Program-made: the position numbers and the translations under genes
Notes under the pieces: generated by a model
Database searches by the model: none
Told to the model about the DNA's origin: nothing
What the model saw: the letters and a program-made list of their open reading frames with translations, nothing else
NCBI GenBank assembly: GCA_963796285.1
Contig: CAWCKW010000012.1
Location: forward strand, 416,001 to 480,000
Source: Nitrospirota bacterium
GTDB lineage: Bacteria; Nitrospirota; UBA9217
Direction: 5' to 3'
DNA length: 64,000 nucleotides
Part shown: positions 1 through 64,000 of the stretch, in pieces
How positions within the stretch are numbered: the first letter of the stretch is position 1
How the letters are laid out: each line of letters begins with the position of its first letter

Positions 1-406
1 TATTCCCGCTCCGCTGTTTGCTCATGTACTTGAGCGCTGCCTTAGTGCACAGGAACGCGCCTTTCAGGTTGATGCTGAGGACCAGGTCCCAGTCCTCGTC
101 CTTCATCCGGAGGATGAGGCCGTCACGAGTGATGCCGGCGTTGTTCACGAGGATGTCGATCCGTCCGAGCTTCTCGACGACCTGATCGATCATGGCCGTG
201 ACTTCGGCTGACGCGGCAACGTTCGTCTTGATGGCAAGCGATTTACTGCCTTTTGCTTCGATGTCGGCAACGGTCTTCTGCGCGGCCTCGAGGTTCACAT
301 CGCAGATAGCGACATCAGCACCGTCGGCCGCAAGCGCGAGCGCGATATCCCTGCCGATGCCCTGTGCCGCTCCGGTGACGAGTGCTGTCTTTCCGCTCAA
401 ACTCAT
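1..406 (-). CDS. fabG: 3-oxoacyl-ACP reductase, 3' end runs off the window
   Basis: Manual translation from ATG at 406 gives MSLSGKTALVTGAAQGIGR (SDR TGxxxGIG), and later ILVNNAGITRD; GAGGAG RBS; follows fabD. Confidence 0.93.
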   Translation of the reverse strand, partial: MSLSGKTALVTGAAQGIGRDIALALAADGADVAICDVNLEAAQKTVADIEAKGSKSLAIKTNVAASAEVTAMIDQVVEKLGRIDILVNNAGITRDGLILRMKDEDWDLVLSINLKGAFLCTKAALKYMSKQRSGN

Positions 407-485
407 TTTCTGCTCCTCGAACTACTACGCCACGGACCAATGGCAATGTTTTTTGACCCTTGCTACTTGACCAAGGATCCTGTTC

Positions 486-1418
486 TTAGAATCCCAGCAC
501 ATTGAGCGTATCGCTCATGCTCCTTTGATCTTCGACGTTCAGCACTTTTGCGTCTTTTGCGATCCGCTTTACAAGGCCGGAAAGTACCTTGCCGGGTCCG
601 ATCTCGATAAAAGTATCATAGCCGTCACTGACCATATTTTTGATCGAGTCTTCCCAAAAGAGCGGGGAACTGATCTGTTTGATAAGCGACGTCCTGAGCT
701 CTGCAGCAGTCCGAATGAACTTCGCTTCCGCGTTATTCACGATAGGGTAGTTCAAATCGCTGATCGTTACCTTGATGAGTTCCTGCTCAAGCCGCTCGCC
801 CGCCTGCTTCATCATGATACAGTGTGAAGGCACGCTCACCAATAGCGGGATCACTTTTTTCGCGCCGGCGGCCCGGGCAAGCTCCATGGCTTTTTCCACG
901 GCCTTTTTCTCGCCGGCGATGACGATCTGGCCCGGGGAGTTGTAATTTGCAGGGGCAACTATACCATTTTTGGCGGCTTCATGGCAAGTTTTTTCTACGT
1001 CTTGCCGTTCCATCCCGAGAATGGCCGCCATAAGCCCTTCACCGGCAGGAACGGCCTCCTGCATGTACCTGCCGCGCTTTTGGACCAGCGCCACGGCATC
1101 CCTGAGTTCGAAGCCGCCGGCAGCGGTAATCGCGGTATATTCGCCAAGACTGTGGCCCGCAGCTGCGGTTGCAACAAGGCCTCTTCGTTCCAGCGGCCGG
1201 AGTATTGCGATGCTCGCTGCAAGGATCGCGGGCTGGGTGTTCTCGGTGAGGTTCAGCTTCTCGACCGGTCCGTGCATGCAGAGTTGAAGGAGGTCATAAC
1301 CGAGCACTGAGCTTGCAGTCTCAAAGACTTCTTTGGATTCGTCAAAATTTTCACTGAACTCCTTCGCCATACCAACGTACTGCGAACCCTGGCCGGGAAA
1401 GATGAATGCTATTTTCAT
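486..1418 (-). CDS. fabD: malonyl-CoA:ACP transacylase
   Basis: FPGQGSQ, GHSLGEY and EIGPGKVL motifs. Confidence 0.97.
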   Translation of the reverse strand: MKIAFIFPGQGSQYVGMAKEFSENFDESKEVFETASSVLGYDLLQLCMHGPVEKLNLTENTQPAILAASIAILRPLERRGLVATAAAGHSLGEYTAITAAGGFELRDAVALVQKRGRYMQEAVPAGEGLMAAILGMERQDVEKTCHEAAKNGIVAPANYNSPGQIVIAGEKKAVEKAMELARAAGAKKVIPLLVSVPSHCIMMKQAGERLEQELIKVTISDLNYPIVNNAEAKFIRTAAELRTSLIKQISSPLFWEDSIKNMVSDGYDTFIEIGPGKVLSGLVKRIAKDAKVLNVEDQRSMSDTLNVLGF

Positions 1419-1419
1419 T

Positions 1420-2610
1420 TTATCCCCGCATGTCCCTGATCTTCCTGATCATGATCGGAAGAACCTCGTGCACATCGCCGACAATACCATAGGTCGCAAC
1501 GCTGAAGATGGGCGCATCGGGGTCCTTATTGATCGCGACAATGACGTCCGATGACTGCATTCCGGCAATATGCTGGATTGCGCCGGAGATACCGCAGGCG
1601 ATGTAGAGCTTGGGGCAGACCGTCTTGCCCGTCTGGCCCACCTGGTGGGAGTAGGGGATCCAACCTTCATCAACGGCTCCCCTTGTTGCGGCAACCGCGC
1701 CTCCCAGCGCTTTTGCGAGTTCCTCAACCAATTGAAAGTTTTTGGCGCTGCCCAGGCCGCGGCCGCCCGCGACAATGATGTCCGCTTCACAGATGTTGAC
1801 GGTCTCTCCCAGTTCCTCCACGGTCTTGATGACCTTGGTGCGGAGATCTCCAGACGGATCATACTTCACGTCAATGATTTCACCGGTCCGTGCGTCATTG
1901 CGCGGCGCCGGTTTCATCACCTTGTGCCTAACCGTGGCCATCTGAGGCCGGTGGTTGGGGGTGACGATCGTGGCCATGATATTTCCGCCAAAGGCCGGAC
2001 GGGTCTGGTGGAGGTGGCCGGTCTCAGCGTCGATATCGAGCACGGTACAGTCTGCGGTAAGGCCGGTGTAGAGCGACGACGCGACCTTGGGAAAGAAGGA
2101 GCGGCCGATCGCCGTTGCACCCGCAAGGATGATCTCTGGCCTGTGCTGTCTCGCGAGCGCTGTCAGGACTCCGGCGTAAGAGTCGTCATTGAAATCTTTG
2201 AGCGACGGATCGTCCGCGACATAAACGATATCTGCGCCGCAGGCAATGAGCTCTTGAGCTTTATTGTGAATTCCGTGGCCGATGAAAACAGCGGCGAGTT
2301 TGGTCTTCCTCTTATCGGCCAGTTTCCTTCCTTCTCCAAGGAGTTCAAGGGCGACGCTGGATATGCCTCCTTTGTGCTGTTCGGCAAAGACCCACACACC
2401 CTTGTAGGCCGAAAGGTCGACAGCCGGGGAAGACGCCTCAACCGTTTTCTCGATAGCCTTGAATTCGCATGCCTCGACGCAGGCGCCGCACATGGTGCAG
2501 GCTTCGGTAATGAACGCCTTGCCGTCGCGCATCTCTATAGCACCGAAAGGGCATACTGATAAGCAGGTTTCGCATGCGGTGCATGTATCCGTTATGACTT
2601 TTACACTCAA
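1420..2610 (-). CDS. etfA: electron transfer flavoprotein alpha subunit with an N-terminal 2x[4Fe-4S] ferredoxin domain
   Basis: CTACETCLSVCP and CTMCGACVEAC motifs; TRPAFGG, QVGQTG and GISGAIQH ETF-alpha motifs; stop lies 1 nt before the fabD ATG. Confidence 0.95.
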   Translation of the reverse strand: MSVKVITDTCTACETCLSVCPFGAIEMRDGKAFITEACTMCGACVEACEFKAIEKTVEASSPAVDLSAYKGVWVFAEQHKGGISSVALELLGEGRKLADKRKTKLAAVFIGHGIHNKAQELIACGADIVYVADDPSLKDFNDDSYAGVLTALARQHRPEIILAGATAIGRSFFPKVASSLYTGLTADCTVLDIDAETGHLHQTRPAFGGNIMATIVTPNHRPQMATVRHKVMKPAPRNDARTGEIIDVKYDPSGDLRTKVIKTVEELGETVNICEADIIVAGGRGLGSAKNFQLVEELAKALGGAVAATRGAVDEGWIPYSHQVGQTGKTVCPKLYIACGISGAIQHIAGMQSSDVIVAINKDPDAPIFSVATYGIVGDVHEVLPIMIRKIRDMRG

Positions 2611-2695
2611 GGGAAGCTCCTTGTAATCAAGGGTCTGGAACCAACAGACGGCAGCGTTGGCCTGACACCTGAATTCCGACTCCCGTCTCCGGTGG

Positions 2696-3481
2696 TTAAA
2701 TAAACGACTGCTCTTTCAGTTTCTTTACTACCGTCGCGGCTTGTTCTTCGAGTGTGCCGGAAAGGATCTCCCGCTGTCCGCGTGGTGCAGGCGGGAATAT
2801 CTTTACCACCTTGGTTGGTGAACCCTTCAAGCCGCACAGATTCTGGTCCGCGTTTATGTCCGCGGCGGTCCAGGAAGTGACCTTGAGGCCCCTGGCTTTC
2901 ATTTTGCCTTTGAGCGAAGGCAGGCGCGGCTGATTGATCTCTTTCACAACGGTGATAAGGGCGGGGAGAGAGGTTTCGACAACATCGTACCCCTCGTCCA
3001 TCATGCGCTCGGCCACCATCTTCGAGTTTGTTATCTGTTCAATTTTTCTGATATAGGCTACGAAGGGAATGCCGAGCATATCAGCGGTTTCGGGGCCGAC
3101 CTGGGCCGTGTCGCCGTCGATAGCCTGTTTCCCGGCGATGATGAGATCGTAAGCGCCGATCTTTTTTATCCCCTGCGAGAGGGCATAGGATGTCGCCCAG
3201 GTATCGGCTCCGGCAAAGGCCCGGTCAGACAGGAGCACGCTGTCGTCCACGCCCAGGGCAACGGCCTCTTTGAGTGAGTCTGCCGCCTGGGGCGGTCCCA
3301 TGGTCACGGCGGTCACCTTGCCGCCGTGCTGTTCGCGCAAACGGAGAGCCTCTTCGATCGCATACATGTCGTAAGGGTTGATGATGCTCGGTACGCCGTC
3401 GCGAATAAGCGTGTTGGTCTCCCGGTTGATCTTGACCTCCGACGTGTCCGGCACCTGTTTTATCAGAACAATGATATTCAT
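2696..3481 (-). CDS. etfB: electron transfer flavoprotein beta subunit
   Basis: IKQVPDT, DRAFAGADTWAT and GKQAIDGDTAQVGP motifs. Confidence 0.95.
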   Translation of the reverse strand: MNIIVLIKQVPDTSEVKINRETNTLIRDGVPSIINPYDMYAIEEALRLREQHGGKVTAVTMGPPQAADSLKEAVALGVDDSVLLSDRAFAGADTWATSYALSQGIKKIGAYDLIIAGKQAIDGDTAQVGPETADMLGIPFVAYIRKIEQITNSKMVAERMMDEGYDVVETSLPALITVVKEINQPRLPSLKGKMKARGLKVTSWTAADINADQNLCGLKGSPTKVVKIFPPAPRGQREILSGTLEEQAATVVKKLKEQSFI

Positions 3482-3580
3482 GGTTCCAATCCTCTTGTCA
3501 AAAAGACATCAAGACACAATAGTGTTCTCTGTGCCTTAATGCCTCAGTGGTTTATGTGATCTCTGTGCTCGGTGCTCTGC

Positions 3581-4738
3581 TTACTTCTGTCTCGTTGCTT
3601 CCCTGATCATATCGAGGGCGATAACGTTTCGCTGGATCTGGTTCGTACCCTCGTAGATCTGGAGGATCTTGGCATCGCGCATCATCTTCTCGACGGGATA
3701 TTCCTTCATGTAGCCGGATCCGCCCATGACCTGTACCGCATCGGTCGTGACCTTCATGGCCGTATCGGTGGCGAAGAGCTTCGCCATGGCGGACGCCCGT
3801 GAGAAGTCTTTTGCCCCGCTGTCCATCATGCGGGCCGCGGAATAGACAAGGGCGCGGGCAGCCTCGGTCTGGGTCTGCATGTCCGCGAGCATATGCTGAA
3901 TGGCCTGAAAGGAGGTGATGGGCTGGCCGAACTGGACCCTGCCCTTGGCGAACTTGATGCACTCGTCGATTGCCCCCTGCGAAACGCCTACACCCTGGGC
4001 GCCCACGCCCGCGCGCGAGCAGTCGAGGGTCTTCATGGCCACGATGAAGCCCAGGCCTTCCCGGGCGATGAGGTTTTCTTTGGGGATGCGGCAGTTGTTG
4101 AAGATGAGCTCGGTGGTGGATGAAGCGCGGATGCCCATCTTGTTCTCTTTTTTACCGAAGGTGAATCCTGGAGTGCCCCTCTCCACGATGAAGGCCGAAG
4201 CGCCGCGGGCGCCCTTGGACTTGTCCGTGATGGCAATGACGGTGTATATCTGGGCCTCGCCGCCGTTCGTGATCCACTGTTTAGTGCCGTTCAGCACATA
4301 TTCGTTGCCTTCGAGTTTTGCAGTGGTTTGGATGCCGCTGGCATCGCTGCCCGCATTCGCCTCGGTAAGGCCGAATGCCGCGAGGTTCTTTCCCGATGCG
4401 ATGTCGGGCAGGTATTTCTTCTTCTGCGCCTCGCTGCCATGGAGGAGGATGGGGTAGCTGCCAAGTGCATTGGCTGCATAACTCGTGGATACGCCAACGC
4501 ATGCCTTGGAGATCTCTTCGATGGCGATGTAGAGCTCAAAGCTCTTTTTGCCAAGGCCGCCGTATTCCTCGGGGATGTAGATTCCGAAGAGGTCGGCCTG
4601 TGCCATGGCCTTCATGATATCAGTGGGGAACTTGTTATGCTCATCGAGCTCGGCGCGAACGGGCACGATCTTCTCCACCGCGATCTGCCGTGCAAGGTCT
4701 CGTATCATGATCTGGTCTTCTGTCAGCAAGTAATCCAT
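3581..4738 (-). CDS. acyl-CoA dehydrogenase family flavoprotein (Bcd/CarC-like)
   Basis: FGLTEANAGSDA, KQWITNG, GRVQFGQ and IYEGTNQIQR (catalytic Glu); GGAGG RBS before ATG at 4738. Confidence 0.93.
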   Translation of the reverse strand: MDYLLTEDQIMIRDLARQIAVEKIVPVRAELDEHNKFPTDIMKAMAQADLFGIYIPEEYGGLGKKSFELYIAIEEISKACVGVSTSYAANALGSYPILLHGSEAQKKKYLPDIASGKNLAAFGLTEANAGSDASGIQTTAKLEGNEYVLNGTKQWITNGGEAQIYTVIAITDKSKGARGASAFIVERGTPGFTFGKKENKMGIRASSTTELIFNNCRIPKENLIAREGLGFIVAMKTLDCSRAGVGAQGVGVSQGAIDECIKFAKGRVQFGQPITSFQAIQHMLADMQTQTEAARALVYSAARMMDSGAKDFSRASAMAKLFATDTAMKVTTDAVQVMGGSGYMKEYPVEKMMRDAKILQIYEGTNQIQRNVIALDMIREATRQK

Positions 4739-4758
4739 TGAATCCTCCAAAACTATTA

Positions 4759-4860
4759 ATTGGAAATTTAAGATTGAAAATTGGAAATTTTAAATTGCAA
4801 CCCGGAAGGAGCAAAGCATGAGAACGAACACTTTCCAATCTCCAATTTGCAATTTCCAAT
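4759..4860. repeat. imperfect inverted repeat built from 7-bp units (ATTGGAA-like / TTCCAAT-like)
   Basis: attggaa atttaag attgaaa attggaa attttaa attgcaa ... ttccaat ctccaat ttgcaat ttccaat. Confidence 0.75.
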
Positions 4861-4866
4861 GAGTTT

Positions 4867-5847
4867 TTACCACCGTACCAGCGCTGATGCCCAGGTAAGG
4901 CCTCCTCCAAATGCTTCGAACAGGAGGAGATGGTTTTCCTTGATTCTGCCATCGCGGACTGCTTCGTCAAGCGCCATGGGGATCGAGGCTGCCGAGGTAT
5001 TGCCATATTTAGGAAGGGTGACCACGACCTTTTCCATCGGCATCTTCAGGCGCTGTGCCATTGCCTGGATGATCCGCAGGTTCGCCTGGTGCGGAATAAG
5101 AAAATCGATCTCTTCCGGTTTGACCTTGTTGTATGCCAGGGTCTCCTGCACAACGCCTTCGAGCGCCAGCACCGCTGCCTTGAAGGTCTCATTCCCCTTC
5201 ATCTTGATAAAGTGCATGCGTTTATGTATGGTCTCGTGCGACGCAGGATGCAGTGCCCCGCCTGCCGGAAGATAGAGGAGATCCCCGAGGGAACCGTCTG
5301 AGTGAAGATGGGTGGAGAGGACCCCGTGTTTGCCGGCCTGCCGCTGGATAACGACCGCGCCCGCCCCATCTCCGAAGAGAATGCACGTGGTCCGGTCCTC
5401 CCAGTCCGTGAAGCGGGAAAGGACCTCAGCACCCACCAGAAGGATACTCTTATACATCCCTGATTTTATGAAAGCATCGGCCACGGAAAGGCCGTAAAGG
5501 AATCCGGAACAGGCTGCATAGATGTCGAAAGCAGCTGCTTTTTTTGCACCGAGCTTTTGCTGGAGCACACAGCCGAGATTCGGCATCAACATGTCCGGTG
5601 TGGTAGTTGCTATCAGGATAAGGTCCAGTTCATTCGCGCCAAGACCCGCCGCTTTCAGTGCCTTTCGGCTTGCCTCGTAAGCGAGATCCGAAGTCGTCTG
5701 CCCCTTTTCCACGATCCTGCGTTCCTTGATGCCGGTGCGCTCCGTGATCCAGTCGTCACTCGTGTCCACCAGCTTCTCGAGGTCGTGATTGGTGATGATC
5801 TTACCCGGTACGTACGACCCGGTCCCTGTTATACGCGCATGAATCAT
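4867..5847 (-). CDS. fabH: 3-oxoacyl-ACP synthase III
   Basis: AACSGF, PHQANLRI and YGNTSAAS catalytic motifs. Confidence 0.97.
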   Translation of the reverse strand: MIHARITGTGSYVPGKIITNHDLEKLVDTSDDWITERTGIKERRIVEKGQTTSDLAYEASRKALKAAGLGANELDLILIATTTPDMLMPNLGCVLQQKLGAKKAAAFDIYAACSGFLYGLSVADAFIKSGMYKSILLVGAEVLSRFTDWEDRTTCILFGDGAGAVVIQRQAGKHGVLSTHLHSDGSLGDLLYLPAGGALHPASHETIHKRMHFIKMKGNETFKAAVLALEGVVQETLAYNKVKPEEIDFLIPHQANLRIIQAMAQRLKMPMEKVVVTLPKYGNTSAASIPMALDEAVRDGRIKENHLLLFEAFGGGLTWASALVRW

Positions 5848-6857
5848 TTGGCTCTGGTCAGCTCCATATTCTTTTCAATATCCGCGCGAAGGTGCTTGTT
5901 GACCTCGCTCTTCGCGAGTTCAGCGGCCACGCGTATGGCGTTTTTAATGGCCCGGTCGGATGAACGGCCATGGCTGATGATGCTGATGCCATTGATGCCG
6001 ACGAGCGGCGCACCGCCGTATTCAGCGTAATCGACACGTCGTTTGAACGATTGGAACGCCGGGCGCATCAAGAGATATCCGAGTTTGCGCATCAGGCTGT
6101 TGCCGATACCTTCGCGAATAAAGAGGCCGATGGCCTCGGCAACGGATTCGGAAACCTTGAGGACGACGTTTCCGACAAAACCGTCGCATACGATCACATC
6201 CGCGTTGCCGGACATGACATCGCGTCCCTCGACATTGCCGATAAAATTGAGTGAGGTCTCGGTCAGGAGCTTGAATGCCTCCTTGGTCAGTTCGTTCCCT
6301 TTCGTCTCTTCTTCGCCGATGGACAGGAGCCCCACACGGGGACTGGGAACCTTTAACAGATACTTTGCGTAGACCTCTCCCATAACAGCGAACTGAAGGA
6401 GGTGATTGGGCTTGCAGTCCACATTCGCGCCCATATCGAGGATGATGGAGGTCCCGGTGATCGTGGGCATGAACGTGGCAATGGCCGGGCGCTCGATCCC
6501 TTCGAGCTTGCCCAGTACAAAGAGGGACGTGGCCATGGCAGCGCCGGTATGTCCCGCGCTGATCACGGCCACCGCTTCGCCGCTCTTCACAAGCTCATTG
6601 GCCACGCGGATGGAAGAATCTTTTTTTCTCCGGAAGACCGTGGCCGGAGAATCGAGCATGTCCACCACCTCGGTGGCGTTCCGGACCTCGAGCGGCAGTG
6701 ATTGCGCATGGGTGTGCTTCTTAAGTTCCGCCTGGATGATCTGTTCAACGCCCACCAGGATGATGCCGACCCCGTACTCCTTCGCTGCCTGTACAGCTCC
6801 GGCGACGACGGCATGGGGTGCATTGTCCCCCCCCATAGCATCAACAGCGATCTTCAT
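5844..6857 (-). CDS. plsX: phosphate acyltransferase
   Basis: MKIAVDAMGGDNAP, DMGANVD, CDGFVGN and SHGRS motifs; 4-bp overlap with fabH. Confidence 0.96.
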   Translation of the reverse strand: MKIAVDAMGGDNAPHAVVAGAVQAAKEYGVGIILVGVEQIIQAELKKHTHAQSLPLEVRNATEVVDMLDSPATVFRRKKDSSIRVANELVKSGEAVAVISAGHTGAAMATSLFVLGKLEGIERPAIATFMPTITGTSIILDMGANVDCKPNHLLQFAVMGEVYAKYLLKVPSPRVGLLSIGEEETKGNELTKEAFKLLTETSLNFIGNVEGRDVMSGNADVIVCDGFVGNVVLKVSESVAEAIGLFIREGIGNSLMRKLGYLLMRPAFQSFKRRVDYAEYGGAPLVGINGISIISHGRSSDRAIKNAIRVAAELAKSEVNKHLRADIEKNMELTRAK

Positions 6858-6937
6858 ACAAGCTCCCCGCAATATAAAAGGCAAAGAGTCATACCGGAAA
6901 ATACAGTATCATCCCTTTGCCTTCGAGCAAGCGCCGG

Positions 6938-7120
6938 TTATATCTGCTGAACAGTTGCGATCTCGCGGCCGTTGTAGGTGCCGCAGGACAAACAGGCGTG
7001 ATGGGGCTGCTTCACTTCCTGGCATTGCGGACAGGCTGAGAGATTGGGTGCCTTGAGGTGCTTGTGGGTGCGTCTCTTGTCCCTGCGAGATTTGGATGTT
7101 TTGTGTTTTGGGTTCGCCAT
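6938..7120 (-). CDS. rpmF: 50S ribosomal protein L32
   Basis: MANPKHKTSKSRRDKRR plus two CxxC zinc motifs; position upstream of plsX. Confidence 0.96.
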   Translation of the reverse strand: MANPKHKTSKSRRDKRRTHKHLKAPNLSACPQCQEVKQPHHACLSCGTYNGREIATVQQI

Positions 7121-7140
7121 GATGCGTGTATTACTCCTTC

Positions 7141-7656
7141 TTATTTTTTCAACAAATCCTTTAATGCGGAAAATGCTCCGAATTCACCTGCACTGTCCTT
7201 CTTGCAACCACAGTCCGTTTCATTCAGGTCCGTTCCGCAGACGGGACAGAGGCCCTTGCAGTTGGGAAGATGGAGCGGAACCATGGGGATGGAAATCAGC
7301 AACTGCTCTTTTACCAGATCGAGGGGCTCTATCTCCTCGCCCTGGTAGAACTCCACGTCAAGCTCTGACCGATCAAGTTCATGCTCCGGGGAAGTCCCCA
7401 GAGCTTTCTCCGGTGCAAGGGTTATATCCAGTTCCGTATCGATGTGATACGAAAAAACTTTCAAGCAACGGCTGCACTCGAACTCCGGGTCAGCCTGAAC
7501 ACGGCCTTTTACGTGGAGGCCGCCCGCACCCGTCGGCTTGATGCCAAGAACGGCCGCAACGGCGGTGGATGCTTTCCCGGTGTCGAACAGGTCGAGCTTC
7601 TGGTTCAGTTCCAGTGCAAGCCCCTCTGGCGGTATATCGCTGATCTTCATGCCCAT
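7141..7656 (-). CDS. DUF177/YceD family protein
   Basis: CSRC and CKGLCPVCG motifs; canonical position upstream of rpmF. Confidence 0.9.
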   Translation of the reverse strand: MGMKISDIPPEGLALELNQKLDLFDTGKASTAVAAVLGIKPTGAGGLHVKGRVQADPEFECSRCLKVFSYHIDTELDITLAPEKALGTSPEHELDRSELDVEFYQGEEIEPLDLVKEQLLISIPMVPLHLPNCKGLCPVCGTDLNETDCGCKKDSAGEFGAFSALKDLLKK

Positions 7657-7694
7657 TTTGATGACTCTGGAGGCTGCAACGCTGTAAGTGTCGG

Positions 7695-7723
7695 ATTATA
7701 AGGGGAAGCTCCGGTTTTGTCAA
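7695..7723 (-). promoter_or_regulatory. sigma70 promoter of the DUF177-rpmF-plsX-fab operon
   Basis: Minus strand reads TTGACA-N17-TATAAT, a perfect consensus. Confidence 0.8.
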
Positions 7724-7819
7724 GAAGAAATGCAGATTCGCCGGGGGGCAGAGGTCAGGAGCCGGTAATCAGAAACATGGCAATAGATCATGCTGTTTTA
7801 TGCCCCGTCCCGCACCCAT

Positions 7820-7999
7820 CTCGCCGAACAGGGGTTTATGTCAATGAGAACACTGTGGATCAGGATTCGCCATGCGGCTACGGCGTCCTGAGCCTGCCCG
7901 AAGGATAATTTCCGCGAACCGCCCGGTGCATTTGCGCGCCAGAAGGAAGTCCCCTTGGGGGGGCCCCGCACGCCGGGTGGTGTGGGGGCTGGGGGAGAA
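7820..7999 (+). mobile_element. 3' remnant of a group IIC(-attC) intron: RT C-terminus, domain V and the start of domain VI
   Basis: 7820-7891 translates LAEQGFMSMRTLWIRIRHAATAS*; followed by GAACCGCCCGGTGC...CCGCACGCCGGGTGGTGTGGGGGCTGGGGGAGAA (class C domain V with CCG triad, loop expanded). Confidence 0.7.
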
Positions 8000-8302
8000 C
8001 ACACGCTTGACGCGCCACCTTTTTATCTCTTTTGCAGTTGATGAGTGGGTTACATGATATAAATCCCAAGCCAGCTGCAAATTAAGCCAAAACTGCGCCT
8101 CCATGCCAAATAGTTTCTCCAGACGAAGTGCTGTGTCAGGGGTGATTCCCCGCTTCGCATGAATCAGTTCATTAACGCGAGGATATGAAACTCCGAGCTT
8201 TTCCGCCAACTCGCTCTGTGTTATTTTCAGAGGCTTGAGAAACTCCTCCAACAGCATTTCGCCGGGATGCGTCGGCGGACCATATTTAGGTATACGTACC
8301 AT
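7841..8302 (-). CDS. higA: HigA family antitoxin; native 3' end lost near 8025, so it reads through into the attC/intron remnant
   Basis: PTHPGEMLLEEFLKPL...ITPDTALRLEKLFGMEAQFWLNLQ. Confidence 0.88.
   Translation of the reverse strand: MVRIPKYGPPTHPGEMLLEEFLKPLKITQSELAEKLGVSYPRVNELIHAKRGITPDTALRLEKLFGMEAQFWLNLQLAWDLYHVTHSSTAKEIKRWRVKRVFSPSPHTTRRAGPPQGDFLLARKCTGRFAEIILRAGSGRRSRMANPDPQCSH
7998..8024 (-). repeat. right half of an attC-like site
   Basis: Minus strand AAAAGGTGGCGCGTCAAGCGTGTGTT is close to AAAAGGCGGCGCGTCAGCCGCGCGTT in the attC at 9530-9589. Confidence 0.55.
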
Positions 8303-8320
8303 CTTCTTCTCCTTCACTCG

Positions 8321-8613
8321 TCAGTGGTAATCGGTGATTTCCACGTTTTCTACGCCATCATCCGTCCACACAAAACAAACGCGGAACTGATCGTTAATCC
8401 GTATGCTATGTTGACCCTTCCGATCATGCTTAAGGGCTTCCAGTAAATTCCCCGGCGGAATTTTCAAGATTCCAGGGAAACAACTCCATTTAGCTGTTCA
8501 AGCTTACGCTGTGCTATACGCCAGATTTGCTGCGGACAGGTTTCTCTGGCTTCTTTGGTGTTTCTTCTGTCAAAGATGTCCTCAGTGCCCTTGTCGCGAA
8601 ACGATTTTATCAC
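8321..8613 (-). pseudogene. higB: HigB (RelE/ParE-like) toxin with a 1-bp frameshift near 8467
   Basis: First frame MIKSFRDKGTEDIF...RKLEQLNGVVSLES*; second frame LKIPPGNLLEALKHDRKGQHSIRINDQFRVCFVWTDDGVENVEITDYH*. Confidence 0.85.
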
Positions 8614-8650
8614 CAGGCGTCCCCATCGGCTTAAGCCATCACTACGATAG

Positions 8651-8679
8651 ATTATAACGGATACCGTTATATATGGCAA
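8651..8679 (-). promoter_or_regulatory. higBA promoter with a palindromic operator
   Basis: TTGCCA-N17-TATAAT on the minus strand; perfect inverted repeat TATAACGG-ATA-CCGTTATA at 8653-8671. Confidence 0.7.
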
Positions 8680-8682
8680 CAG

Positions 8683-8951
8683 CTATTTTTGGCTGTCATA
8701 ACTGGTATCTTTAGCGTTTCTCTTGAAGAGACTTGCTACTTCGCCAAAGATAATGCCGAAACCGCCGTAAAACAGGCAGGTTAGTAATGGCGGTGGACCG
8801 GCATAAGGATTCGATGCAACCTTCATGGCACCAACCTGAATTAGTCGAAGCCAGGCGCCTCCAAAAAAATGCAAAGCAAATCAGGGCAAAAAAACATCCG
8901 CAAATACAGTTGTGTTCTCGATTTGAACTGGGAATTATTGTCACTCGTCAT
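8683..8951 (-). pseudogene. small membrane protein cassette gene with two frameshifts in A7/T7 tracts
   Basis: Removing one base at each of 8888-8894 and 8863-8869 joins three ORF pieces into MTSDNNSQF...MFFALICFAFFGGAWLRLIQ...YDSQK; starts just after an attC. Confidence 0.5.
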
Positions 8952-8967
8952 GAATGTACATCGCACG

Positions 8968-9025
8968 ATACAACAACGAGTTGAGCCCCGCGCGCAGAGC
9001 GCGGGACTCGAACGAGGTGTTAGGC
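8968..9025 (-). repeat. integron attC site (58 bp)
   Basis: Minus strand GCCTAAC-ACCTCGTTCGAGTCCCGCGCTCTGCGCGCGGGGCTCAACTCGTT-GTTGTAT; RYYYAAC holds the antitoxin stop codon; internal hairpin. Confidence 0.8.
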
Positions 9026-9259
9026 ACTCTTTTGATGATGAGATGTGTACCAATCTACAAGTTGTCGGATCATTTTTTGATACGACGTGTGATGCTTTTT
9101 GGCTTCTTTCTTGAAGAATTCAATGCTCGATTTCTTCAGGGCGAGCGTCACCTTGACATTGTCCTCCTTGAGGACCAGTTGCCCCGGAGGCGGCAGAAAA
9201 TCACTCACGACTTTCAGCTTTCCCATCGGTTCATCGGTGTACTTAATTTTGCTCTTCAT
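9020..9259 (-). CDS. CopG/BrnA-like RHH antitoxin
   Basis: KIKYTDEP...DFLPPP...VKVTLAL...FFKKEAKKHHTSYQKMIRQL; overlaps the upstream BrnT-like toxin. Confidence 0.8.
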   Translation of the reverse strand: MKSKIKYTDEPMGKLKVVSDFLPPPGQLVLKEDNVKVTLALKKSSIEFFKKEAKKHHTSYQKMIRQLVDWYTSHHQKSA

Positions 9260-9494
9260 ATAACTTCCTTCCTTTCCGCCAATATCCTGCTCCGTATATC
9301 CGGATGATATTTCCTCTGTACGTGAAGCGAACGGTCATAATCCCTTCTCCGACGCGACCTATGCAATAATATCGATTCTCCTCGGCACTATGTTCCTCAT
9401 CCTCCGCGATGATGCGATGAGGGTCCAGAAAAGCGTGTTGAGCAAGCGAAAAAGATATATTATGCTTTTTCTGATTTTCCTGGTCCTTGTCCTC
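9243..9494 (-). pseudogene. BrnT (DUF497) family toxin lacking its start and N-terminal FEWD segment
   Basis: Manual translation [46 protein letters not shown]...[31 protein letters not shown]; no in-frame start before the attC. Confidence 0.75.
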
Positions 9495-9529
9495 GTTAAT
9501 TCCTCCATCAGCTTTTCGTACCGTTCCCC

Positions 9530-9589
9530 TTCTAACGCGCGGCTGACGCGCCGCCTTTTAGCGCGTCGCTGTCGGGCCGCTCGTTTACA
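9530..9589 (-). repeat. integron attC site with a degenerate R'' box
   Basis: Minus strand TGTAAAC-GAGCGGCCCGACAGCGACGCGCTAAAAGGCGGCGCGTCAGCCGCGC-GTTAGAA hairpin. Confidence 0.7.
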
Positions 9590-9722
9590 TTCGAGTTTTA
9601 CGGATTCGTCTTTGGTGCTCTGTCATCTGCATATTCTTTCATGGCATCGGATAGCAATTGAACAACCGAATTCTCGAAGGCAGCATCAAGGATGTAAAGT
9701 TGCTTCTTTTGAGAAGCCGAGA

Positions 9723-9854
9723 CTGCAGGCGGGCTACGACCTCCGCACGATCCAGGAACTGCTCGGGCACGCCGACATCCGAACTACGATGATTTATACC
9801 CACTGTGTGCCGAGCAGGACAATCAAGGAAGTCGCCAGCCCGCTGGATTTCTGA
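9723..9854 (+). pseudogene. intI: C-terminal remnant of an integron integrase (tyrosine recombinase box II)
   Basis: [27 protein letters not shown]...SPLDF*; opposite strand to the cassettes. Confidence 0.8.
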
Positions 9855-9976
9855 TCAGCGCGGCGCATGGCGCTGACATTATCCCCACCTGCTGTTTATC
9901 TTCCCTCATGCCGCGGAAACCCCTCATCGAATACCCCGGTGTTCTGTAACGTCATCGCCCATCCATTATCGGCCCA

Positions 9977-11224
9977 TCACTCCTTACGGACGTTCGGTCC
10001 GCCGCCATTCACTCTGCTGAGCAGGACCAGGCCAATGACAAAAAAAAGCGCAATGGAGAGGATCGCGGGCCGCTGGCTTCCGAAGGTTGACGATACGAAG
10101 CCGAAGACAAGAGGACCGAGGATTGCCGAAGATTTACCCACAAGAGAGTAAACACCGAAATATTCCGCTTCACTGCCCATTGGCACGAATTGGGTGTAAA
10201 AGGCGCGCGTACCGGCCTGCACCGTCCCGAGCCCCAATCCGGCTGTGCATGCCACGGCCCAGAACTGTGGTTTGGTCTGCACAAAATAAGCGATCACGGC
10301 GACGAGGGTCCAGAGGACCAGGGAGAGCATGACGATCTTTTTGGGCCCCCAGGTGTCGGTGGGTTTTGCCAGGACAAAGGCGCCGATGAGTGCGGTGAAT
10401 TGTACGGTGATATAGAGCCCGACGAGCTCACCCATTCCGAAATGCAGTGTCGTTGCCGCAAATATGCTTGAAAAGACGATGACCGTGTTGACGCCGTCTT
10501 CATATAACAGGTAGGCGATCAGAAATTTTCTCGGTTCTCTGCGTTTCCAGAGCGCCTTGATGGTTGTCCAGGCCTGCTCAACGCCCCGGGTCCCGGCTTG
10601 CAGTGCGGTGATATCAGCCCGCGTGTCTCGCGGCAAAAAAAGGAACGCGGGAAGGGAAAAGAGTGCGAAGAAGACCGCCGTGGCGATCCACGTCAGTCCG
10701 TACTGCCCGGATTTAACAAGCGGCAACGCGATCAGGAGAGAGGCGATGGAGCCTGCATATCCGACGCTGAAGCCCCAGCCCGACACCCTGCCGTGATACT
10801 CCGCCGGGGCTATTCGTGGAAGGAAGGAATTGTAGAAGACCAGGCCGCCTTCCATGCCGATGTTTGCGAACACGATCAGGATGAATCCGGCGATCACCGC
10901 GCCCGGCGTGAGGAGCGTCAACCCGGTCAGGGCAACGACGCATATCGCGGTATAGAATGCAAGAAGCCGTTTCTGCAGACCCGCGTAGTCGGCGATGCCG
11001 CCGAGGAACGGAGAGGAAAGGGCTATGAAGAGCATGCTCAAGGAGATGGCCCGACCCCACCAGAGATCGCCCTCACCGGAGCTGTTCCCGACGATCACGC
11101 CGGCGTAATAGACCGGGAATATGACCGCGGCGATAACAGCCGAGTAGCTTGAGTTCGCAAAATCGAAGAGACACCAGCTGAGTATCTGTTTTTTGTCCAC
11201 TGTCCTCGCTAAGGGAGCATGCAT
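9977..11224 (-). CDS. MFS transporter (UMF1/ATG22-like)
   Basis: SWCLFDFANSSYS, FYNSFLP and VSGWGFSVGY motifs; about 12 hydrophobic segments. Confidence 0.85.
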   Translation of the reverse strand: MHAPLARTVDKKQILSWCLFDFANSSYSAVIAAVIFPVYYAGVIVGNSSGEGDLWWGRAISLSMLFIALSSPFLGGIADYAGLQKRLLAFYTAICVVALTGLTLLTPGAVIAGFILIVFANIGMEGGLVFYNSFLPRIAPAEYHGRVSGWGFSVGYAGSIASLLIALPLVKSGQYGLTWIATAVFFALFSLPAFLFLPRDTRADITALQAGTRGVEQAWTTIKALWKRREPRKFLIAYLLYEDGVNTVIVFSSIFAATTLHFGMGELVGLYITVQFTALIGAFVLAKPTDTWGPKKIVMLSLVLWTLVAVIAYFVQTKPQFWAVACTAGLGLGTVQAGTRAFYTQFVPMGSEAEYFGVYSLVGKSSAILGPLVFGFVSSTFGSQRPAILSIALFFVIGLVLLSRVNGGGPNVRKE

Positions 11225-11411
11225 GACGCATTATCATATAAATGAATCGTAAATGCAACGTATTCGGAAAATATGCGATACAGAACCAATTTGTGATCCG
11301 ATGTTCATTAGTGCTGGTTTATTGAATGCATACCAGCCGCCACCCAAACGAATATGTTGACTTTGTGGCGAAATTTAACTACTATCATTTTCGAGCGCTC
11401 ACGTCAAAAGG

Positions 11412-12059
11412 ATGGTGATGAAGATGAAAATACGGCTTCTACTGGTTATTGTTCTCGCCATGGTGTTGTCGGCAACATCGAACAGTTTCGCAGCCATCTA
11501 TAAATATATCGATAAAAACGGCATCATTTGTTTCGCCGACGATCTTCAGTCTATTCCTGAACAGTGCCGCGCAACGGCCAAAATAGTCAGTGGTGAGCAG
11601 GAAGAAGAAAGGAAACCCGCACTACAAAAACAACCGGAGACGCAGGCGGAAGCAATGCCGGGGAATGCATCATCCTCTGACCGGGGAAAGGTATCGATTG
11701 AAGGCACTGTTAAAAGCCTTTACAGCAGCAGGCTTCTGATCTCCGTCGTAGTCGTGGTGAGCGCTCTGTTCGCTTTTGTGATCCTGGGGATCCTCGATGC
11801 GGACCATAAAAAGGCAATTAGAATTGTCCGCGCCGTCATTTTGTGGGGGATGTCTGTTTACCTGATCGTTGCTCATGCGGGGGATGTTGTTCATATGTTC
11901 AGAACGTTGGAAGGCAAGGTCGATACGGTTCACCGTGAATCCGAGGAAAAAGGGAAAAAGGCCGCTAAAGCAATAAAAGAGATGAATGCTTTCATGGAGC
12001 ACGGTAACAATGCTGCATCACAGGATTCCGGAGGCGTTGATCCGGAGAAGAGGGACTAA
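11412..12059 (+). CDS. DUF4124-like domain membrane protein
   Basis: Signal peptide, AIYKYIDKNGIICFADD motif, two later TM segments. Confidence 0.65.
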   Translation: MVMKMKIRLLLVIVLAMVLSATSNSFAAIYKYIDKNGIICFADDLQSIPEQCRATAKIVSGEQEEERKPALQKQPETQAEAMPGNASSSDRGKVSIEGTVKSLYSSRLLISVVVVVSALFAFVILGILDADHKKAIRIVRAVILWGMSVYLIVAHAGDVVHMFRTLEGKVDTVHRESEEKGKKAAKAIKEMNAFMEHGNNAASQDSGGVDPEKRD

Positions 12060-12071
12060 GGTCAGCACCTG

Positions 12072-13457
12072 TCAGATGGTTTCCGTTACCAGCTTGATCG
12101 ACGTAAACACGATCTGCACCATTTGCTTGAGTTCCTGAAGCGATATCGAGAGCGGCGGCATGAGTACGAGAACATCCCCGAGGGGACGAATAATAAGCCC
12201 TCGATTGCGGCATTCCAGTACTATTCTGGCGCCGATCTTGTCCACAGACGGATAGGGCATTTTCGTTGCCCTATCCTTTACCAGCTCAATCCCGACCATG
12301 AAGCCTTTCTGCCTGATATTGCCGACGTGCTTCAGTTCTGAAAAACGCGCCAATTCCTTTTTCAAATAGGCTATCTTCGGCTGGAGCCTGGTCAGTGTCT
12401 TCTCCTTTTTGAAGAGATCAATGCTGGCGATGGATGCGGCGCAGGCGAGGGGATTCCCGGTGTAGGTGTGGCCGTGGAAGAAGGTCCGGAATTCCTGGTG
12501 TTCACCGAGGAATCCGCGATAGATTTCCTCTGTGGTGAGCGTTGCCGCCAGGGGAAGGTATCCGCCGGTGATCCCCTTGGCCATGCACAGAATGTCCGGG
12601 GTCACCTGTTCGTGCTCGCAGGCGAACATCTTTCCGGTCCTGCCGAAGCCGGTTGCTACTTCATCCGCGATCATCAGAATATTGTTCTTCGTACAAAGCT
12701 CCCGGGTCCGTTTTACGTAGCCCGGCGGTTGAATGAGCATGCCGGCGGCCCCCTGGACCAGGGGCTCGATGATAAGGGCCGCGGTCACCGAGGCGTATTT
12801 CTCGATTGTTCTCTCGGCGTGCATGAGGCAGGTCTTCTGGCATTCCGGCCAGGCCAAACCGTACGTGCAGCGATAACAGTGGGGCGAATCGATTTTCCTG
12901 GTCTGGAACAGGAGTGGCCGGTAGATAGTGTGAAAAAGGTCGATGCCTCCCACGCTCACAGACCCAAGGGTATCGCCGTGATACGCCCCGCTGAGTGAAA
13001 TGAACCCGGTTTTTCGCTGGTGCGCCGGTCCTTTCTGCTGCCAGTACTGGAAAGCGATCTTGAGCGCGATCTCCACCGCTGTGGAGCCGCTGTCGGAATA
13101 GAAAACCTTTGTAAGTCCGGCAGGCGCAATTGCAATGAGTTTTTCCGCGAGCAGGATAGCCGGTACGTTGGAGAGCCCCAGCAGGGTAGAGTGGGAGATC
13201 TTCTTGAGCTGTTTTTCCAGCGCCTGGTCTATTTCTTTTTTACGATGTCCGTGAACCGTAACCCAGAGCGAAGATACCCCATCGATGTATTTTTTACCGT
13301 GGATATCGGTAAGGACCGACCCCTTGCCGCTTTCGATGATGACGGGCGTGTCCTTTCCCCAGTCCTTCATTTGGGTAAAGGGATGCCAGATATATTTTTT
13401 GTCCAGTTTTTCCAGGTGCCCTGCGGCAGGTTTTTTTGATTGGCCTTTTGGTGGCAA
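12072..13457 (-). CDS. bioA: adenosylmethionine-8-amino-7-oxononanoate aminotransferase
   Basis: IWHPFTQM, SDSGSTAVEIALK, YHGDT, DEVATGFGRTG and AKGITGGY motifs. Confidence 0.95.
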   Translation of the reverse strand: MPPKGQSKKPAAGHLEKLDKKYIWHPFTQMKDWGKDTPVIIESGKGSVLTDIHGKKYIDGVSSLWVTVHGHRKKEIDQALEKQLKKISHSTLLGLSNVPAILLAEKLIAIAPAGLTKVFYSDSGSTAVEIALKIAFQYWQQKGPAHQRKTGFISLSGAYHGDTLGSVSVGGIDLFHTIYRPLLFQTRKIDSPHCYRCTYGLAWPECQKTCLMHAERTIEKYASVTAALIIEPLVQGAAGMLIQPPGYVKRTRELCTKNNILMIADEVATGFGRTGKMFACEHEQVTPDILCMAKGITGGYLPLAATLTTEEIYRGFLGEHQEFRTFFHGHTYTGNPLACAASIASIDLFKKEKTLTRLQPKIAYLKKELARFSELKHVGNIRQKGFMVGIELVKDRATKMPYPSVDKIGARIVLECRNRGLIIRPLGDVLVLMPPLSISLQELKQMVQIVFTSIKLVTETI

Positions 13458-13496
13458 AAATCATGCCCTCTTTCCCGAATGTATTGGAACATTGGC

Positions 13497-13524
13497 ATTA
13501 TAGGCCATCAGTCATTTTTGTCAA
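13497..13524 (-). promoter_or_regulatory. sigma70 promoter for bioA
   Basis: TTGACA-N16-TATAAT on the minus strand. Confidence 0.6.
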
Positions 13525-13633
13525 TAATAAAAAGGGCTTGAAAAGATTCGTATCTTTCTGGTAGAATAGGAATCGCTGACTAAAAAGAACTCATCACAGG
13601 TGCAGATGTATCCTCCGGAGGTCTTTCATACCC

Positions 13634-15133
<1,500 letters not shown>

Positions 15134-15324
15134 CCTCAATTGATAAATAAACGTCCACTCTCAAACGCCAGATCACAAATAAGAACCAAATAGCAAATAA
15201 TGCCAGGCACTCATTGTCAAAGTCCGAACGTTATTGATATGGAAGTGATGAGTTTGGAGCTTATTCGAGATGCGGGAATTGTCGGATGCAATGTATAAAT
15301 TTTATTTAAAAGGAGGTGAGAAAG

Positions 15325-16338
15325 ATGGGACTTATCGTTATTCGTATAATGTTTATTTCTTTAGGCACGCTGCTGGGATACTATGTTTCCACCCAGCTCT
15401 ATGATCAGGTCAGCAAGATAGAGGGGATGGCCATTGGTGTTGGTGTTACGGTACTGATTATTCTTACCGAATATTTGTTTAGAAAGGTCTCATTAAAAGT
15501 CATTGTCGGTGGTATCCTTGGTTTTATCCTTGGCCTGATGTCCGCAAATATTATAGCGACACCGCTCAAGCTCGTGCCGCTTGAACGAAGCATCGTGAAT
15601 TTCATCCTCCTGCTCATGAACGGTTTCTTCGGCTACATCGGAATTGTCATTGGTATCCGGGAGGGTGAGAAGTTCAACCCCATGAGCCTTAAAAAGCTCT
15701 TCAAAGGCGGCTCGGAAGAGAACATCAAGATCATGGATACGAGCGTGATCATCGACGGCAGGATCGCTGACGTGTGCGAGACCGAATTCATCGACGGAAC
15801 CATCCTCATCCCGCAGTTCATCCTGCACGAACTCCAGCATATTGCCGATTCCTCAGACTCACTCAAGCGGGCGCGGGGAAGACGGGGTCTTGATATTCTG
15901 CACCGTATCCAGAAGATGAGCCACATGGAAGTGCGGATCACCGAAGAGGACTTCCCCAAGATCCGCGAAGTGGACAGCAAACTGATCGCCCTGGCCAAGA
16001 AGCTCGGCGCCAAGGTCATCACGAACGATTTCAATCTCAACAAGGTCGCGGAACTCCAAGGCGTCAAGGTCCTGAATATCAACGATCTGTCGAATGCAGT
16101 GAAGCCCGTGGCGCTTCCGGGAGAGAGCATGCGGGTATTCGTTCTCAAGGAGGGCAAGGAGCTGGGCCAGGGAGTGGCCTACCTTGATGATGGCACGATG
16201 ATCGTGGTGGAGAACGGCCGCAAGCACATCAACAAGAACGTTGATGTGACGGTCACGAGCGTGCTCCAGACCGCGGCGGGACGAATGATCTTCACAAAAC
16301 TCAAGGAAGATATGGAGCACGAGCAGACGGATAGGTAG
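15325..16338 (+). CDS. PIN/TRAM domain membrane protein (YacL family)
   Basis: Four N-terminal TM segments; DTSVIIDGRI, TNDFNLNKVA and QGVAYLDDGTM motifs. Confidence 0.92.
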   Translation: MGLIVIRIMFISLGTLLGYYVSTQLYDQVSKIEGMAIGVGVTVLIILTEYLFRKVSLKVIVGGILGFILGLMSANIIATPLKLVPLERSIVNFILLLMNGFFGYIGIVIGIREGEKFNPMSLKKLFKGGSEENIKIMDTSVIIDGRIADVCETEFIDGTILIPQFILHELQHIADSSDSLKRARGRRGLDILHRIQKMSHMEVRITEEDFPKIREVDSKLIALAKKLGAKVITNDFNLNKVAELQGVKVLNINDLSNAVKPVALPGESMRVFVLKEGKELGQGVAYLDDGTMIVVENGRKHINKNVDVTVTSVLQTAAGRMIFTKLKEDMEHEQTDR

Positions 16339-16453
16339 TTCAAACAGTAACTATTGAATGCAAAATGCAAAATGAAATATTGAAAAGTGCGAAGATAAAA
16401 GCCGCTTTGCAATTTTCCTTTTTGACATATTTATTTGAAATACAGGAGGTTTC

Positions 16454-17200
16454 ATGTCAGGACATTCAAAATGGGCAACAACGAAACACAAAAAAGCGGC
16501 AACTGATGCGAAGCGGGGAAAGAGCTTTACGAAGATCGGGAAGGAGATTACCGTGGCGGCCAGACTGGGCGGCGGTGACCCCAATGGGAACCCGCGTCTC
16601 AGGACCGCCATCGCCAATGCGAAAGCTATAAGCCTGCCTGGCGAGAATATCAAGCGTGCTATCCAAAAGGGCACGGGCGAACTGCCCGGGGTCTCGTACG
16701 AGGAGATAACCTACGAAGGATACGGCCCGGGCGGCGTAGCGGTCATTGCCGAGTCCATGACCGACAACCGGAACAGGACTGTTTCCGAGATCCGAAATAT
16801 TTTCAGCAAGGCCGGCGGCAATATGGGCGAGGCGGGCTGCGTTTCCTGGATGTTCCATAAGAAGGGGTATCTGGTGGTCAACAAAGCCAAGATCGATGAG
16901 GACAAGCTTATGACACTGGCCCTCGATGCAGGGGCCGAGGACATGCAGCCTGAGGACGATAATTTCGTGATCACGACGGCGCCGAACGATTTTGAGAAGG
17001 TGAAGAAGGTGCTTGAAGATGCGGGCGTTGCAACGGAGGTTGCCGAGATCACCATGATCCCGCAGACCTATGTCAAGCTCGATGGCAAGGAAGCCCAGCA
17101 GATGCTGCGTTTAGTAGAGACGCTCGAGGACAATGACGATGTCCAGAACGTGTATGCCAACTTCGATATACCGGAAGAGATATTGAATGCGATGCAATAG
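16454..17200 (+). CDS. yebC: YebC/PmpR family protein
   Basis: [15 protein letters not shown] and DDVQNVYAN motifs. Confidence 0.96.
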
Positions 17201-17212
17201 CGACAATTAAAA

Positions 17213-17343
17213 AACAAGCACCAATGACCAAGCACCAAATAACAAATAAATTTCAATAATCAAACATCAAGTTCCAAACGTTTGGTTATTGTCATTTGGT
17301 GTTTGGTTATTATTTGTAATTTGGTATTTGGAACTTGGAATTT
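17213..17343. repeat. imperfect inverted repeat with about 7-bp periodicity
   Basis: caagcac caatgac caagcac caaataa caaat ... atttggt atttgga acttgga attt. Confidence 0.65.
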
Positions 17344-17361
17344 TTCTAGGCAGGGGGATTT

Positions 17362-17925
17362 ATGAGGGTGATGGGAATTGATCCGGGGACGCTGACGAGC
17401 GGTTATGGGATCGTAGTGGAAGAGGACCATAAGTTGTTCCACGTGGTATCGGGCGGTATCAGCCCGTCGGCAAAGCAGCCATTTCCCATGCGGCTTAAGA
17501 AGATCTATGAAGAACTTGAGAAGATTATCGACAAGTACCGGCCGCACGTGGTCGTTGTCGAGGACCTGTTCGTTTCCAAGAACATCAAATCCGCGCTCAA
17601 GCTCGGGCACGCCCGGGGTGTCGCGATCCTCGCGGCCATGAATGCCGGTTTGCCTGTGTTCGAATACGCCCCGCTCGAGGTCAAGCAGGCGGTAGTGGGG
17701 AACGGCAAGGCCGAAAAAAAACAGGTGCAGTTAATGGTCAAGGCCCTGCTCGATCTTCCCAAGGTTCCCCATCCTGCTGATGCAGCCGACGCCCTTGCCG
17801 CCGCGATCTGTCATATCCATTCATCGAGGCTCAGGGAAATCCTCAAAAACCCGTCTTCCCTGCGGCAGCCCGGGAGAGGCGTGAGCGGTTTCAGGAGCGC
17901 CGGCATCCGCGGAACGCGGGCCTGA
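17362..17925 (+). CDS. ruvC: Holliday junction resolvase
   Basis: GIDPG, VEDLF, LGHARG and DAADALAAAICH motifs. Confidence 0.96.
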   Translation: MRVMGIDPGTLTSGYGIVVEEDHKLFHVVSGGISPSAKQPFPMRLKKIYEELEKIIDKYRPHVVVVEDLFVSKNIKSALKLGHARGVAILAAMNAGLPVFEYAPLEVKQAVVGNGKAEKKQVQLMVKALLDLPKVPHPADAADALAAAICHIHSSRLREILKNPSSLRQPGRGVSGFRSAGIRGTRA

Positions 17926-17929
17926 CCCT

Positions 17930-18532
17930 ATGATCGCATGGCTTTCAGGCAAACTCAGGCACAAGGCCACCGACTATCTGATTATCGACGTTGCCGGTAT
18001 AGGATATCAGGTCGCGGTGCCGCTCTCGACGTATCTCGGCATCCCTGATGAGGGAGAGGTCGTCAGCCTCCATATTCATACCCATGTTCGAGAAGACGCG
18101 CTTTCCCTTTTCGGTTTTTTGACCGAGGCGGAGAAGAACATGTTTTTGCTCCTTATGGGTGTTTCCGGGATTGGTTCCAAACTTGCGCTTGCAATCCTAT
18201 CCAGCCTTTCCGTCCAGGATCTTTCACGCGCTATTCAGGCCTCCGATGATTCCAGACTCCGCTTGATCCCCGGTATCGGGAAAAAAACTGCCGCGCGAAT
18301 GGTCCTTGAATTAAAAGACAAGATGAAATTGATCATTCCCGCGGTTCCAGCACCGTTGTCAGGTCCGGCTGTGGTGTCAGATGACATCGAGGACGTGACA
18401 TCGGCGCTCGTGAATCTTGGATACAAAAGACCGCAGGCGGAAGAAACGGTCAGAAAAATCAGACATGCCCGTCCTGACCTTGGGGTCGAAGAACTGATCA
18501 GGGAAGCGCTCCAAATGTTGCTGAAGAGGTAG
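17930..18532 (+). CDS. ruvA: Holliday junction DNA-binding protein
   Basis: HVREDALSLFGF and IPGIGKKTAARMVLELK motifs. Confidence 0.96.
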   Translation: MIAWLSGKLRHKATDYLIIDVAGIGYQVAVPLSTYLGIPDEGEVVSLHIHTHVREDALSLFGFLTEAEKNMFLLLMGVSGIGSKLALAILSSLSVQDLSRAIQASDDSRLRLIPGIGKKTAARMVLELKDKMKLIIPAVPAPLSGPAVVSDDIEDVTSALVNLGYKRPQAEETVRKIRHARPDLGVEELIREALQMLLKR

Positions 18533-18568
18533 CTCCATACTGTTTCATAAGGGACGAGGTAAACGGCA

Positions 18569-19588
18569 ATGCCGGAAAGGATCATAGAACCCGAGCAGAA
18601 CGATGACGACGTACAACTCGACCGGAGCCTTCGGCCTGTCCGTTTTGAGGACTTTATCGGCCAGGACAGGATCAAGGAGAACCTGCGAGTATTCATCGAG
18701 GCTGCCAAAGGAAGGGGTGAGGCGCTCGACCATGTGCTGTTTTGCGGACCGCCGGGGCTCGGCAAGACGACGCTTGCGCATATTATTGCGCATGAACTCG
18801 GCGTGAACATCAAGTCGACGTCCGGCCCGGTGCTCGAACGCGCCGGCGATCTCGCCGCAATCCTTACGAATCTCCAGGAGCGTGATGTCCTGTTTATCGA
18901 TGAGATCCACCGGCTGAACCGGGTGGTTGAAGAGATCCTGTATCCGGCAATGGAAGATTTTCAGCTCGATATCATCATCGGCCAGGGACCGGGAGCGCGA
19001 TCCATAAAGCTCGACCTGCCGAACTTTACGCTCGTGGGGGCCACCACGAGGACCGGTCTCCTGACGTCTCCGCTCAGGGACCGTTTCGGGGTGATCGACC
19101 GGCTCAATTTTTATTCCCCGGACGAGTTGAGGACGATTGTACAGCGTTCGGCGGACCTTTTACTGACAAAGATCGATGCGGCCGCAGCCTCAGAGATAGC
19201 CCGTCGCTCCCGGGGCACACCGAGGATAGTCAATCGCCTGCTCCGGAGAGTGAGGGATTTTGCACAGGTGGAGGGCGACGGGGAAATCACGAAGGGACTC
19301 GTTGAGAGCTCAATGAAACGGCTTGAAGTGGATGAAAAAGGTTTTGATCATATGGACCGGAGGCTTTTACTGACGATCATCGATAAGTTCGAAGGAGGGC
19401 CGGTAGGCCTCGAAACCCTTGCAGCGGCGCTGAGTGAAGAAAAGGACACGCTGGAGGATGTGTACGAACCCTTTCTGATACAGGAAGGATTCCTCGACCG
19501 CACCCCCCGGGGCAGACAGGCAACGCGCCGTGCCTATGAGTATTTCGGAAGGAAAAAGCCCGCATCGGATCAGGAAAGATTATTATGA
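18569..19588 (+). CDS. ruvB: Holliday junction branch migration helicase
   Basis: [17 protein letters not shown] and RSRGTPR motifs. Confidence 0.97.
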
Positions 19589-19729
19589 GAAAAGTGGACA
19601 GAGGAACGAATACGGATAACAGCTTAACAGACAATGGATGGACAGGGAGAAGATCTTTGTTTGCTCTTGCGTGTCCTCCGTCATCTGGGTTCTGTTATAT
19701 TTATCACTGATGTCAGAGAGTCTGGAACA

Positions 19730-20266
19730 ATGAACGTGTTTCTCCATATATGCTGCGCTCCCTGCGCACTTTATCCTTATTTCAGGCTGAAGGAAGAAGG
19801 ATTCGAGCCAACAGGATTTTTCTATAATCCGAATATCCATCCATATCTGGAATACAAAAAAAGGCTTGATACGGTCAAAGAGTTCTCGTCCCGCGTGGGT
19901 CTTGAGGTCCATTATCAGGATGGTTACGACCTCGACCAGTTTCTCCTTCGCATTGCGGGCACAGGAACCCAGAGGTGTGAGCATTGTTACCGGATTAGAC
20001 TGAATGCAGCCGCCGCTGCCGCTGCGCGGGAAAAGGGGTTCGGCGCCTTCACAACGTCTCTTCTGTATAGCAAGTTCCAGAAGCATGACCTGATCAAAGG
20101 AATTGCGAAAGAGGCGGCGGCAGAACACGGCATCGAGTTTTATTATGAGGATTTCCGGCGCGGTTGGCGGGAAGGGGTCGTAGAGTCCAGGGCCATGGGT
20201 CTCTACCGTCAGCAATACTGCGGCTGTATCTACAGTGAAAAAGAGAGGTACGAAAAGCACTCATGA
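19730..20266 (+). CDS. queH: epoxyqueuosine reductase QueH (DUF208)
   Basis: LHICCAPC, FYNPNIHP and YRQQYCGCIYS motifs. Confidence 0.9.
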   Translation: MNVFLHICCAPCALYPYFRLKEEGFEPTGFFYNPNIHPYLEYKKRLDTVKEFSSRVGLEVHYQDGYDLDQFLLRIAGTGTQRCEHCYRIRLNAAAAAAAREKGFGAFTTSLLYSKFQKHDLIKGIAKEAAAEHGIEFYYEDFRRGWREGVVESRAMGLYRQQYCGCIYSEKERYEKHS

Positions 20267-20294
20267 GCTTTCAGTTCACTGCGGAGCACGAAGA

Positions 20295-20350
20295 ATCCCC
20301 CTCTCCTCAATCCCCTCCCTCCTCGGGAGAGGGTGGGGTGTGAAGGGTAT
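20295..20350. repeat. REP-like GC-rich hairpin
   Basis: CCCCCTCTCCTCAATCCCCTCCCTCCTCGGGAGAGGGTGGGGTGTGAAGGG; degenerate relatives near 26625-26645 and 60633-60680. Confidence 0.5.
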
Positions 20351-20356
20351 GTACCG

Positions 20357-21433
20357 ATGAAACATTCCATACTGTTAGGTATCGCAGTAGTTGTGTTGTC
20401 CGCTCTTCCCGCGTTTGCCTCAGAAAATATCCGTGTTGCTATTGCCGACAACCAAAGAGCAGTTTCGCTCAAATCCCTGTCCGGCTTAGTATTTGCCGGG
20501 ACACCATCAAACAGCCGTGAGAAATTACTGCATTTCACGCCGGCGTCTGTCAATGGAAAGCCGGTGCGTGTCAGGTCAACTGACGAGTTCACCCAGGTGA
20601 ACGGCAAACGGTACCGGGGCTGGGTGGAACTCAGGAAGAAAAAGAACGGGCTGCTCCTCGTAGTGAACGATCTAGATCTTGAGGAGTATCTCATGGGTGT
20701 GATCGCCGCTGAGGTCCCGCCCGACTGGGAGTTTGAAGTACTCAAGGCCCAGGCTGTGGCATCGCGGACCTATGCGCTGTATGAAAAAAGGATGGCGGGA
20801 AAGAGACCGTACCATATTCTCTCGACGATCACGAGCCAGGTATACAACGGGGTGAATGGTGAGCATGGGAAAGCGGTAAAGGCTGTAAAGGAGACGAAGG
20901 GACTTATCCTTACGTATCAAGGAAAAGTGATCCCGGCATTCTATCACGCCAACTGCGGAGGGCATACGGAAAATGCCTCTGAGATATGGGGTATTGACGC
21001 GCCCTATCTCAAGGGGGTTGATTGCGAGTGCCAGAATATCCTCAAGGACGGGGTCTGGGAAAAGAGGATAAACGTTTCCCATCTCTCCGATGTGCTGAGG
21101 CGTCTGGGTTATCGCGTAAACGATATATCGGACATTGGTATAGCCGGCATCACACCGGCAGGCAGGGTCAAGAATGTCACCCTGCATTCCGCACGCGGCA
21201 CAACAACTGTTCCGGCCGAGACCCTCCGGTCCGCCCTCGGCAGCACGGTGATTCCGAGTCTTTTTTTTGAGTTGGAGCTGTCTGAGGGGGAGGCGGTATT
21301 TTCGGGCAGGGGTAGTGGCCACGGGGTAGGATTATGTCAGTGGGGCGCGAAAGAGATGGCCGGGAAAGGCTATGAATTTAAAGCCATCCTCGCGCACTAT
21401 TATCCGGGAGCGGATCTGGTGCGGATGTATTAG
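20357..21433 (+). CDS. SpoIID/LytB domain peptidoglycan lytic protein
   Basis: LEEYLMGVIAAEV, LKAQAVASRTY and GHGVGLCQWGA motifs; signal peptide. Confidence 0.92.
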   Translation: MKHSILLGIAVVVLSALPAFASENIRVAIADNQRAVSLKSLSGLVFAGTPSNSREKLLHFTPASVNGKPVRVRSTDEFTQVNGKRYRGWVELRKKKNGLLLVVNDLDLEEYLMGVIAAEVPPDWEFEVLKAQAVASRTYALYEKRMAGKRPYHILSTITSQVYNGVNGEHGKAVKAVKETKGLILTYQGKVIPAFYHANCGGHTENASEIWGIDAPYLKGVDCECQNILKDGVWEKRINVSHLSDVLRRLGYRVNDISDIGIAGITPAGRVKNVTLHSARGTTTVPAETLRSALGSTVIPSLFFELELSEGEAVFSGRGSGHGVGLCQWGAKEMAGKGYEFKAILAHYYPGADLVRMY

Positions 21434-21669
21434 CGAACAGGTGTCAAACCAGATAGTCCGGAACCAATGATCATAACCACATTGTCATGAAGGCTCGAAC
21501 AATGTTGAGACCAATGAACATTGATAAGCGCACGTGAAAAACCATGGATCTTCTTAGTTCAAGGAGTGTTCACCTCATTAGTGTTGCTTTCCATTGACGG
21601 TGAAAATCAGAGATAAAAGAAAATTCATTTTTATTGACATCCATTCAGAGAGGATACTAGCATAGCGCC

Positions 21670-22452
21670 ATGAAAAAAACGAAAAGGGACAAAACAATAA
21701 AAAAGGCGAGAACGGAAAACGAGGAAAAACCAGCCAGCGTATCGCTCACAACGCTGTCGCTCTCCCTTCTTATCATCTGCGCCCTTGCCTCGACCGCGTA
21801 TCAGAGAAATAGCATCTATCATGATTTCATAACCCTTTGGGGCAATATAACAAAAACCTCTCCGAACAAGCGCCGTGCCCACGAGAATTACGGCCAGGCG
21901 CTTTCCACCGTGGGCCGTCTTGAAGAGGCTCTCCGGGAATTCAATACCGTCCTGGCCTTGAAGGACGACGGCAGCGTTCCTATGCGCGACCTGTACCGCG
22001 AGATCGGCGTGGTCTATTTCAGGATGAATCGCATGGATGACGCCATTTCCGCATGGAAGACGGGACTGAGACATGCGCCAAACGACCCCAGTCTTCTGAA
22101 CAACCTGTCGATCGCGCTGCTGCAGACAGGACGGTATGAAGAGGCCGCCATGCAGGCACAGACGGCGCTTTCCGCAGATCCCAATATGCCGCAGGCGCTC
22201 AATACCATGGGACAGGTTTTGATGCTCAAAAAAGACTACGAAAAAGCCGCAACATATTTTTTAAAGGCGATCGAGCAGCAGCCGGATGTCCCGGCTCGGT
22301 ACTGGAACGCGGCCCTTGCCTTGGAGCAGACGGGTAAGTACGATATGGCGATGCAGTATGCGCGCAAGTATGTGGATATGGAACAGGACAGCGCGGCCCG
22401 TCAGAGGGCCTCCGGTTTTATAGAACACCTGAACAAGATGATGGGCAGATGA
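21670..22452 (+). CDS. membrane-anchored TPR protein
   Basis: One hydrophobic segment followed by multiple TPR-like helical repeats. Confidence 0.8.
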   Translation: MKKTKRDKTIKKARTENEEKPASVSLTTLSLSLLIICALASTAYQRNSIYHDFITLWGNITKTSPNKRRAHENYGQALSTVGRLEEALREFNTVLALKDDGSVPMRDLYREIGVVYFRMNRMDDAISAWKTGLRHAPNDPSLLNNLSIALLQTGRYEEAAMQAQTALSADPNMPQALNTMGQVLMLKKDYEKAATYFLKAIEQQPDVPARYWNAALALEQTGKYDMAMQYARKYVDMEQDSAARQRASGFIEHLNKMMGR

Positions 22453-22563
22453 AATTGAGGTATCTCAAGCAATGATCCTTCAGAAAAAAAGCGTCCGAAA
22501 CCCGCTGATATGCGCCCCACGGACCCTTACGAATTATTCTTTGCGTTCTTTACGAGAATGAAC

Positions 22564-23679
22564 CTATCGGCTGAAACTTACCTGATTTCTCCCATTTCTT
22601 TTTGAGACATACAGCGCATCATCGGCTTTTTTAATGAGCTTCTCAGGGCTCCGTTCTTCCCCGCTCTCGATAGCTGCAATCCCGATGCTGATGGTAACTT
22701 TGCCTTCCCGTTTATTTTCCTTAAGCGGAAACATATTATTCTCCACCGCTTTTCTAAGACGTTCGGCCACGATGATCGCATTCTGAAGATCCAGCTCGGG
22801 CATGATGATGGCGAATTCTTCCCCACCGTACCTGCAGCAGATATCGATGCTATGGCTTCTGCTCTGTTCCAGCATTATTGCAGCCAACTCTTTCAACACG
22901 GCATCGCCTACCTGGTGTCCGAAGTTGTCGTTGAACTGTTTGAAGTGGTCGATATCGAGCATCATGAGCGACAGTGTTTTTCCTGTCCTCTGCAGTCTGT
23001 TGATCTCCAGTTCAAGTCTTTCCAGGAACATCCTATGGTTATAGAGTCCTGTGAGACCATCGTGCTGAGACAGCTGTTGGATTTTCTCGAAGAGGCGGGA
23101 TTTCTCGATACCGGCGGCCAACTGATGTGAAAGGATCGCCATGAAGTCCATGTCGTCTACGCTCAGCCCGTACTTGGCGGTGTTGTCCATACCGATGATC
23201 CCGATCGTAGTATTGCGCGCCTTGAGCGCAATGCCAATGTATGATCCGTCGCGTTTTTCCTCGCCGGGAATATGGATGAAATCGTTGAAGGTTTCGTAGA
23301 ACATCGAAAGATCGTGAATATGGACGTGCTCGCCGTTCTTTACGATTCTGCCAGGCGTGCCTTCGCCGATCCGGAGCGAGATCTTCCCGGGAGCGTCGAG
23401 TCCGCTGTGGAAGACAAGCTCGAGATTCTCCCGTTTTTCATCGAGCACGTAGACCGATATGCGATCGAAGGATAGGGATTTTTGGATGATGTCGAACACC
23501 TGCCTCAGCATCTCCCGCAGGTCCAGCAGGGACCCGATGGTCCGCGAGATATGGTAATGGATATAGACTTCGCTCAGCTTTTTTTCAAGCAGATCGCTTA
23601 GCCCTTTTTCGCGGACGTGCGCGTCATTCAGCTCCCGCTCGAGCCGGACGACCTTTTCTGCTAAATCGTTATCTTGCAT
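22564..23679 (-). CDS. GAF-GGDEF diguanylate cyclase
   Basis: GAF domain; DGLTGLYN, DIDHFKQFNDNFGH and RYGGEEF motifs. Confidence 0.93.
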   Translation of the reverse strand: MQDNDLAEKVVRLERELNDAHVREKGLSDLLEKKLSEVYIHYHISRTIGSLLDLREMLRQVFDIIQKSLSFDRISVYVLDEKRENLELVFHSGLDAPGKISLRIGEGTPGRIVKNGEHVHIHDLSMFYETFNDFIHIPGEEKRDGSYIGIALKARNTTIGIIGMDNTAKYGLSVDDMDFMAILSHQLAAGIEKSRLFEKIQQLSQHDGLTGLYNHRMFLERLELEINRLQRTGKTLSLMMLDIDHFKQFNDNFGHQVGDAVLKELAAIMLEQSRSHSIDICCRYGGEEFAIIMPELDLQNAIIVAERLRKAVENNMFPLKENKREGKVTISIGIAAIESGEERSPEKLIKKADDALYVSKRNGRNQVSFSR

Positions 23680-23731
23680 AGTCACTCCGGGGACCTGTGC
23701 ATACGATTGTGCAGCGTTGGTTCAGCCGTGC

Positions 23732-24541
23732 TCACTGCGCTTTCGGCTGCGCCGGTTGTATCGGGACCGGCTTTGGCCGTGAATGCGATGCCGGGGGAGC
23801 CAGCGGGGCGGTCGATGTGCTTTTGGTATCGGGAGCTGATTTTACCTGGGCCTGTGGTACGGTCTCCAGTTTTGCCGCAACCACCGGGACCATTGGCGGG
23901 TTCTCGATGATGATAACGGTCTTATGGTCCTTGATTCTGAACCCGATCGCAGGCTGTTTGGCCGAGTAGGCAGCGGCAATGAGCGTGTCCTGGCTTACAC
24001 CGTTCTTTTCAAAGTCCTTGATAAGGGCGGCTGATCGCTGTGCGGCGAGCGTTCGTGCGTCCTTCGCCGGTATTTTCTTTCTCCCTTTACCCTGCGCTGG
24101 AACAGCCTGGGTTGTGTTCCCGATAAACAGGTCTTTGCCTTTCAGCGGATCGCTTTTCAGCAGAGCTGCGAGTTCCAATCGCAGCTGCGGACTTTCTTTT
24201 GCAAAGGTATAGGAACCGGGCAGGTAGAGCAACTGCTCAGAGATGTTCACGATGACCTTATTGTCTGCCGTCAGAACTTCCACATGGCCTGATGTGATCT
24301 CTTTACCGAGGCCGATACTCAGGACCTCTGTTGCCGGTTTGAGCCACCGGGTTTCCCTGCTTTCCTTTTCTTTTAATTTTATCAATTCAGCGTTGGCCTT
24401 CTCATATGCCGGCAGGCCGGCTTTCATCCGAGCATAATCTTCTGCCAGGGGCTTGTAGGTTTTGAGGTAGAATATGGACCCGGCGCCGAGCGTCACGACG
24501 AGTATTGCTATCAAAACAGAGGTAACTATTTTCATGACCAT
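23732..24541 (-). CDS. membrane-anchored protein with a degenerate MotB/OmpA-like domain
   Basis: N-terminal TM and coiled coil; VNISEQLLY.PGS, LFIGNT, LAAQRSAALI and AAAYS.KQP resemble the MotB C-terminal domain; AGGAGG RBS. Confidence 0.6.
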   Translation of the reverse strand: MVMKIVTSVLIAILVVTLGAGSIFYLKTYKPLAEDYARMKAGLPAYEKANAELIKLKEKESRETRWLKPATEVLSIGLGKEITSGHVEVLTADNKVIVNISEQLLYLPGSYTFAKESPQLRLELAALLKSDPLKGKDLFIGNTTQAVPAQGKGRKKIPAKDARTLAAQRSAALIKDFEKNGVSQDTLIAAAYSAKQPAIGFRIKDHKTVIIIENPPMVPVVAAKLETVPQAQVKSAPDTKSTSTAPLAPPASHSRPKPVPIQPAQPKAQ

Positions 24542-24679
24542 AAAACCTCCTTTTATAGGTAGTATGCAGAACACAGACAGCCGGCTGATGAAGTGGAAGT
24601 CTGATAACAGACTATTCGTAGTTAGACCGAATGCATAAAGCGATGATCCGGCTACTATCCATCATGTCATCTGCAATTA

Positions 24680-25873
24680 TTATCGCAGATCAATCACCGC
24701 TTTTGCAATTCTGTTGAGTCCCTTTTGAATGTTCTCCATGGACGTAGCATAGGAGAGCCGGATATACTGGTCTGCACCGAAGGCATCACCTGAAACGAGC
24801 GCCACCTTTGCTTCTTCCAGCAGATACGTTGCCAGATCCGAGGAGTTTTTCATCGTTTTTCCCAGTATTGATCTTCCGTAGAGCCTCGCAACGTTCGGGA
24901 AGGCGTAGAACGCGCCCACGGGCATCAGGCAGGATATCCCCGGTATTTTGTTCAGTTGCTCAACCATATATTTTCTTCTTTTGTCGAATTCGACGTTCAT
25001 GGTCTTGATAAAATCCTGTGGGCCGCGGAGCGCTTCGAGGGCTGCTTTCTGAGAGATGGAGCACGGGTTCGAGGTGCTTTGGCTCTGGATATTGGCCATG
25101 GCGGTGATGACATCTTTGGGGCCGGCGGCGTAGCCGATGCGCCAACCGGTCATGGCGTGGGACTTGGACACGCCGTTCACCACGATGGTCAGGTCCTTGA
25201 TCGCCTGGCCGAACGAGGCTATGCTGAAGTGTGTGAACCCGTCATAAAGCAGTTTTTCGTAGATCTCGTCGGAGATCACGTAGATCTTGTGTTTCACCGC
25301 AATTTCCGCGATCTCTTCGAGCGTTTTTCTGTCGTACGCGAGGCCGGTGGGATTGGAGGGGCTGTTCAGCACCAGCGCCTTTGTCTTTTTAGTGATGGCC
25401 TTTTCGAGCTTCTGTGCCGAGAGCTTGAATCCTTCCGCCTCCGTGGTCTCGACTATGACGGGTGTAGCATCGTTCAAGAGCACCTGGTCGGGATAAGAGA
25501 CCCAGTAGGGGGAGGGGATGATGATCTCGTCTCCGGGATCGAACAGCGCTTCTGCAATATTATAGAGGCTGTGTTTCGCCCCGCATGAGATGAGAACCTG
25601 GGATTTTTCATAGGCGAGGTCGTTATCTTTTTTGAATTTCTCTATGACCGCTTCTTTCAGCTCGTCCGTGCCGCCGGCGGGAGTATACTTGGTGAACCCT
25701 GACTGGATAGCCCTGATGCCCGCCTGCTTCACGTTCTCAGGTGTGTCGAAATCAGGTTCTCCCACCCCGAAGTCCACAACATCGATCCCCTGCATCTTCA
25801 TGGCCTTGGCTTTTGCCGCGGTAGCCAGCGTTGGGGAGGGTTTTATGGCCTGCGCTCTTTTTGCAATTCCCAT
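24680..25873 (-). CDS. aspC: class I PLP aminotransferase (aspartate aminotransferase-like)
   Basis: GEPDFDTP, NSPSNPTG, SDEIYE and SKSHAMTGWRIGY motifs. Confidence 0.9.
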   Translation of the reverse strand: MGIAKRAQAIKPSPTLATAAKAKAMKMQGIDVVDFGVGEPDFDTPENVKQAGIRAIQSGFTKYTPAGGTDELKEAVIEKFKKDNDLAYEKSQVLISCGAKHSLYNIAEALFDPGDEIIIPSPYWVSYPDQVLLNDATPVIVETTEAEGFKLSAQKLEKAITKKTKALVLNSPSNPTGLAYDRKTLEEIAEIAVKHKIYVISDEIYEKLLYDGFTHFSIASFGQAIKDLTIVVNGVSKSHAMTGWRIGYAAGPKDVITAMANIQSQSTSNPCSISQKAALEALRGPQDFIKTMNVEFDKRRKYMVEQLNKIPGISCLMPVGAFYAFPNVARLYGRSILGKTMKNSSDLATYLLEEAKVALVSGDAFGADQYIRLSYATSMENIQKGLNRIAKAVIDLR

Positions 25874-26252
25874 GCTCTCGAAATTCCCTTTCTTTCAATG
25901 AAATATACGATGATGAACTTAAATTAATTAGCATAGTAGCAGTTCAAAGTCAATGAGTTTCTTCCAATATAGGCTCTTCTGGGAGCTGCTCGCTTTATCC
26001 TCGAGACTCACCAATCAGGATCGGCAATGTCTCTCGCAAAACACCGAAAAATAGATTATAGCGAATCGTAAAATGCTTAGCTCATGAGCAATCAGCTTCG
26101 AGCGGCTTTATTCTTCTCGAACAGCGCGACGTTGCGATCGATCATTTCCCCGATAATTGATGTGAAGTTGGTTTGTGAGTTACCCATTCGTCCTATTCGA
26201 GGTTGCAAAGAGGGTGGAAGTATGATACTATTTTTTTGTGTGAGGAGGGTGC

Positions 26253-26627
26253 ATGCTCGGTTTTTTCCTGCGCTGGTCCATTAACTTACTCGCTCTCGTG
26301 ATCGCCGGATCGTTGATCAATGGGATCACCATAAGGAGCCTGGGAATAGGTGTCATCGCCGCCGGAATATTTGGCGTTGTCAATGCGGTGATCAGGCCGG
26401 TGGTGCTTCTCCTGACGCTCCCGATCAACCTTCTGACCCTCGGACTGTTCACCTTGGTGGTCAATGCCGCAATGCTTATGTTGGTGTCAGCAGTGGTGCC
26501 CGGTTTCGTGATCGAGTCATTCCGGTCCGCTTTTTTCGGGGCGCTCGTAATCAGCCTTATCAGCTGGGGAGTGAATATTTTTATAAGCGGCAGCGGAAAA
26601 TTAATTTTTATTAAGAAAGAGAGATAA
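26253..26627 (+). CDS. YvlD/DUF360 four-TM membrane protein ('phage holin family')
   Basis: NAVIRPVVLLLTLPINLLTLGLF motif. Confidence 0.85.
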   Translation: MLGFFLRWSINLLALVIAGSLINGITIRSLGIGVIAAGIFGVVNAVIRPVVLLLTLPINLLTLGLFTLVVNAAMLMLVSAVVPGFVIESFRSAFFGALVISLISWGVNIFISGSGKLIFIKKER

Positions 26628-26812
26628 GGGGGATGGGTGAGGGGAAACAGACAAGGGAAGATTCAACGTACCCGGCACCACAGGATGTATGAATTCCCGC
26701 AACTTGCCTCGCAATCTCAAGCTGGTCGTTTGGTATTTTTGGACTTGGTGCCTGAAACTTACCGGGGTTGTGTGAAGCGAAATTTGGGAATTAGCCATAA
26801 GAAGGTTTCCAC

Positions 26813-27502
26813 ATGACCCACATGCACATACCAGACGGCATACTGCCGGTAGGTCTTTGGGTGCTCGGTTTGATCGTGATGGCGTTGGCCGTGGGGTTCA
26901 GCCTGTATCGGCTCCGGGGAATGGACATGACCAAGAAGATCCCTCTCCTCGGCGCGGTGAGTGCGGCGATGCTTGTGGCCATGAGCCTGGAGATCCTTCC
27001 ATTATTCTATCATATCAATCTTTCCGTTGTTGCCGGCATTCTTCTGGGTCCGGCCCTTGGTTTCTTAGCGGCATTTATCGCGAACCTCATTCTTGCCCTC
27101 ATGGGGCACGGTGGTATTACCGTGATTGGGCTCAATACCCTGCTCCTCGGTTCCGAGGCGGTCCTCGGCCACACCCTGTTCTATCTGCTCAAAAAGCGGC
27201 TCCCGGTGTTCTGGCGCGCCGTGACCGCGACGGTTCTTACCCTCTTCATAACGACACTGGCACTGATAGGCATCGTAGCTGTTTCTCATATCGATCCGGA
27301 ATTAGTCAGCCATGGAGATGAGCATGGCCTTATTCACAGAGGGCAGGTGTCTGTGCAGACGTTTGCGATCATGGTATTATCGCTCGGTGTCGTCGGTTGG
27401 TCCATAGAAGCGGCGATTACCGGTGCGGTGGTAAAGTTCATCTCGCAGGTCAAACCCGACCTGCTTGACCATGCGCTGCATCGTGAAAAGGTTGGAAAAT
27501 AA
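26813..27502 (+). CDS. cbiM: ECF transporter S component, CbiM/NikM family (Co/Ni)
   Basis: MHIPDG motif at 26822; HGGITVIGLN motif; multiple TM segments. Confidence 0.85.
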   Translation: MTHMHIPDGILPVGLWVLGLIVMALAVGFSLYRLRGMDMTKKIPLLGAVSAAMLVAMSLEILPLFYHINLSVVAGILLGPALGFLAAFIANLILALMGHGGITVIGLNTLLLGSEAVLGHTLFYLLKKRLPVFWRAVTATVLTLFITTLALIGIVAVSHIDPELVSHGDEHGLIHRGQVSVQTFAIMVLSLGVVGWSIEAAITGAVVKFISQVKPDLLDHALHREKVGK

Positions 27503-27519
27503 CCAATGAGGAACATGCC

Positions 27520-28224
27520 GTGATAGATGTCGCAAGGATAGATCATTGGGCCGCCAGCGGATCAGGACCTTTCCACAGGGCCTCAACGCCTGCGAAACTC
27601 CTGTTTCTGCTATTCGTGGTGTCATCAGCAGTTCTCGCCCGAAACCCCTATCCGCTCATTGCAGGATATGGGGTATTGCTTGCCATAGCAGCGGCGTCCG
27701 AACTTCCCTGGTTCAAGGTGATGGTATTGTCGTGGTATGCCGCACTGTTTGCGATTTTGTATGCGATCAGTCTCCGGGGCGGAGGCTGGCTTGCTTCACT
27801 TTTTATCGTCAAGGCAATAACGCCTTCATTTGCCATGCTCATGCTGATCGTGAGCACCCCCTACCCGAGAATATTTTCCCTATTCAGTGCTGTACTTCCC
27901 GAGATCCTGGCAGCGGGCCTGTTTATGACATACCGGACGCTGTTTATTCTCCTTGATATGATGGACAGTTTTGCGGCGGCCATACGGTTGCGCGGCGGTT
28001 TTTCTCCCGGAAGCCTGTATAAAAATAGCGCCAATATTTCTAAAGGCATCGGAATGCTGCTGGTGAGAGCGGTAGAGCGCGCCTCGCGCCTCTATGCGGT
28101 CATGGTGGTCAGGGGATACAGCGGCAGTATGGCGGAGAAGGGTACGATACGCTTCCAGAGGGAAGACTGGCTTCCACTTGGGACCGGGACCGCGGTGCTC
28201 GTGCTGGTGCTCATCTGGAAGTAA
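27520..28224 (+). CDS. cbiQ: ECF transporter T component (CbiQ-like)
   Basis: TM protein with xRG motifs (LRGG, VRGY); lies between the S and A components. Confidence 0.8.
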   Translation: MIDVARIDHWAASGSGPFHRASTPAKLLFLLFVVSSAVLARNPYPLIAGYGVLLAIAAASELPWFKVMVLSWYAALFAILYAISLRGGGWLASLFIVKAITPSFAMLMLIVSTPYPRIFSLFSAVLPEILAAGLFMTYRTLFILLDMMDSFAAAIRLRGGFSPGSLYKNSANISKGIGMLLVRAVERASRLYAVMVVRGYSGSMAEKGTIRFQREDWLPLGTGTAVLVLVLIWK

Positions 28225-28255
28225 GCGGCAGCAAGTATCTTCGAAACAAATACGA

Positions 28256-29122
28256 ATGAACAAAAAACTTCTTTTCCATAAGGATTCAAAGGAATCCATC
28301 GTCAGTGTAAGTTGTCTTAAACATGTGTACCCGGATACGACCGAGATCCATATCTGCGGTCTTGATTTTGTTGTAAATCGCGGTGAGCGGGTGGTAGTGC
28401 TTGGCGGAAACGGCTCAGGCAAAACCACGCTTCTGTACCACATTCTGGGGTTGCTTGCTCCTAACGAGGGAAACGTGGCCGTGTTCGGCGTGAATCCCGC
28501 GGCGCAATACAGCGCCATACGGGAACGAATCGGTGTGCTGCTCCAGAATGTGGATGACCAGATACTTTCTCCCACGGTCTGGGACGACATCTCCTTTTCC
28601 CCACGCAATTACGGGTACGGGAAGAAGGAGAGCGGCCACATGGTCGAGCAGGTCATGGAAGAACTCGGGATCCGGCACCTGCAAGACAAAATATGCCACT
28701 ACCTCTCCGGAGGTGAAAAACGGAAGGTGGCGCTCGCGGGCGCACTGGTAATGCGGCCGGAGCTTTTGATCCTTGATGAGCCGTTTGAGGGGCTCGATTC
28801 CCGGTCACGGACGGAGTTGGTAACGCTGTTGAACAAGCGGAACAGCGAAGGCATGACGATCATCATGTCCACGCATGACCTCAACCTGGTCTCGGGGTTC
28901 GCCGACCGCGTCTATGTGCTCGCCAAAGGGCACGGCGTGATCACTGCCGGGACGCCGGCGGATATTTTTCAGCAGGTCGAGGCGCTGAAGGCTTCCAACA
29001 TCGACCCACCACTCCTTACGGAGCTTTTTCTCAAACTACGGGAGCGGGGATTGCTTGTTGACGTGCCGGTCTCTGTTGATCAGGCAGTGAGCGATCTGGT
29101 CCGTTTCGTAAAGAACCGATAA
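28256..29122 (+). CDS. cbiO: ECF transporter ATPase (CbiO-like)
   Basis: GGNGSGKTT, LSGGEKRKVALAG, LDEP and STHD motifs. Confidence 0.88.
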   Translation: MNKKLLFHKDSKESIVSVSCLKHVYPDTTEIHICGLDFVVNRGERVVVLGGNGSGKTTLLYHILGLLAPNEGNVAVFGVNPAAQYSAIRERIGVLLQNVDDQILSPTVWDDISFSPRNYGYGKKESGHMVEQVMEELGIRHLQDKICHYLSGGEKRKVALAGALVMRPELLILDEPFEGLDSRSRTELVTLLNKRNSEGMTIIMSTHDLNLVSGFADRVYVLAKGHGVITAGTPADIFQQVEALKASNIDPPLLTELFLKLRERGLLVDVPVSVDQAVSDLVRFVKNR

Positions 29123-29145
29123 ACCCCGCCTGTGGCAGGGAACGG

Positions 29146-30417
29146 ATGACGGAGGTACGAAGAATGCAACAGGGTGGTTTTGAACATAAAAAGGATATTC
29201 TGATTTTCCTGCTGGCACTTTTCCTGTTGGCTGCGGTTCTCATCGGCGCGACAACCGGGTATTTTATTTCGCAGGACAGCTGGTACGCTGTGTTCCTTGT
29301 TCTCGCGCTGGCTCTCCTTATTTTGCTGGCGTCGTTTGTTTTATACAAGAAAACCATCTTCCCCTATTATCGCCGTCTGGAGGATGCCAACCTCGAACTG
29401 CACCTGAAACAGGAGGAACTTCTCGATATCAAGGACGATTTGTTCCTCAAATTTCTGGGGGTGTACGATGTGAATTATGCAGCGAACTCGCCCAGGCTGT
29501 TCTCGGACCGTCTGAAGGATGTTGCCGTTACGACCGCGAGGGTCATGGAAGCTGACGCCTGTTTTATTTACCTCTACAACAAGAAAAGGGACGATCTGTT
29601 GCTTGCAGCTACCAATGGCGTCCAAGAATCCGCGATCGACAAAGTCCGGATCCCTCTCGGTGAGGGGATCGAAGGATGGGTCGGGAGGAGACTTGAACCC
29701 GTCACGCTCAAAGACTTTCATTCCGACGCAAGGTTCCGTGAGCTGACCGAGTTGGTGCTTACCGACTACCGGTCGCTCTATTGCCTGCCGCTTTACGTCT
29801 ATTCAAACGGCGCTCTTGTGGGGCTCATGGAAGTGTTCTATGATAAACCGAAGACCTTCACGGACGAGGACATCAATTTTTTTACTACGCTGTCCGGTAT
29901 CCTTTCCACAACGATCCAGAACGAACTTATGCAGGCAGAGCTGCACAAGATGAATTCCGAGCTGGAGCAGTGGGTCGCTGAAAAGACCGAGGAACTCAGG
30001 GCATCGGAAGAACGGTATCGGACGCTCGTTGAAAACGCCGGAGAATCTATTTTTGTCCTTGCCGGGAACGGAGATATCGTATTTGCAAACGAACAGGCCG
30101 CCCGGCTCACCGGACTTGCGAAGTATGATCTTCTGCACAAAAACCTTTTCGAGCTCATGGTCGACGCTACGCGGCCGCGTGAAATTCTCGAAGAGGCCAG
30201 GGAAGGCCGTCCATCGGCAAGGTACGGAGAACTCAGAAAAGATGACGGCACCGTGATTACTATCGAAGTGAGCGCCGTAACGCTTTCTCTCATGGGCAAA
30301 CGGTTTATCCAGTCCGTGGTGCGCGATATATCCTCCCAAACGCATCTCGAGCGCCTCCTGGCGGAAAAGGAACAGGAATTGTCCATTCTCAAAGCGCGAC
30401 TTAATTCCCCAAAATAA
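29146..30417 (+). CDS. 2-TM GAF-PAS sensor protein with no output domain
   Basis: Two TM segments, a GAF domain (LGEGIEGWVG), coiled coil and a PAS S-box (SEERYRTLVENA...VVRDIS), then a short coiled coil and stop. Confidence 0.8.
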   Translation: MTEVRRMQQGGFEHKKDILIFLLALFLLAAVLIGATTGYFISQDSWYAVFLVLALALLILLASFVLYKKTIFPYYRRLEDANLELHLKQEELLDIKDDLFLKFLGVYDVNYAANSPRLFSDRLKDVAVTTARVMEADACFIYLYNKKRDDLLLAATNGVQESAIDKVRIPLGEGIEGWVGRRLEPVTLKDFHSDARFRELTELVLTDYRSLYCLPLYVYSNGALVGLMEVFYDKPKTFTDEDINFFTTLSGILSTTIQNELMQAELHKMNSELEQWVAEKTEELRASEERYRTLVENAGESIFVLAGNGDIVFANEQAARLTGLAKYDLLHKNLFELMVDATRPREILEEAREGRPSARYGELRKDDGTVITIEVSAVTLSLMGKRFIQSVVRDISSQTHLERLLAEKEQELSILKARLNSPK

Positions 30418-30540
30418 TACTGATTCCCCAGTATTTTCACGGTCCTGATTTAAGTCTTTACAGAAACTAGAACCTGTGGTATAAATTATGCATATGGCGG
30501 CCCCGCAGGCCGCCATACTATCTTTAAGGTCTTGACTATT

Positions 30541-31104
30541 ATGTTCAGAGTGAACTTTTATAAAGTGATCGCAACAGTCCTCATCATCACCGCATTTGCC
30601 TTTGGTGGTTACTTTCTTTTACGAGGAACAGAAATCACCATACCCGCCCTCTTTCATCCTGTCACCGGGGTGCGACTGCTCATGAGCATGGACGGGTTCA
30701 AATTCACCAAATCAGAGAACGGACGGGTCTCGTGGCGCATGAACGCCCGGAGTGCGGACCTGTATGAGAACAAGGAGGCCCAATTAAAGGACATTAAAAT
30801 TGTGTTTACGAGCCCGGAGAACAAGGAGGCAACGCTCCTTGGTGAAGCAGGGACAATGGACACGTCAAACGGGAATTCTTCTATCCGCCGGGTGACACGT
30901 GCGGTCAGGGTCATTACGAGCGACGGCTATCTGCTGACGACAGACTCACTTTTTTGTAAGGCGGTCGAACGGGTTGTCTGGACCGCTGATCCTTTTAAGC
31001 TGCTCGGAAGCGAGATATACCTCGAAGGGGTAGGACTATCTGCGAATGTGGACTTGCGTAAGATCATGGTCAAGAACAATGTCAAAGCAGTTCTTCAGGA
31101 ATAG
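30541..31104 (+). CDS. lptC: LPS export protein LptC
   Basis: Single N-terminal TM, beta-rich body; first gene of lptCAB. Confidence 0.8.
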   Translation: MFRVNFYKVIATVLIITAFAFGGYFLLRGTEITIPALFHPVTGVRLLMSMDGFKFTKSENGRVSWRMNARSADLYENKEAQLKDIKIVFTSPENKEATLLGEAGTMDTSNGNSSIRRVTRAVRVITSDGYLLTTDSLFCKAVERVVWTADPFKLLGSEIYLEGVGLSANVDLRKIMVKNNVKAVLQE

Positions 31105-31579
31105 CCTGTTCCTCATTGCATCCCTGCTCGTCATTGCGGCGTCATCGGCTGATGCGCGCTCCGGCAAGAGTACGCGGGAACCCCTGGTGATCACTTCGAA
31201 CCGCATGGATGCGGAAAAGCTCGGCGACAAGGTAACATTTACGGGAAAGGTGACCCTTAAAAAAGAAGGCATGACGCTAACATCGGACGTTATGATCGTA
31301 TATTACGATGTCGGATCGAAGGACATCAGAAAAGTCGAGGCGCACGGCAATGTTGAAGTACGCAAGGATGGCAGGGTGGCGCTCTCGAACGATGCGCTGT
31401 ATTCCAGGCGTGAAGAAACCATTGTTCTCACGGGAAACGCCACTATCATCGAGAACGAAAACAAGCTGGGCGGAGAAAAAATAACACTTTTCATGGCCGA
31501 TGACCGCAGCATCGTTGAAGGCGGTGGGAAGGTAATGTTTTACAAGGACAAGGCGCAGGAGAACAGGAAGAGAATGTAG
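31079..31579 (+). CDS. lptA: LPS transport periplasmic protein LptA
   Basis: Signal peptide; [23 protein letters not shown] and IVLTGNA motifs. Confidence 0.85.
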
Positions 31580-31584
31580 CCGAT

Positions 31585-32316
31585 ATGGATGAAACGCAGG
31601 CGCTTGAGGCCATAAAACTGGAAAAGAGCTACCGTGGCAGAAAGATCGTCCGGGGCATAAGTCTGCAGGTCGAACATGGAGAGGTCGTCGGGCTTCTCGG
31701 ACCGAACGGGGCGGGCAAGACAACGACATTCTACATGGTCGTTGGGCTTGTCCGGCCGGACCAGGGTGTGGTCCGTCTGGACGGCAAGGATATCACAAAA
31801 ATGCCGATGTATCAGCGGGCGAAGAACGGCATCGGCTATCTGCCCCAGGAACCGTCCGTCTTCCGGAAGTTGACCGTGGGTGAGAACCTGATGGCCATTC
31901 TCGAGACCATGGACCTATCAGGCCTTGAACGCAAGGAGCGACGGGACCAGTTGCTGACCGAACTGGGAATCTCGCACCTGTCCGATAACATGGCATATAC
32001 GCTTTCAGGAGGGGAGAGGCGGAGGGTAGAGATCGCCCGGGCGCTTACTCTTTCGCCGAAATTCATCCTCCTGGACGAGCCTTTTGCGGGGATCGACCCT
32101 CTTGCGGTCCAAGATATCCAGGGAATCATTTCGCTTCTGAAGAGCAAGGGGATCGGGATACTGATTACCGATCACAATGTTCGGGAGACCCTCGCGATCA
32201 CCGACCGGGCGTATATTATCAGCGAAGGGGAGATCATCGAGGCGGGTTGTGCGGCTGAAATCATGGCAAGTCCGAAAGTACGGCAATTTTACCTGGGCGA
32301 GGCTTTTCGGTTATAA
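31585..32316 (+). CDS. lptB: LPS export ABC ATPase
   Basis: [30 protein letters not shown] and TDHNVRETL motifs. Confidence 0.96.
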
Positions 32317-32332
32317 TTTAAAAAAGAAAACA

Positions 32333-32423
32333 TCAGGATCCAGGAGACAGAAGTCAGAAGGATTAAGTCGATATCCTACGATGAATCTCTTCAGGCTCCT
32401 GAATTCTGGCTTCTGACTCCTGA
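32333..32423. repeat. 7-bp-periodic imperfect inverted repeat
   Basis: tcaggat ccaggag acagaag tcagaag ... ctgaatt ctggctt ctgactc ctga. Confidence 0.7.
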
Positions 32424-32429
32424 GAAAAC

Positions 32430-33905
32430 ATGGAAGCACGGCTCGAACTAAAACTGCAACAAAAGCTCATCATGACTCCACAGCTCCAGCAGGCCATTAA
32501 GCTGCTGCAGTTGTCGCGTCTCGAACTGGTGCAATCGGTCTCTCAGGAACTGATCGAGAACCCAGTCCTTGAAGAGGTGCCTTCTGAGGAATCCGGGGAG
32601 GATCCCGCTTCTGAAGAAGGAGAGACTGCTCCCGAGACACAAACGGCCGCGGAAACGCTGCCTGAGGTTGGGCCGGAGCAGGAAGCGACCCAGGAGCTCA
32701 AAAGCGATCTCGAACTCGGCCCTCAGTGGGATGAATATCTCAATGAGATGGGAGACGGCCGCGATTACGGTAATGCGGAAGCAGATAATAAAGAACTACC
32801 TTCCTATGACCAGACCCTGACGCGCCTTCCATCATTGAGCGATCACCTTCTGTGGCAGCTCCATCTTTCGGTATCGGACCCCGGCCTGGTGAAAGGCGGA
32901 GAATGGATCATTGGCAACCTTGATGATGATGGTTATTTTCGAGCAACCCTTGACGAACTGGCGCAGCAGTCCGGCTTGTCGTTACGGGAGATGGAACAGG
33001 CGCTCGATCTTATACAGGGCTTCGATCCGCTGGGTATAGGTGCACGCGACCTCCGGGAATGCCTCCTGATACAGGTTAGACAGCTCGATCTTCAGGGGAC
33101 GCTCGTCGAGAAGATCATTGAGGACCACCTTGGTGACCTGGAAAAGAGAAAATATCCGAACATCGCTAAAGCCCTCAATGTAACGCCCCAGGAGGTCATG
33201 GAGGCGTCGCACATCATTATCCACGAGTTGGAACCGAAACCCGGCAGGCCTTACCTAACTGCTGATACCAATTATGTGGTCCCGGATGTTTACGTGATCA
33301 AGGTTGAGGACACGTATGTGGTGCAGCTCAATGATGAGGGGCTCCCGAGGGTCCGCATCAACCCTTATTACCGCAAGTTGATCAGCCGGAATGATGCCAT
33401 TGACAAGGTGACCAAGGAGTACGTCGAGGAGCGATTGCGTTCGGCCCAGTGGCTCATCAAGGGGATGGAGCAGCGAAGCAAGACCATCTATAAAGTTGCC
33501 GAGAGTATCGTCAAGTTCCAGCTCGAATTTCTGGACAAGGGCATCACCCACCTGAGGCCCATGGTGCTGAAAGGCGTGGCTGAGGACATCGGCATGCACG
33601 AATCCACGATCAGTCGCGTGACGACGAACAAGTATATGCACACTCCGCAGGGTATTTTCCCGATGAAGTATTTCTTTACAACAGGATTTTCCGACGGTAC
33701 CGGCACCGATATCTCATCGTTGACCGTCAAAGACACGATCCAGAAGATGATCAAAGAGGAAGACCTGGCAACGCCGCTCAAGGACCAGCAGATCGTCGAT
33801 CTTCTGAAAGCGCGAGGGATCGATATTGCGCGAAGAACGGTGGCGAAATACCGCGAGGAGCTCCGGATACCGCCGACGAGTGTACGAAAAAGGACGGGAA
33901 ATTAA
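32430..33905 (+). CDS. rpoN: RNA polymerase sigma-54 factor
   Basis: MTPQLQQAIKLLQL, HESTISR and the ARRTVAKYRE RpoN box. Confidence 0.98.
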   Translation: MEARLELKLQQKLIMTPQLQQAIKLLQLSRLELVQSVSQELIENPVLEEVPSEESGEDPASEEGETAPETQTAAETLPEVGPEQEATQELKSDLELGPQWDEYLNEMGDGRDYGNAEADNKELPSYDQTLTRLPSLSDHLLWQLHLSVSDPGLVKGGEWIIGNLDDDGYFRATLDELAQQSGLSLREMEQALDLIQGFDPLGIGARDLRECLLIQVRQLDLQGTLVEKIIEDHLGDLEKRKYPNIAKALNVTPQEVMEASHIIIHELEPKPGRPYLTADTNYVVPDVYVIKVEDTYVVQLNDEGLPRVRINPYYRKLISRNDAIDKVTKEYVEERLRSAQWLIKGMEQRSKTIYKVAESIVKFQLEFLDKGITHLRPMVLKGVAEDIGMHESTISRVTTNKYMHTPQGIFPMKYFFTTGFSDGTGTDISSLTVKDTIQKMIKEEDLATPLKDQQIVDLLKARGIDIARRTVAKYREELRIPPTSVRKRTGN

Positions 33906-34040
33906 ATAAGCGCCAATATCATTCAACAAACACCAACTGTCAAGCTGCAAACGATGAGAAAATTGGAATTTGGAGTTTAGCGATCATTTGTATTTTGGGA
34001 TTGGGGTCTGGAATTTAGTACTATCTAAGGAGGATACAGT

Positions 34041-34577
34041 ATGCAGGTTACCGTGATAGGAAGGCACATTGAGGCAACGGAAGCGCTCAAACAGTATGCA
34101 ACGGAGAAGGTAAGCAGGTTGGAGAAGTATCTTCCGAAGACCATTCAGGTGGTTATTACTCTTTCCGTCGTAAAAAAAGTTCACCATATTGCAGAAGCGG
34201 TTATTAAATCCAACGGCCTGCTGATCCAGGCGTCGGAAGAAACTGAAGAGATGTATTCTGCGATCGATCTCCTGACCGCGAAGCTCGAGCGGCGAGTCAG
34301 GAGATACAAGGAAAAGCTGGTTGAGCACAAACATCTAAGCAAAAAGGACGGATCCGTTACCACAGCCCCCTTGTCGTCGCACTCCGAAGACCGTATCCCG
34401 CAGATAATCAAGACCAAACGTTTTGATCTCAAGCCGATGCAGCCGGAAGAGGCCGTGATGCAGATGGAACTTCTGGACAAGGATTTTTTCATCTTTGCGA
34501 ACGCCGGCAGCGGCCATGTTAACGTTATCTACAAGAGAAAAGACGGGAACGTGGGACTCATCGAACCCGCACTGTAA
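34041..34577 (+). CDS. hpf: ribosome hibernation promoting factor (long HPF)
   Basis: GRHIEATEAL, MYSAID and KPMQPEEAVMQM motifs. Confidence 0.93.
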   Translation: MQVTVIGRHIEATEALKQYATEKVSRLEKYLPKTIQVVITLSVVKKVHHIAEAVIKSNGLLIQASEETEEMYSAIDLLTAKLERRVRRYKEKLVEHKHLSKKDGSVTTAPLSSHSEDRIPQIIKTKRFDLKPMQPEEAVMQMELLDKDFFIFANAGSGHVNVIYKRKDGNVGLIEPAL

Positions 34578-34589
34578 GGAAGTGTCGCT

Positions 34590-35081
34590 ATGCCTACAAT
34601 ACGGGACCTGTTGCAGGAGAACCTGATCATCGAAGAGATCGAAGCCGAGGACAAGCAGGGTGTCCTCCGCGAGTTTGCCCGCCTGCTCAAATCCATGAAC
34701 AGGGTCGACAACGAAGAGGAGCTCTTGCGGGTATTGCTTGAGCGTGAATCTCTCGGCAGCACCGGTATCGGTGACGGGGTGGCGATCCCGCACGGTAAGC
34801 TGCCCATGAGCTCCGGGATGATCGTTGCTTTTGGCAGATCAACTAAGGGGGTCGACTTCCAGGCCATGGACTCAAAACCGGTCCATCTCTTTTTACTGCT
34901 GGTGACTCCTGAAGACAGATCGGGAGATCACCTGAAGGCGCTGGCCAGGATCTCCCGTATTTTTAAAAATCCTGGTCTTCGGGAATGCCTACTGACGGCT
35001 CCCACCCGGCAGGAAATTCAGAGACTGATATGCCAAGAGGACAGCAAATATCCGCAGCCGCAGGCCGTGCTGAAAAAATGA
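34590..35081 (+). CDS. ptsN: PTS EIIA-Ntr-like protein
   Basis: RESLGSTGIGDGVAIPHGK and HLKALARISR motifs. Confidence 0.9.
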   Translation: MPTIRDLLQENLIIEEIEAEDKQGVLREFARLLKSMNRVDNEEELLRVLLERESLGSTGIGDGVAIPHGKLPMSSGMIVAFGRSTKGVDFQAMDSKPVHLFLLLVTPEDRSGDHLKALARISRIFKNPGLRECLLTAPTRQEIQRLICQEDSKYPQPQAVLKK

Positions 35082-35959
35082 AGGTCACGGTGGCAGAATT
35101 GACGGGAACCGCGACGGTCCTTGCGGGACGCGCAGGACTCGGCAGGGAGATTCTTTCTCCGCAGATGACGGCCCCTGAACTGTCTGCGCCACCGGGGAAG
35201 GGGACCGCCTCGTGCGTCATGCATCTCCGGCCGAGCCAGGTCGTTTACCTGTGCTCGCTTCCCGTGAACGAGCGAAAGCGGCTTGCCCGTGTTCTGGTGA
35301 AACAGAAACCCGCTTGTATCCTTCTTAGCGGAGGTAAAATCTGTAAAGAGCTTCTTGATACTGCGGATGCTTCGAAGGTCCCGTTACTCAAGAGTAAGAA
35401 CCTGCCGGAACTTCGACGTCTATTGGTGGAAAAACTATTGCCGTGGGTCAGTCTTCACGGCGTGCTGGTGCGGATCTTTGATCTCGGTACGCTCATCATT
35501 GGGGAAAGCGCGGTCGGCAAGAGCGAGGCCGCCCTTGATCTGGTGCTCCGCGGTCACAAGCTTGTTGCCGACGACCTCGTGATCCTGGAAAAAAAGAACA
35601 GCGAGATCAGCGGCAGACCTCCAGAAATGGGAGCGGACCTGTTGCAGATCCGTGGGCTCGGGATCATCAACATCAGGGCATTGTACGGAGAATCGGCGAC
35701 GATCGACGAGAGCTCGATCGGGCTGGTTGTGGAACTGGCAGAGTGGAAAGCGGGTCAACAGTACAGCCTCGTCGGTCTGCGAGAGAGGCGCTACCGGATA
35801 CTTGGGGTCAGCTTGCCCTATCTGAAACTGCCGGTCAAGCCCGGCAGAAACATGGCTACGCTCATTGAAGTGGCGGCCAGAAATCAGATGCTTAAAAAAC
35901 GCGGCATTTTTACCGCTCGGGACCTGGACAGAAAACTTAGAAAGAGGCTCAAGGGATGA
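35078..35959 (+). CDS. hprK: HPr kinase/phosphorylase
   Basis: LHGVLV, GESAVGKSE, LVADD and PGRNMATLIEVAARN motifs. Confidence 0.92.
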   Translation: MKVTVAELTGTATVLAGRAGLGREILSPQMTAPELSAPPGKGTASCVMHLRPSQVVYLCSLPVNERKRLARVLVKQKPACILLSGGKICKELLDTADASKVPLLKSKNLPELRRLLVEKLLPWVSLHGVLVRIFDLGTLIIGESAVGKSEAALDLVLRGHKLVADDLVILEKKNSEISGRPPEMGADLLQIRGLGIINIRALYGESATIDESSIGLVVELAEWKAGQQYSLVGLRERRYRILGVSLPYLKLPVKPGRNMATLIEVAARNQMLKKRGIFTARDLDRKLRKRLKG

Positions 35960-36819
35960 ATTGTACACGCCTGGTTGTTGTTACGGGCCTTTCCGGCTCA
36001 GGCCGGAGCGCAACGCTGAAGGCCTTCGAGGACATGGGGTTTTACTGCGTAGACAACCTCCCGCTCTCCCTGCTTTCCGCGTTCGTCGAATTCGCTCAGA
36101 GATCGGAGGAGGCGTTTCAATCAGCCATTGGTATCGACATCCGGGAAAAGGGCTTCCCCAAACTGTTCCCTGCATTGTATGGTGAGCTGAAGTCCCAGGG
36201 CTGCGCCATTGAATTGCTTTTCCTGGATGCATCGGACCAGACGATTGTACGGCGTTTCAGCGAGACGAGAAGACCTCATCCCCTGTCGCGGGGGACGACG
36301 CCATTGTTGGACGGGATACGTATGGAGCGGGAAGCGCTTGCCGAGGTCAAGAAACTGGCTGACCGGATCATCGATACCTCGGACTACACGGTCCACGATC
36401 TGCGCCAGACGATCGAACGGCACTATGCCGCCGGCGATGCCGTCAGGCCCATGGTGATCACCCTGCTCACCTTCGGCTACAAATTCGGCGTTCCCTACGA
36501 CCTCGACCTCCTGTTCGATCTCCGCTTCCTGCCGAACCCGCACTTTGTGCCTGAGTTGAGGCCCTCCACCGGAGAAGATCCAAGGGTCAGAGAATACATC
36601 ATGGCGCAACGCGATTCCGTAGAGTTTCTGGACAGGCTCCAGGGGTTTATCGGGTACCTTCTGCCACGCTACAGGAGCGAGGGGAAAAGTTATCTTACGA
36701 TCGGGTTTGGATGCACGGGCGGCAGACATCGATCAGTCGCGGTCGCATTGATGATCGCGGAGTGGCTCAGGCGGAGCGGTTACGACGTCATTATAAAACA
36801 TCGGGACAGGGGAGAGTGA
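35956..36819 (+). CDS. rapZ: RNase adapter RapZ/YvcJ
   Basis: TGLSGSG, VDNLP, RFSETRRPHPL and GCTGGRHRSV motifs. Confidence 0.95.
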   Translation: MNCTRLVVVTGLSGSGRSATLKAFEDMGFYCVDNLPLSLLSAFVEFAQRSEEAFQSAIGIDIREKGFPKLFPALYGELKSQGCAIELLFLDASDQTIVRRFSETRRPHPLSRGTTPLLDGIRMEREALAEVKKLADRIIDTSDYTVHDLRQTIERHYAAGDAVRPMVITLLTFGYKFGVPYDLDLLFDLRFLPNPHFVPELRPSTGEDPRVREYIMAQRDSVEFLDRLQGFIGYLLPRYRSEGKSYLTIGFGCTGGRHRSVAVALMIAEWLRRSGYDVIIKHRDRGE

Positions 36820-36947
36820 ACGAGTTCATGGAGTTTATTGTGTCTAACGAGTCTGACGAGTCGTAAATAGAAGCGTTAAACTCGCAAACTCTTGAGATGC
36901 AATGAACGCAAAGGACTCTCTTGACCCTCTCAAAAGGAGATTTGAGC

Positions 36948-37349
36948 ATGATCGGACTGGTGGTGGTATGTCACGAGGACATGGGCGCCGAGTTAGTGAA
37001 GGCCGCAGAGATGATCGTAGGCAAGATCGATGCGGTTGCGACGGTGAGCGTGAAACAGGAGAGTGCGCCGGAATTGCTCAGAGATGCAATCCAGTCCGCG
37101 ATAAAAAAGGTGGATGGTAAAAAGGGCGTCATGCTTTTTACTGACATGTTCGGCGGGACACCTTCCAATATCGCCCTCGCTTTTCTTGGAGAATCGATCG
37201 AAGTGGTCACCGGCGTCAACCTTTCGATGCTGATCAAGTTCGCAAATCATCGTGATGAAAAATCTCTTCTCGAGCTTGCCAGGCTCGTCCAGGAGGCGGC
37301 GCAGAAGAGCATCGTGATAGCAAGTCAGATGCTGAAAGGGAAAAAGTAG
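36948..37349 (+). CDS. PTS mannose-family EIIA
   Basis: VVVCHED, TDMFGGTPSN and GVNLSML motifs. Confidence 0.9.
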   Translation: MIGLVVVCHEDMGAELVKAAEMIVGKIDAVATVSVKQESAPELLRDAIQSAIKKVDGKKGVMLFTDMFGGTPSNIALAFLGESIEVVTGVNLSMLIKFANHRDEKSLLELARLVQEAAQKSIVIASQMLKGKK

Positions 37350-37355
37350 GTCCTC

Positions 37356-37841
37356 ATGATAGTGTTGAGCCGCATAGATGACCGCCTGATCCATGGACAG
37401 GTTGTGGAGGGGTGGGTAAATTTTCTGAAAGCGACCTGCATTTTCGTTGCCGACGATCGGGTTGCGTCGAATCCTTTTCAGCGTACCATCATGGAGCTTT
37501 CCGTGCCGCAAGGATTGAAGGCCGTCATCGGCCGGGTTGAGGACATCTGCGATCTGGTGCACACCGAGGCGCTCAATGCAGACAGGATCATCCTGTTGTT
37601 CTCGAACCCCGCTGACGTTCTGCGCGCGATCAATTCGGGACTGGACTGCCGGGTGCTCAATATCGGCGGCATGCACTATGTACCTGGGAAACGCAAGCTC
37701 ATGGACGTGCTTGCAGTCGATGATGCTGACCTGGCGGCGCTCAAGGAGCTTGCTGCAAAGGGCATCAAGATTGATGTACAGACGGTCCCGAACCAGCGGC
37801 GGGTGCCGCTTGAAAAGATCTTCACCACCTGTCATGTCTGA
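37356..37841 (+). CDS. PTS mannose-family EIIB
   Basis: RIDDRLIHGQV motif. Confidence 0.93.
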   Translation: MIVLSRIDDRLIHGQVVEGWVNFLKATCIFVADDRVASNPFQRTIMELSVPQGLKAVIGRVEDICDLVHTEALNADRIILLFSNPADVLRAINSGLDCRVLNIGGMHYVPGKRKLMDVLAVDDADLAALKELAAKGIKIDVQTVPNQRRVPLEKIFTTCHV

Positions 37842-37921
37842 AAAGGCAGAAGCAGTGGTTCGTAACGATGTCCAAAGTTCAGAGTCCCGGGTCCCGTGGT
37901 TTTACGTAAAAGGAAATCTCC

Positions 37922-38701
37922 ATGCCTGTGCTTGATGCACATATGGTTCTCGCCGTTTTGGGCATCGCACTTCTCGGCGGACTCATTGGGCTCGATCGGA
38001 CCGCGGTCGGTCAATTCATGATCTCGGAACCCATCGTCGCCGCTCCCCTGACGGGGTGGATACTTGGTGATCCGATAGCGGGGACCATCATCGGCGTGGT
38101 TCTCGAACTCGTCTGGGTGCTTGATATGCCGATCGGCGCCTTTGTGCCCGCAGATGCGACGATCAGCGCTGTGTCCGCAACGGCTATTGCAGCGCTGGGG
38201 AGCGCGGGGAACGCGCCGCTTCCGGTGATCGGATTCAGCATTCTATTGACCACTGCGATGGTGCCGGCAACCATGAGGGCCGACGGCATTGTCAGGCACT
38301 GGAACTCGCGGCTGGCTGACGCTGTCATGACCGGTCCAGGACCTGATGCCGGACGCAGGTTGGCCCGCGCGCACCTCAGCGGACTTCCGGTATTCTTTAT
38401 GAAGTCCTTTGTCTTGTACCTTGTGTTTCTGCCTCTGGGTCTTGCAGCGGTATCAGCGTTCGATCATTTGCCCGAGAATGTTCACCGGGCGATGTCCCTG
38501 TTCGTGAAGTTCCTCCCCCTGATCGGGGTAGCGCTGGTGGTGCGTAAACTCTCTATGAAAACAGTCGACCTTTTTTTGCTCAGCGGGTTCATGATTGCAG
38601 CAATGGCGGGGTACCTCTTCCATGCCCCGGCGGTTATTATCATACTGCTATCCGTAACCGGCGGATGGTTGGGGGCCAGATACCGTGAACGACGTTCATA
38701 A
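37922..38701 (+). CDS. PTS mannose-family EIIC
   Basis: LDRTAVGQFMISEPIV motif; polytopic; operon position. Confidence 0.85.
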   Translation: MPVLDAHMVLAVLGIALLGGLIGLDRTAVGQFMISEPIVAAPLTGWILGDPIAGTIIGVVLELVWVLDMPIGAFVPADATISAVSATAIAALGSAGNAPLPVIGFSILLTTAMVPATMRADGIVRHWNSRLADAVMTGPGPDAGRRLARAHLSGLPVFFMKSFVLYLVFLPLGLAAVSAFDHLPENVHRAMSLFVKFLPLIGVALVVRKLSMKTVDLFLLSGFMIAAMAGYLFHAPAVIIILLSVTGGWLGARYRERRS

Positions 38702-39467
38702 AAGAATAGGCCCTGACGACCTGTTCGGAGTGTTTCTCAGGGCCCTGCTTATTCAGGCGTCATGGAGCTTTGAACGAATGCAATCGATCGGGTTCGCATA
38801 CGCGATCGAACCGGTGCTTCGAAAACTCTATCCGGACCCGTCAGAGTATGAATCTCGGATACGTCTCCATCTGGAGTATTTCAATACCCAGCCATTCCTT
38901 GCTGCATACATCCTGGGCGCAGTAGTACGGATGGAAGAGGACCGGGCGATTGGCCGGAATGCGGGTGGCGACGTCCCCGGTCTGAAGGCGGCGCTTATGT
39001 CGCCGCTCGGAGCGCTCGGCGACAGCTTCTTCTGGGGCGCTCTCAAACCGCTGGCCGCTGTAGTGGCTGTGGCGCTGCTTATGACCGGATATTGGTGGGC
39101 GCCGCTCGTGTTCCTGGTGTTCTACAATACCTGGCATGTGGGCCTCAGGGCAGGCATGCTGTTCTGGGGCTACCAGAGTGGTGGCGATGCCGTGGCGCTT
39201 ATGACCAGGTACAGCCTGATGAAAACAACCAAACGGTTCAAACTGATCACGCTTACTGTCCTCGGCGGGATTATCGGTATGGCTCCGGCCTGGAGACTGG
39301 AGTTCCAGCCGATGGTCAATGGGTCGTTTTTGTTGATGGCGCTGTTTTGGCTGGTTATCACAGCGGCATTGGTCGCGGTTTTTCGGCGAGGCGGGTCTCC
39401 GATACAACTTATGATTGGGCTGGCAGTGTTCTGTCTTGCCTTGGCGTACGCGGGAGTCATTGAATGA
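38685..39467 (+). CDS. PTS mannose-family EIID
   Basis: QASWSFERMQSIGF, FNTQP and LGALGDSFFW motifs. Confidence 0.9.
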   Translation: MNDVHKRIGPDDLFGVFLRALLIQASWSFERMQSIGFAYAIEPVLRKLYPDPSEYESRIRLHLEYFNTQPFLAAYILGAVVRMEEDRAIGRNAGGDVPGLKAALMSPLGALGDSFFWGALKPLAAVVAVALLMTGYWWAPLVFLVFYNTWHVGLRAGMLFWGYQSGGDAVALMTRYSLMKTTKRFKLITLTVLGGIIGMAPAWRLEFQPMVNGSFLLMALFWLVITAALVAVFRRGGSPIQLMIGLAVFCLALAYAGVIE

Positions 39468-39733
39468 AGAAAAAAGAGCTGTTGATCGAGAACAAATTGG
39501 GACTTCATGCGAGGGCCGCGGCCCAGATCGTGAAGACGGCGAGTGCATACGTATCCAAGATCACGCTGGCCAAGGATGGTCTCGAGGTGGACGGTAAAAG
39601 CATTATGGGGATCATGATGCTGGCCGCCGCCAAGGGGTCAACGGTACTTCTGCACGCCCATGGGGAAGATGACGACCGAGCAATAGAAGGAATGGAAAAG
39701 CTTTTTCACGACAAGTTCGGGGAAAAAGAATAG
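39464..39733 (+). CDS. ptsH: phosphocarrier protein HPr
   Basis: GLHARAAA (His15) and DGKSIMG (Ser46) motifs. Confidence 0.95.
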   Translation: MKKKELLIENKLGLHARAAAQIVKTASAYVSKITLAKDGLEVDGKSIMGIMMLAAAKGSTVLLHAHGEDDDRAIEGMEKLFHDKFGEKE

Positions 39734-39785
39734 AAGAAAGAGCGCAGTAAACAACAGAAAGCAGACAGGGAACGGAACAGACGAA

Positions 39786-41540
39786 ATGAACGAAAAATCT
39801 TACAAAGGGATCGTGGCATCCCCAGGCATCGTGATCGGCAGGGCGTACCTTCTCGACCGCCGCAAGGTGGTAGTGGCGGGCAGGCGGATAGAGGCTGTCA
39901 GCGTCAAGGACGAGGTGTCACGGTTCAAGAAAGCGGTGGACGTCTCCAAGGCCCAACTCGAGGAGCTCAAGAAGCGGTTTACGAAAGGGCTTGGGAAATC
40001 CCATCTCTACATCCTCGAAACCCACATCATGCTGCTCGAAGACAAGATGCTCGTCGAAAGCACGGTCAAGCGGATCAAGGAATATCTTCTGAACGCTGAA
40101 GGCGCGCTCAAGGAGACGATCGCTGCCATCGGGCTGAAGTTCGATACCATCGAAGACGAATATCTCCGCGATCGCAAACTGGACGTTGAACAGGTCGGTG
40201 AGAGGATCCTGCGCAACCTCGTGGGACATAAGCAGGAGAGCCTTGCCGATATCAACGAAGAGGCCGTGATCATCGCACACGATCTCGCTCCGACCGACAC
40301 ACTCATGATGCGAAAGGACAAGATCCTCGGATTCGCCACCGATGCAGGCAGCCGGACATCGCACACGGCCATCCTCGCCCGTTCGCTCGGCATCCCCGCG
40401 GCGGTCGGTCTGGAGAGCATCAGTAAAGCGGTCAAGACCGGCGACGTGGTCATTCTCGACGGTATTCACGGTGTAGTGATCGTCGACCCGGACGAAGAGA
40501 CGTTTCTCGATTACCTCAAGAAGCAGCGGCAGTATAAGTATTTCGAACAGGAGCTCCAGAAGCTCAAGTCGCTGCCCGCCGAGACCCTCGACGGACATAT
40601 GGTCCATCTCCAGGGCAATATCGAGCTTCCGGAGGAGGTCGCGTCCGTACAGGACCATGGCGGCACCGGTATCGGGCTATATCGCACCGAGTTTCTGTTC
40701 ATGAACAGGTCGACCTTGCCGACCGAGGAGGAGCATTACATAGCCTACCGCCATGTGGCAGAGAAGGCATCGCCCCATGAGGTGGTGATCCGTACGCTCG
40801 ATGTGGGCGGCGACAAGATCGGCCTGCCGGGCGGCTTTGACCGGGAGTCGAACCCCGCGCTTGGCCTCAGGGGGATCCGCTTTTGTCTCAAGAACCGCGA
40901 CATTTTCAAGCCACAGCTGCGCGGTCTCTTCAGAGCGACTGCTCACGGGAACATCAAGCTCCTCATTCCCATGATCTCTGGCCTGTCCGAGCTGCACGAG
41001 ACCAAGAGGGTCATCGAAGAAGTGAAGGCAGAGCTCAGGGCCGAAAGCAGGGCTTTCAATGAACAGGTGGAGATCGGGGTGATGATCGAGATCCCGTCAG
41101 CCGCAATGATCGCCGATCTTCTCGCACAGGAAGTCAACTTCTTCAGCGTGGGAACGAACGACCTGATCCAGTACACACTCGCGATCGACCGCCAGAATGA
41201 GCACGTTGCGTACATGTACGAGCCCCTCGACCCGGCGGTGCTTCGGTTCCTGAAGAGCGTGTCGGAGGCCGCGCGTCACGCGAACATCACGCTCGCGATG
41301 TGCGGTGAGATGGCGGGTGACCCGCTTTATTCGACGATCCTTATCGGTATGGGATTCCAGCGCCTGAGCATGAATGTGGCCTCGATCCCCTGGGTAAAAA
41401 AAGTGGTCAGATCGGTCCGCATGCAGGACGCAGTCGAACTTGCATCGCTCGTGATGCAGCAACCCACGGCCGCATTGGCAAGAAAGACAGTGGAACACTT
41501 TATGGAAGAACGGTTCCCGGATCTTGCAGCGGAACTGTGA
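39786..41540 (+). CDS. ptsI: PTS enzyme I
   Basis: TSHTAI, GIGLYRTEFLF, GTNDLIQY and CGEMAGD motifs. Confidence 0.96.
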   Translation: MNEKSYKGIVASPGIVIGRAYLLDRRKVVVAGRRIEAVSVKDEVSRFKKAVDVSKAQLEELKKRFTKGLGKSHLYILETHIMLLEDKMLVESTVKRIKEYLLNAEGALKETIAAIGLKFDTIEDEYLRDRKLDVEQVGERILRNLVGHKQESLADINEEAVIIAHDLAPTDTLMMRKDKILGFATDAGSRTSHTAILARSLGIPAAVGLESISKAVKTGDVVILDGIHGVVIVDPDEETFLDYLKKQRQYKYFEQELQKLKSLPAETLDGHMVHLQGNIELPEEVASVQDHGGTGIGLYRTEFLFMNRSTLPTEEEHYIAYRHVAEKASPHEVVIRTLDVGGDKIGLPGGFDRESNPALGLRGIRFCLKNRDIFKPQLRGLFRATAHGNIKLLIPMISGLSELHETKRVIEEVKAELRAESRAFNEQVEIGVMIEIPSAAMIADLLAQEVNFFSVGTNDLIQYTLAIDRQNEHVAYMYEPLDPAVLRFLKSVSEAARHANITLAMCGEMAGDPLYSTILIGMGFQRLSMNVASIPWVKKVVRSVRMQDAVELASLVMQQPTAALARKTVEHFMEERFPDLAAEL

Positions 41541-41667
41541 AGGAAATTCGGATTGAGGAATGAGAATCAAAAGTCCTCTGGATTTGAATGTGCGATCCGG
41601 GATCCATAAGAGAAGGGGAGTCCGGCAGTGCAGAATGCGGAAATTGGCCTAGACAAGATGGCGCGCG

Positions 41668-42753
41668 GTGGTGACGTTCAAAAGATCACCAAGAACCCAC
41701 GGTGGGAATATCTACGCAGCGGCGAAGCGCTATGGCCTCAAAGAAAAGAAGATCATTGATTTCAGCTCGAATGTGAATCCCTTGGGACCGTCATCCGTGG
41801 CAATACACGCGGCGAAAAAAGCCCTCTCGTACATCGACCGCTATCCCGACCCGGACATGCGCGAGCTGCGCACGGCGATCGCACGGTATTTCGGCATCAA
41901 GCCGGGGCACGTTATGTGCGGCAACGGATCGAATGGCATCATTCATCTCATCCCTCGCGTATTCAGGCCGAAAAAGGTATTGATCCCATTCCCGACCTTT
42001 TCGGAATACACTGCCGCAGTGCGAGACGCCGGTGGCGAGGTTGTGCCATTCCCTCTTTTGGAGCGGGCAGGTTTCCGGATAGACCCGCTTGAGATATCGT
42101 TTGCACTGAAAGACGTGGACATGGCATTCCTCTGCAATCCCAACAATCCAACCGGTCAGATTATTCCCAAAGCGGAGATGCTCGAGATCGTACAGTATGC
42201 TCGTGAGCACGGGGTGGGACTGGTAGTAGACGAAGCATTCATGGACTTTATGGAATCCGAATCGATCATCAAAGAAGCGGTGGAATCGTCCCACCTGATC
42301 TGTCTGAGGGCCTTCACCAAGTTATTCGGCATGCCGGGGCTCCGGATCGGGTACGCCGTGTCCGATGAGAGGACCATTGCTGCTCTGCGTGAGGGGCAGG
42401 AACCGTGGACAGTAAGCATTCCCGCCGAGCAGGCTGCGATCGCGGTCTTAGGTCATTGGTCCTATATCAGCAAAACCCGCCGGTTGATAGAAAAAGAGCG
42501 CAGCCGTCTTCTTTCAGCCCTCAGGATCCTGCCCGGCGTAGAGACATTTCCCTGCTCCGCGAATTTTATCTTCATCAAACTCACCTCCATGGATGTCCCG
42601 ATGTTTGTCGACAAACTCGGTGAACGCGGGATGCTGGTTCGAGACTGCTCTTCCTTTGCCGGGCTTGATAAAAGCTATATCAGGATCGCGGTACGGACAG
42701 GCCGGGAGAATAAGCGATTGATCAAAGCGTTCAGAGAGTTGCTGGTGCGGTAA
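41668..42753 (+). CDS. cobD: threonine-phosphate decarboxylase (CobD) or HisC-like PLP enzyme
   Basis: HGGNIY, DFSSNVNPLG, CNPNNPTG, DEAFMDF and PGLRIGY motifs. Confidence 0.8.
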   Translation: MVTFKRSPRTHGGNIYAAAKRYGLKEKKIIDFSSNVNPLGPSSVAIHAAKKALSYIDRYPDPDMRELRTAIARYFGIKPGHVMCGNGSNGIIHLIPRVFRPKKVLIPFPTFSEYTAAVRDAGGEVVPFPLLERAGFRIDPLEISFALKDVDMAFLCNPNNPTGQIIPKAEMLEIVQYAREHGVGLVVDEAFMDFMESESIIKEAVESSHLICLRAFTKLFGMPGLRIGYAVSDERTIAALREGQEPWTVSIPAEQAAIAVLGHWSYISKTRRLIEKERSRLLSALRILPGVETFPCSANFIFIKLTSMDVPMFVDKLGERGMLVRDCSSFAGLDKSYIRIAVRTGRENKRLIKAFRELLVR

Positions 42754-43033
42754 CCTTCCCCCTCTGTACAGTGCAACCCGATACTATCGAAAAAAACCTG
42801 CCACTAGGCACGGCGTACGTTAACTGTTAAAATCCAAATTTAAAACAAGTTCAGAAGATGAAAATTAAAATTGTTAAAATATTGGTGCTTGGTTTATTGA
42901 TTTGAATCTTGACGTCGACATTAGAAATAACAATCTTCATGACAATGGGACTGTAGTTCAAGCAGGTTTTCCACGAGTCTATCAAACAGAGGAATTGACA
43001 CTATTTGTCGTACACCCGCAATCCGATATTTTC

Positions 43034-43061
43034 TTGACAACACAATGGGTTTTTGTATAAT
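43034..43061 (+). promoter_or_regulatory. sigma70 promoter for glyQ
   Basis: TTGACA-N16-TATAAT about 50 nt upstream of the start. Confidence 0.65.
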
Positions 43062-43110
43062 AGCACTCTATTTTCCTATCTTTCCGAGTTTTTCCGTGCA
43101 GGGGTAATCC

Positions 43111-43981
43111 TTGACATTTCAGGACCTTATTCTTACATTACAGAACTACTGGGCCTCTAAAGGCTGTGTCCTTCATCAGCCGTATGACACCGAGGTCGGC
43201 GCAGGGACGTTTCATCCCGCTACGTTTCTCCGCGTTCTGGGCCCTGAACCGTGGAAAGCTGCTTATGTCCAGCCTTCGCGCAGACCCACAGACGGGCGCT
43301 ATGGCGAGAACCCCAACCGATTGCAGCACTATTACCAGTTCCAGGTGATCCTGAAGCCCCATCCGGAAAATGTCCAGGAACTCTATCTCGAGAGCCTCGT
43401 TCAGCTCGGCATTAACCCCCTGAAGCACGATATTCGTTTTGTCGAGGATGATTGGGAGTCGCCCACGCTCGGGGCTTGGGGCCTCGGGTGGGAGATCTGG
43501 CTGAACGGCATGGAGATCACCCAGTTCACCTATTTCCAGCAGGTTGGCGGCATTGATCTTAAGCCCGTTTCCGCCGAGCTTACCTATGGAGTGGAGCGGC
43601 TTGCCATGTATCTCCAGGGCGTGAACAATGTGTATGACCTCGTGTGGACCAAGGGCGTGAAGTACGGCGATATCCACCATGACACGGAAGTTCAGTTCTC
43701 GAAATATAACTTCGAGCTTTCCGACCGGGAGATGCTTTTCCGGCAGTTCGAATCGTATGAGCGGGAAAGCGAGAAGCTTATCAAGGCAGGGGTCGTGTTC
43801 CCGGCCTACGACTACTGTCTCAAGTGCTCGCACACCTTCAACCTGCTCGATGCCGCCGGCGCGATCAGCGTGACCGAGACGGACGGGCTACATCGGGCGC
43901 GTGCGGAAGCTTGCGCGCCTGTGCGCCCACGCGTACCTGGCGGACCGGGTGGCGAAAGACTTCCCGATGTTGAAGAAATAG
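43111..43981 (+). CDS. glyQ: glycyl-tRNA synthetase alpha subunit with an apparent 1-bp insertion near 43879
   Basis: GAGTFHPAT and [14 protein letters not shown] motifs; the conserved end (SVTE)[19 protein letters not shown]...FPMLKK* continues in the +1 frame. Confidence 0.92.
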
Positions 43982-44017
43982 GGTTAGGGTTCAGGGATCG
44001 AGGCAAAGCGACAACCG

Positions 44018-44110
44018 TTTCGCGCAAAGACGCAGAGGACGCAAAGGGAGACAATTCAGAAGTTAATTCAGTTCAAGTTTTTCTTTGCGCTTTGCGGCTT
44101 AGCGCGAGAA
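44018..44110. repeat. intergenic inverted repeat
   Basis: TTTCGCGCAAAGACGCAGAGGACGCAAAG ... CTTTGCGCTTTGCGGCTTAGCGCGAGA. Confidence 0.65.
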
Positions 44111-44130
44111 AAGTTATTTTGGAGTTTTCT

Positions 44131-46197
44131 TTGGCAAAAGAATTCCTATTAGAGATCGGCACCGAAGAGATACCGTCCCGCTTCATCAACCCGGCGCTCG
44201 AGAAGATGAAGGAACTGTTCGCAGGGCTTCTTGCCGCGGGGCGCGTCGTATCGCGTGGCGACATGAAGGTCTACGGTACGCCGCGGCGGCTTGTTTTATA
44301 CATTCCCGAAATGGACGAGCGCCAGGCGGACATTTCGAAAGAAGTGACCGGTCCTCCGAAAAAAATCGCCTTTGACGCTGAAGGCAAACCCACGAAAGCG
44401 GCGACGGTGTTCGCAGAGAAGAACGGCATCCCGGTGAGCGCGCTCGCGTTCAAGACAACGGACAAGGGCGAGTACGTGGTCGCGCGCATCGATGAAAAGG
44501 GCGGGGACACGGCGGAGTGGCTCAAACAGGTGCTGCCTGGGTTCATCCTTTCCATCCCTTTTCCGAAGACCATGCGCTGGATGGACAAGGACATCCGGTT
44601 CGCCCGGCCCATCCACTGGGTGCTCGCCCTGTGGGGCGGTTCTGTAGTAGAGTTCGAGCTGGGCGGCATCAGGAGCGGCAGTCTCTCCCGCGGCCACCGG
44701 TTCATGAGTCCCGGCGCGTTCCTGGTCAAGGATTTCAAATCCTACCTGTCGCAGGCTGAGCCGAATTACGTCGTGCTCGACCCGGAGGTGCGGAAACAAC
44801 GGATCATAACACAGATAGAGGAACTCGCGAGATCACAGGGAGGCGCAGTGCTCGACGACCCTGGCCTCGTGGAAGAGGTGGCAAATCTCGTGGAGTTTCC
44901 GGTAGCGGTCATGGGCACGTTCAACAAGGATTACCTTCGGGTGCCGAAAGAGGTCCTGATCATGGCCATGCGTGAGCACCAGCGGTATTTCAGCGTCGTG
45001 GGATATGACGGCAACCTGCTCCCGTACTTTATCACGATCAGCAATACGCGGGCCGAGGACATGGAGATCGTCCGTGCCGGGAATGAGCGCGTGCTCGCGG
45101 CCCGCCTTTCGGATGCGGCCTATTTCTTCGATCACGATTTAAAACAGCCGCTTGCTGCCCGGGTTGAAGGGCTCAAAAAGGTCATGTATCAGGAGAAGCT
45201 CGGCACGACCTTCGACAAGACCATTCGCGTAAAGGCGCTTGCAGCGTATCTTGCGGGGCTGTTCAGTTCGGACATCCGTGTGGCCGAGCGGGCCTCCGAA
45301 TTGTGCAAGGCCGATCTGCTTACGGGCGTGGTGGGGGAATTCCCAAAACTCCAGGGTGTGATGGGCAGGCACTATGCCCTCATCTCCGGAGAAGATCCGA
45401 GAGTGGCCGATGCGATCCTTGAACATTACCTTCCTCGTTTCGCGGGAGATAAACTGCCCGGGACCCTTGAAGGCGTGTGCGTCGGGATCGCGGACCGGAT
45501 CGACACGATCACGGGGTGTTTCTCCGTTGGCCTGATTCCGAGCGGCTCCGAAGACCCCTATGGCCTCCGGAGGCAGTCCGTTGCCATCCTGAACATGCTG
45601 CTAGATCGAGGCCTGAGACTCTCGCTTGCAGATCTGATCGCCGAGGCATGCAAGGGGTTTGCTACCCGGAACAAGCTCAAAGAAGACACGCTGGATTTCT
45701 TCCGGCAGCGGCTTGCGGGCATCCTCGCCGCAGAAGGCATCCGCTCCGATGTGGTGGATGCCGCGCTGTCCGTCGGGTTCGACGACCCTCTTATCGGGCG
45801 CGAGAAGGTGCGGGCACTCGACGGCCTCCGGATATCGGAGGATTACCAACCGCTGGTAACGGCCCTTAAGCGCGCAGGCAACATTCTGCCGAAGGACTTT
45901 GCTGGCGCGGTCAAGAAGAGCGCCCTGATACTGGACGCAGAGAAGGCGCTCAACGAGGCGTTCACGGAGATCAGGGACCGGGTGAAGGACAAGACGGCGA
46001 AGCTCGATTTCCGGGGGGCGCTCGCAGATATTGCCTCGCTCAGGAAGCCGGTTGACGCCTTCTTCGATACGGTCATGGTCATGGACAAGGACGCAGAGGT
46101 GAAGGCGAACCGTATGGCGCTTCTCGCCGGCGTGACAGGGCTTTTCGCCGGGATCGCGGATTTTTCGCGCCTCGTGCTTGGCGCTGAAGAGAAGTAG
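44131..46197 (+). CDS. glyS: glycyl-tRNA synthetase beta subunit
   Basis: TTG start after GGAG; [28 protein letters not shown] and DPYGLRR motifs. Confidence 0.93.
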
Positions 46198-46263
46198 CAG
46201 GGGTCAGGAGTGAGGGGTCAGGACATTAATACTGACTCCTGACTTCTGGCTTCTGCATTCTGA
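46198..46263. repeat. 7-bp-periodic imperfect inverted repeat
   Basis: caggggt caggagt gaggggt cagg ... ctgactc ctgactt ctggctt ctgcatt ctga. Confidence 0.7.
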
Positions 46264-46289
46264 TAAATCATATCCAGGAGGATAGTTCT

Positions 46290-48971
<2,682 letters not shown>

Positions 48972-48988
48972 AATTTGTCTGATATCTG

Positions 48989-49019
48989 ACAAGGGCGGCG
49001 AATGCCGCCCTTGTTTTTT
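48989..49019 (+). terminator. rho-independent terminator after ppdK
   Basis: ACAAGGGCGGC-GAAT-GCCGCCCTTGT followed by a T tract. Confidence 0.85.
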
Positions 49020-49084
49020 ATTGGACAGGATGTGTACGAAGTGGTGGTATTACTCTTAGCCGTTTGTTTATGATACGAAGGCAC

Positions 49085-50191
49085 ATGAACACTCTAGATG
49101 AAAAATACATGCGCATGGCGCTTCGCCTTGCTGAGAAAGCCGCAGGCCGTACGAACCCAAATCCCATGGTGGGGGCCGTGGTGGTGATGAGCGGCAAGGT
49201 CATCAGTCGCGGCTATCACCGGAAGGCGGGGGAACCACATGCCGAGGCGATCGCGCTCAAGAAAGCGGGCAAGGCGGCCAAAGGCGCGACGCTTTATGTG
49301 ACGCTTGAGCCATGCTCGCATACGGACAAACGAACACCACCATGCACACCGCTCGTTCTGCAAAGCGGCGTCAAGCGGGTCGTGGTGGCCATGATCGACC
49401 CGAACCCGCTTGTCTCCGGCAGAGGCATCAGGACCCTGAGGAAGTCAGGTATTGAAGTGGTTACCGGAGTGCTCGAAGCGGACGCGAAAAAGCTGAACGA
49501 GGCGTTCATAAAATACATCACCACCGGCATGCCCTTTGTTACTCTCAAGATCGCCCAGACCCTCGATGGGAGGATCGCGACCGCTGCCGGTGAATCGAAA
49601 TGGATAACCGGCGAAAAGGCGCGGGAAGAAGGGCACAGGCTCCGCGATATCAACGATGCGATCCTCGTAGGGATCAATACGGTCTTGAAAGATGATCCTT
49701 CTCTTACAGCGAGGATTCCTGGAGGCCGCGATCCCATCCGCGTCATTGTTGATACCAAACTCAGGACCCCGCTGAACGCGAAGGTCATTACTCAGAAATC
49801 ATCGGCAAAAACCCTCATCGCCACGCTCGAAACCATGCCAAAAGACAATCTCGTCAAGCTTTTGGACACGGGCGCGGAAATACTGTTAGCTAAGGGAAGG
49901 AACGGGCAGGTAGACCTGAAATATCTCATGAAAATGCTCGGCAGCTTCGGGATCACCTCCGTGCTCATCGAGGGCGGTGCTGAAGTGAATGCATCGGCGC
50001 TGAAGTCAGGCATCGTTGACAAGGTCGTCCTGTTCGTTGCGCCGATGCTGATGACGGGCAGAGATTCACTCTGTTCCATCGGCGGTGCGTCGCCGATGAA
50101 GCTTGCTCAGTCCATAGGCCTTTCTGATATGCAAGCGCGAATAATCGGACAGGATCTGATGATAGAAGGGTATGTTAAAAAGACGCGTTAG
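49085..50191 (+). CDS. ribD: riboflavin biosynthesis deaminase/reductase
   Basis: PNPMVGAV, HAE, TLEPCSH..TPPC, SKWITG and IEGG motifs. Confidence 0.96.
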   Translation: MNTLDEKYMRMALRLAEKAAGRTNPNPMVGAVVVMSGKVISRGYHRKAGEPHAEAIALKKAGKAAKGATLYVTLEPCSHTDKRTPPCTPLVLQSGVKRVVVAMIDPNPLVSGRGIRTLRKSGIEVVTGVLEADAKKLNEAFIKYITTGMPFVTLKIAQTLDGRIATAAGESKWITGEKAREEGHRLRDINDAILVGINTVLKDDPSLTARIPGGRDPIRVIVDTKLRTPLNAKVITQKSSAKTLIATLETMPKDNLVKLLDTGAEILLAKGRNGQVDLKYLMKMLGSFGITSVLIEGGAEVNASALKSGIVDKVVLFVAPMLMTGRDSLCSIGGASPMKLAQSIGLSDMQARIIGQDLMIEGYVKKTR

Positions 50192-50246
50192 CTTGGATTG
50201 GTTTCTTGCCGACGTGCCTTGACATGTGCATAGAGCAAATAGAGCG

Positions 50247-50790
50247 TTATCCAGCAAGTACAATAACGATGTCCCAGTATTCAATTCTCGTCATATCCTT
50301 CCGGAAGGACACCATGCTATTCTCTCCAGCATAACCAATCCCAATCATTATTGAAATTGCGGCCAGCGCTGAGACTGCATCGGTCAGGAGAAACTTCAGC
50401 AGCCGTATTTTCAAGATCCCTGCCACGAGAATTATCTGGACCCGGAGACCGATCAAGAGTCGTCCGAACAGAACATAGAAAACGCCCCTGAGTTTGAACC
50501 GGGCCTCGGGTTTTGTCAGTTTATCTAGAGATAAAAAACAATGGAACTGGTGACGGACCACGATCTGTTTCGTCTTTATTTGCTGCCGAGATGATAGATA
50601 TGGTATCTGCGACCAACAGCCCGTATACGAGCATACGACAGCTGCGGAGGGAATGTATGACTTTCTGGGCGATCAGGAGCTTGCACAGCATAAGGGTGGC
50701 GCCTTCAGCAAAGGGAAGGCCGATCCGGCTGAGGAGGAGCAGGCGGAAGCGTCCAATGTACGGATAAGCTCTGTGAATTGTGAAACATTT
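50247..50790 (-). pseudogene. degraded DedA family membrane protein
   Basis: Fragments YPYIG..LLLL..IGLPFAEGATLMLC and LFGRLLIGLRVQIILVAG..KFLLTDAVSA lie in different frames. Confidence 0.6.
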
Positions 50791-50817
50791 GCCAGGGTAT
50801 TATCTTCTATCAATAAG

Positions 50818-51216
50818 TTAAAGGCTGTGGACGAGGTATAAAACCAGAAAAAAACCGACCGCTATGATCGATATGGCAAGGAGCACGCTCAAGATAGCTG
50901 ACGGTTGATATGAGTCATCATCAATCTGGCGTTCGACCTTCTTGTATCTGATGAACGCCAGCACGCTCATCACCATGCCGAGTCCGACAAGGATGATTCC
51001 GATCATCGAAGAATATCCCTGGGGCGGGGGAACAGTCTCTTTCCCCAGGTAATAGGCCATCTGTTTCACGAACAGGGAGAACTTCTCAACCACGAATCCG
51101 AAGGCCATGATCGAAATGCTCGTCCGTATCCAGGCAAGGAATGTCCGTTCGTTCGCCATGTGAACACGACGGTTGCGGACCGGTGCAGGACGCATATCTG
51201 TGCTCATGTCCATCAT
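50818..51216 (-). CDS. DUF202/YidH family membrane protein
   Basis: HMANERTFLAWIRTSI motif. Confidence 0.9.
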   Translation of the reverse strand: MMDMSTDMRPAPVRNRRVHMANERTFLAWIRTSISIMAFGFVVEKFSLFVKQMAYYLGKETVPPPQGYSSMIGIILVGLGMVMSVLAFIRYKKVERQIDDDSYQPSAILSVLLAISIIAVGFFLVLYLVHSL

Positions 51217-51220
51217 CCCT

Positions 51221-51808
51221 TCACCCCTCAATGAATTTGAATATCCCGCTCCTGATCATCTTTACGGCGATGGCCGCCAACAGCAGGGCCGCAACCTTGG
51301 CAAAGGCGCGCGAACCATTGATGCCGACAATCTTGATGATGCGGTCTGCCTGAGCGAAGATAAGCCAGGCGAACAGGATGTTCACGACGAGTGACAGGAT
51401 AACCGGAATATACCCGTAATTGCCGACCAGGATGAGGGTAGTGGCGAGCGTTGCAGGTCCGGCGATGAGCGGTGTGCCGAAGGGAACAACGCCGAAGGTA
51501 GGGCTGACCGGGTATTTCTTTTCCCCGGCGCGAACGATGTCGAGGATCGCGATGATCATCAGCACGATCCCGCCGGCGATCATGAAGTCCTCCACCGTGA
51601 TGGCGAGGGCGGTGAACACGGCCCTGCCCAGAAACGTGAAGCCGATGGTGATGAGAAAGGCCGTAAGGATGGACTGACGCACAATCTTCTGGCGCTCATG
51701 CTTCTTTAATCCCTCGGTCATAGCAATGTAGATCGGAAGTGTCCCTGGCGCGTCGAGTGCCACCATTATGGGAATGATGCTTAACAAAAAAGAATTGAGT
51801 ATGTCCAC
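51221..51808 (-). CDS. MarC family membrane protein
   Basis: FMIAGGIVL and VVPFGTPLIAGPAT motifs. Confidence 0.9.
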   Translation of the reverse strand: MDILNSFLLSIIPIMVALDAPGTLPIYIAMTEGLKKHERQKIVRQSILTAFLITIGFTFLGRAVFTALAITVEDFMIAGGIVLMIIAILDIVRAGEKKYPVSPTFGVVPFGTPLIAGPATLATTLILVGNYGYIPVILSLVVNILFAWLIFAQADRIIKIVGINGSRAFAKVAALLLAAIAVKMIRSGIFKFIEG

Positions 51809-52180
51809 ACTATCTCCCACAAAGAAGTATAGCTGATATCCCCTGGGCTGTCCAGCTCTTCGGCATATTTATTGGACACCGCAGTGCCGAACGATGGATG
51901 GTCATATAGTATTGTCTTAGCGAAATCGATAAGTAATTTGTGAAAAAAGAGGAAAGGAATAAATATCATAAAAAATGTGGGCACCGTTGCCCGGGTTGTC
52001 AGGACGGTCTTTGCGGTCGTTAATGCAATTCTCTATTTTGCCTCCATCCAATCGGTAGCCCGGCATTTATTATACGTGGCTTTTTCGTCATTATTACGTT
52101 TCTCAAGAGCATAGCGGCGGTCTGTCCTTTATATAAGCAGCTCGGAATGCCGATGATCGAGAAATAAAAGTGATGCATTG

Positions 52181-52216
52181 AAAAAAAAGGCCGCCCCTCA
52201 TATGAGGGGCGGCCTT
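52181..52216 (-). terminator. rho-independent terminator of the cytochrome operon
   Basis: Minus strand AAGGCCGCCCCTCA-TA-TGAGGGGCGGCC followed by T8. Confidence 0.85.
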
Positions 52217-52247
52217 GCATCGTTCATTGATGGAATGTTCTACCGGT

Positions 52248-53999
52248 TTACCATGATCTTGCTGGAGTGTGATCCTCGCCATGACAGCTGAAGTTGCCGC
52301 ATTCCCCCAGAGCAGTCGCGGTTCCGGTGTAATTCAATGTACTTAATATCGTTTGATACGCGGAGCTCATTGTAGATGTGTTGAGATCGTTGAAATGAAC
52401 ACTGGCAAGTTTCGTCGTATCGTGGCATTCCGTACAGGCTGCGAAACCCACGTGCAATGAGTGCTCACCCGAGTGATAGCTGTTATACTGAGCCGTACCG
52501 GACGCGTGGCATGAGGTACACTGCGTATTAACATCAATAACGGTGCCCGAAAGCCAGCCCGGAGTTGTCTGGCCGCCGTGACAGCTGACATTCGTGCACG
52601 TATTATTCGTGGCATTATAGGAAGCAGCACCGGATTTCGCATTATACGTCGGATCGAGGATCACATCGACGACGCCGTTCTGGTGTAGCGCGGTTCCATC
52701 GCCCGCTCCTGTATGGCACGTGGCGCAGACGATGATCGTCGAAACCGCGACATGAGGCGCGTGCTGTCCGGCAACGTTCGGGGAAACGGCACCGTCGGGC
52801 GGGATCGCATGACAGGTTCCGCAGGTTGGCGTCGCATGGCAAAGCGTATTGTTGAAGCAACCCGGAGTCGTACCCGCTGGAACGGTTGCGTAGGAGGGTG
52901 GAGTTCTGTTGTTCAAATGGCAGAGCGCGCATACGGGGGCATTCCCCTGGTCCGTGGTTGTGTGAACATACGTATCGCCCGGCAGCCATGGGAAAGCGTG
53001 TGGAGGCGTACCGGTCGTGCCGGCTTGGTGACATGTAAAACATGACTGGTTCGCAGTTCCGCCGGTGAAGTCACTTCCGTGACAGGTCTGACAGTAGCTA
53101 AAGCCAGCCGTGGAGGTTGGCGCTGACTTCGCCGCTGCACCGTGTGAATTCGGGTTTGCCCAGCCTGCAGCGTGGCCTACAGCTCCATGGCAGAGTGTAT
53201 TGTTGAAGCAATCCGGAGTTGTGCCCGCTGGAACGGTTGCGTAGGAGGGTGGCGTTCTTCCGTTCAAATGGCAGAGCGCGCACACAGGGGCATTCCCCTG
53301 GTCCGTGGTCGTGTGGGTATATGTATCACCGGGCAGCCATGGGAAAGCATGGGGAGGCGTACCGGTCGTGCCTGCTTGGTGACATGTAAAACATGACTGG
53401 TTCGCAGTTCCGCCGGTGAAGTCATTTCCGTGACAGGTCTGACAGTAGCTAAAGCCAGCCGTGGAGGTTGGCGCTGACTTCGCACTTGCGCCGTGGGCAG
53501 AAGGAAGCTCCCATCCGGCCTGGTGACCTACGGTTGAGTGGCAGAGTGTATTGTTGAAGCATCCGGGCGCCGCCCCTGAATCAAAAGGCGAGGGCTGAAC
53601 AGAAGAGTTAGCGCCGTTCGTATGACACAATGCGCAGATCGGGGCATTGCTCTGGTCGGTATTCGTATGGGTCCGGGTCCCGCCTCTCCAGGGCTTCGGC
53701 GAGTGTGGTGCGCTGACAGAAGCGCCATGACAGCCTGCCGTGTTCAGGCAGGTCATGTTGGAGATACCCCCGTTGAATTTGTCGGCATGACATTCCTGAC
53801 AGACTGCAAAGCCCGTCGTTGAACCAGCCGCAGACTTTGCGGCTGCTCCGTGTGAATCAGGTGATTCCCAGCCTGCATCGTGTTTTCCCGTGTCCGAATT
53901 GATCAGGGACTTGGGCGTGCGTGCATCGCTGCATCCAAGGGAAAGGATAAGCATCGCACTGCTCAGGACTACTCCAGCTTTTACGATTATTTGTGACAT
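52248..53999 (-). CDS. large multiheme c-type cytochrome lipoprotein (12 CXXCH, 4 CX5CH, 2 CX4CH)
   Basis: Motifs counted by eye in the ORF; lipobox-like SLGC; C-terminal CxxxxCH...CxxCH module. Confidence 0.9.
   Translation of the reverse strand: MSQIIVKAGVVLSSAMLILSLGCSDARTPKSLINSDTGKHDAGWESPDSHGAAAKSAAGSTTGFAVCQECHADKFNGGISNMTCLNTAGCHGASVSAPHSPKPWRGGTRTHTNTDQSNAPICALCHTNGANSSVQPSPFDSGAAPGCFNNTLCHSTVGHQAGWELPSAHGASAKSAPTSTAGFSYCQTCHGNDFTGGTANQSCFTCHQAGTTGTPPHAFPWLPGDTYTHTTTDQGNAPVCALCHLNGRTPPSYATVPAGTTPDCFNNTLCHGAVGHAAGWANPNSHGAAAKSAPTSTAGFSYCQTCHGSDFTGGTANQSCFTCHQAGTTGTPPHAFPWLPGDTYVHTTTDQGNAPVCALCHLNNRTPPSYATVPAGTTPGCFNNTLCHATPTCGTCHAIPPDGAVSPNVAGQHAPHVAVSTIIVCATCHTGAGDGTALHQNGVVDVILDPTYNAKSGAASYNATNNTCTNVSCHGGQTTPGWLSGTVIDVNTQCTSCHASGTAQYNSYHSGEHSLHVGFAACTECHDTTKLASVHFNDLNTSTMSSAYQTILSTLNYTGTATALGECGNFSCHGEDHTPARSW
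52835..53561 (-). repeat. 351-bp (117-aa) near-identical tandem repeat inside the multiheme cytochrome
   Basis: Anchor TGGCAxAGxGTATTGTTGAAGCA recurs near 52837, 53188 and 53539; AAGCCAGCCGTGGAGG at 53101 and 53452. Confidence 0.92.
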
Positions 54000-54427
54000 T
54001 CTCTGCACCTCTCATTATTCTGACGGCCATGGCAGGGGACACAGGATGCCGGATTGATCTTGCCGTCGATTTTATGCTGATTCAAATAATCTCCCCGATG
54101 CGGTAAGGTCCGTTCCGGGGCATCGGGATACTTGTCGCTGGGTTTGATCTCTTCTTTGTTCGCGTGGCAGTCGGAACAGAAGGATTCCGCATGGCAGACG
54201 TCACAGGTCAGTTTTTGCTGCGCAGCGTAGAACTTGTGTTTTTTGATCCAATCCGACCGGTGGTCCAGTGATGCTCTCCAATCTGTATGACACTCGCTGC
54301 ACTGGGGCATGCCCTGGACCTCCAGTGGGTGTTTTCCTGCAGTGCTTTGGTGAACAGCACAGGAAAACAACAGTGTGCCGGACACCGCCAGAATTCCAAG
54401 GATGAAGGTTTTTATCTTCGTAGTCAT
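53987..54427 (-). CDS. pentaheme c-type cytochrome lipoprotein
   Basis: CSECH, CDVCH, CSDCH, CVPCH and CRECH; lipobox LFSC. Confidence 0.9.
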   Translation of the reverse strand: MTTKIKTFILGILAVSGTLLFSCAVHQSTAGKHPLEVQGMPQCSECHTDWRASLDHRSDWIKKHKFYAAQQKLTCDVCHAESFCSDCHANKEEIKPSDKYPDAPERTLPHRGDYLNQHKIDGKINPASCVPCHGRQNNERCRECHK

Positions 54428-54458
54428 TTATGATATCTCCTGAGGGGATGGTGTTCTG

Positions 54459-55751
54459 TCAATTGCTCTTTGTGCTCTTTTTGACCGCCGACGGGGTATT
54501 TTTATTCCCAGAATCTAAATGTGCTTCAAATGAATACACAAACGTTGCCATGGCCCGAACATCACGCTTGAAGTCAGAGTCCGTGGCGTAAGTCACATCG
54601 GCCACGAGTCGTGCTTTTGGCGTAATGGCATATCCTGCCGCTGCAGAAGCATTGTCTGCATGCTTGACACCATTGATCTCCTGCTTGTAGGCAAGATGAA
54701 TTAGCTGCAGGGAGACGTCGGCCCTGGAAATCTTCTGGGACACGTATATTCCCAGTTCGTCATATTGCAGAGCGGCGGTGGCACCGTCCATACGGTGGCC
54801 ACTGACACCCATGCCAAAGGATTCACCGGCAAAGGCCATCTTCCCGCCGTAGTAGTTGGCCTGGCCCGCGATGCTGTAGTGAAAGTTCTTATAATCAGCG
54901 ATTGCCGTAAGCTGGCGGGTGATCGCATAGTCTATCGATCCGCCCGCGGTTGTTATTGTTTCATTAGGATCGATGTTCGGAAAAGTGAATGCACTCACGG
55001 TCAAGGAAGAAAAGAACTGCTTGTAATCTATTTTAGAGAACTCGCTGTTCAGCCGCAGATCGCCAAAAGGACCGACGGTCATATAGTAGCTGTGCTGCAT
55101 CCAGCCACGCTCTATGGCATTATACGAGGAAGTTCCCTGTACTTCCAGTTTAGTCAGCGGTCGAAGCCAGATATCGACACCCTCTTCCCTCCGGAAGCTG
55201 CTCGAGTTGTTTTTTTCATCGAGATGCGATATGCCGATGATATAGTAACCCGGGAGCCCCTGCGCGATCCGCCCGCCCGCTATCGAGTCGCCTCTCCTCG
55301 TATCGGATATCGTTTCAACGGGACTGCCCCCGAATGCCGCGACGATGAAACCGCCTTTCAGGTCAGTACGTGCATGAATACCGTCTACCTGTTCGGAAGC
55401 TATGCCCTCATGTACCAATACCCTGCCGACATCGAGCACTGCATTAGCAGACCGTTTCTTGATGCTGATATACGCGTACTGGAGATCGTCGTTGTATCTG
55501 CCATTGGTGCTTTCGTCCCTCAGATCATAGCGGTACCACCCGCCGAAGTTGAAAGACACGGAATCCTTGTCTGAGTTGTCCACCTTAAAATTGAGGTATT
55601 CGGTGAGCGGCATCAATTTTGTTGAATCCACAGTCTCCCGACTCATTAGATATGTTCGGGATTGGCCGGTAACGTCGAGGGCTGAAGCATTTGATGAGAC
55701 TAAAAGGAAGGCAAATAAAACGTGAAGCGATAGGAATAAGCGTATTCGCAC
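54459..55751 (-). CDS. putative outer-membrane beta-barrel (porin of a porin-cytochrome conduit)
   Basis: Signal peptide ending ASA; alternating aromatic/Gly beta-strand pattern; ATFVYSF near the C-terminus; first gene of the cytochrome operon. Confidence 0.75.
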   Translation of the reverse strand: MRIRLFLSLHVLFAFLLVSSNASALDVTGQSRTYLMSRETVDSTKLMPLTEYLNFKVDNSDKDSVSFNFGGWYRYDLRDESTNGRYNDDLQYAYISIKKRSANAVLDVGRVLVHEGIASEQVDGIHARTDLKGGFIVAAFGGSPVETISDTRRGDSIAGGRIAQGLPGYYIIGISHLDEKNNSSSFRREEGVDIWLRPLTKLEVQGTSSYNAIERGWMQHSYYMTVGPFGDLRLNSEFSKIDYKQFFSSLTVSAFTFPNIDPNETITTAGGSIDYAITRQLTAIADYKNFHYSIAGQANYYGGKMAFAGESFGMGVSGHRMDGATAALQYDELGIYVSQKISRADVSLQLIHLAYKQEINGVKHADNASAAAGYAITPKARLVADVTYATDSDFKRDVRAMATFVYSFEAHLDSGNKNTPSAVKKSTKSN

Positions 55752-56058
55752 GTGAGTAGCCCCCTCTAGTTGAAATACATAAATGCAGAAACTTACAGGA
55801 TTACCACTTCCGTTTTCTAAACTTGTAGCGGCTCGTGATTGTATTGATAGAGCAAGATATAAATGAAAGATGAATAGCCTGAGGATATGCAATTAGCAAA
55901 AGCATATCGTTCTGAAATTTTGTGTAATTTTACATCACAGCTTAGAATAAATCAAACGCTAATTTTACTTTGAGGCCGCATATGATTGTGCACAAAAGTC
56001 ATTCATTTAATGATATGAATTAGCCGTTGAATATATGTCATAAACAGATGTTTTTTTA

Positions 56059-56074
56059 TGTGACGTAAATCACA
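56059..56074. promoter_or_regulatory. CRP/FNR-family (CRP-type) binding site
   Basis: Perfect TGTGA-CGTAAA-TCACA in the AT-rich region upstream of the porin gene. Confidence 0.6.
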
Positions 56075-56297
56075 TTGGCGAATATCTTAGCAATATCTTC
56101 AGCAGCATACTAGGGAATATCGCTGACAAATCGTAATTTGTGAGTGCCAACTACGCCACATTTAATAAGACCTCGAAACATACGTGATGTTTTAAAAGGG
56201 CTGTCGGGTATGATGGCAGGAAGGGGATTATATTTTGCAATCGAATTTATATTGTGGGAGGCAAACAGGACTTCGGAACAACGGTGCGGGTGTAGAT

Positions 56298-57049
56298 CTA
56301 AAGGTTCTTCGGGATCTTACGGTTAACGCTCTTGTTCTTCGAAGGGTCGTCGGTAAGCATGAGCGCGCCATCCTCGCCATGGACCATGTAGATGGTGTAC
56401 CGTGGTCTGTGCACTTTTTCATCGCCGCCATAGATTCTCAAGATCCGCTGCACGTAATTTTGCGTTTCTCGGTATGGCGGGATGGTCCCCCACTTTTTCA
56501 CGGCGGTTTCACCAGAGTTGTATGCCGCGAGCGCGAGCGAAAGATTGCCTTCATAACGATCTATTAGATATCGCACATATTTCACCCCACCGTCGATGTT
56601 GTCATTGGGATTGAACGAGTTGCCGACTTTCATCTCAGCAGCGGTCTGCGGCATGAGCTGCATCAGACCCATGGCGCCTTTTCTTGACAGCGCATAAGGG
56701 TTGAAATCAGATTCCACTTTCACGATCGCGTGCACAAGCGCGGGATCGACGCCGTGGCGGTTGCACGCGGAATTTATGATATCGACATAGGCACTAGGAC
56801 TGTTTGATGATGAGCTCGATACGCGTGAAGGGCAGGTGAGCATGCAGAGCGGACGTGGTCTGTTGTTTTGCGGCGGCAGCTGATTTTAATTTTCTGTATT
56901 TCTTGGCAGTGCCGACACTTAGGTTGCTGAAATGCATCACGCCATTCTCATCGGTATACTGATAGATGTCGGCCAAGACGCAGCGTGGCTGGCAAAGGGA
57001 GAAAAGCAGCAACGTACATGCCAATATGAGGAGTTGTTTTCCTATCCAT
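56298..57049 (-). CDS. lytic transglycosylase (SLT) with an N-terminal DUF4124-like domain; split by apparent frameshifts near 57037 and 56850
   Basis: VESDFNP, GLMQLMP, ALAAYNSG and ETQNYV in 56298-56843; ADIYQYTDENGVMHFSN in the upstream frame. Confidence 0.8.
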
Positions 57050-57234
57050 CCACGACCTCAAAGACAAAAGAGAAATAAAGAAGATGATTACGACGCAACA
57101 TATGGCTTATATTATAACGCAATAAAAACTGTTTTGTCAACTAAAAATTGGATAAAAATTGATTTACTTTTGTATTCTCTCTAGTCACAAATGAGCACTC
57201 GTATGGGACACAGTATCGTATGATGCGCTTATTA

Positions 57235-57297
57235 TTGACAACAAAGCACCGAAGACACTATAATTTTCTTGACAATAGTGCGGGTGTGCATTAATAT
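57235..57297 (+). promoter_or_regulatory. tandem sigma70 promoters for the tRNA
   Basis: TTGACA(57235)-N18-TATAAT and TTGACA(57269)-N17-TAATAT. Confidence 0.6.
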
Positions 57298-57308
57298 GCA
57301 TTTCTCAT

Positions 57309-57385
<77 letters not shown>

Positions 57386-57396
57386 AATTAAATCAG

Positions 57397-57427
57397 AAGG
57401 CTGAGAGGATGTTCTCTCAGCCTTTTT
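57397..57427 (+). terminator. rho-independent terminator after the tRNA
   Basis: AAGGCTGAGAG-GATGT-TCTCTCAGCC followed by a T tract. Confidence 0.8.
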
Positions 57428-57539
57428 GCGTTCTATTGGAAGATAAATGAGGCGTATGATCGTTCCTGCATGCCGAAGCAGCTGTCCAATATCAGGTGTT
57501 TGCGTCCGAAAAGCGACAATGTTGCTATTATTGAACATT

Positions 57540-57568
57540 TTGACAGCAGTGCTTTTTTGCCGTATAAT
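57540..57568 (+). promoter_or_regulatory. sigma70 promoter for groES
   Basis: TTGACA-N17-TATAAT, perfect consensus. Confidence 0.75.
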
Positions 57569-57603
57569 GGCTTCATCAATATTCTACAACAAGGAGAAAT
57601 ACC

Positions 57604-58057
57604 ATGAAGCTGAAACCGATGAACGATTGGGCTGTGATACGGCCGTCCGACGCGGCGGAGAAGACCGCAGGTGGGCTCTATATTCCGGATAGCGCAAAAG
57701 AAAAACCACAGGAAGGCGTTGTTGAGGCGATCGGGCCCGGCGCTTTTGAGGAAGAGAAGTACGGGAAGAAGAAGGACCTAACGAAAAAAAGAAAGTTCAA
57801 CCCCACTACGGTAAAGCCTGGCGACTTGGTGCTCTATGAACGCTATGCGGGGCAGACGTATGCCATCGAGGGCGAGGACCTGGTACTTGTGCGTGAACGA
57901 GATATCCTCGGCATTCTGTCGGGTGATGGCCGGAAACCGATTCAGATTCACGGCGTCCACGTCTGCCAAGGGAACAACGGCGATCGTGAAAGAAGTGTCA
58001 GGCCAGGAGAAAAAGGCTAAAAAGCCGTTGGCCAAGAAACCGGGAAAGAAAAAATAG
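57604..58057 (+). CDS. groES: GroES-family co-chaperonin, orphan, with a C-terminal extension (ends at 58020 as assembled, or 58057 if there is a +1 indel near 57950)
   Basis: MKLKPMND, KTAGGLYIPDSAKEKPQEG and VRERDILG motifs. Confidence 0.85.
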
Positions 58058-58071
58058 CATACGAGGCGATA

Positions 58072-58638
58072 GTGGAAGACGAGTGCGTAGTACGTGGGAA
58101 AAAGATCCTATCCATCCTTGAGCAGGAGTTCGAAGATGGGGAGAGTCTGGCTGCAGAGGCGAGGAAGATGATTTCCTACCTGCTGGTGGAAAAAAAGGGA
58201 TACTTGCCGGAGGATATCGAGAAGAAGGTTGTGTTCGCGGTGAAGGTTGGCCAGGAGACTGCGTATTCTTCCGTGGATTTTGTTGTTTCAGTTCACGGGA
58301 AGAAGGCCATGGTCATCAAGTGCGTGGCTGGCTCCCTCTCGTCACGGGAACGCCAGGTAGTTGCCGCCGCCCGTCTGATTGGAGCACCACCCGTGCTCGT
58401 GGCGGTTGTGGCGGATCCTATAAATGCCGAGGTTCTGGATGTTAGAACGGGTAAACTTGTAGGAGAAGGTTTCGGCGCTATTCCAATCAGGGATCAGTTG
58501 ATACAGATGATTTCAGAAGGTGCTTCCCAGGTACTCTCTCCGGAGAGGCTTGAAAAGGAAAAACGTATTCTGCTCGCCTTTGATGCCATACGCTGCAGTG
58601 TTCCTCAGGGAGCGAATGGTGGTGTTGATATCGGGTAG
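58072..58638 (+). CDS. standalone HsdR N-terminal-like (PD-(D/E)xK fold) protein
   Basis: LLVEKKGY..EDI, VDFVV, MVIKC and RERQVVAAARL pattern. Confidence 0.6.
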   Translation: MEDECVVRGKKILSILEQEFEDGESLAAEARKMISYLLVEKKGYLPEDIEKKVVFAVKVGQETAYSSVDFVVSVHGKKAMVIKCVAGSLSSRERQVVAAARLIGAPPVLVAVVADPINAEVLDVRTGKLVGEGFGAIPIRDQLIQMISEGASQVLSPERLEKEKRILLAFDAIRCSVPQGANGGVDIG

Positions 58639-58639
58639 A

Positions 58640-58790
58640 GTAGCACTGGTGAAGAGCAGGAACCGCTCCAGCGCGCCGCTCGCGATGATGAAGGCGACGA
58701 AGACCTCATCGAAGTCACCGCTGAAGAGCACCATGTTCAGTTGAGACCCGCACTTTTCGAGATTCGCGAGACGGCTTACCCGTTCTTGAA
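58640..58790 (-). pseudogene. DsrE2/DrsE-like sulfur relay protein remnant
   Basis: QLNMVLFSGDFDEVFVAFIIASGA resembles the DsrE2 N-terminal strand-helix; no start codon or C-terminal part; directly downstream of tusA. Confidence 0.5.
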
Positions 58791-58831
58791 TTATTTCGCT
58801 GATTCGCTCTATCCCCGTTTCTTCCTGGGAA

Positions 58832-59056
58832 TTATTTTTTTGTGATGGTTGCGATGATGTCCTTGCCGGACTTCGAAAAACCGGTGAGCTCATTCCCCGT
58901 CTTTTCGCACCATGACTTGACGTCGGGTTCGAACGCCGCGTCGTCGCAGACTACCTCGAAGACATCGCCGGTTGCCCCTTTTCTCGTTGCCATCGATAAC
59001 TTAAGCATCGGCATGGGGCAGGACATCCCTCTATAATCTAAATCGGTTTTCGCCAT
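58832..59056 (-). CDS. tusA: TusA family sulfurtransferase
   Basis: LDYRGMSCPMP and DVKSWC..TGN motifs. Confidence 0.9.
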   Translation of the reverse strand: MAKTDLDYRGMSCPMPMLKLSMATRKGATGDVFEVVCDDAAFEPDVKSWCEKTGNELTGFSKSGKDIIATITKK

Positions 59057-59320
59057 AAATCCTCCTTTATCAATATATATTCCTTTTTATTTTTTGCCCT
59101 TGACTTCAGAATAAAAACCGCGGCATTCTTTTGTCCCGTGATGACTTTTCCATTCAAAGGGCATACTAGACAACCCTATTTTTTGCTTTAATTTACTTTA
59201 TAGGCCGTATGATGTAAATACCCGGAGATGATATTATCATATACCGTGCGCCAAAACAAGCCTTGACTGTACGCTCGCCGTGATGCTACAATCATTGAAA
59301 TTCTTTTTAAACAGGGGCAG

Positions 59321-59785
59321 ATGAACAGGGCAGCGAGAGCGGCCATTCTTTTTATTTCGCAGGGTGCCTATGCTGGGAGATTTCCGGTTGCCCCAGGCAC
59401 CGCTGGTACGATCGTCGGGGTATTCCTCTATGAGGTAATGAAGAATCTTGCCCCTGGTCAGTATGTTGCGCTCTGCGTCCTCATTTCCCTTCTCGGCACA
59501 TGGGCCGCGGGCCGCGCCGAGTCCCTTCTCGGCACCAAGGACAGCGCCTCGATCGTGATCGATGAGATCGCAGGTTTTCTTTTGGCCATGTTCATGGTCC
59601 CAACCTCCTGGGGATTTGTAGCCGCGGGTTTTTTGCTTTTCAGGGCGTTTGATATCGTGAAACCGTGGCCGCTCAGGCGCCTGCAGGACCTGCACGGCGG
59701 CCCTGGCGTGATGCTCGACGACATCGGGGCAGGGATTTATACGAATCTTGTGCTTCAGGCGGCCTTGTTTTTTATTTCACGATGA
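59321..59785 (+). CDS. pgpA: phosphatidylglycerophosphatase A
   Basis: APGTAGT, IVIDEIAG, FRAFDIVKPWP and GVMLDDI motifs. Confidence 0.95.
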   Translation: MNRAARAAILFISQGAYAGRFPVAPGTAGTIVGVFLYEVMKNLAPGQYVALCVLISLLGTWAAGRAESLLGTKDSASIVIDEIAGFLLAMFMVPTSWGFVAAGFLLFRAFDIVKPWPLRRLQDLHGGPGVMLDDIGAGIYTNLVLQAALFFISR

Positions 59786-60624
59786 ACCGGATAACCGAAG
59801 ATACCTTCGAACAAACCCTCAAGTCCTTCATTCGCTCGGAACAGATCGACCTCAGCAAGGTTTCCTTTGTTGATCCCTACGGCATGCTGGCGCTGCTCGA
59901 AATCGGCGAGCTCTGCCTGCTTGAGGATGTGAGGAAAAGCGTCATCCTCCCGCAATCTCCCGAGGTATGCGCATACCTCGACCGGATGGACTTCTTTATG
60001 TTTGCGAAACGCTGCTTCACACTCGACTATTCTTCATCCGGATTTTCCGAAAACCATCACCGCACCCCCGAGTCAGACGTCCTACTTGAAATCACGCCGA
60101 TTGAGAAGTCGAACGACATCCACTCCATTGTCGGAAAGGTGAGAGACCGTGCCCAGGCCATCCTTGCAACTCATCTGCATTACGACGAACGCGCGATAAA
60201 CGGCTTCATCGTGGCGCTCTCCGAAGTCTGCCAGAACATCATCGAGCACAGCGAGAACACAGGCTTTGTTGGGATACAGAAGTACCGGTTTCAGGGCATG
60301 AATAAGAACATCGTCAAGATCGCGGTCATGGACGTGGGGGTAGGATTTCGCAAATCTCTCTCGCACCGTTTCAAGCTGAAGGGAGACCTTGACGCCATCG
60401 ACCATGCGCTCCTGCACGGCGCGTCTCGTTATGAAGACAAGGGCAGGGGCCATGGACTCGCCGCAGTCAGGCGTTTTGTCAAAGAGTGGCAGGGCAAGCT
60501 TTCTATTCGCTCAGGCACGGCAAGGCTGTCTATCATCCCGTCATGGGCCAGGGGCATGGAACAGGAACGAAATCTCATCTCTTTCCCCGGAAGCCAGATC
60601 AATATCATGTTGCCGGAAATGTAA
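59782..60624 (+). CDS. STAS-like + HATPase (anti-sigma-kinase-like) ATP-binding protein
   Basis: IDLSKVSFVDPYG (STAS-like); N box SEVCQNIIEHS; G1 DVGVG; G2 GRGHGL; ATGA overlap with pgpA. Confidence 0.8.
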   Translation: MNRITEDTFEQTLKSFIRSEQIDLSKVSFVDPYGMLALLEIGELCLLEDVRKSVILPQSPEVCAYLDRMDFFMFAKRCFTLDYSSSGFSENHHRTPESDVLLEITPIEKSNDIHSIVGKVRDRAQAILATHLHYDERAINGFIVALSEVCQNIIEHSENTGFVGIQKYRFQGMNKNIVKIAVMDVGVGFRKSLSHRFKLKGDLDAIDHALLHGASRYEDKGRGHGLAAVRRFVKEWQGKLSIRSGTARLSIIPSWARGMEQERNLISFPGSQINIMLPEM

Positions 60625-60718
60625 CCTATTCGCTCACTCATAACCCAAAACCTTTTTGGGGAGCGGGCTGGGTGAGAGGGAAACGCCACACATCATTCCC
60701 TTTCTTGTGAAAAAAACC

Positions 60719-60761
60719 TTGACAAATTCCTCCACATATGGTTCAATTGAATCAATTGAAC
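60719..60761 (+). promoter_or_regulatory. promoter overlapped by a perfect palindromic operator
   Basis: TTGACA(60719)-N17-TTCAAT with TGn extension; GTTCAATTGA-A-TCAATTGAAC at 60741-60761. Confidence 0.65.
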
Positions 60762-60815
60762 TAAACAGTGCATACCGTAGGGGCCGGGAACAAAAGATGA
60801 GGAACAGGACCTGGA

Positions 60816-61376
60816 ATGATCAAGTACGACCTTTATAAATTACTCAAAGACGAACTCGGCAACGGATCGAAGGACCTTGTTACCCGTCCGTCAGGACAGG
60901 CGATCCGGGAGCGGATCGAGCGGGACATTCAAGAAGAACAGGACGGCGCCGTGGTGGCGCTGGATTTCTCGAAGATCGGCGTGATCGATTATTCCTGTGC
61001 CGACGAGATCGTGACAAAGCTTGTGTCGCGTCTGCTCGCCGGGGAATACGGGGACAAGTACCTGCTCCTCGCGGGGTTGAATGAAAACCAACGGGAGAAC
61101 ATCGAGGTCGCCATCGAACGAAAGGATCTCGCGGTCATGGCTGAAATGCGTGACGGCAGCAGGGTCGTTCTGGGAAATCTCAATAACTATCTCAAGGACA
61201 CGCTCGACTTCATCGTCAAAAAGAAAAAGGTTACTTCCAAAGAACTCTCGGACGCTAAGAACGTCGAGGCGAATACGAGCGGCACCCGTCTCCTGAACCT
61301 TTACAAGAAGCGGCTTGTGAAGCGCATCGAGGAAACCCGCAGCGACGGGAAGGTATGGGCTTACGAACAGCTCTGA
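60816..61376 (+). CDS. STAS-like (DUF4325-like) + winged-helix DNA-binding protein
   Basis: LVTRPSGQAIRE and VALDFSKIGVIDYSCADE motifs; C-terminal TSKELSD...NTSGTRLLNLYKKRLVKR. Confidence 0.7.
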   Translation: MIKYDLYKLLKDELGNGSKDLVTRPSGQAIRERIERDIQEEQDGAVVALDFSKIGVIDYSCADEIVTKLVSRLLAGEYGDKYLLLAGLNENQRENIEVAIERKDLAVMAEMRDGSRVVLGNLNNYLKDTLDFIVKKKKVTSKELSDAKNVEANTSGTRLLNLYKKRLVKRIEETRSDGKVWAYEQL

Positions 61377-61389
61377 TGGCCAAATTTCA

Positions 61390-61419
61390 TTGACGGCGGG
61401 TGCGGCACGATGATACAAT
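61390..61419 (+). promoter_or_regulatory. putative sigma70 promoter for cinA-thpR-recA
   Basis: TTGACG-N18-TACAAT with TGn extension. Confidence 0.5.
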
Positions 61420-61467
61420 GAAAGCCATTATCTCAAATGCGGATTGTTTTGCGAAGGTGGACTTTAC

Positions 61468-62703
61468 ATGCGCGCTGAAATCATAGCCACTGGCACCGAA
61501 CTCCTTTCGGGCGGTGTGCTCGACACGAATTCCCTGTTCCTTTCGGAAGAGCTTATGCTCATTGGCCTCGAGACCGCGTTCATGACTGTCGTGGGGGACG
61601 ATGAAAAGGACATGGAAGAGGCGCTGCGCCGGGCTTTGGGAAGGGTGAATACTGTGATCGTCACCGGTGGGATCGGGCCGACCGAGGATGACATCACTCG
61701 CAAGGTGATTGCGAAGATCATCAAAAAACGGCTGGTCCTGAACGAGGATGCGCTAAAGGCCATCCACGCAAGGCTTGCTGGCAGGGGAAAAGAATTTGCG
61801 ACGTCAAACGACCGGCAGGCGCTGGTCCCGTCGGGCACGAGACTTCTTCAGAATCCCGCAGGCATTGCGCCTGGTTTCTACAGCGACGAAGAAGGCCTGT
61901 TCATCGCGGTCCTTCCCGGCGTGCCGAAGGAGATGCGGGCGATGTTCAACGAGGGGCTCCGGCCCGTACTCGAAGAGCGGTTCGGCGGCAGGTCGTTCAT
62001 CCGGCGAAGGATCTTGCGCACCTGCGGTCTGTCCGAGTCTGGCGTGAACCAGGCACTCCAGGATATCCTGAAACGTGCGGATCCGGTTGTCGGTCTCACT
62101 GCAACAGGAACCGGCGTGAACATTCGCATCATCGCACGTAAGCCCAGTGCCGAGCAGTCTCAGGCACAGGTGGACAGGACTGATGCGGCAATACGGGAAA
62201 AGCTGGGTGATAGCATTTACTCGGTTGACAGCCAGGACATGGAGGAAGTAGTCGGCGCGCTTCTCAAACAGCGGAGGCTCAAGATTGCGGTCGCGGAATC
62301 GTGCACCGGGGGGCTCATCGGCGCGCGGATCACGAATATCCCGGGCAGTTCGGATTATTTCGAGCGGGGGGCAGTGACCTACAGCAACCTGGCGAAATCC
62401 GAAATGCTCGGCGTGCCGGCTGAATTGATCGTGCAGCGCGGGGCGGTGAGTAGCGAAGTGGCCGCAGCCATGGCAGAGGGCATCAGGCAGGCCGCGAAAA
62501 CGGATATCGGTCTTTCGGTGACGGGAATCGCGGGACCGGGAGGCGGGAGCGAACAAAAGCCGGTTGGGTTGGTCTATACGGCGCTTGCAACGAGCCAGGG
62601 CGTAAAAACTCAGGAATACCGGTTCCTCGGCGAGCGCGAACAGATACGGATGCAGTCCTCGCAGATGGCGCTGGATATGGTGAGGAGACATTTGATTGCT
62701 TGA
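61468..62703 (+). CDS. cinA: competence/damage-inducible protein CinA (MoCF-like + PncC)
   Basis: GTELLSG, TGGIGPTEDDIT, AESCTGG and TGIAGPGGG motifs. Confidence 0.95.
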   Translation: MRAEIIATGTELLSGGVLDTNSLFLSEELMLIGLETAFMTVVGDDEKDMEEALRRALGRVNTVIVTGGIGPTEDDITRKVIAKIIKKRLVLNEDALKAIHARLAGRGKEFATSNDRQALVPSGTRLLQNPAGIAPGFYSDEEGLFIAVLPGVPKEMRAMFNEGLRPVLEERFGGRSFIRRRILRTCGLSESGVNQALQDILKRADPVVGLTATGTGVNIRIIARKPSAEQSQAQVDRTDAAIREKLGDSIYSVDSQDMEEVVGALLKQRRLKIAVAESCTGGLIGARITNIPGSSDYFERGAVTYSNLAKSEMLGVPAELIVQRGAVSSEVAAAMAEGIRQAAKTDIGLSVTGIAGPGGGSEQKPVGLVYTALATSQGVKTQEYRFLGEREQIRMQSSQMALDMVRRHLIA

Positions 62704-62797
62704 TTGCGGATTTAGGAGCGAGTGACGACTGATGAAGACAATATGTATCGAAAACGCTTTTATTCCGCAATCCGCATTCTGAACATCCGAAATTACT

Positions 62798-63356
62798 ATG
62801 CGACTCTTCATCGCCATAGAGATACCTGAGACATCAAGAAGGAAATGGCGGAGGTCCAGAGCAGGCTCAAGGGCGCGGGCGTGGATGCAAGCTGGACCCG
62901 GCCAGAGGGAATACATCTGACGCTGAAATTTCTGGGCGAAGTCCCGGAACGCGGGTCACCGGAGATTATGAACTCGTCTCGCAAAGGTTGTGGAAGGAAC
63001 GGGCCGCTTCCGGTTTGATGTTGCAGGAGTCGGGACGTTCCCCAATCCGAAGAATGCGCGCGTTGTCTGGATCGGCTGTCCGGGGAGATCGAAAGCTAAC
63101 GAAGCTCCAGATTGCTGTTGAAGATGCAATGGTCGGTCTCGGTTTGGCGCGTGAGGACCGGAAGTTCACACCGCACCTTACCCTCGGCAGGATCAAGTAT
63201 ATCCGGTCCCGCGATAGATGGCTCGAAGATCATTGGAAGAGGTCAAGGACATCAGACTGCCTGGGATTCGAAGCGACGGCGGTCAGCCTGATGAAGAGCG
63301 AGCTCAAGCCAGCGGGCGCGGTGTATACGGAGATGGGAAGGGTGGAGCTGCGATAA
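62798..63356 (+). pseudogene. thpR: RNA 2',3'-cyclic phosphodiesterase with several frameshifts (possibly assembly errors)
   Basis: MRLFIAIEIP, HLTLKFLGE, GTFPNPKNARVVWIG and PHLTLGRIK occur in different frames. Confidence 0.85.
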
Positions 63357-63518
63357 ACGATAGACGAGAGAAGCGACAGACAAGAGACGGATGCGTCCCT
63401 CTTCTTAGTGAGCGAAGCGAACGGTCGTCCATCGTCCTTCGTGAAATGAGATGCTCGTCCTTCGTGAAGTAAGGCGGTCGTCCATCAGAATATTCATAAC
63501 TCGAAAGGAGATCCATTC

Positions 63519-64000
63519 ATGGCGGATAAGGACAAGTTGAAGGCATTGGAACTGGCGGTGGGCCAGATCGAGAAACAGTTCGGCAAAGGCTCCATTATGC
63601 GCCTGGGCAGGGAGGAGGTCCCCGCGGGGATCCCCGCGATATCCACTGGCTCCCTGGGCCTGGACATCGCGCTCGGTGTCGGTGGTGTGCCGCGCGGCAG
63701 GATCATCGAGATCTACGGTCCCGAGTCCTCGGGCAAGACCACGCTGGCGCTCCATATCATAGCCGAGGCGCAGAAGGCGGGCGGCCAGGCCGCGTTCATC
63801 GATGCGGAGCATGCGCTTGATGTGACGTACGCGCGCAAGCTCGGCGTGCGCACCGACGACCTCCTCATCTCCCAGCCTGACACCGGAGAACAAGCGCTCG
63901 AGATCACCGAAACGCTCGTGCGGAGCGGCGCCATCGACGTGATCGTCGTCGATTCCGTTGCGGCGCTCACGCCGAGGGCCGAGATCGAGGGTGAGATGGG
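63519..64000 (+). CDS. recA: recombinase A, 3' end runs off the window
   Basis: Manual translation: [51 protein letters not shown]. Confidence 0.98.

What the first reader, a model, noticed from the sequence alone, without database searches (positions are those of the whole stretch)
486..5847. Bcd/EtfAB-type module in the fabK slot of the fatty-acid operon: a candidate electron-bifurcating enoyl-ACP reductase
Seen: an acyl-CoA dehydrogenase, etfB and a 2x[4Fe-4S]-fused etfA lie co-oriented between fabH and fabD, downstream of one perfect sigma70 promoter (7695-7723). The etfA stop is 1 nt from the fabD start, and no fabI/fabK/fabV/fabL is present in the window. Known: in many anaerobes the order is plsX-fabH-fabK-fabD-fabG, and clostridial Bcd-EtfAB and Acetobacterium CarCDE reduce enoyl-CoA thioesters with NADH while bifurcating electrons to ferredoxin. 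Inference: this module may perform the enoyl-ACP reduction step of FAS II, coupling lipid synthesis to ferredoxin reduction. Alternatively it supplies saturated short or branched acyl-CoA primers to FabH.
Basis: partly seen in the sequence, partly recalled or inferred. Interest (0 to 1): 0.88.

Follow-up and report, generated by a model that had tools for sequence, protein, structure and literature searches.

The report
Flavoprotein module replacing enoyl-ACP reductase
An acyl-CoA-dehydrogenase/electron-transfer-flavoprotein trio sits inside the fatty-acid synthesis operon of this anaerobic Nitrospirota bacterium, which has none of the usual enzymes for the last reduction step, so the trio most likely does that step and may gain reduced ferredoxin from it.

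Summary
On the minus strand, one operon runs promoter-yceD-rpmF-plsX-fabH-acd-etfB-(2x[4Fe-4S])etfA-fabD-fabG, then acpP-fabF just outside the window.

The 96%-complete genome has FabH, FabD, FabG, ACP, FabF and FabZ. It has no FabI, FabL or FabV, and only a remote nitronate-monooxygenase (NMO) paralogue of FabK. A separate beta-oxidation cluster carries its own dehydrogenase and Etf.

- **Synteny:** 41 of 80 related loci, from many phyla, link the acd to fab genes. In 5 of 5 closed Nitrospirota genomes the only Fd-fused etfA lies directly upstream of fabD, even where acd has moved away.
- **Nitrospirota (151 genomes):** 68 carry the acd orthologue, and none of these has a strict FabI, FabK, FabL or FabV hit. 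Of the other 83, 70 have FabI or FabK.
- **Desulfobacterota:** the same trend, less clean. Strict FabI or FabK occurs in 1 of 68 acd-positive and 26 of 83 acd-negative genomes, and some acd-positive genomes hold FabL- or FabK-like proteins.

The proteins resemble the bifurcating Bcd-EtfAB and CarCDE complexes most closely.

Best reading (about 0.55): a flavin-based, probably bifurcating, enoyl-ACP reductase. ACP specificity and bifurcation are untested. I found no paper or database name stating this role.

The parts
7695..7723 (-). sigma-70 consensus promoter (TTGACA, 17 nt, TATAAT) upstream of yceD
   Evidence: 12 of 12 matches; sequence read
7141..7656 (-). yceD (DUF177), first gene of the operon
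   Evidence: PF02620, 91.2 bits
6938..7120 (-). probable rpmF (ribosomal protein L32), 60 aa
   Evidence: ORF and sequence. Named from position and recall; not run through a family search.
5844..6884 (-). plsX phosphate acyltransferase
   Evidence: TIGR00182, 393 bits (cut-off 243)
4867..5847 (-). fabH beta-ketoacyl-ACP synthase III
   Evidence: NF006829, 460 bits (cut-off 249)
3581..4738 (-). acd: acyl-CoA-dehydrogenase-fold flavoprotein (385 aa from the ATG at 4738; the ORF is open to a TTG at 4750). Candidate enoyl-thioester reductase subunit.
   Evidence: Three ACAD domains. Best solved relative is C. difficile Bcd, 5OL2_C (424 bits). The YEGT glutamate is invariant in 36 of 36 clade members.
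2696..3481 (-). etfB, Etf small subunit of the bifurcating type
   Evidence: CarD scores 266 bits. Bifurcating Etfs score 220-266 bits and canonical Etfs 57-95 bits.
1420..2610 (-). etfA, Etf large subunit with an N-terminal 2x[4Fe-4S] ferredoxin domain (about nt 2431-2610), CarE architecture
   Evidence: CarE 6FAH_A aligns over 1-391 at 413 bits. Of the 47 EtfA hits, the 46 whose match reaches the N-terminus have 8-9 Cys in the first 60 residues.
486..1418 (-). fabD malonyl-CoA:ACP transacylase; its start lies 1 nt after the etfA stop
1..406 (-). fabG 5' part; the gene continues outside the window, followed by acpP, fabF and rnc
   Evidence: L097

Best explanation
acd, etfB and the ferredoxin-fused etfA encode a Bcd/CarC-EtfAB-type flavoprotein complex. 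In this organism, and in a large clade of anaerobes, it takes the place of FabI/FabK/FabL/FabV as the enoyl reductase of type II fatty-acid synthesis.

Proposed mechanism (inferred from the solved relatives, not shown here):
1. NADH reduces the bifurcating FAD on EtfB.
2. One electron goes through the EtfA FAD to the FAD of the dehydrogenase subunit, which reduces trans-2-enoyl-ACP to acyl-ACP.
3. The other, low-potential electron leaves through the two [4Fe-4S] clusters of EtfA to ferredoxin.

Each elongation cycle would then yield reduced ferredoxin.

Shown here: gene content, operon position, conservation of the linkage, the phyletic pattern, and the similarity to bifurcating complexes. Inferred: ACP-thioester specificity, NADH as donor, and bifurcation.
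For: **1. The pathway is complete except for the reductase.**
- Present: FabH, FabD, FabG, ACP, FabF and FabZ.
- An E. coli FabI query finds only FabG, at 47 bits.
- All intact SDRs are FabG-like or pteridine-reductase-like.
- The FabL model finds only FabG, at 176 bits against a cut-off of 328.
- FabV gives no hit.
- The one NMO protein scores 100.6 bits against the FabK cut-off of 453.

**2. That NMO paralogue is a poor candidate.**
- It also occurs in genomes with true FabK (G042, G087) or FabI (family f5).
- It gives no FabK-model match (E <= 1e-20) in 9 of 9 f16 genomes, all of which have the acd.

**3. Beta-oxidation has its own set.** It includes a 595-aa ACD, a non-Fd EtfBA and a membrane Fe-S oxidoreductase, all on contig C1.

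**4. The linkage is conserved.**
- 41 of 80 loci link acd to fab genes.
- The only Fd-etfA lies directly upstream of fabD in 5 of 5 closed genomes, although acd is 4-380 kb away in three of them.

**5. Phyletic pattern.**
- Nitrospirota: 0 of 68 acd-positive genomes have strict FabI/K/L/V, against 70 of 83 acd-negative genomes with FabI or FabK.
- The 41 synteny-positive genomes: 0 over the FabK cut-off and 0 with a strong FabI hit (best 112.7 bits).
- Desulfobacterota: strict FabI or FabK in 1 of 68 acd-positive and 26 of 83 acd-negative genomes.

**6. The acd tree.** All fab-linked rows and the lone-acd Thermodesulfovibrionales fall in one 71-row clade (SH-aLRT 92). The 10 Bacillota rows lie outside it, and 6 of those genomes have true FabI.

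**7. The best solved relatives are all bifurcating complexes**.
Against: - No direct evidence that the dehydrogenase accepts ACP thioesters.
- It is about 57% identical (my estimate from the alignment) to C. difficile butyryl-CoA dehydrogenase. It is 68-71% identical to Bacillota proteins that are not fab-linked and that co-occur with FabI in 6 of 10 genomes.
- Only two positions (R21, R32) separate the clade from those Bacillota proteins.
- Some acd-positive genomes do hold other candidates:
  - G037 has a FabL-model-positive SDR (332 bits, cut-off 328) and a FabI-like gene.
  - 13 of 68 acd-positive Desulfobacterota have FabI/FabL-like hits of 92-121 bits.
  - 21 of 68 have FabK-like hits at E <= 1e-60 (roughly 220 bits or more), one of them at 379 bits.
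  - f18 Nitrospirota have a 203-205-bit FabL-like SDR.
- 13 of 83 acd-negative Nitrospirota genomes lack FabI, FabK and the acd, so unknown reductases or incomplete assemblies exist.
- The Nitrospirota split may reflect very few evolutionary events.
- The FabV searches had no positive control.
- The genome is 96% complete.
Confidence: 0.55

Rival explanations
1. The module is an ordinary enoyl-CoA reductase (Bcd- or Car-like) acting on CoA esters. It might make saturated short or branched primers for FabH, or serve redox balance. It is merely co-transcribed with fab genes, and an unrecognised enzyme is the true enoyl-ACP reductase.
For: - High identity to CoA-dependent Bcd, and to Bacillota homologues that coexist with FabI.
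- NCBIfam's best hits are the acryloyl-CoA reductase subunits.
- 13 of 83 acd-negative Nitrospirota genomes lack all known reductases too, so unknown ones may exist.
- fabH is the immediate upstream neighbour in this window.
Against: - No thiolase, hydroxyacyl-CoA dehydrogenase or crotonase lies next to it. The only such genes are in the separate beta-oxidation cluster, which has its own ACD and Etf.
- fabH is absent between plsX and acd in 5 loci.
- The Etf genes stay glued to fabD when acd moves.
- This rival does not explain the complementarity with FabI/FabK.
- Small closed genomes (1.8-1.9 Mb, f16) show one high-scoring ACD match and one Etf of this type, and I found no FabI, FabK, FabL or FabV in them.
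Confidence: 0.2
2. The remote NMO-family protein (contig C12:1992057-1993112, 367 aa) or another unrecognised protein is a divergent FabK-type reductase. The Acd/Etf would then only feed or drain electrons.
For: The protein belongs to the same Pfam family as FabK (PF03060, 155 bits). It is present in all 27 of 27 f1 relatives.
Against: - It scores 100.6 bits against a cut-off of 453 and covers only model positions 10-234.
- Its neighbours are unrelated to lipid synthesis.
- The same paralogue co-occurs with true FabK (G042, G087) and with FabI (f5).
- It gives no FabK-model match (E <= 1e-20) in 9 of 9 f16 genomes that have the acd.
Confidence: 0.07
3. The complex runs in the oxidative direction as an acyl-ACP dehydrogenase, making trans-2-enoyl-ACP for unsaturated fatty-acid synthesis. 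This would be a FabX-like role, with Etf as electron acceptor.
For: - ACAD enzymes are dehydrogenases by default.
- H. pylori FabX is a flavoenzyme with a [4Fe-4S] cluster that dehydrogenates acyl-ACP within type II synthesis (abstract of PMC8626469, seen in the listing).
Against: - It leaves the missing reductase unexplained.
- No isomerase partner was seen.
- The Etf is of the NADH-oxidising bifurcating type rather than the canonical electron-accepting type.
- The complementarity is with reductases.
Confidence: 0.06

Closest known systems
Butyryl-CoA dehydrogenase-EtfAB (Bcd-EtfAB) of Clostridioides difficile / Acidaminococcus fermentans (PDB 5OL2, 4L1F, 4KPU)
   Same: Same three-protein make-up. 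The dehydrogenase is the best solved match (424 and 404 bits). EtfA and EtfB score 284-318 and 220-240 bits. The catalytic YEGT glutamate is kept.
   Different: - It sits inside the plsX-fabH...fabD-fabG operon instead of a crt-hbd-thl butyrate cluster.
- EtfA carries an extra 2x[4Fe-4S] domain.
- The host lacks any known enoyl-ACP reductase.
- The proposed substrate is an ACP thioester, not a CoA thioester (inferred).
Caffeyl-CoA reductase CarCDE of Acetobacterium woodii (PDB 6FAH)
   Same: EtfA has the same length and the same N-terminal eight-cysteine ferredoxin domain as CarE (413 bits over residues 1-391). EtfB is closest to CarD (266 bits). The CarCDE cofactor content and the suggested adaptor role of the Fd domain come from passages of PMC5861303.
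   Different: The dehydrogenase is closer to Bcd (424 bits) than to CarC (318 bits). The genomic context is lipid synthesis, not caffeate respiration.
Acryloyl-CoA reductase AcrABC (Clostridium propionicum models in NCBIfam)
   Same: Best NCBIfam models for the dehydrogenase and EtfA, and second-best for EtfB.
   Different: All three score below the curated cut-offs: 476.9 against 640, 359 against 600, and 241 against 475. It is therefore not a member. There is no lactate/acrylate pathway context.
Known enoyl-ACP reductases FabI, FabL, FabV (SDR superfamily) and FabK (FMN TIM barrel)
   Same: Operon position among the fab genes, and a phyletic pattern complementary to FabI/FabK.
   Different: An unrelated fold (ACAD plus Etf), three subunits, three FAD and two Fe-S clusters predicted, and possible ferredoxin coupling.
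ACAD-fold dehydrogenases acting on carrier-protein thioesters (MbtN, RedW/PigA)
   Same: They show that the ACAD fold can take carrier-protein-bound substrates (recalled knowledge). Weak NCBIfam matches appear.
   Different: Scores are far below the cut-offs: RedW 264 against 650, PigA 247 against 500, MbtN 80 against 700. Those enzymes oxidise rather than reduce, and none of the names links them to a bifurcating Etf.

Membership tests
Bifurcating acyl-CoA dehydrogenase/EtfAB complexes (Bcd-EtfAB, CarCDE) | Dehydrogenase subunit with the three ACAD domains and the catalytic glutamate | tested here: met
   PF02771, PF02770, PF00441; E363-G364-T365 invariant in 36 of 36
Bifurcating acyl-CoA dehydrogenase/EtfAB complexes (Bcd-EtfAB, CarCDE) | Etf subunits of the bifurcating (two-FAD, NADH-oxidising) group rather than the canonical AMP-containing group | tested here: met
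   By score gap only. EtfA: 284-413 bits to bifurcating Etfs, 139-154 bits to full-length canonical Etfs. EtfB: 220-266 against 57-95 bits. Individual FAD/NADH-binding residues were not checked.
Bifurcating acyl-CoA dehydrogenase/EtfAB complexes (Bcd-EtfAB, CarCDE) | CarE-type N-terminal 2x[4Fe-4S] domain | tested here: met
Bifurcating acyl-CoA dehydrogenase/EtfAB complexes (Bcd-EtfAB, CarCDE) | NADH-dependent reduction of ferredoxin coupled to enoyl-thioester reduction | not testable with these tools
   Needs enzyme assays.
Enoyl-ACP reductase (functional class) | Homology to FabI/FabL/FabV (SDR) or FabK (NMO/TIM barrel) | tested here: not met
   ACAD and ETF folds only. It can be a functional analogue, not a family member.
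Enoyl-ACP reductase (functional class) | Encoded with, and phyletically complementary to, the rest of type II fatty-acid synthesis | tested here: met
   linkage; Nitrospirota: 0 of 68 against 70 of 83. Weaker in Desulfobacterota.
Enoyl-ACP reductase (functional class) | Reduces trans-2-enoyl-ACP | not testable with these tools
   The ACP docking job gave no verdict.
Acryloyl-CoA reductase AcrABC (NCBIfam equivalogs) | Score over the curated cut-off for each subunit | tested here: not met
   476.9 against 640; 359 against 600; 241.4 against 475
Carrier-protein-dependent ACAD dehydrogenases (RedW, PigA, MbtN) | Score over the curated cut-off | tested here: not met
   264 against 650; 246.9 against 500; 80.3 against 700

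The most novel reading that the evidence does not exclude
A flavin-based electron-bifurcating enoyl-ACP reductase forms a further, structurally unrelated class of this enzyme. It would be the native and often the only one in Thermodesulfovibrionia, in much of Desulfobacterota, and in members of Omnitrophota, Rokubacteria, Margulis-/Saganbacteria and some Actinomycetota. In these anaerobes membrane-lipid synthesis would itself produce low-potential reduced ferredoxin, one to two per elongation cycle, turning an anabolic pathway into an energy-saving one.
Probability: 0.4. Interest if true: 0.9.

Novelty: new variant of a known kind. Interest (0 to 1): 0.8.

Why it matters
- **It would fill a real gap.** Metabolic reconstructions of several widespread anaerobic phyla have no known enoyl-ACP reductase.
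- **It would add a reductase class.** The new class has a different fold and different cofactors from FabI, FabK, FabL and FabV. By recalled knowledge, existing inhibitors such as triclosan target those known enzymes. Susceptibility of this module was not examined.
- **It would extend flavin-based electron bifurcation from catabolism to core biosynthesis.** This bears on the energy budget of organisms living near the thermodynamic limit.
- **It is directly testable** with standard anaerobic enzymology and complementation.

Tried and rejected
- **ACP docking.** The job used two acd chains (alignment A1, 36 rows) plus ACP (alignment A2, 27 rows). It returned 'no answer', score 0.02 against a mark of 0.32, and the controls were not run. 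This is not evidence either way.

- **Expression.** Two metatranscriptome runs (X1, X2) held only short contigs, mostly 90-95% alike, so from relatives. Pieces lie on fabD, etfA, etfB, acd and fabH. Among the pieces listed, only the fabH/plsX junction is bridged, and contigs cannot show transcription. This gives no support for or against co-transcription.

- **Signature residues.** I looked for a sequence signature of ACP use. Only two columns separate the 71-row clade from the 10 Bacillota rows: Arg21 and Arg32 against Ala. Mean net charge is -2.7 against -6.1. Without coordinates I could not place these on the surface.

- **FabV.** PF12241 found nothing in the own genome or in 151 Nitrospirota genomes. 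It also rang in none of the 14 control genomes, so these searches lack a positive control.

- **FabK cut-off.** The TIGR03151 cut-off (453 bits) is strict: only 1 of the 14 control genomes passes it. Matches in the range of roughly 140-380 bits could not be classed, especially in Desulfobacterota, where one genome can have up to 8 NMO paralogues.

- **Literature.** Nine full-text searches found no statement that an Acd/Etf complex serves as an enoyl-ACP reductase. Passage look-ups in PMC5861303, PMC6085437 and PMC13126070 found none either. Subscription journals and supplements were not visible.

- **Database names.** Those of the 120 closest homologues that carry a source name are called acyl-CoA or butyryl-CoA dehydrogenase.

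Full report
**What is there**

The first 7.7 kb of the window carry one co-oriented gene row on the minus strand:
- a perfect TTGACA-17-TATAAT promoter (7723..7695)
- yceD (7141-7656)
- a 60-aa ORF that reads like rpmF (6938-7120; named from recall)
- plsX (5844-6884)
- fabH (4867-5847)
- an acyl-CoA-dehydrogenase-fold gene, acd (3581-4738/4750)
- etfB (2696-3481)
- etfA with an N-terminal 2x[4Fe-4S] domain (1420-2610)
- fabD (486-1418)
- fabG (cut at the window start)

Outside the window the row goes on with acpP, fabF and rnc. The etfA stop and the fabD start are 1 nt apart. No terminator-like site lies on this strand inside the row.

**The rest of the genome**

The assembly has 13 contigs and is 96% complete.
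- FabZ is present.
- An E. coli FabI query finds nothing better than FabG, at 47 bits.
- The eight SDR matches resolve into FabG, two FabG-like proteins, a pteridine-reductase-like protein, one unassigned, one broken gene (two matches) and one larger protein.
- The FabL model finds only FabG, at 176 bits against a cut-off of 328.
- FabV was not found, though that search had no positive control.
- One NMO-family protein, far from any lipid gene, scores 100.6 bits on the FabK model, whose cut-off is 453.
- tblastn finds only three ACD-like genes and two Etf pairs.
- The second Etf pair lacks the Fd domain. It lies in a classical beta-oxidation cluster on contig C1, with a FadB-like protein, a thiolase, a 595-aa ACD and a membrane Fe-S (CCG/NarI-like) oxidoreductase.

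So fatty-acid degradation is provided for separately, and synthesis lacks only its enoyl reductase.

**Conservation of the linkage**

A scan of species genomes returned 80 loci with an acd 67-95% identical to this one.
- In 41 of the 80 loci, fab genes lie beside the acd. The usual order is plsX-fabH-acd-etfB-etfA-(fabD)-fabG.
- By their record titles, these come from Nitrospirota, Desulfobacterota, Actinomycetota, Rokubacteria, Omnitrophota, Margulis-/Saganbacteria and unclassified bacteria.
- All 46 EtfA hits whose match reaches the N-terminus (of 47) have 8-9 cysteines in the first 60 residues.
- Of the other 39 loci, 21 are Thermodesulfovibrionales/Nitrospirota loci without fab genes (20 with a lone acd, one with acd-etfB at a contig end), 10 are Bacillota with acd-etfBA in other contexts (Wood-Ljungdahl-type genes in L052; FTCD_C, an MFS transporter and a glycosidase in L065), and 8 are others, some on short contigs.

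In five closed Nitrospirota genomes there is exactly one Fd-etfA. It lies directly upstream of fabD in all five, although acd is about 4 kb, 6 kb and 380 kb away in three of them. The Etf, not only the dehydrogenase, is therefore tied to the fab genes.

**Phyletic pattern in Nitrospirota**

The sample was 151 genomes.
- 68 have an orthologue at 71% identity or more, one of them in two pieces. The next best ACDs are at most 47% identical, so the split is clean.
- None of the 68 has a strong FabI hit. All 64 strong FabI hits (183-284 bits) are in other families.
- None of the 68 has a FabK, FabL or FabV match over the cut-off.
- Weak exceptions among the 68:
  - G127 has a 122-bit FabI-like gene beside a FabF-like gene and an NMO gene, which looks like a secondary cluster.
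  - G164, whose acd is split, has a 258-bit FabK-like protein.
  - The three f18 genomes have an SDR scoring 203-205 bits on the FabL model.
- Of the 83 acd-negative genomes, 70 have FabI or a FabK over the cut-off. The other 13 (f17, part of f8, f21) have none of these.

The roughly 100-bit NMO paralogue also occurs in genomes with true FabK or FabI. It gives no FabK-model match (E <= 1e-20) in 9 of 9 f16 genomes that have the acd. This speaks against it as the missing reductase.

These families probably reflect few evolutionary events, so I give no statistic.

**Other phyla**

- In the 41 synteny-positive genomes, none passes the FabK cut-off. Six have 260-358 bits, and 13 have no match at all.
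- None of the 41 has a strong FabI hit. Five have 94-113 bits.
- Two closed chromosomes, G027 (Omnitrophota) and G033, have neither.
- In 151 Desulfobacterota genomes, 68 have one match at 60-100% identity to the Desulfobulbaceae acd.
  - Strong FabI: 22 genomes, only one of them acd-positive.
  - FabK over the cut-off: 5 genomes, none acd-positive.
  - Against the reading: 13 acd-positive genomes have FabI/FabL-like hits of 92-121 bits, and 21 have FabK-like hits at E <= 1e-60 (roughly 220 bits or more).
  - In G037 one of the weak hits is a FabL by NCBIfam (332 bits, cut-off 328).

The module is therefore not always the only candidate. Having two reductases is common in bacteria (recalled).

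**Tree**

A quick maximum-likelihood tree of 82 rows was rooted on the genome's own paralogue, which sits on a long branch. All 42 fab-linked rows and the 21 Thermodesulfovibrionales/Nitrospirota rows without fab neighbours fall in one clade of 71 rows (SH-aLRT 92). The 10 Bacillota rows lie outside it. Six of those ten genomes have true FabI at 42-46% identity, and none of the 71 does.

**What kind of machine**

- The dehydrogenase is closest to the Bcd of the bifurcating C. difficile complex (424 bits) and keeps the catalytic glutamate.
- EtfA aligns end to end with CarE, including the ferredoxin domain (413 bits). EtfB aligns best with CarD (266 bits).
- Canonical, non-bifurcating Etfs score 57-154 bits.
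- No NCBIfam equivalog cut-off is reached.

By analogy I infer NADH oxidation at the EtfB flavin, electron transfer to the dehydrogenase flavin for enoyl reduction, and exit of the low-potential electron through the clusters to ferredoxin. CarCDE's cofactors and the suggested adaptor role of its Fd domain are from passages of PMC5861303.

**What is not shown**

ACP specificity, the electron donor and bifurcation remain untested. The docking job gave no verdict and the RNA contigs were uninformative.

**Novelty**

Nine literature searches and three passage look-ups found no description of such a reductase. Public databases that name the closest homologues call them acyl-CoA or butyryl-CoA dehydrogenases.

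**Verdict**

This is a real, conserved and unusual feature. The most likely reading is a new functional variant of the Bcd/CarC-EtfAB kind serving as the enoyl-ACP reductase of type II fatty-acid synthesis (confidence about 0.55). The main rival is a CoA-specific enzyme alongside an unknown reductase (about 0.2).

Noticed in passing
window 7841-8317 (-): A HigA-family antitoxin-like HTH protein (TIGR02607, 107.8 bits) lies just upstream of the fab operon promoter. I did not look for a partner toxin.
   Followed up: no
G000 contig C1:104001-118000 (L098): A complete beta-oxidation cluster: a FadB-like fusion, a thiolase, a 595-aa ACD, a CCG/NarI-like membrane Fe-S oxidoreductase, and a canonical EtfBA without the Fd domain. 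It is separate from the fab-linked set.
   Followed up: partly
G000 contig C13:547033-549568 and C12:279144-279977: A second FabG-like plus FabZ-like pair, and another FabG-like SDR whose best NCBIfam match is the flexirubin reductase FlxB (289 bits, below the cut-off of 340). These may belong to secondary lipid or polyene clusters.
   Followed up: no
L097 9157-9896 (-), just downstream of fabF: RNase III appears as a 163-aa ORF with the catalytic domain. An 83-aa ORF follows and overlaps it by 4 nt. This may be a split or frameshifted rnc.
   Followed up: no
G000 contig C12:817064-817697: An SDR gene broken by an in-frame TAG (two matches).
   Followed up: no
G164 (Nitrospirota, family f1) C48:40703-41813 and C76:11979-12923: This is the only f1 genome whose acd is in two pieces. 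It also has the highest FabK-like score among the acd-positive genomes of the Nitrospirota sample (258 bits). This could be replacement in progress or an assembly error.
   Followed up: no
G037 (Desulfobulbaceae) L099:2991-3743 and L100:1344-4946: A FabL-model-positive SDR lies next to metK. A second FAS-like cluster (FabH-like, FabI-like, a 148-aa ORF, FabG) coexists with the fab-linked acd/etf.
   Followed up: partly
acd residues 21 and 32 (389-aa numbering; window about 4655-4690): Two arginines are conserved in 66 and 65 of the 71 clade members. Ala is the commonest residue there in the Bacillota outgroup (8 of 10 and 10 of 10 rows), and the two solved Bcd proteins have Val/Ala and Ala/Val. 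They may form a docking patch for ACP or Etf.
   Followed up: partly
window 9977-11224 (-): An Atg22-like MFS transporter (PF11700, 184 bits).
   Followed up: no
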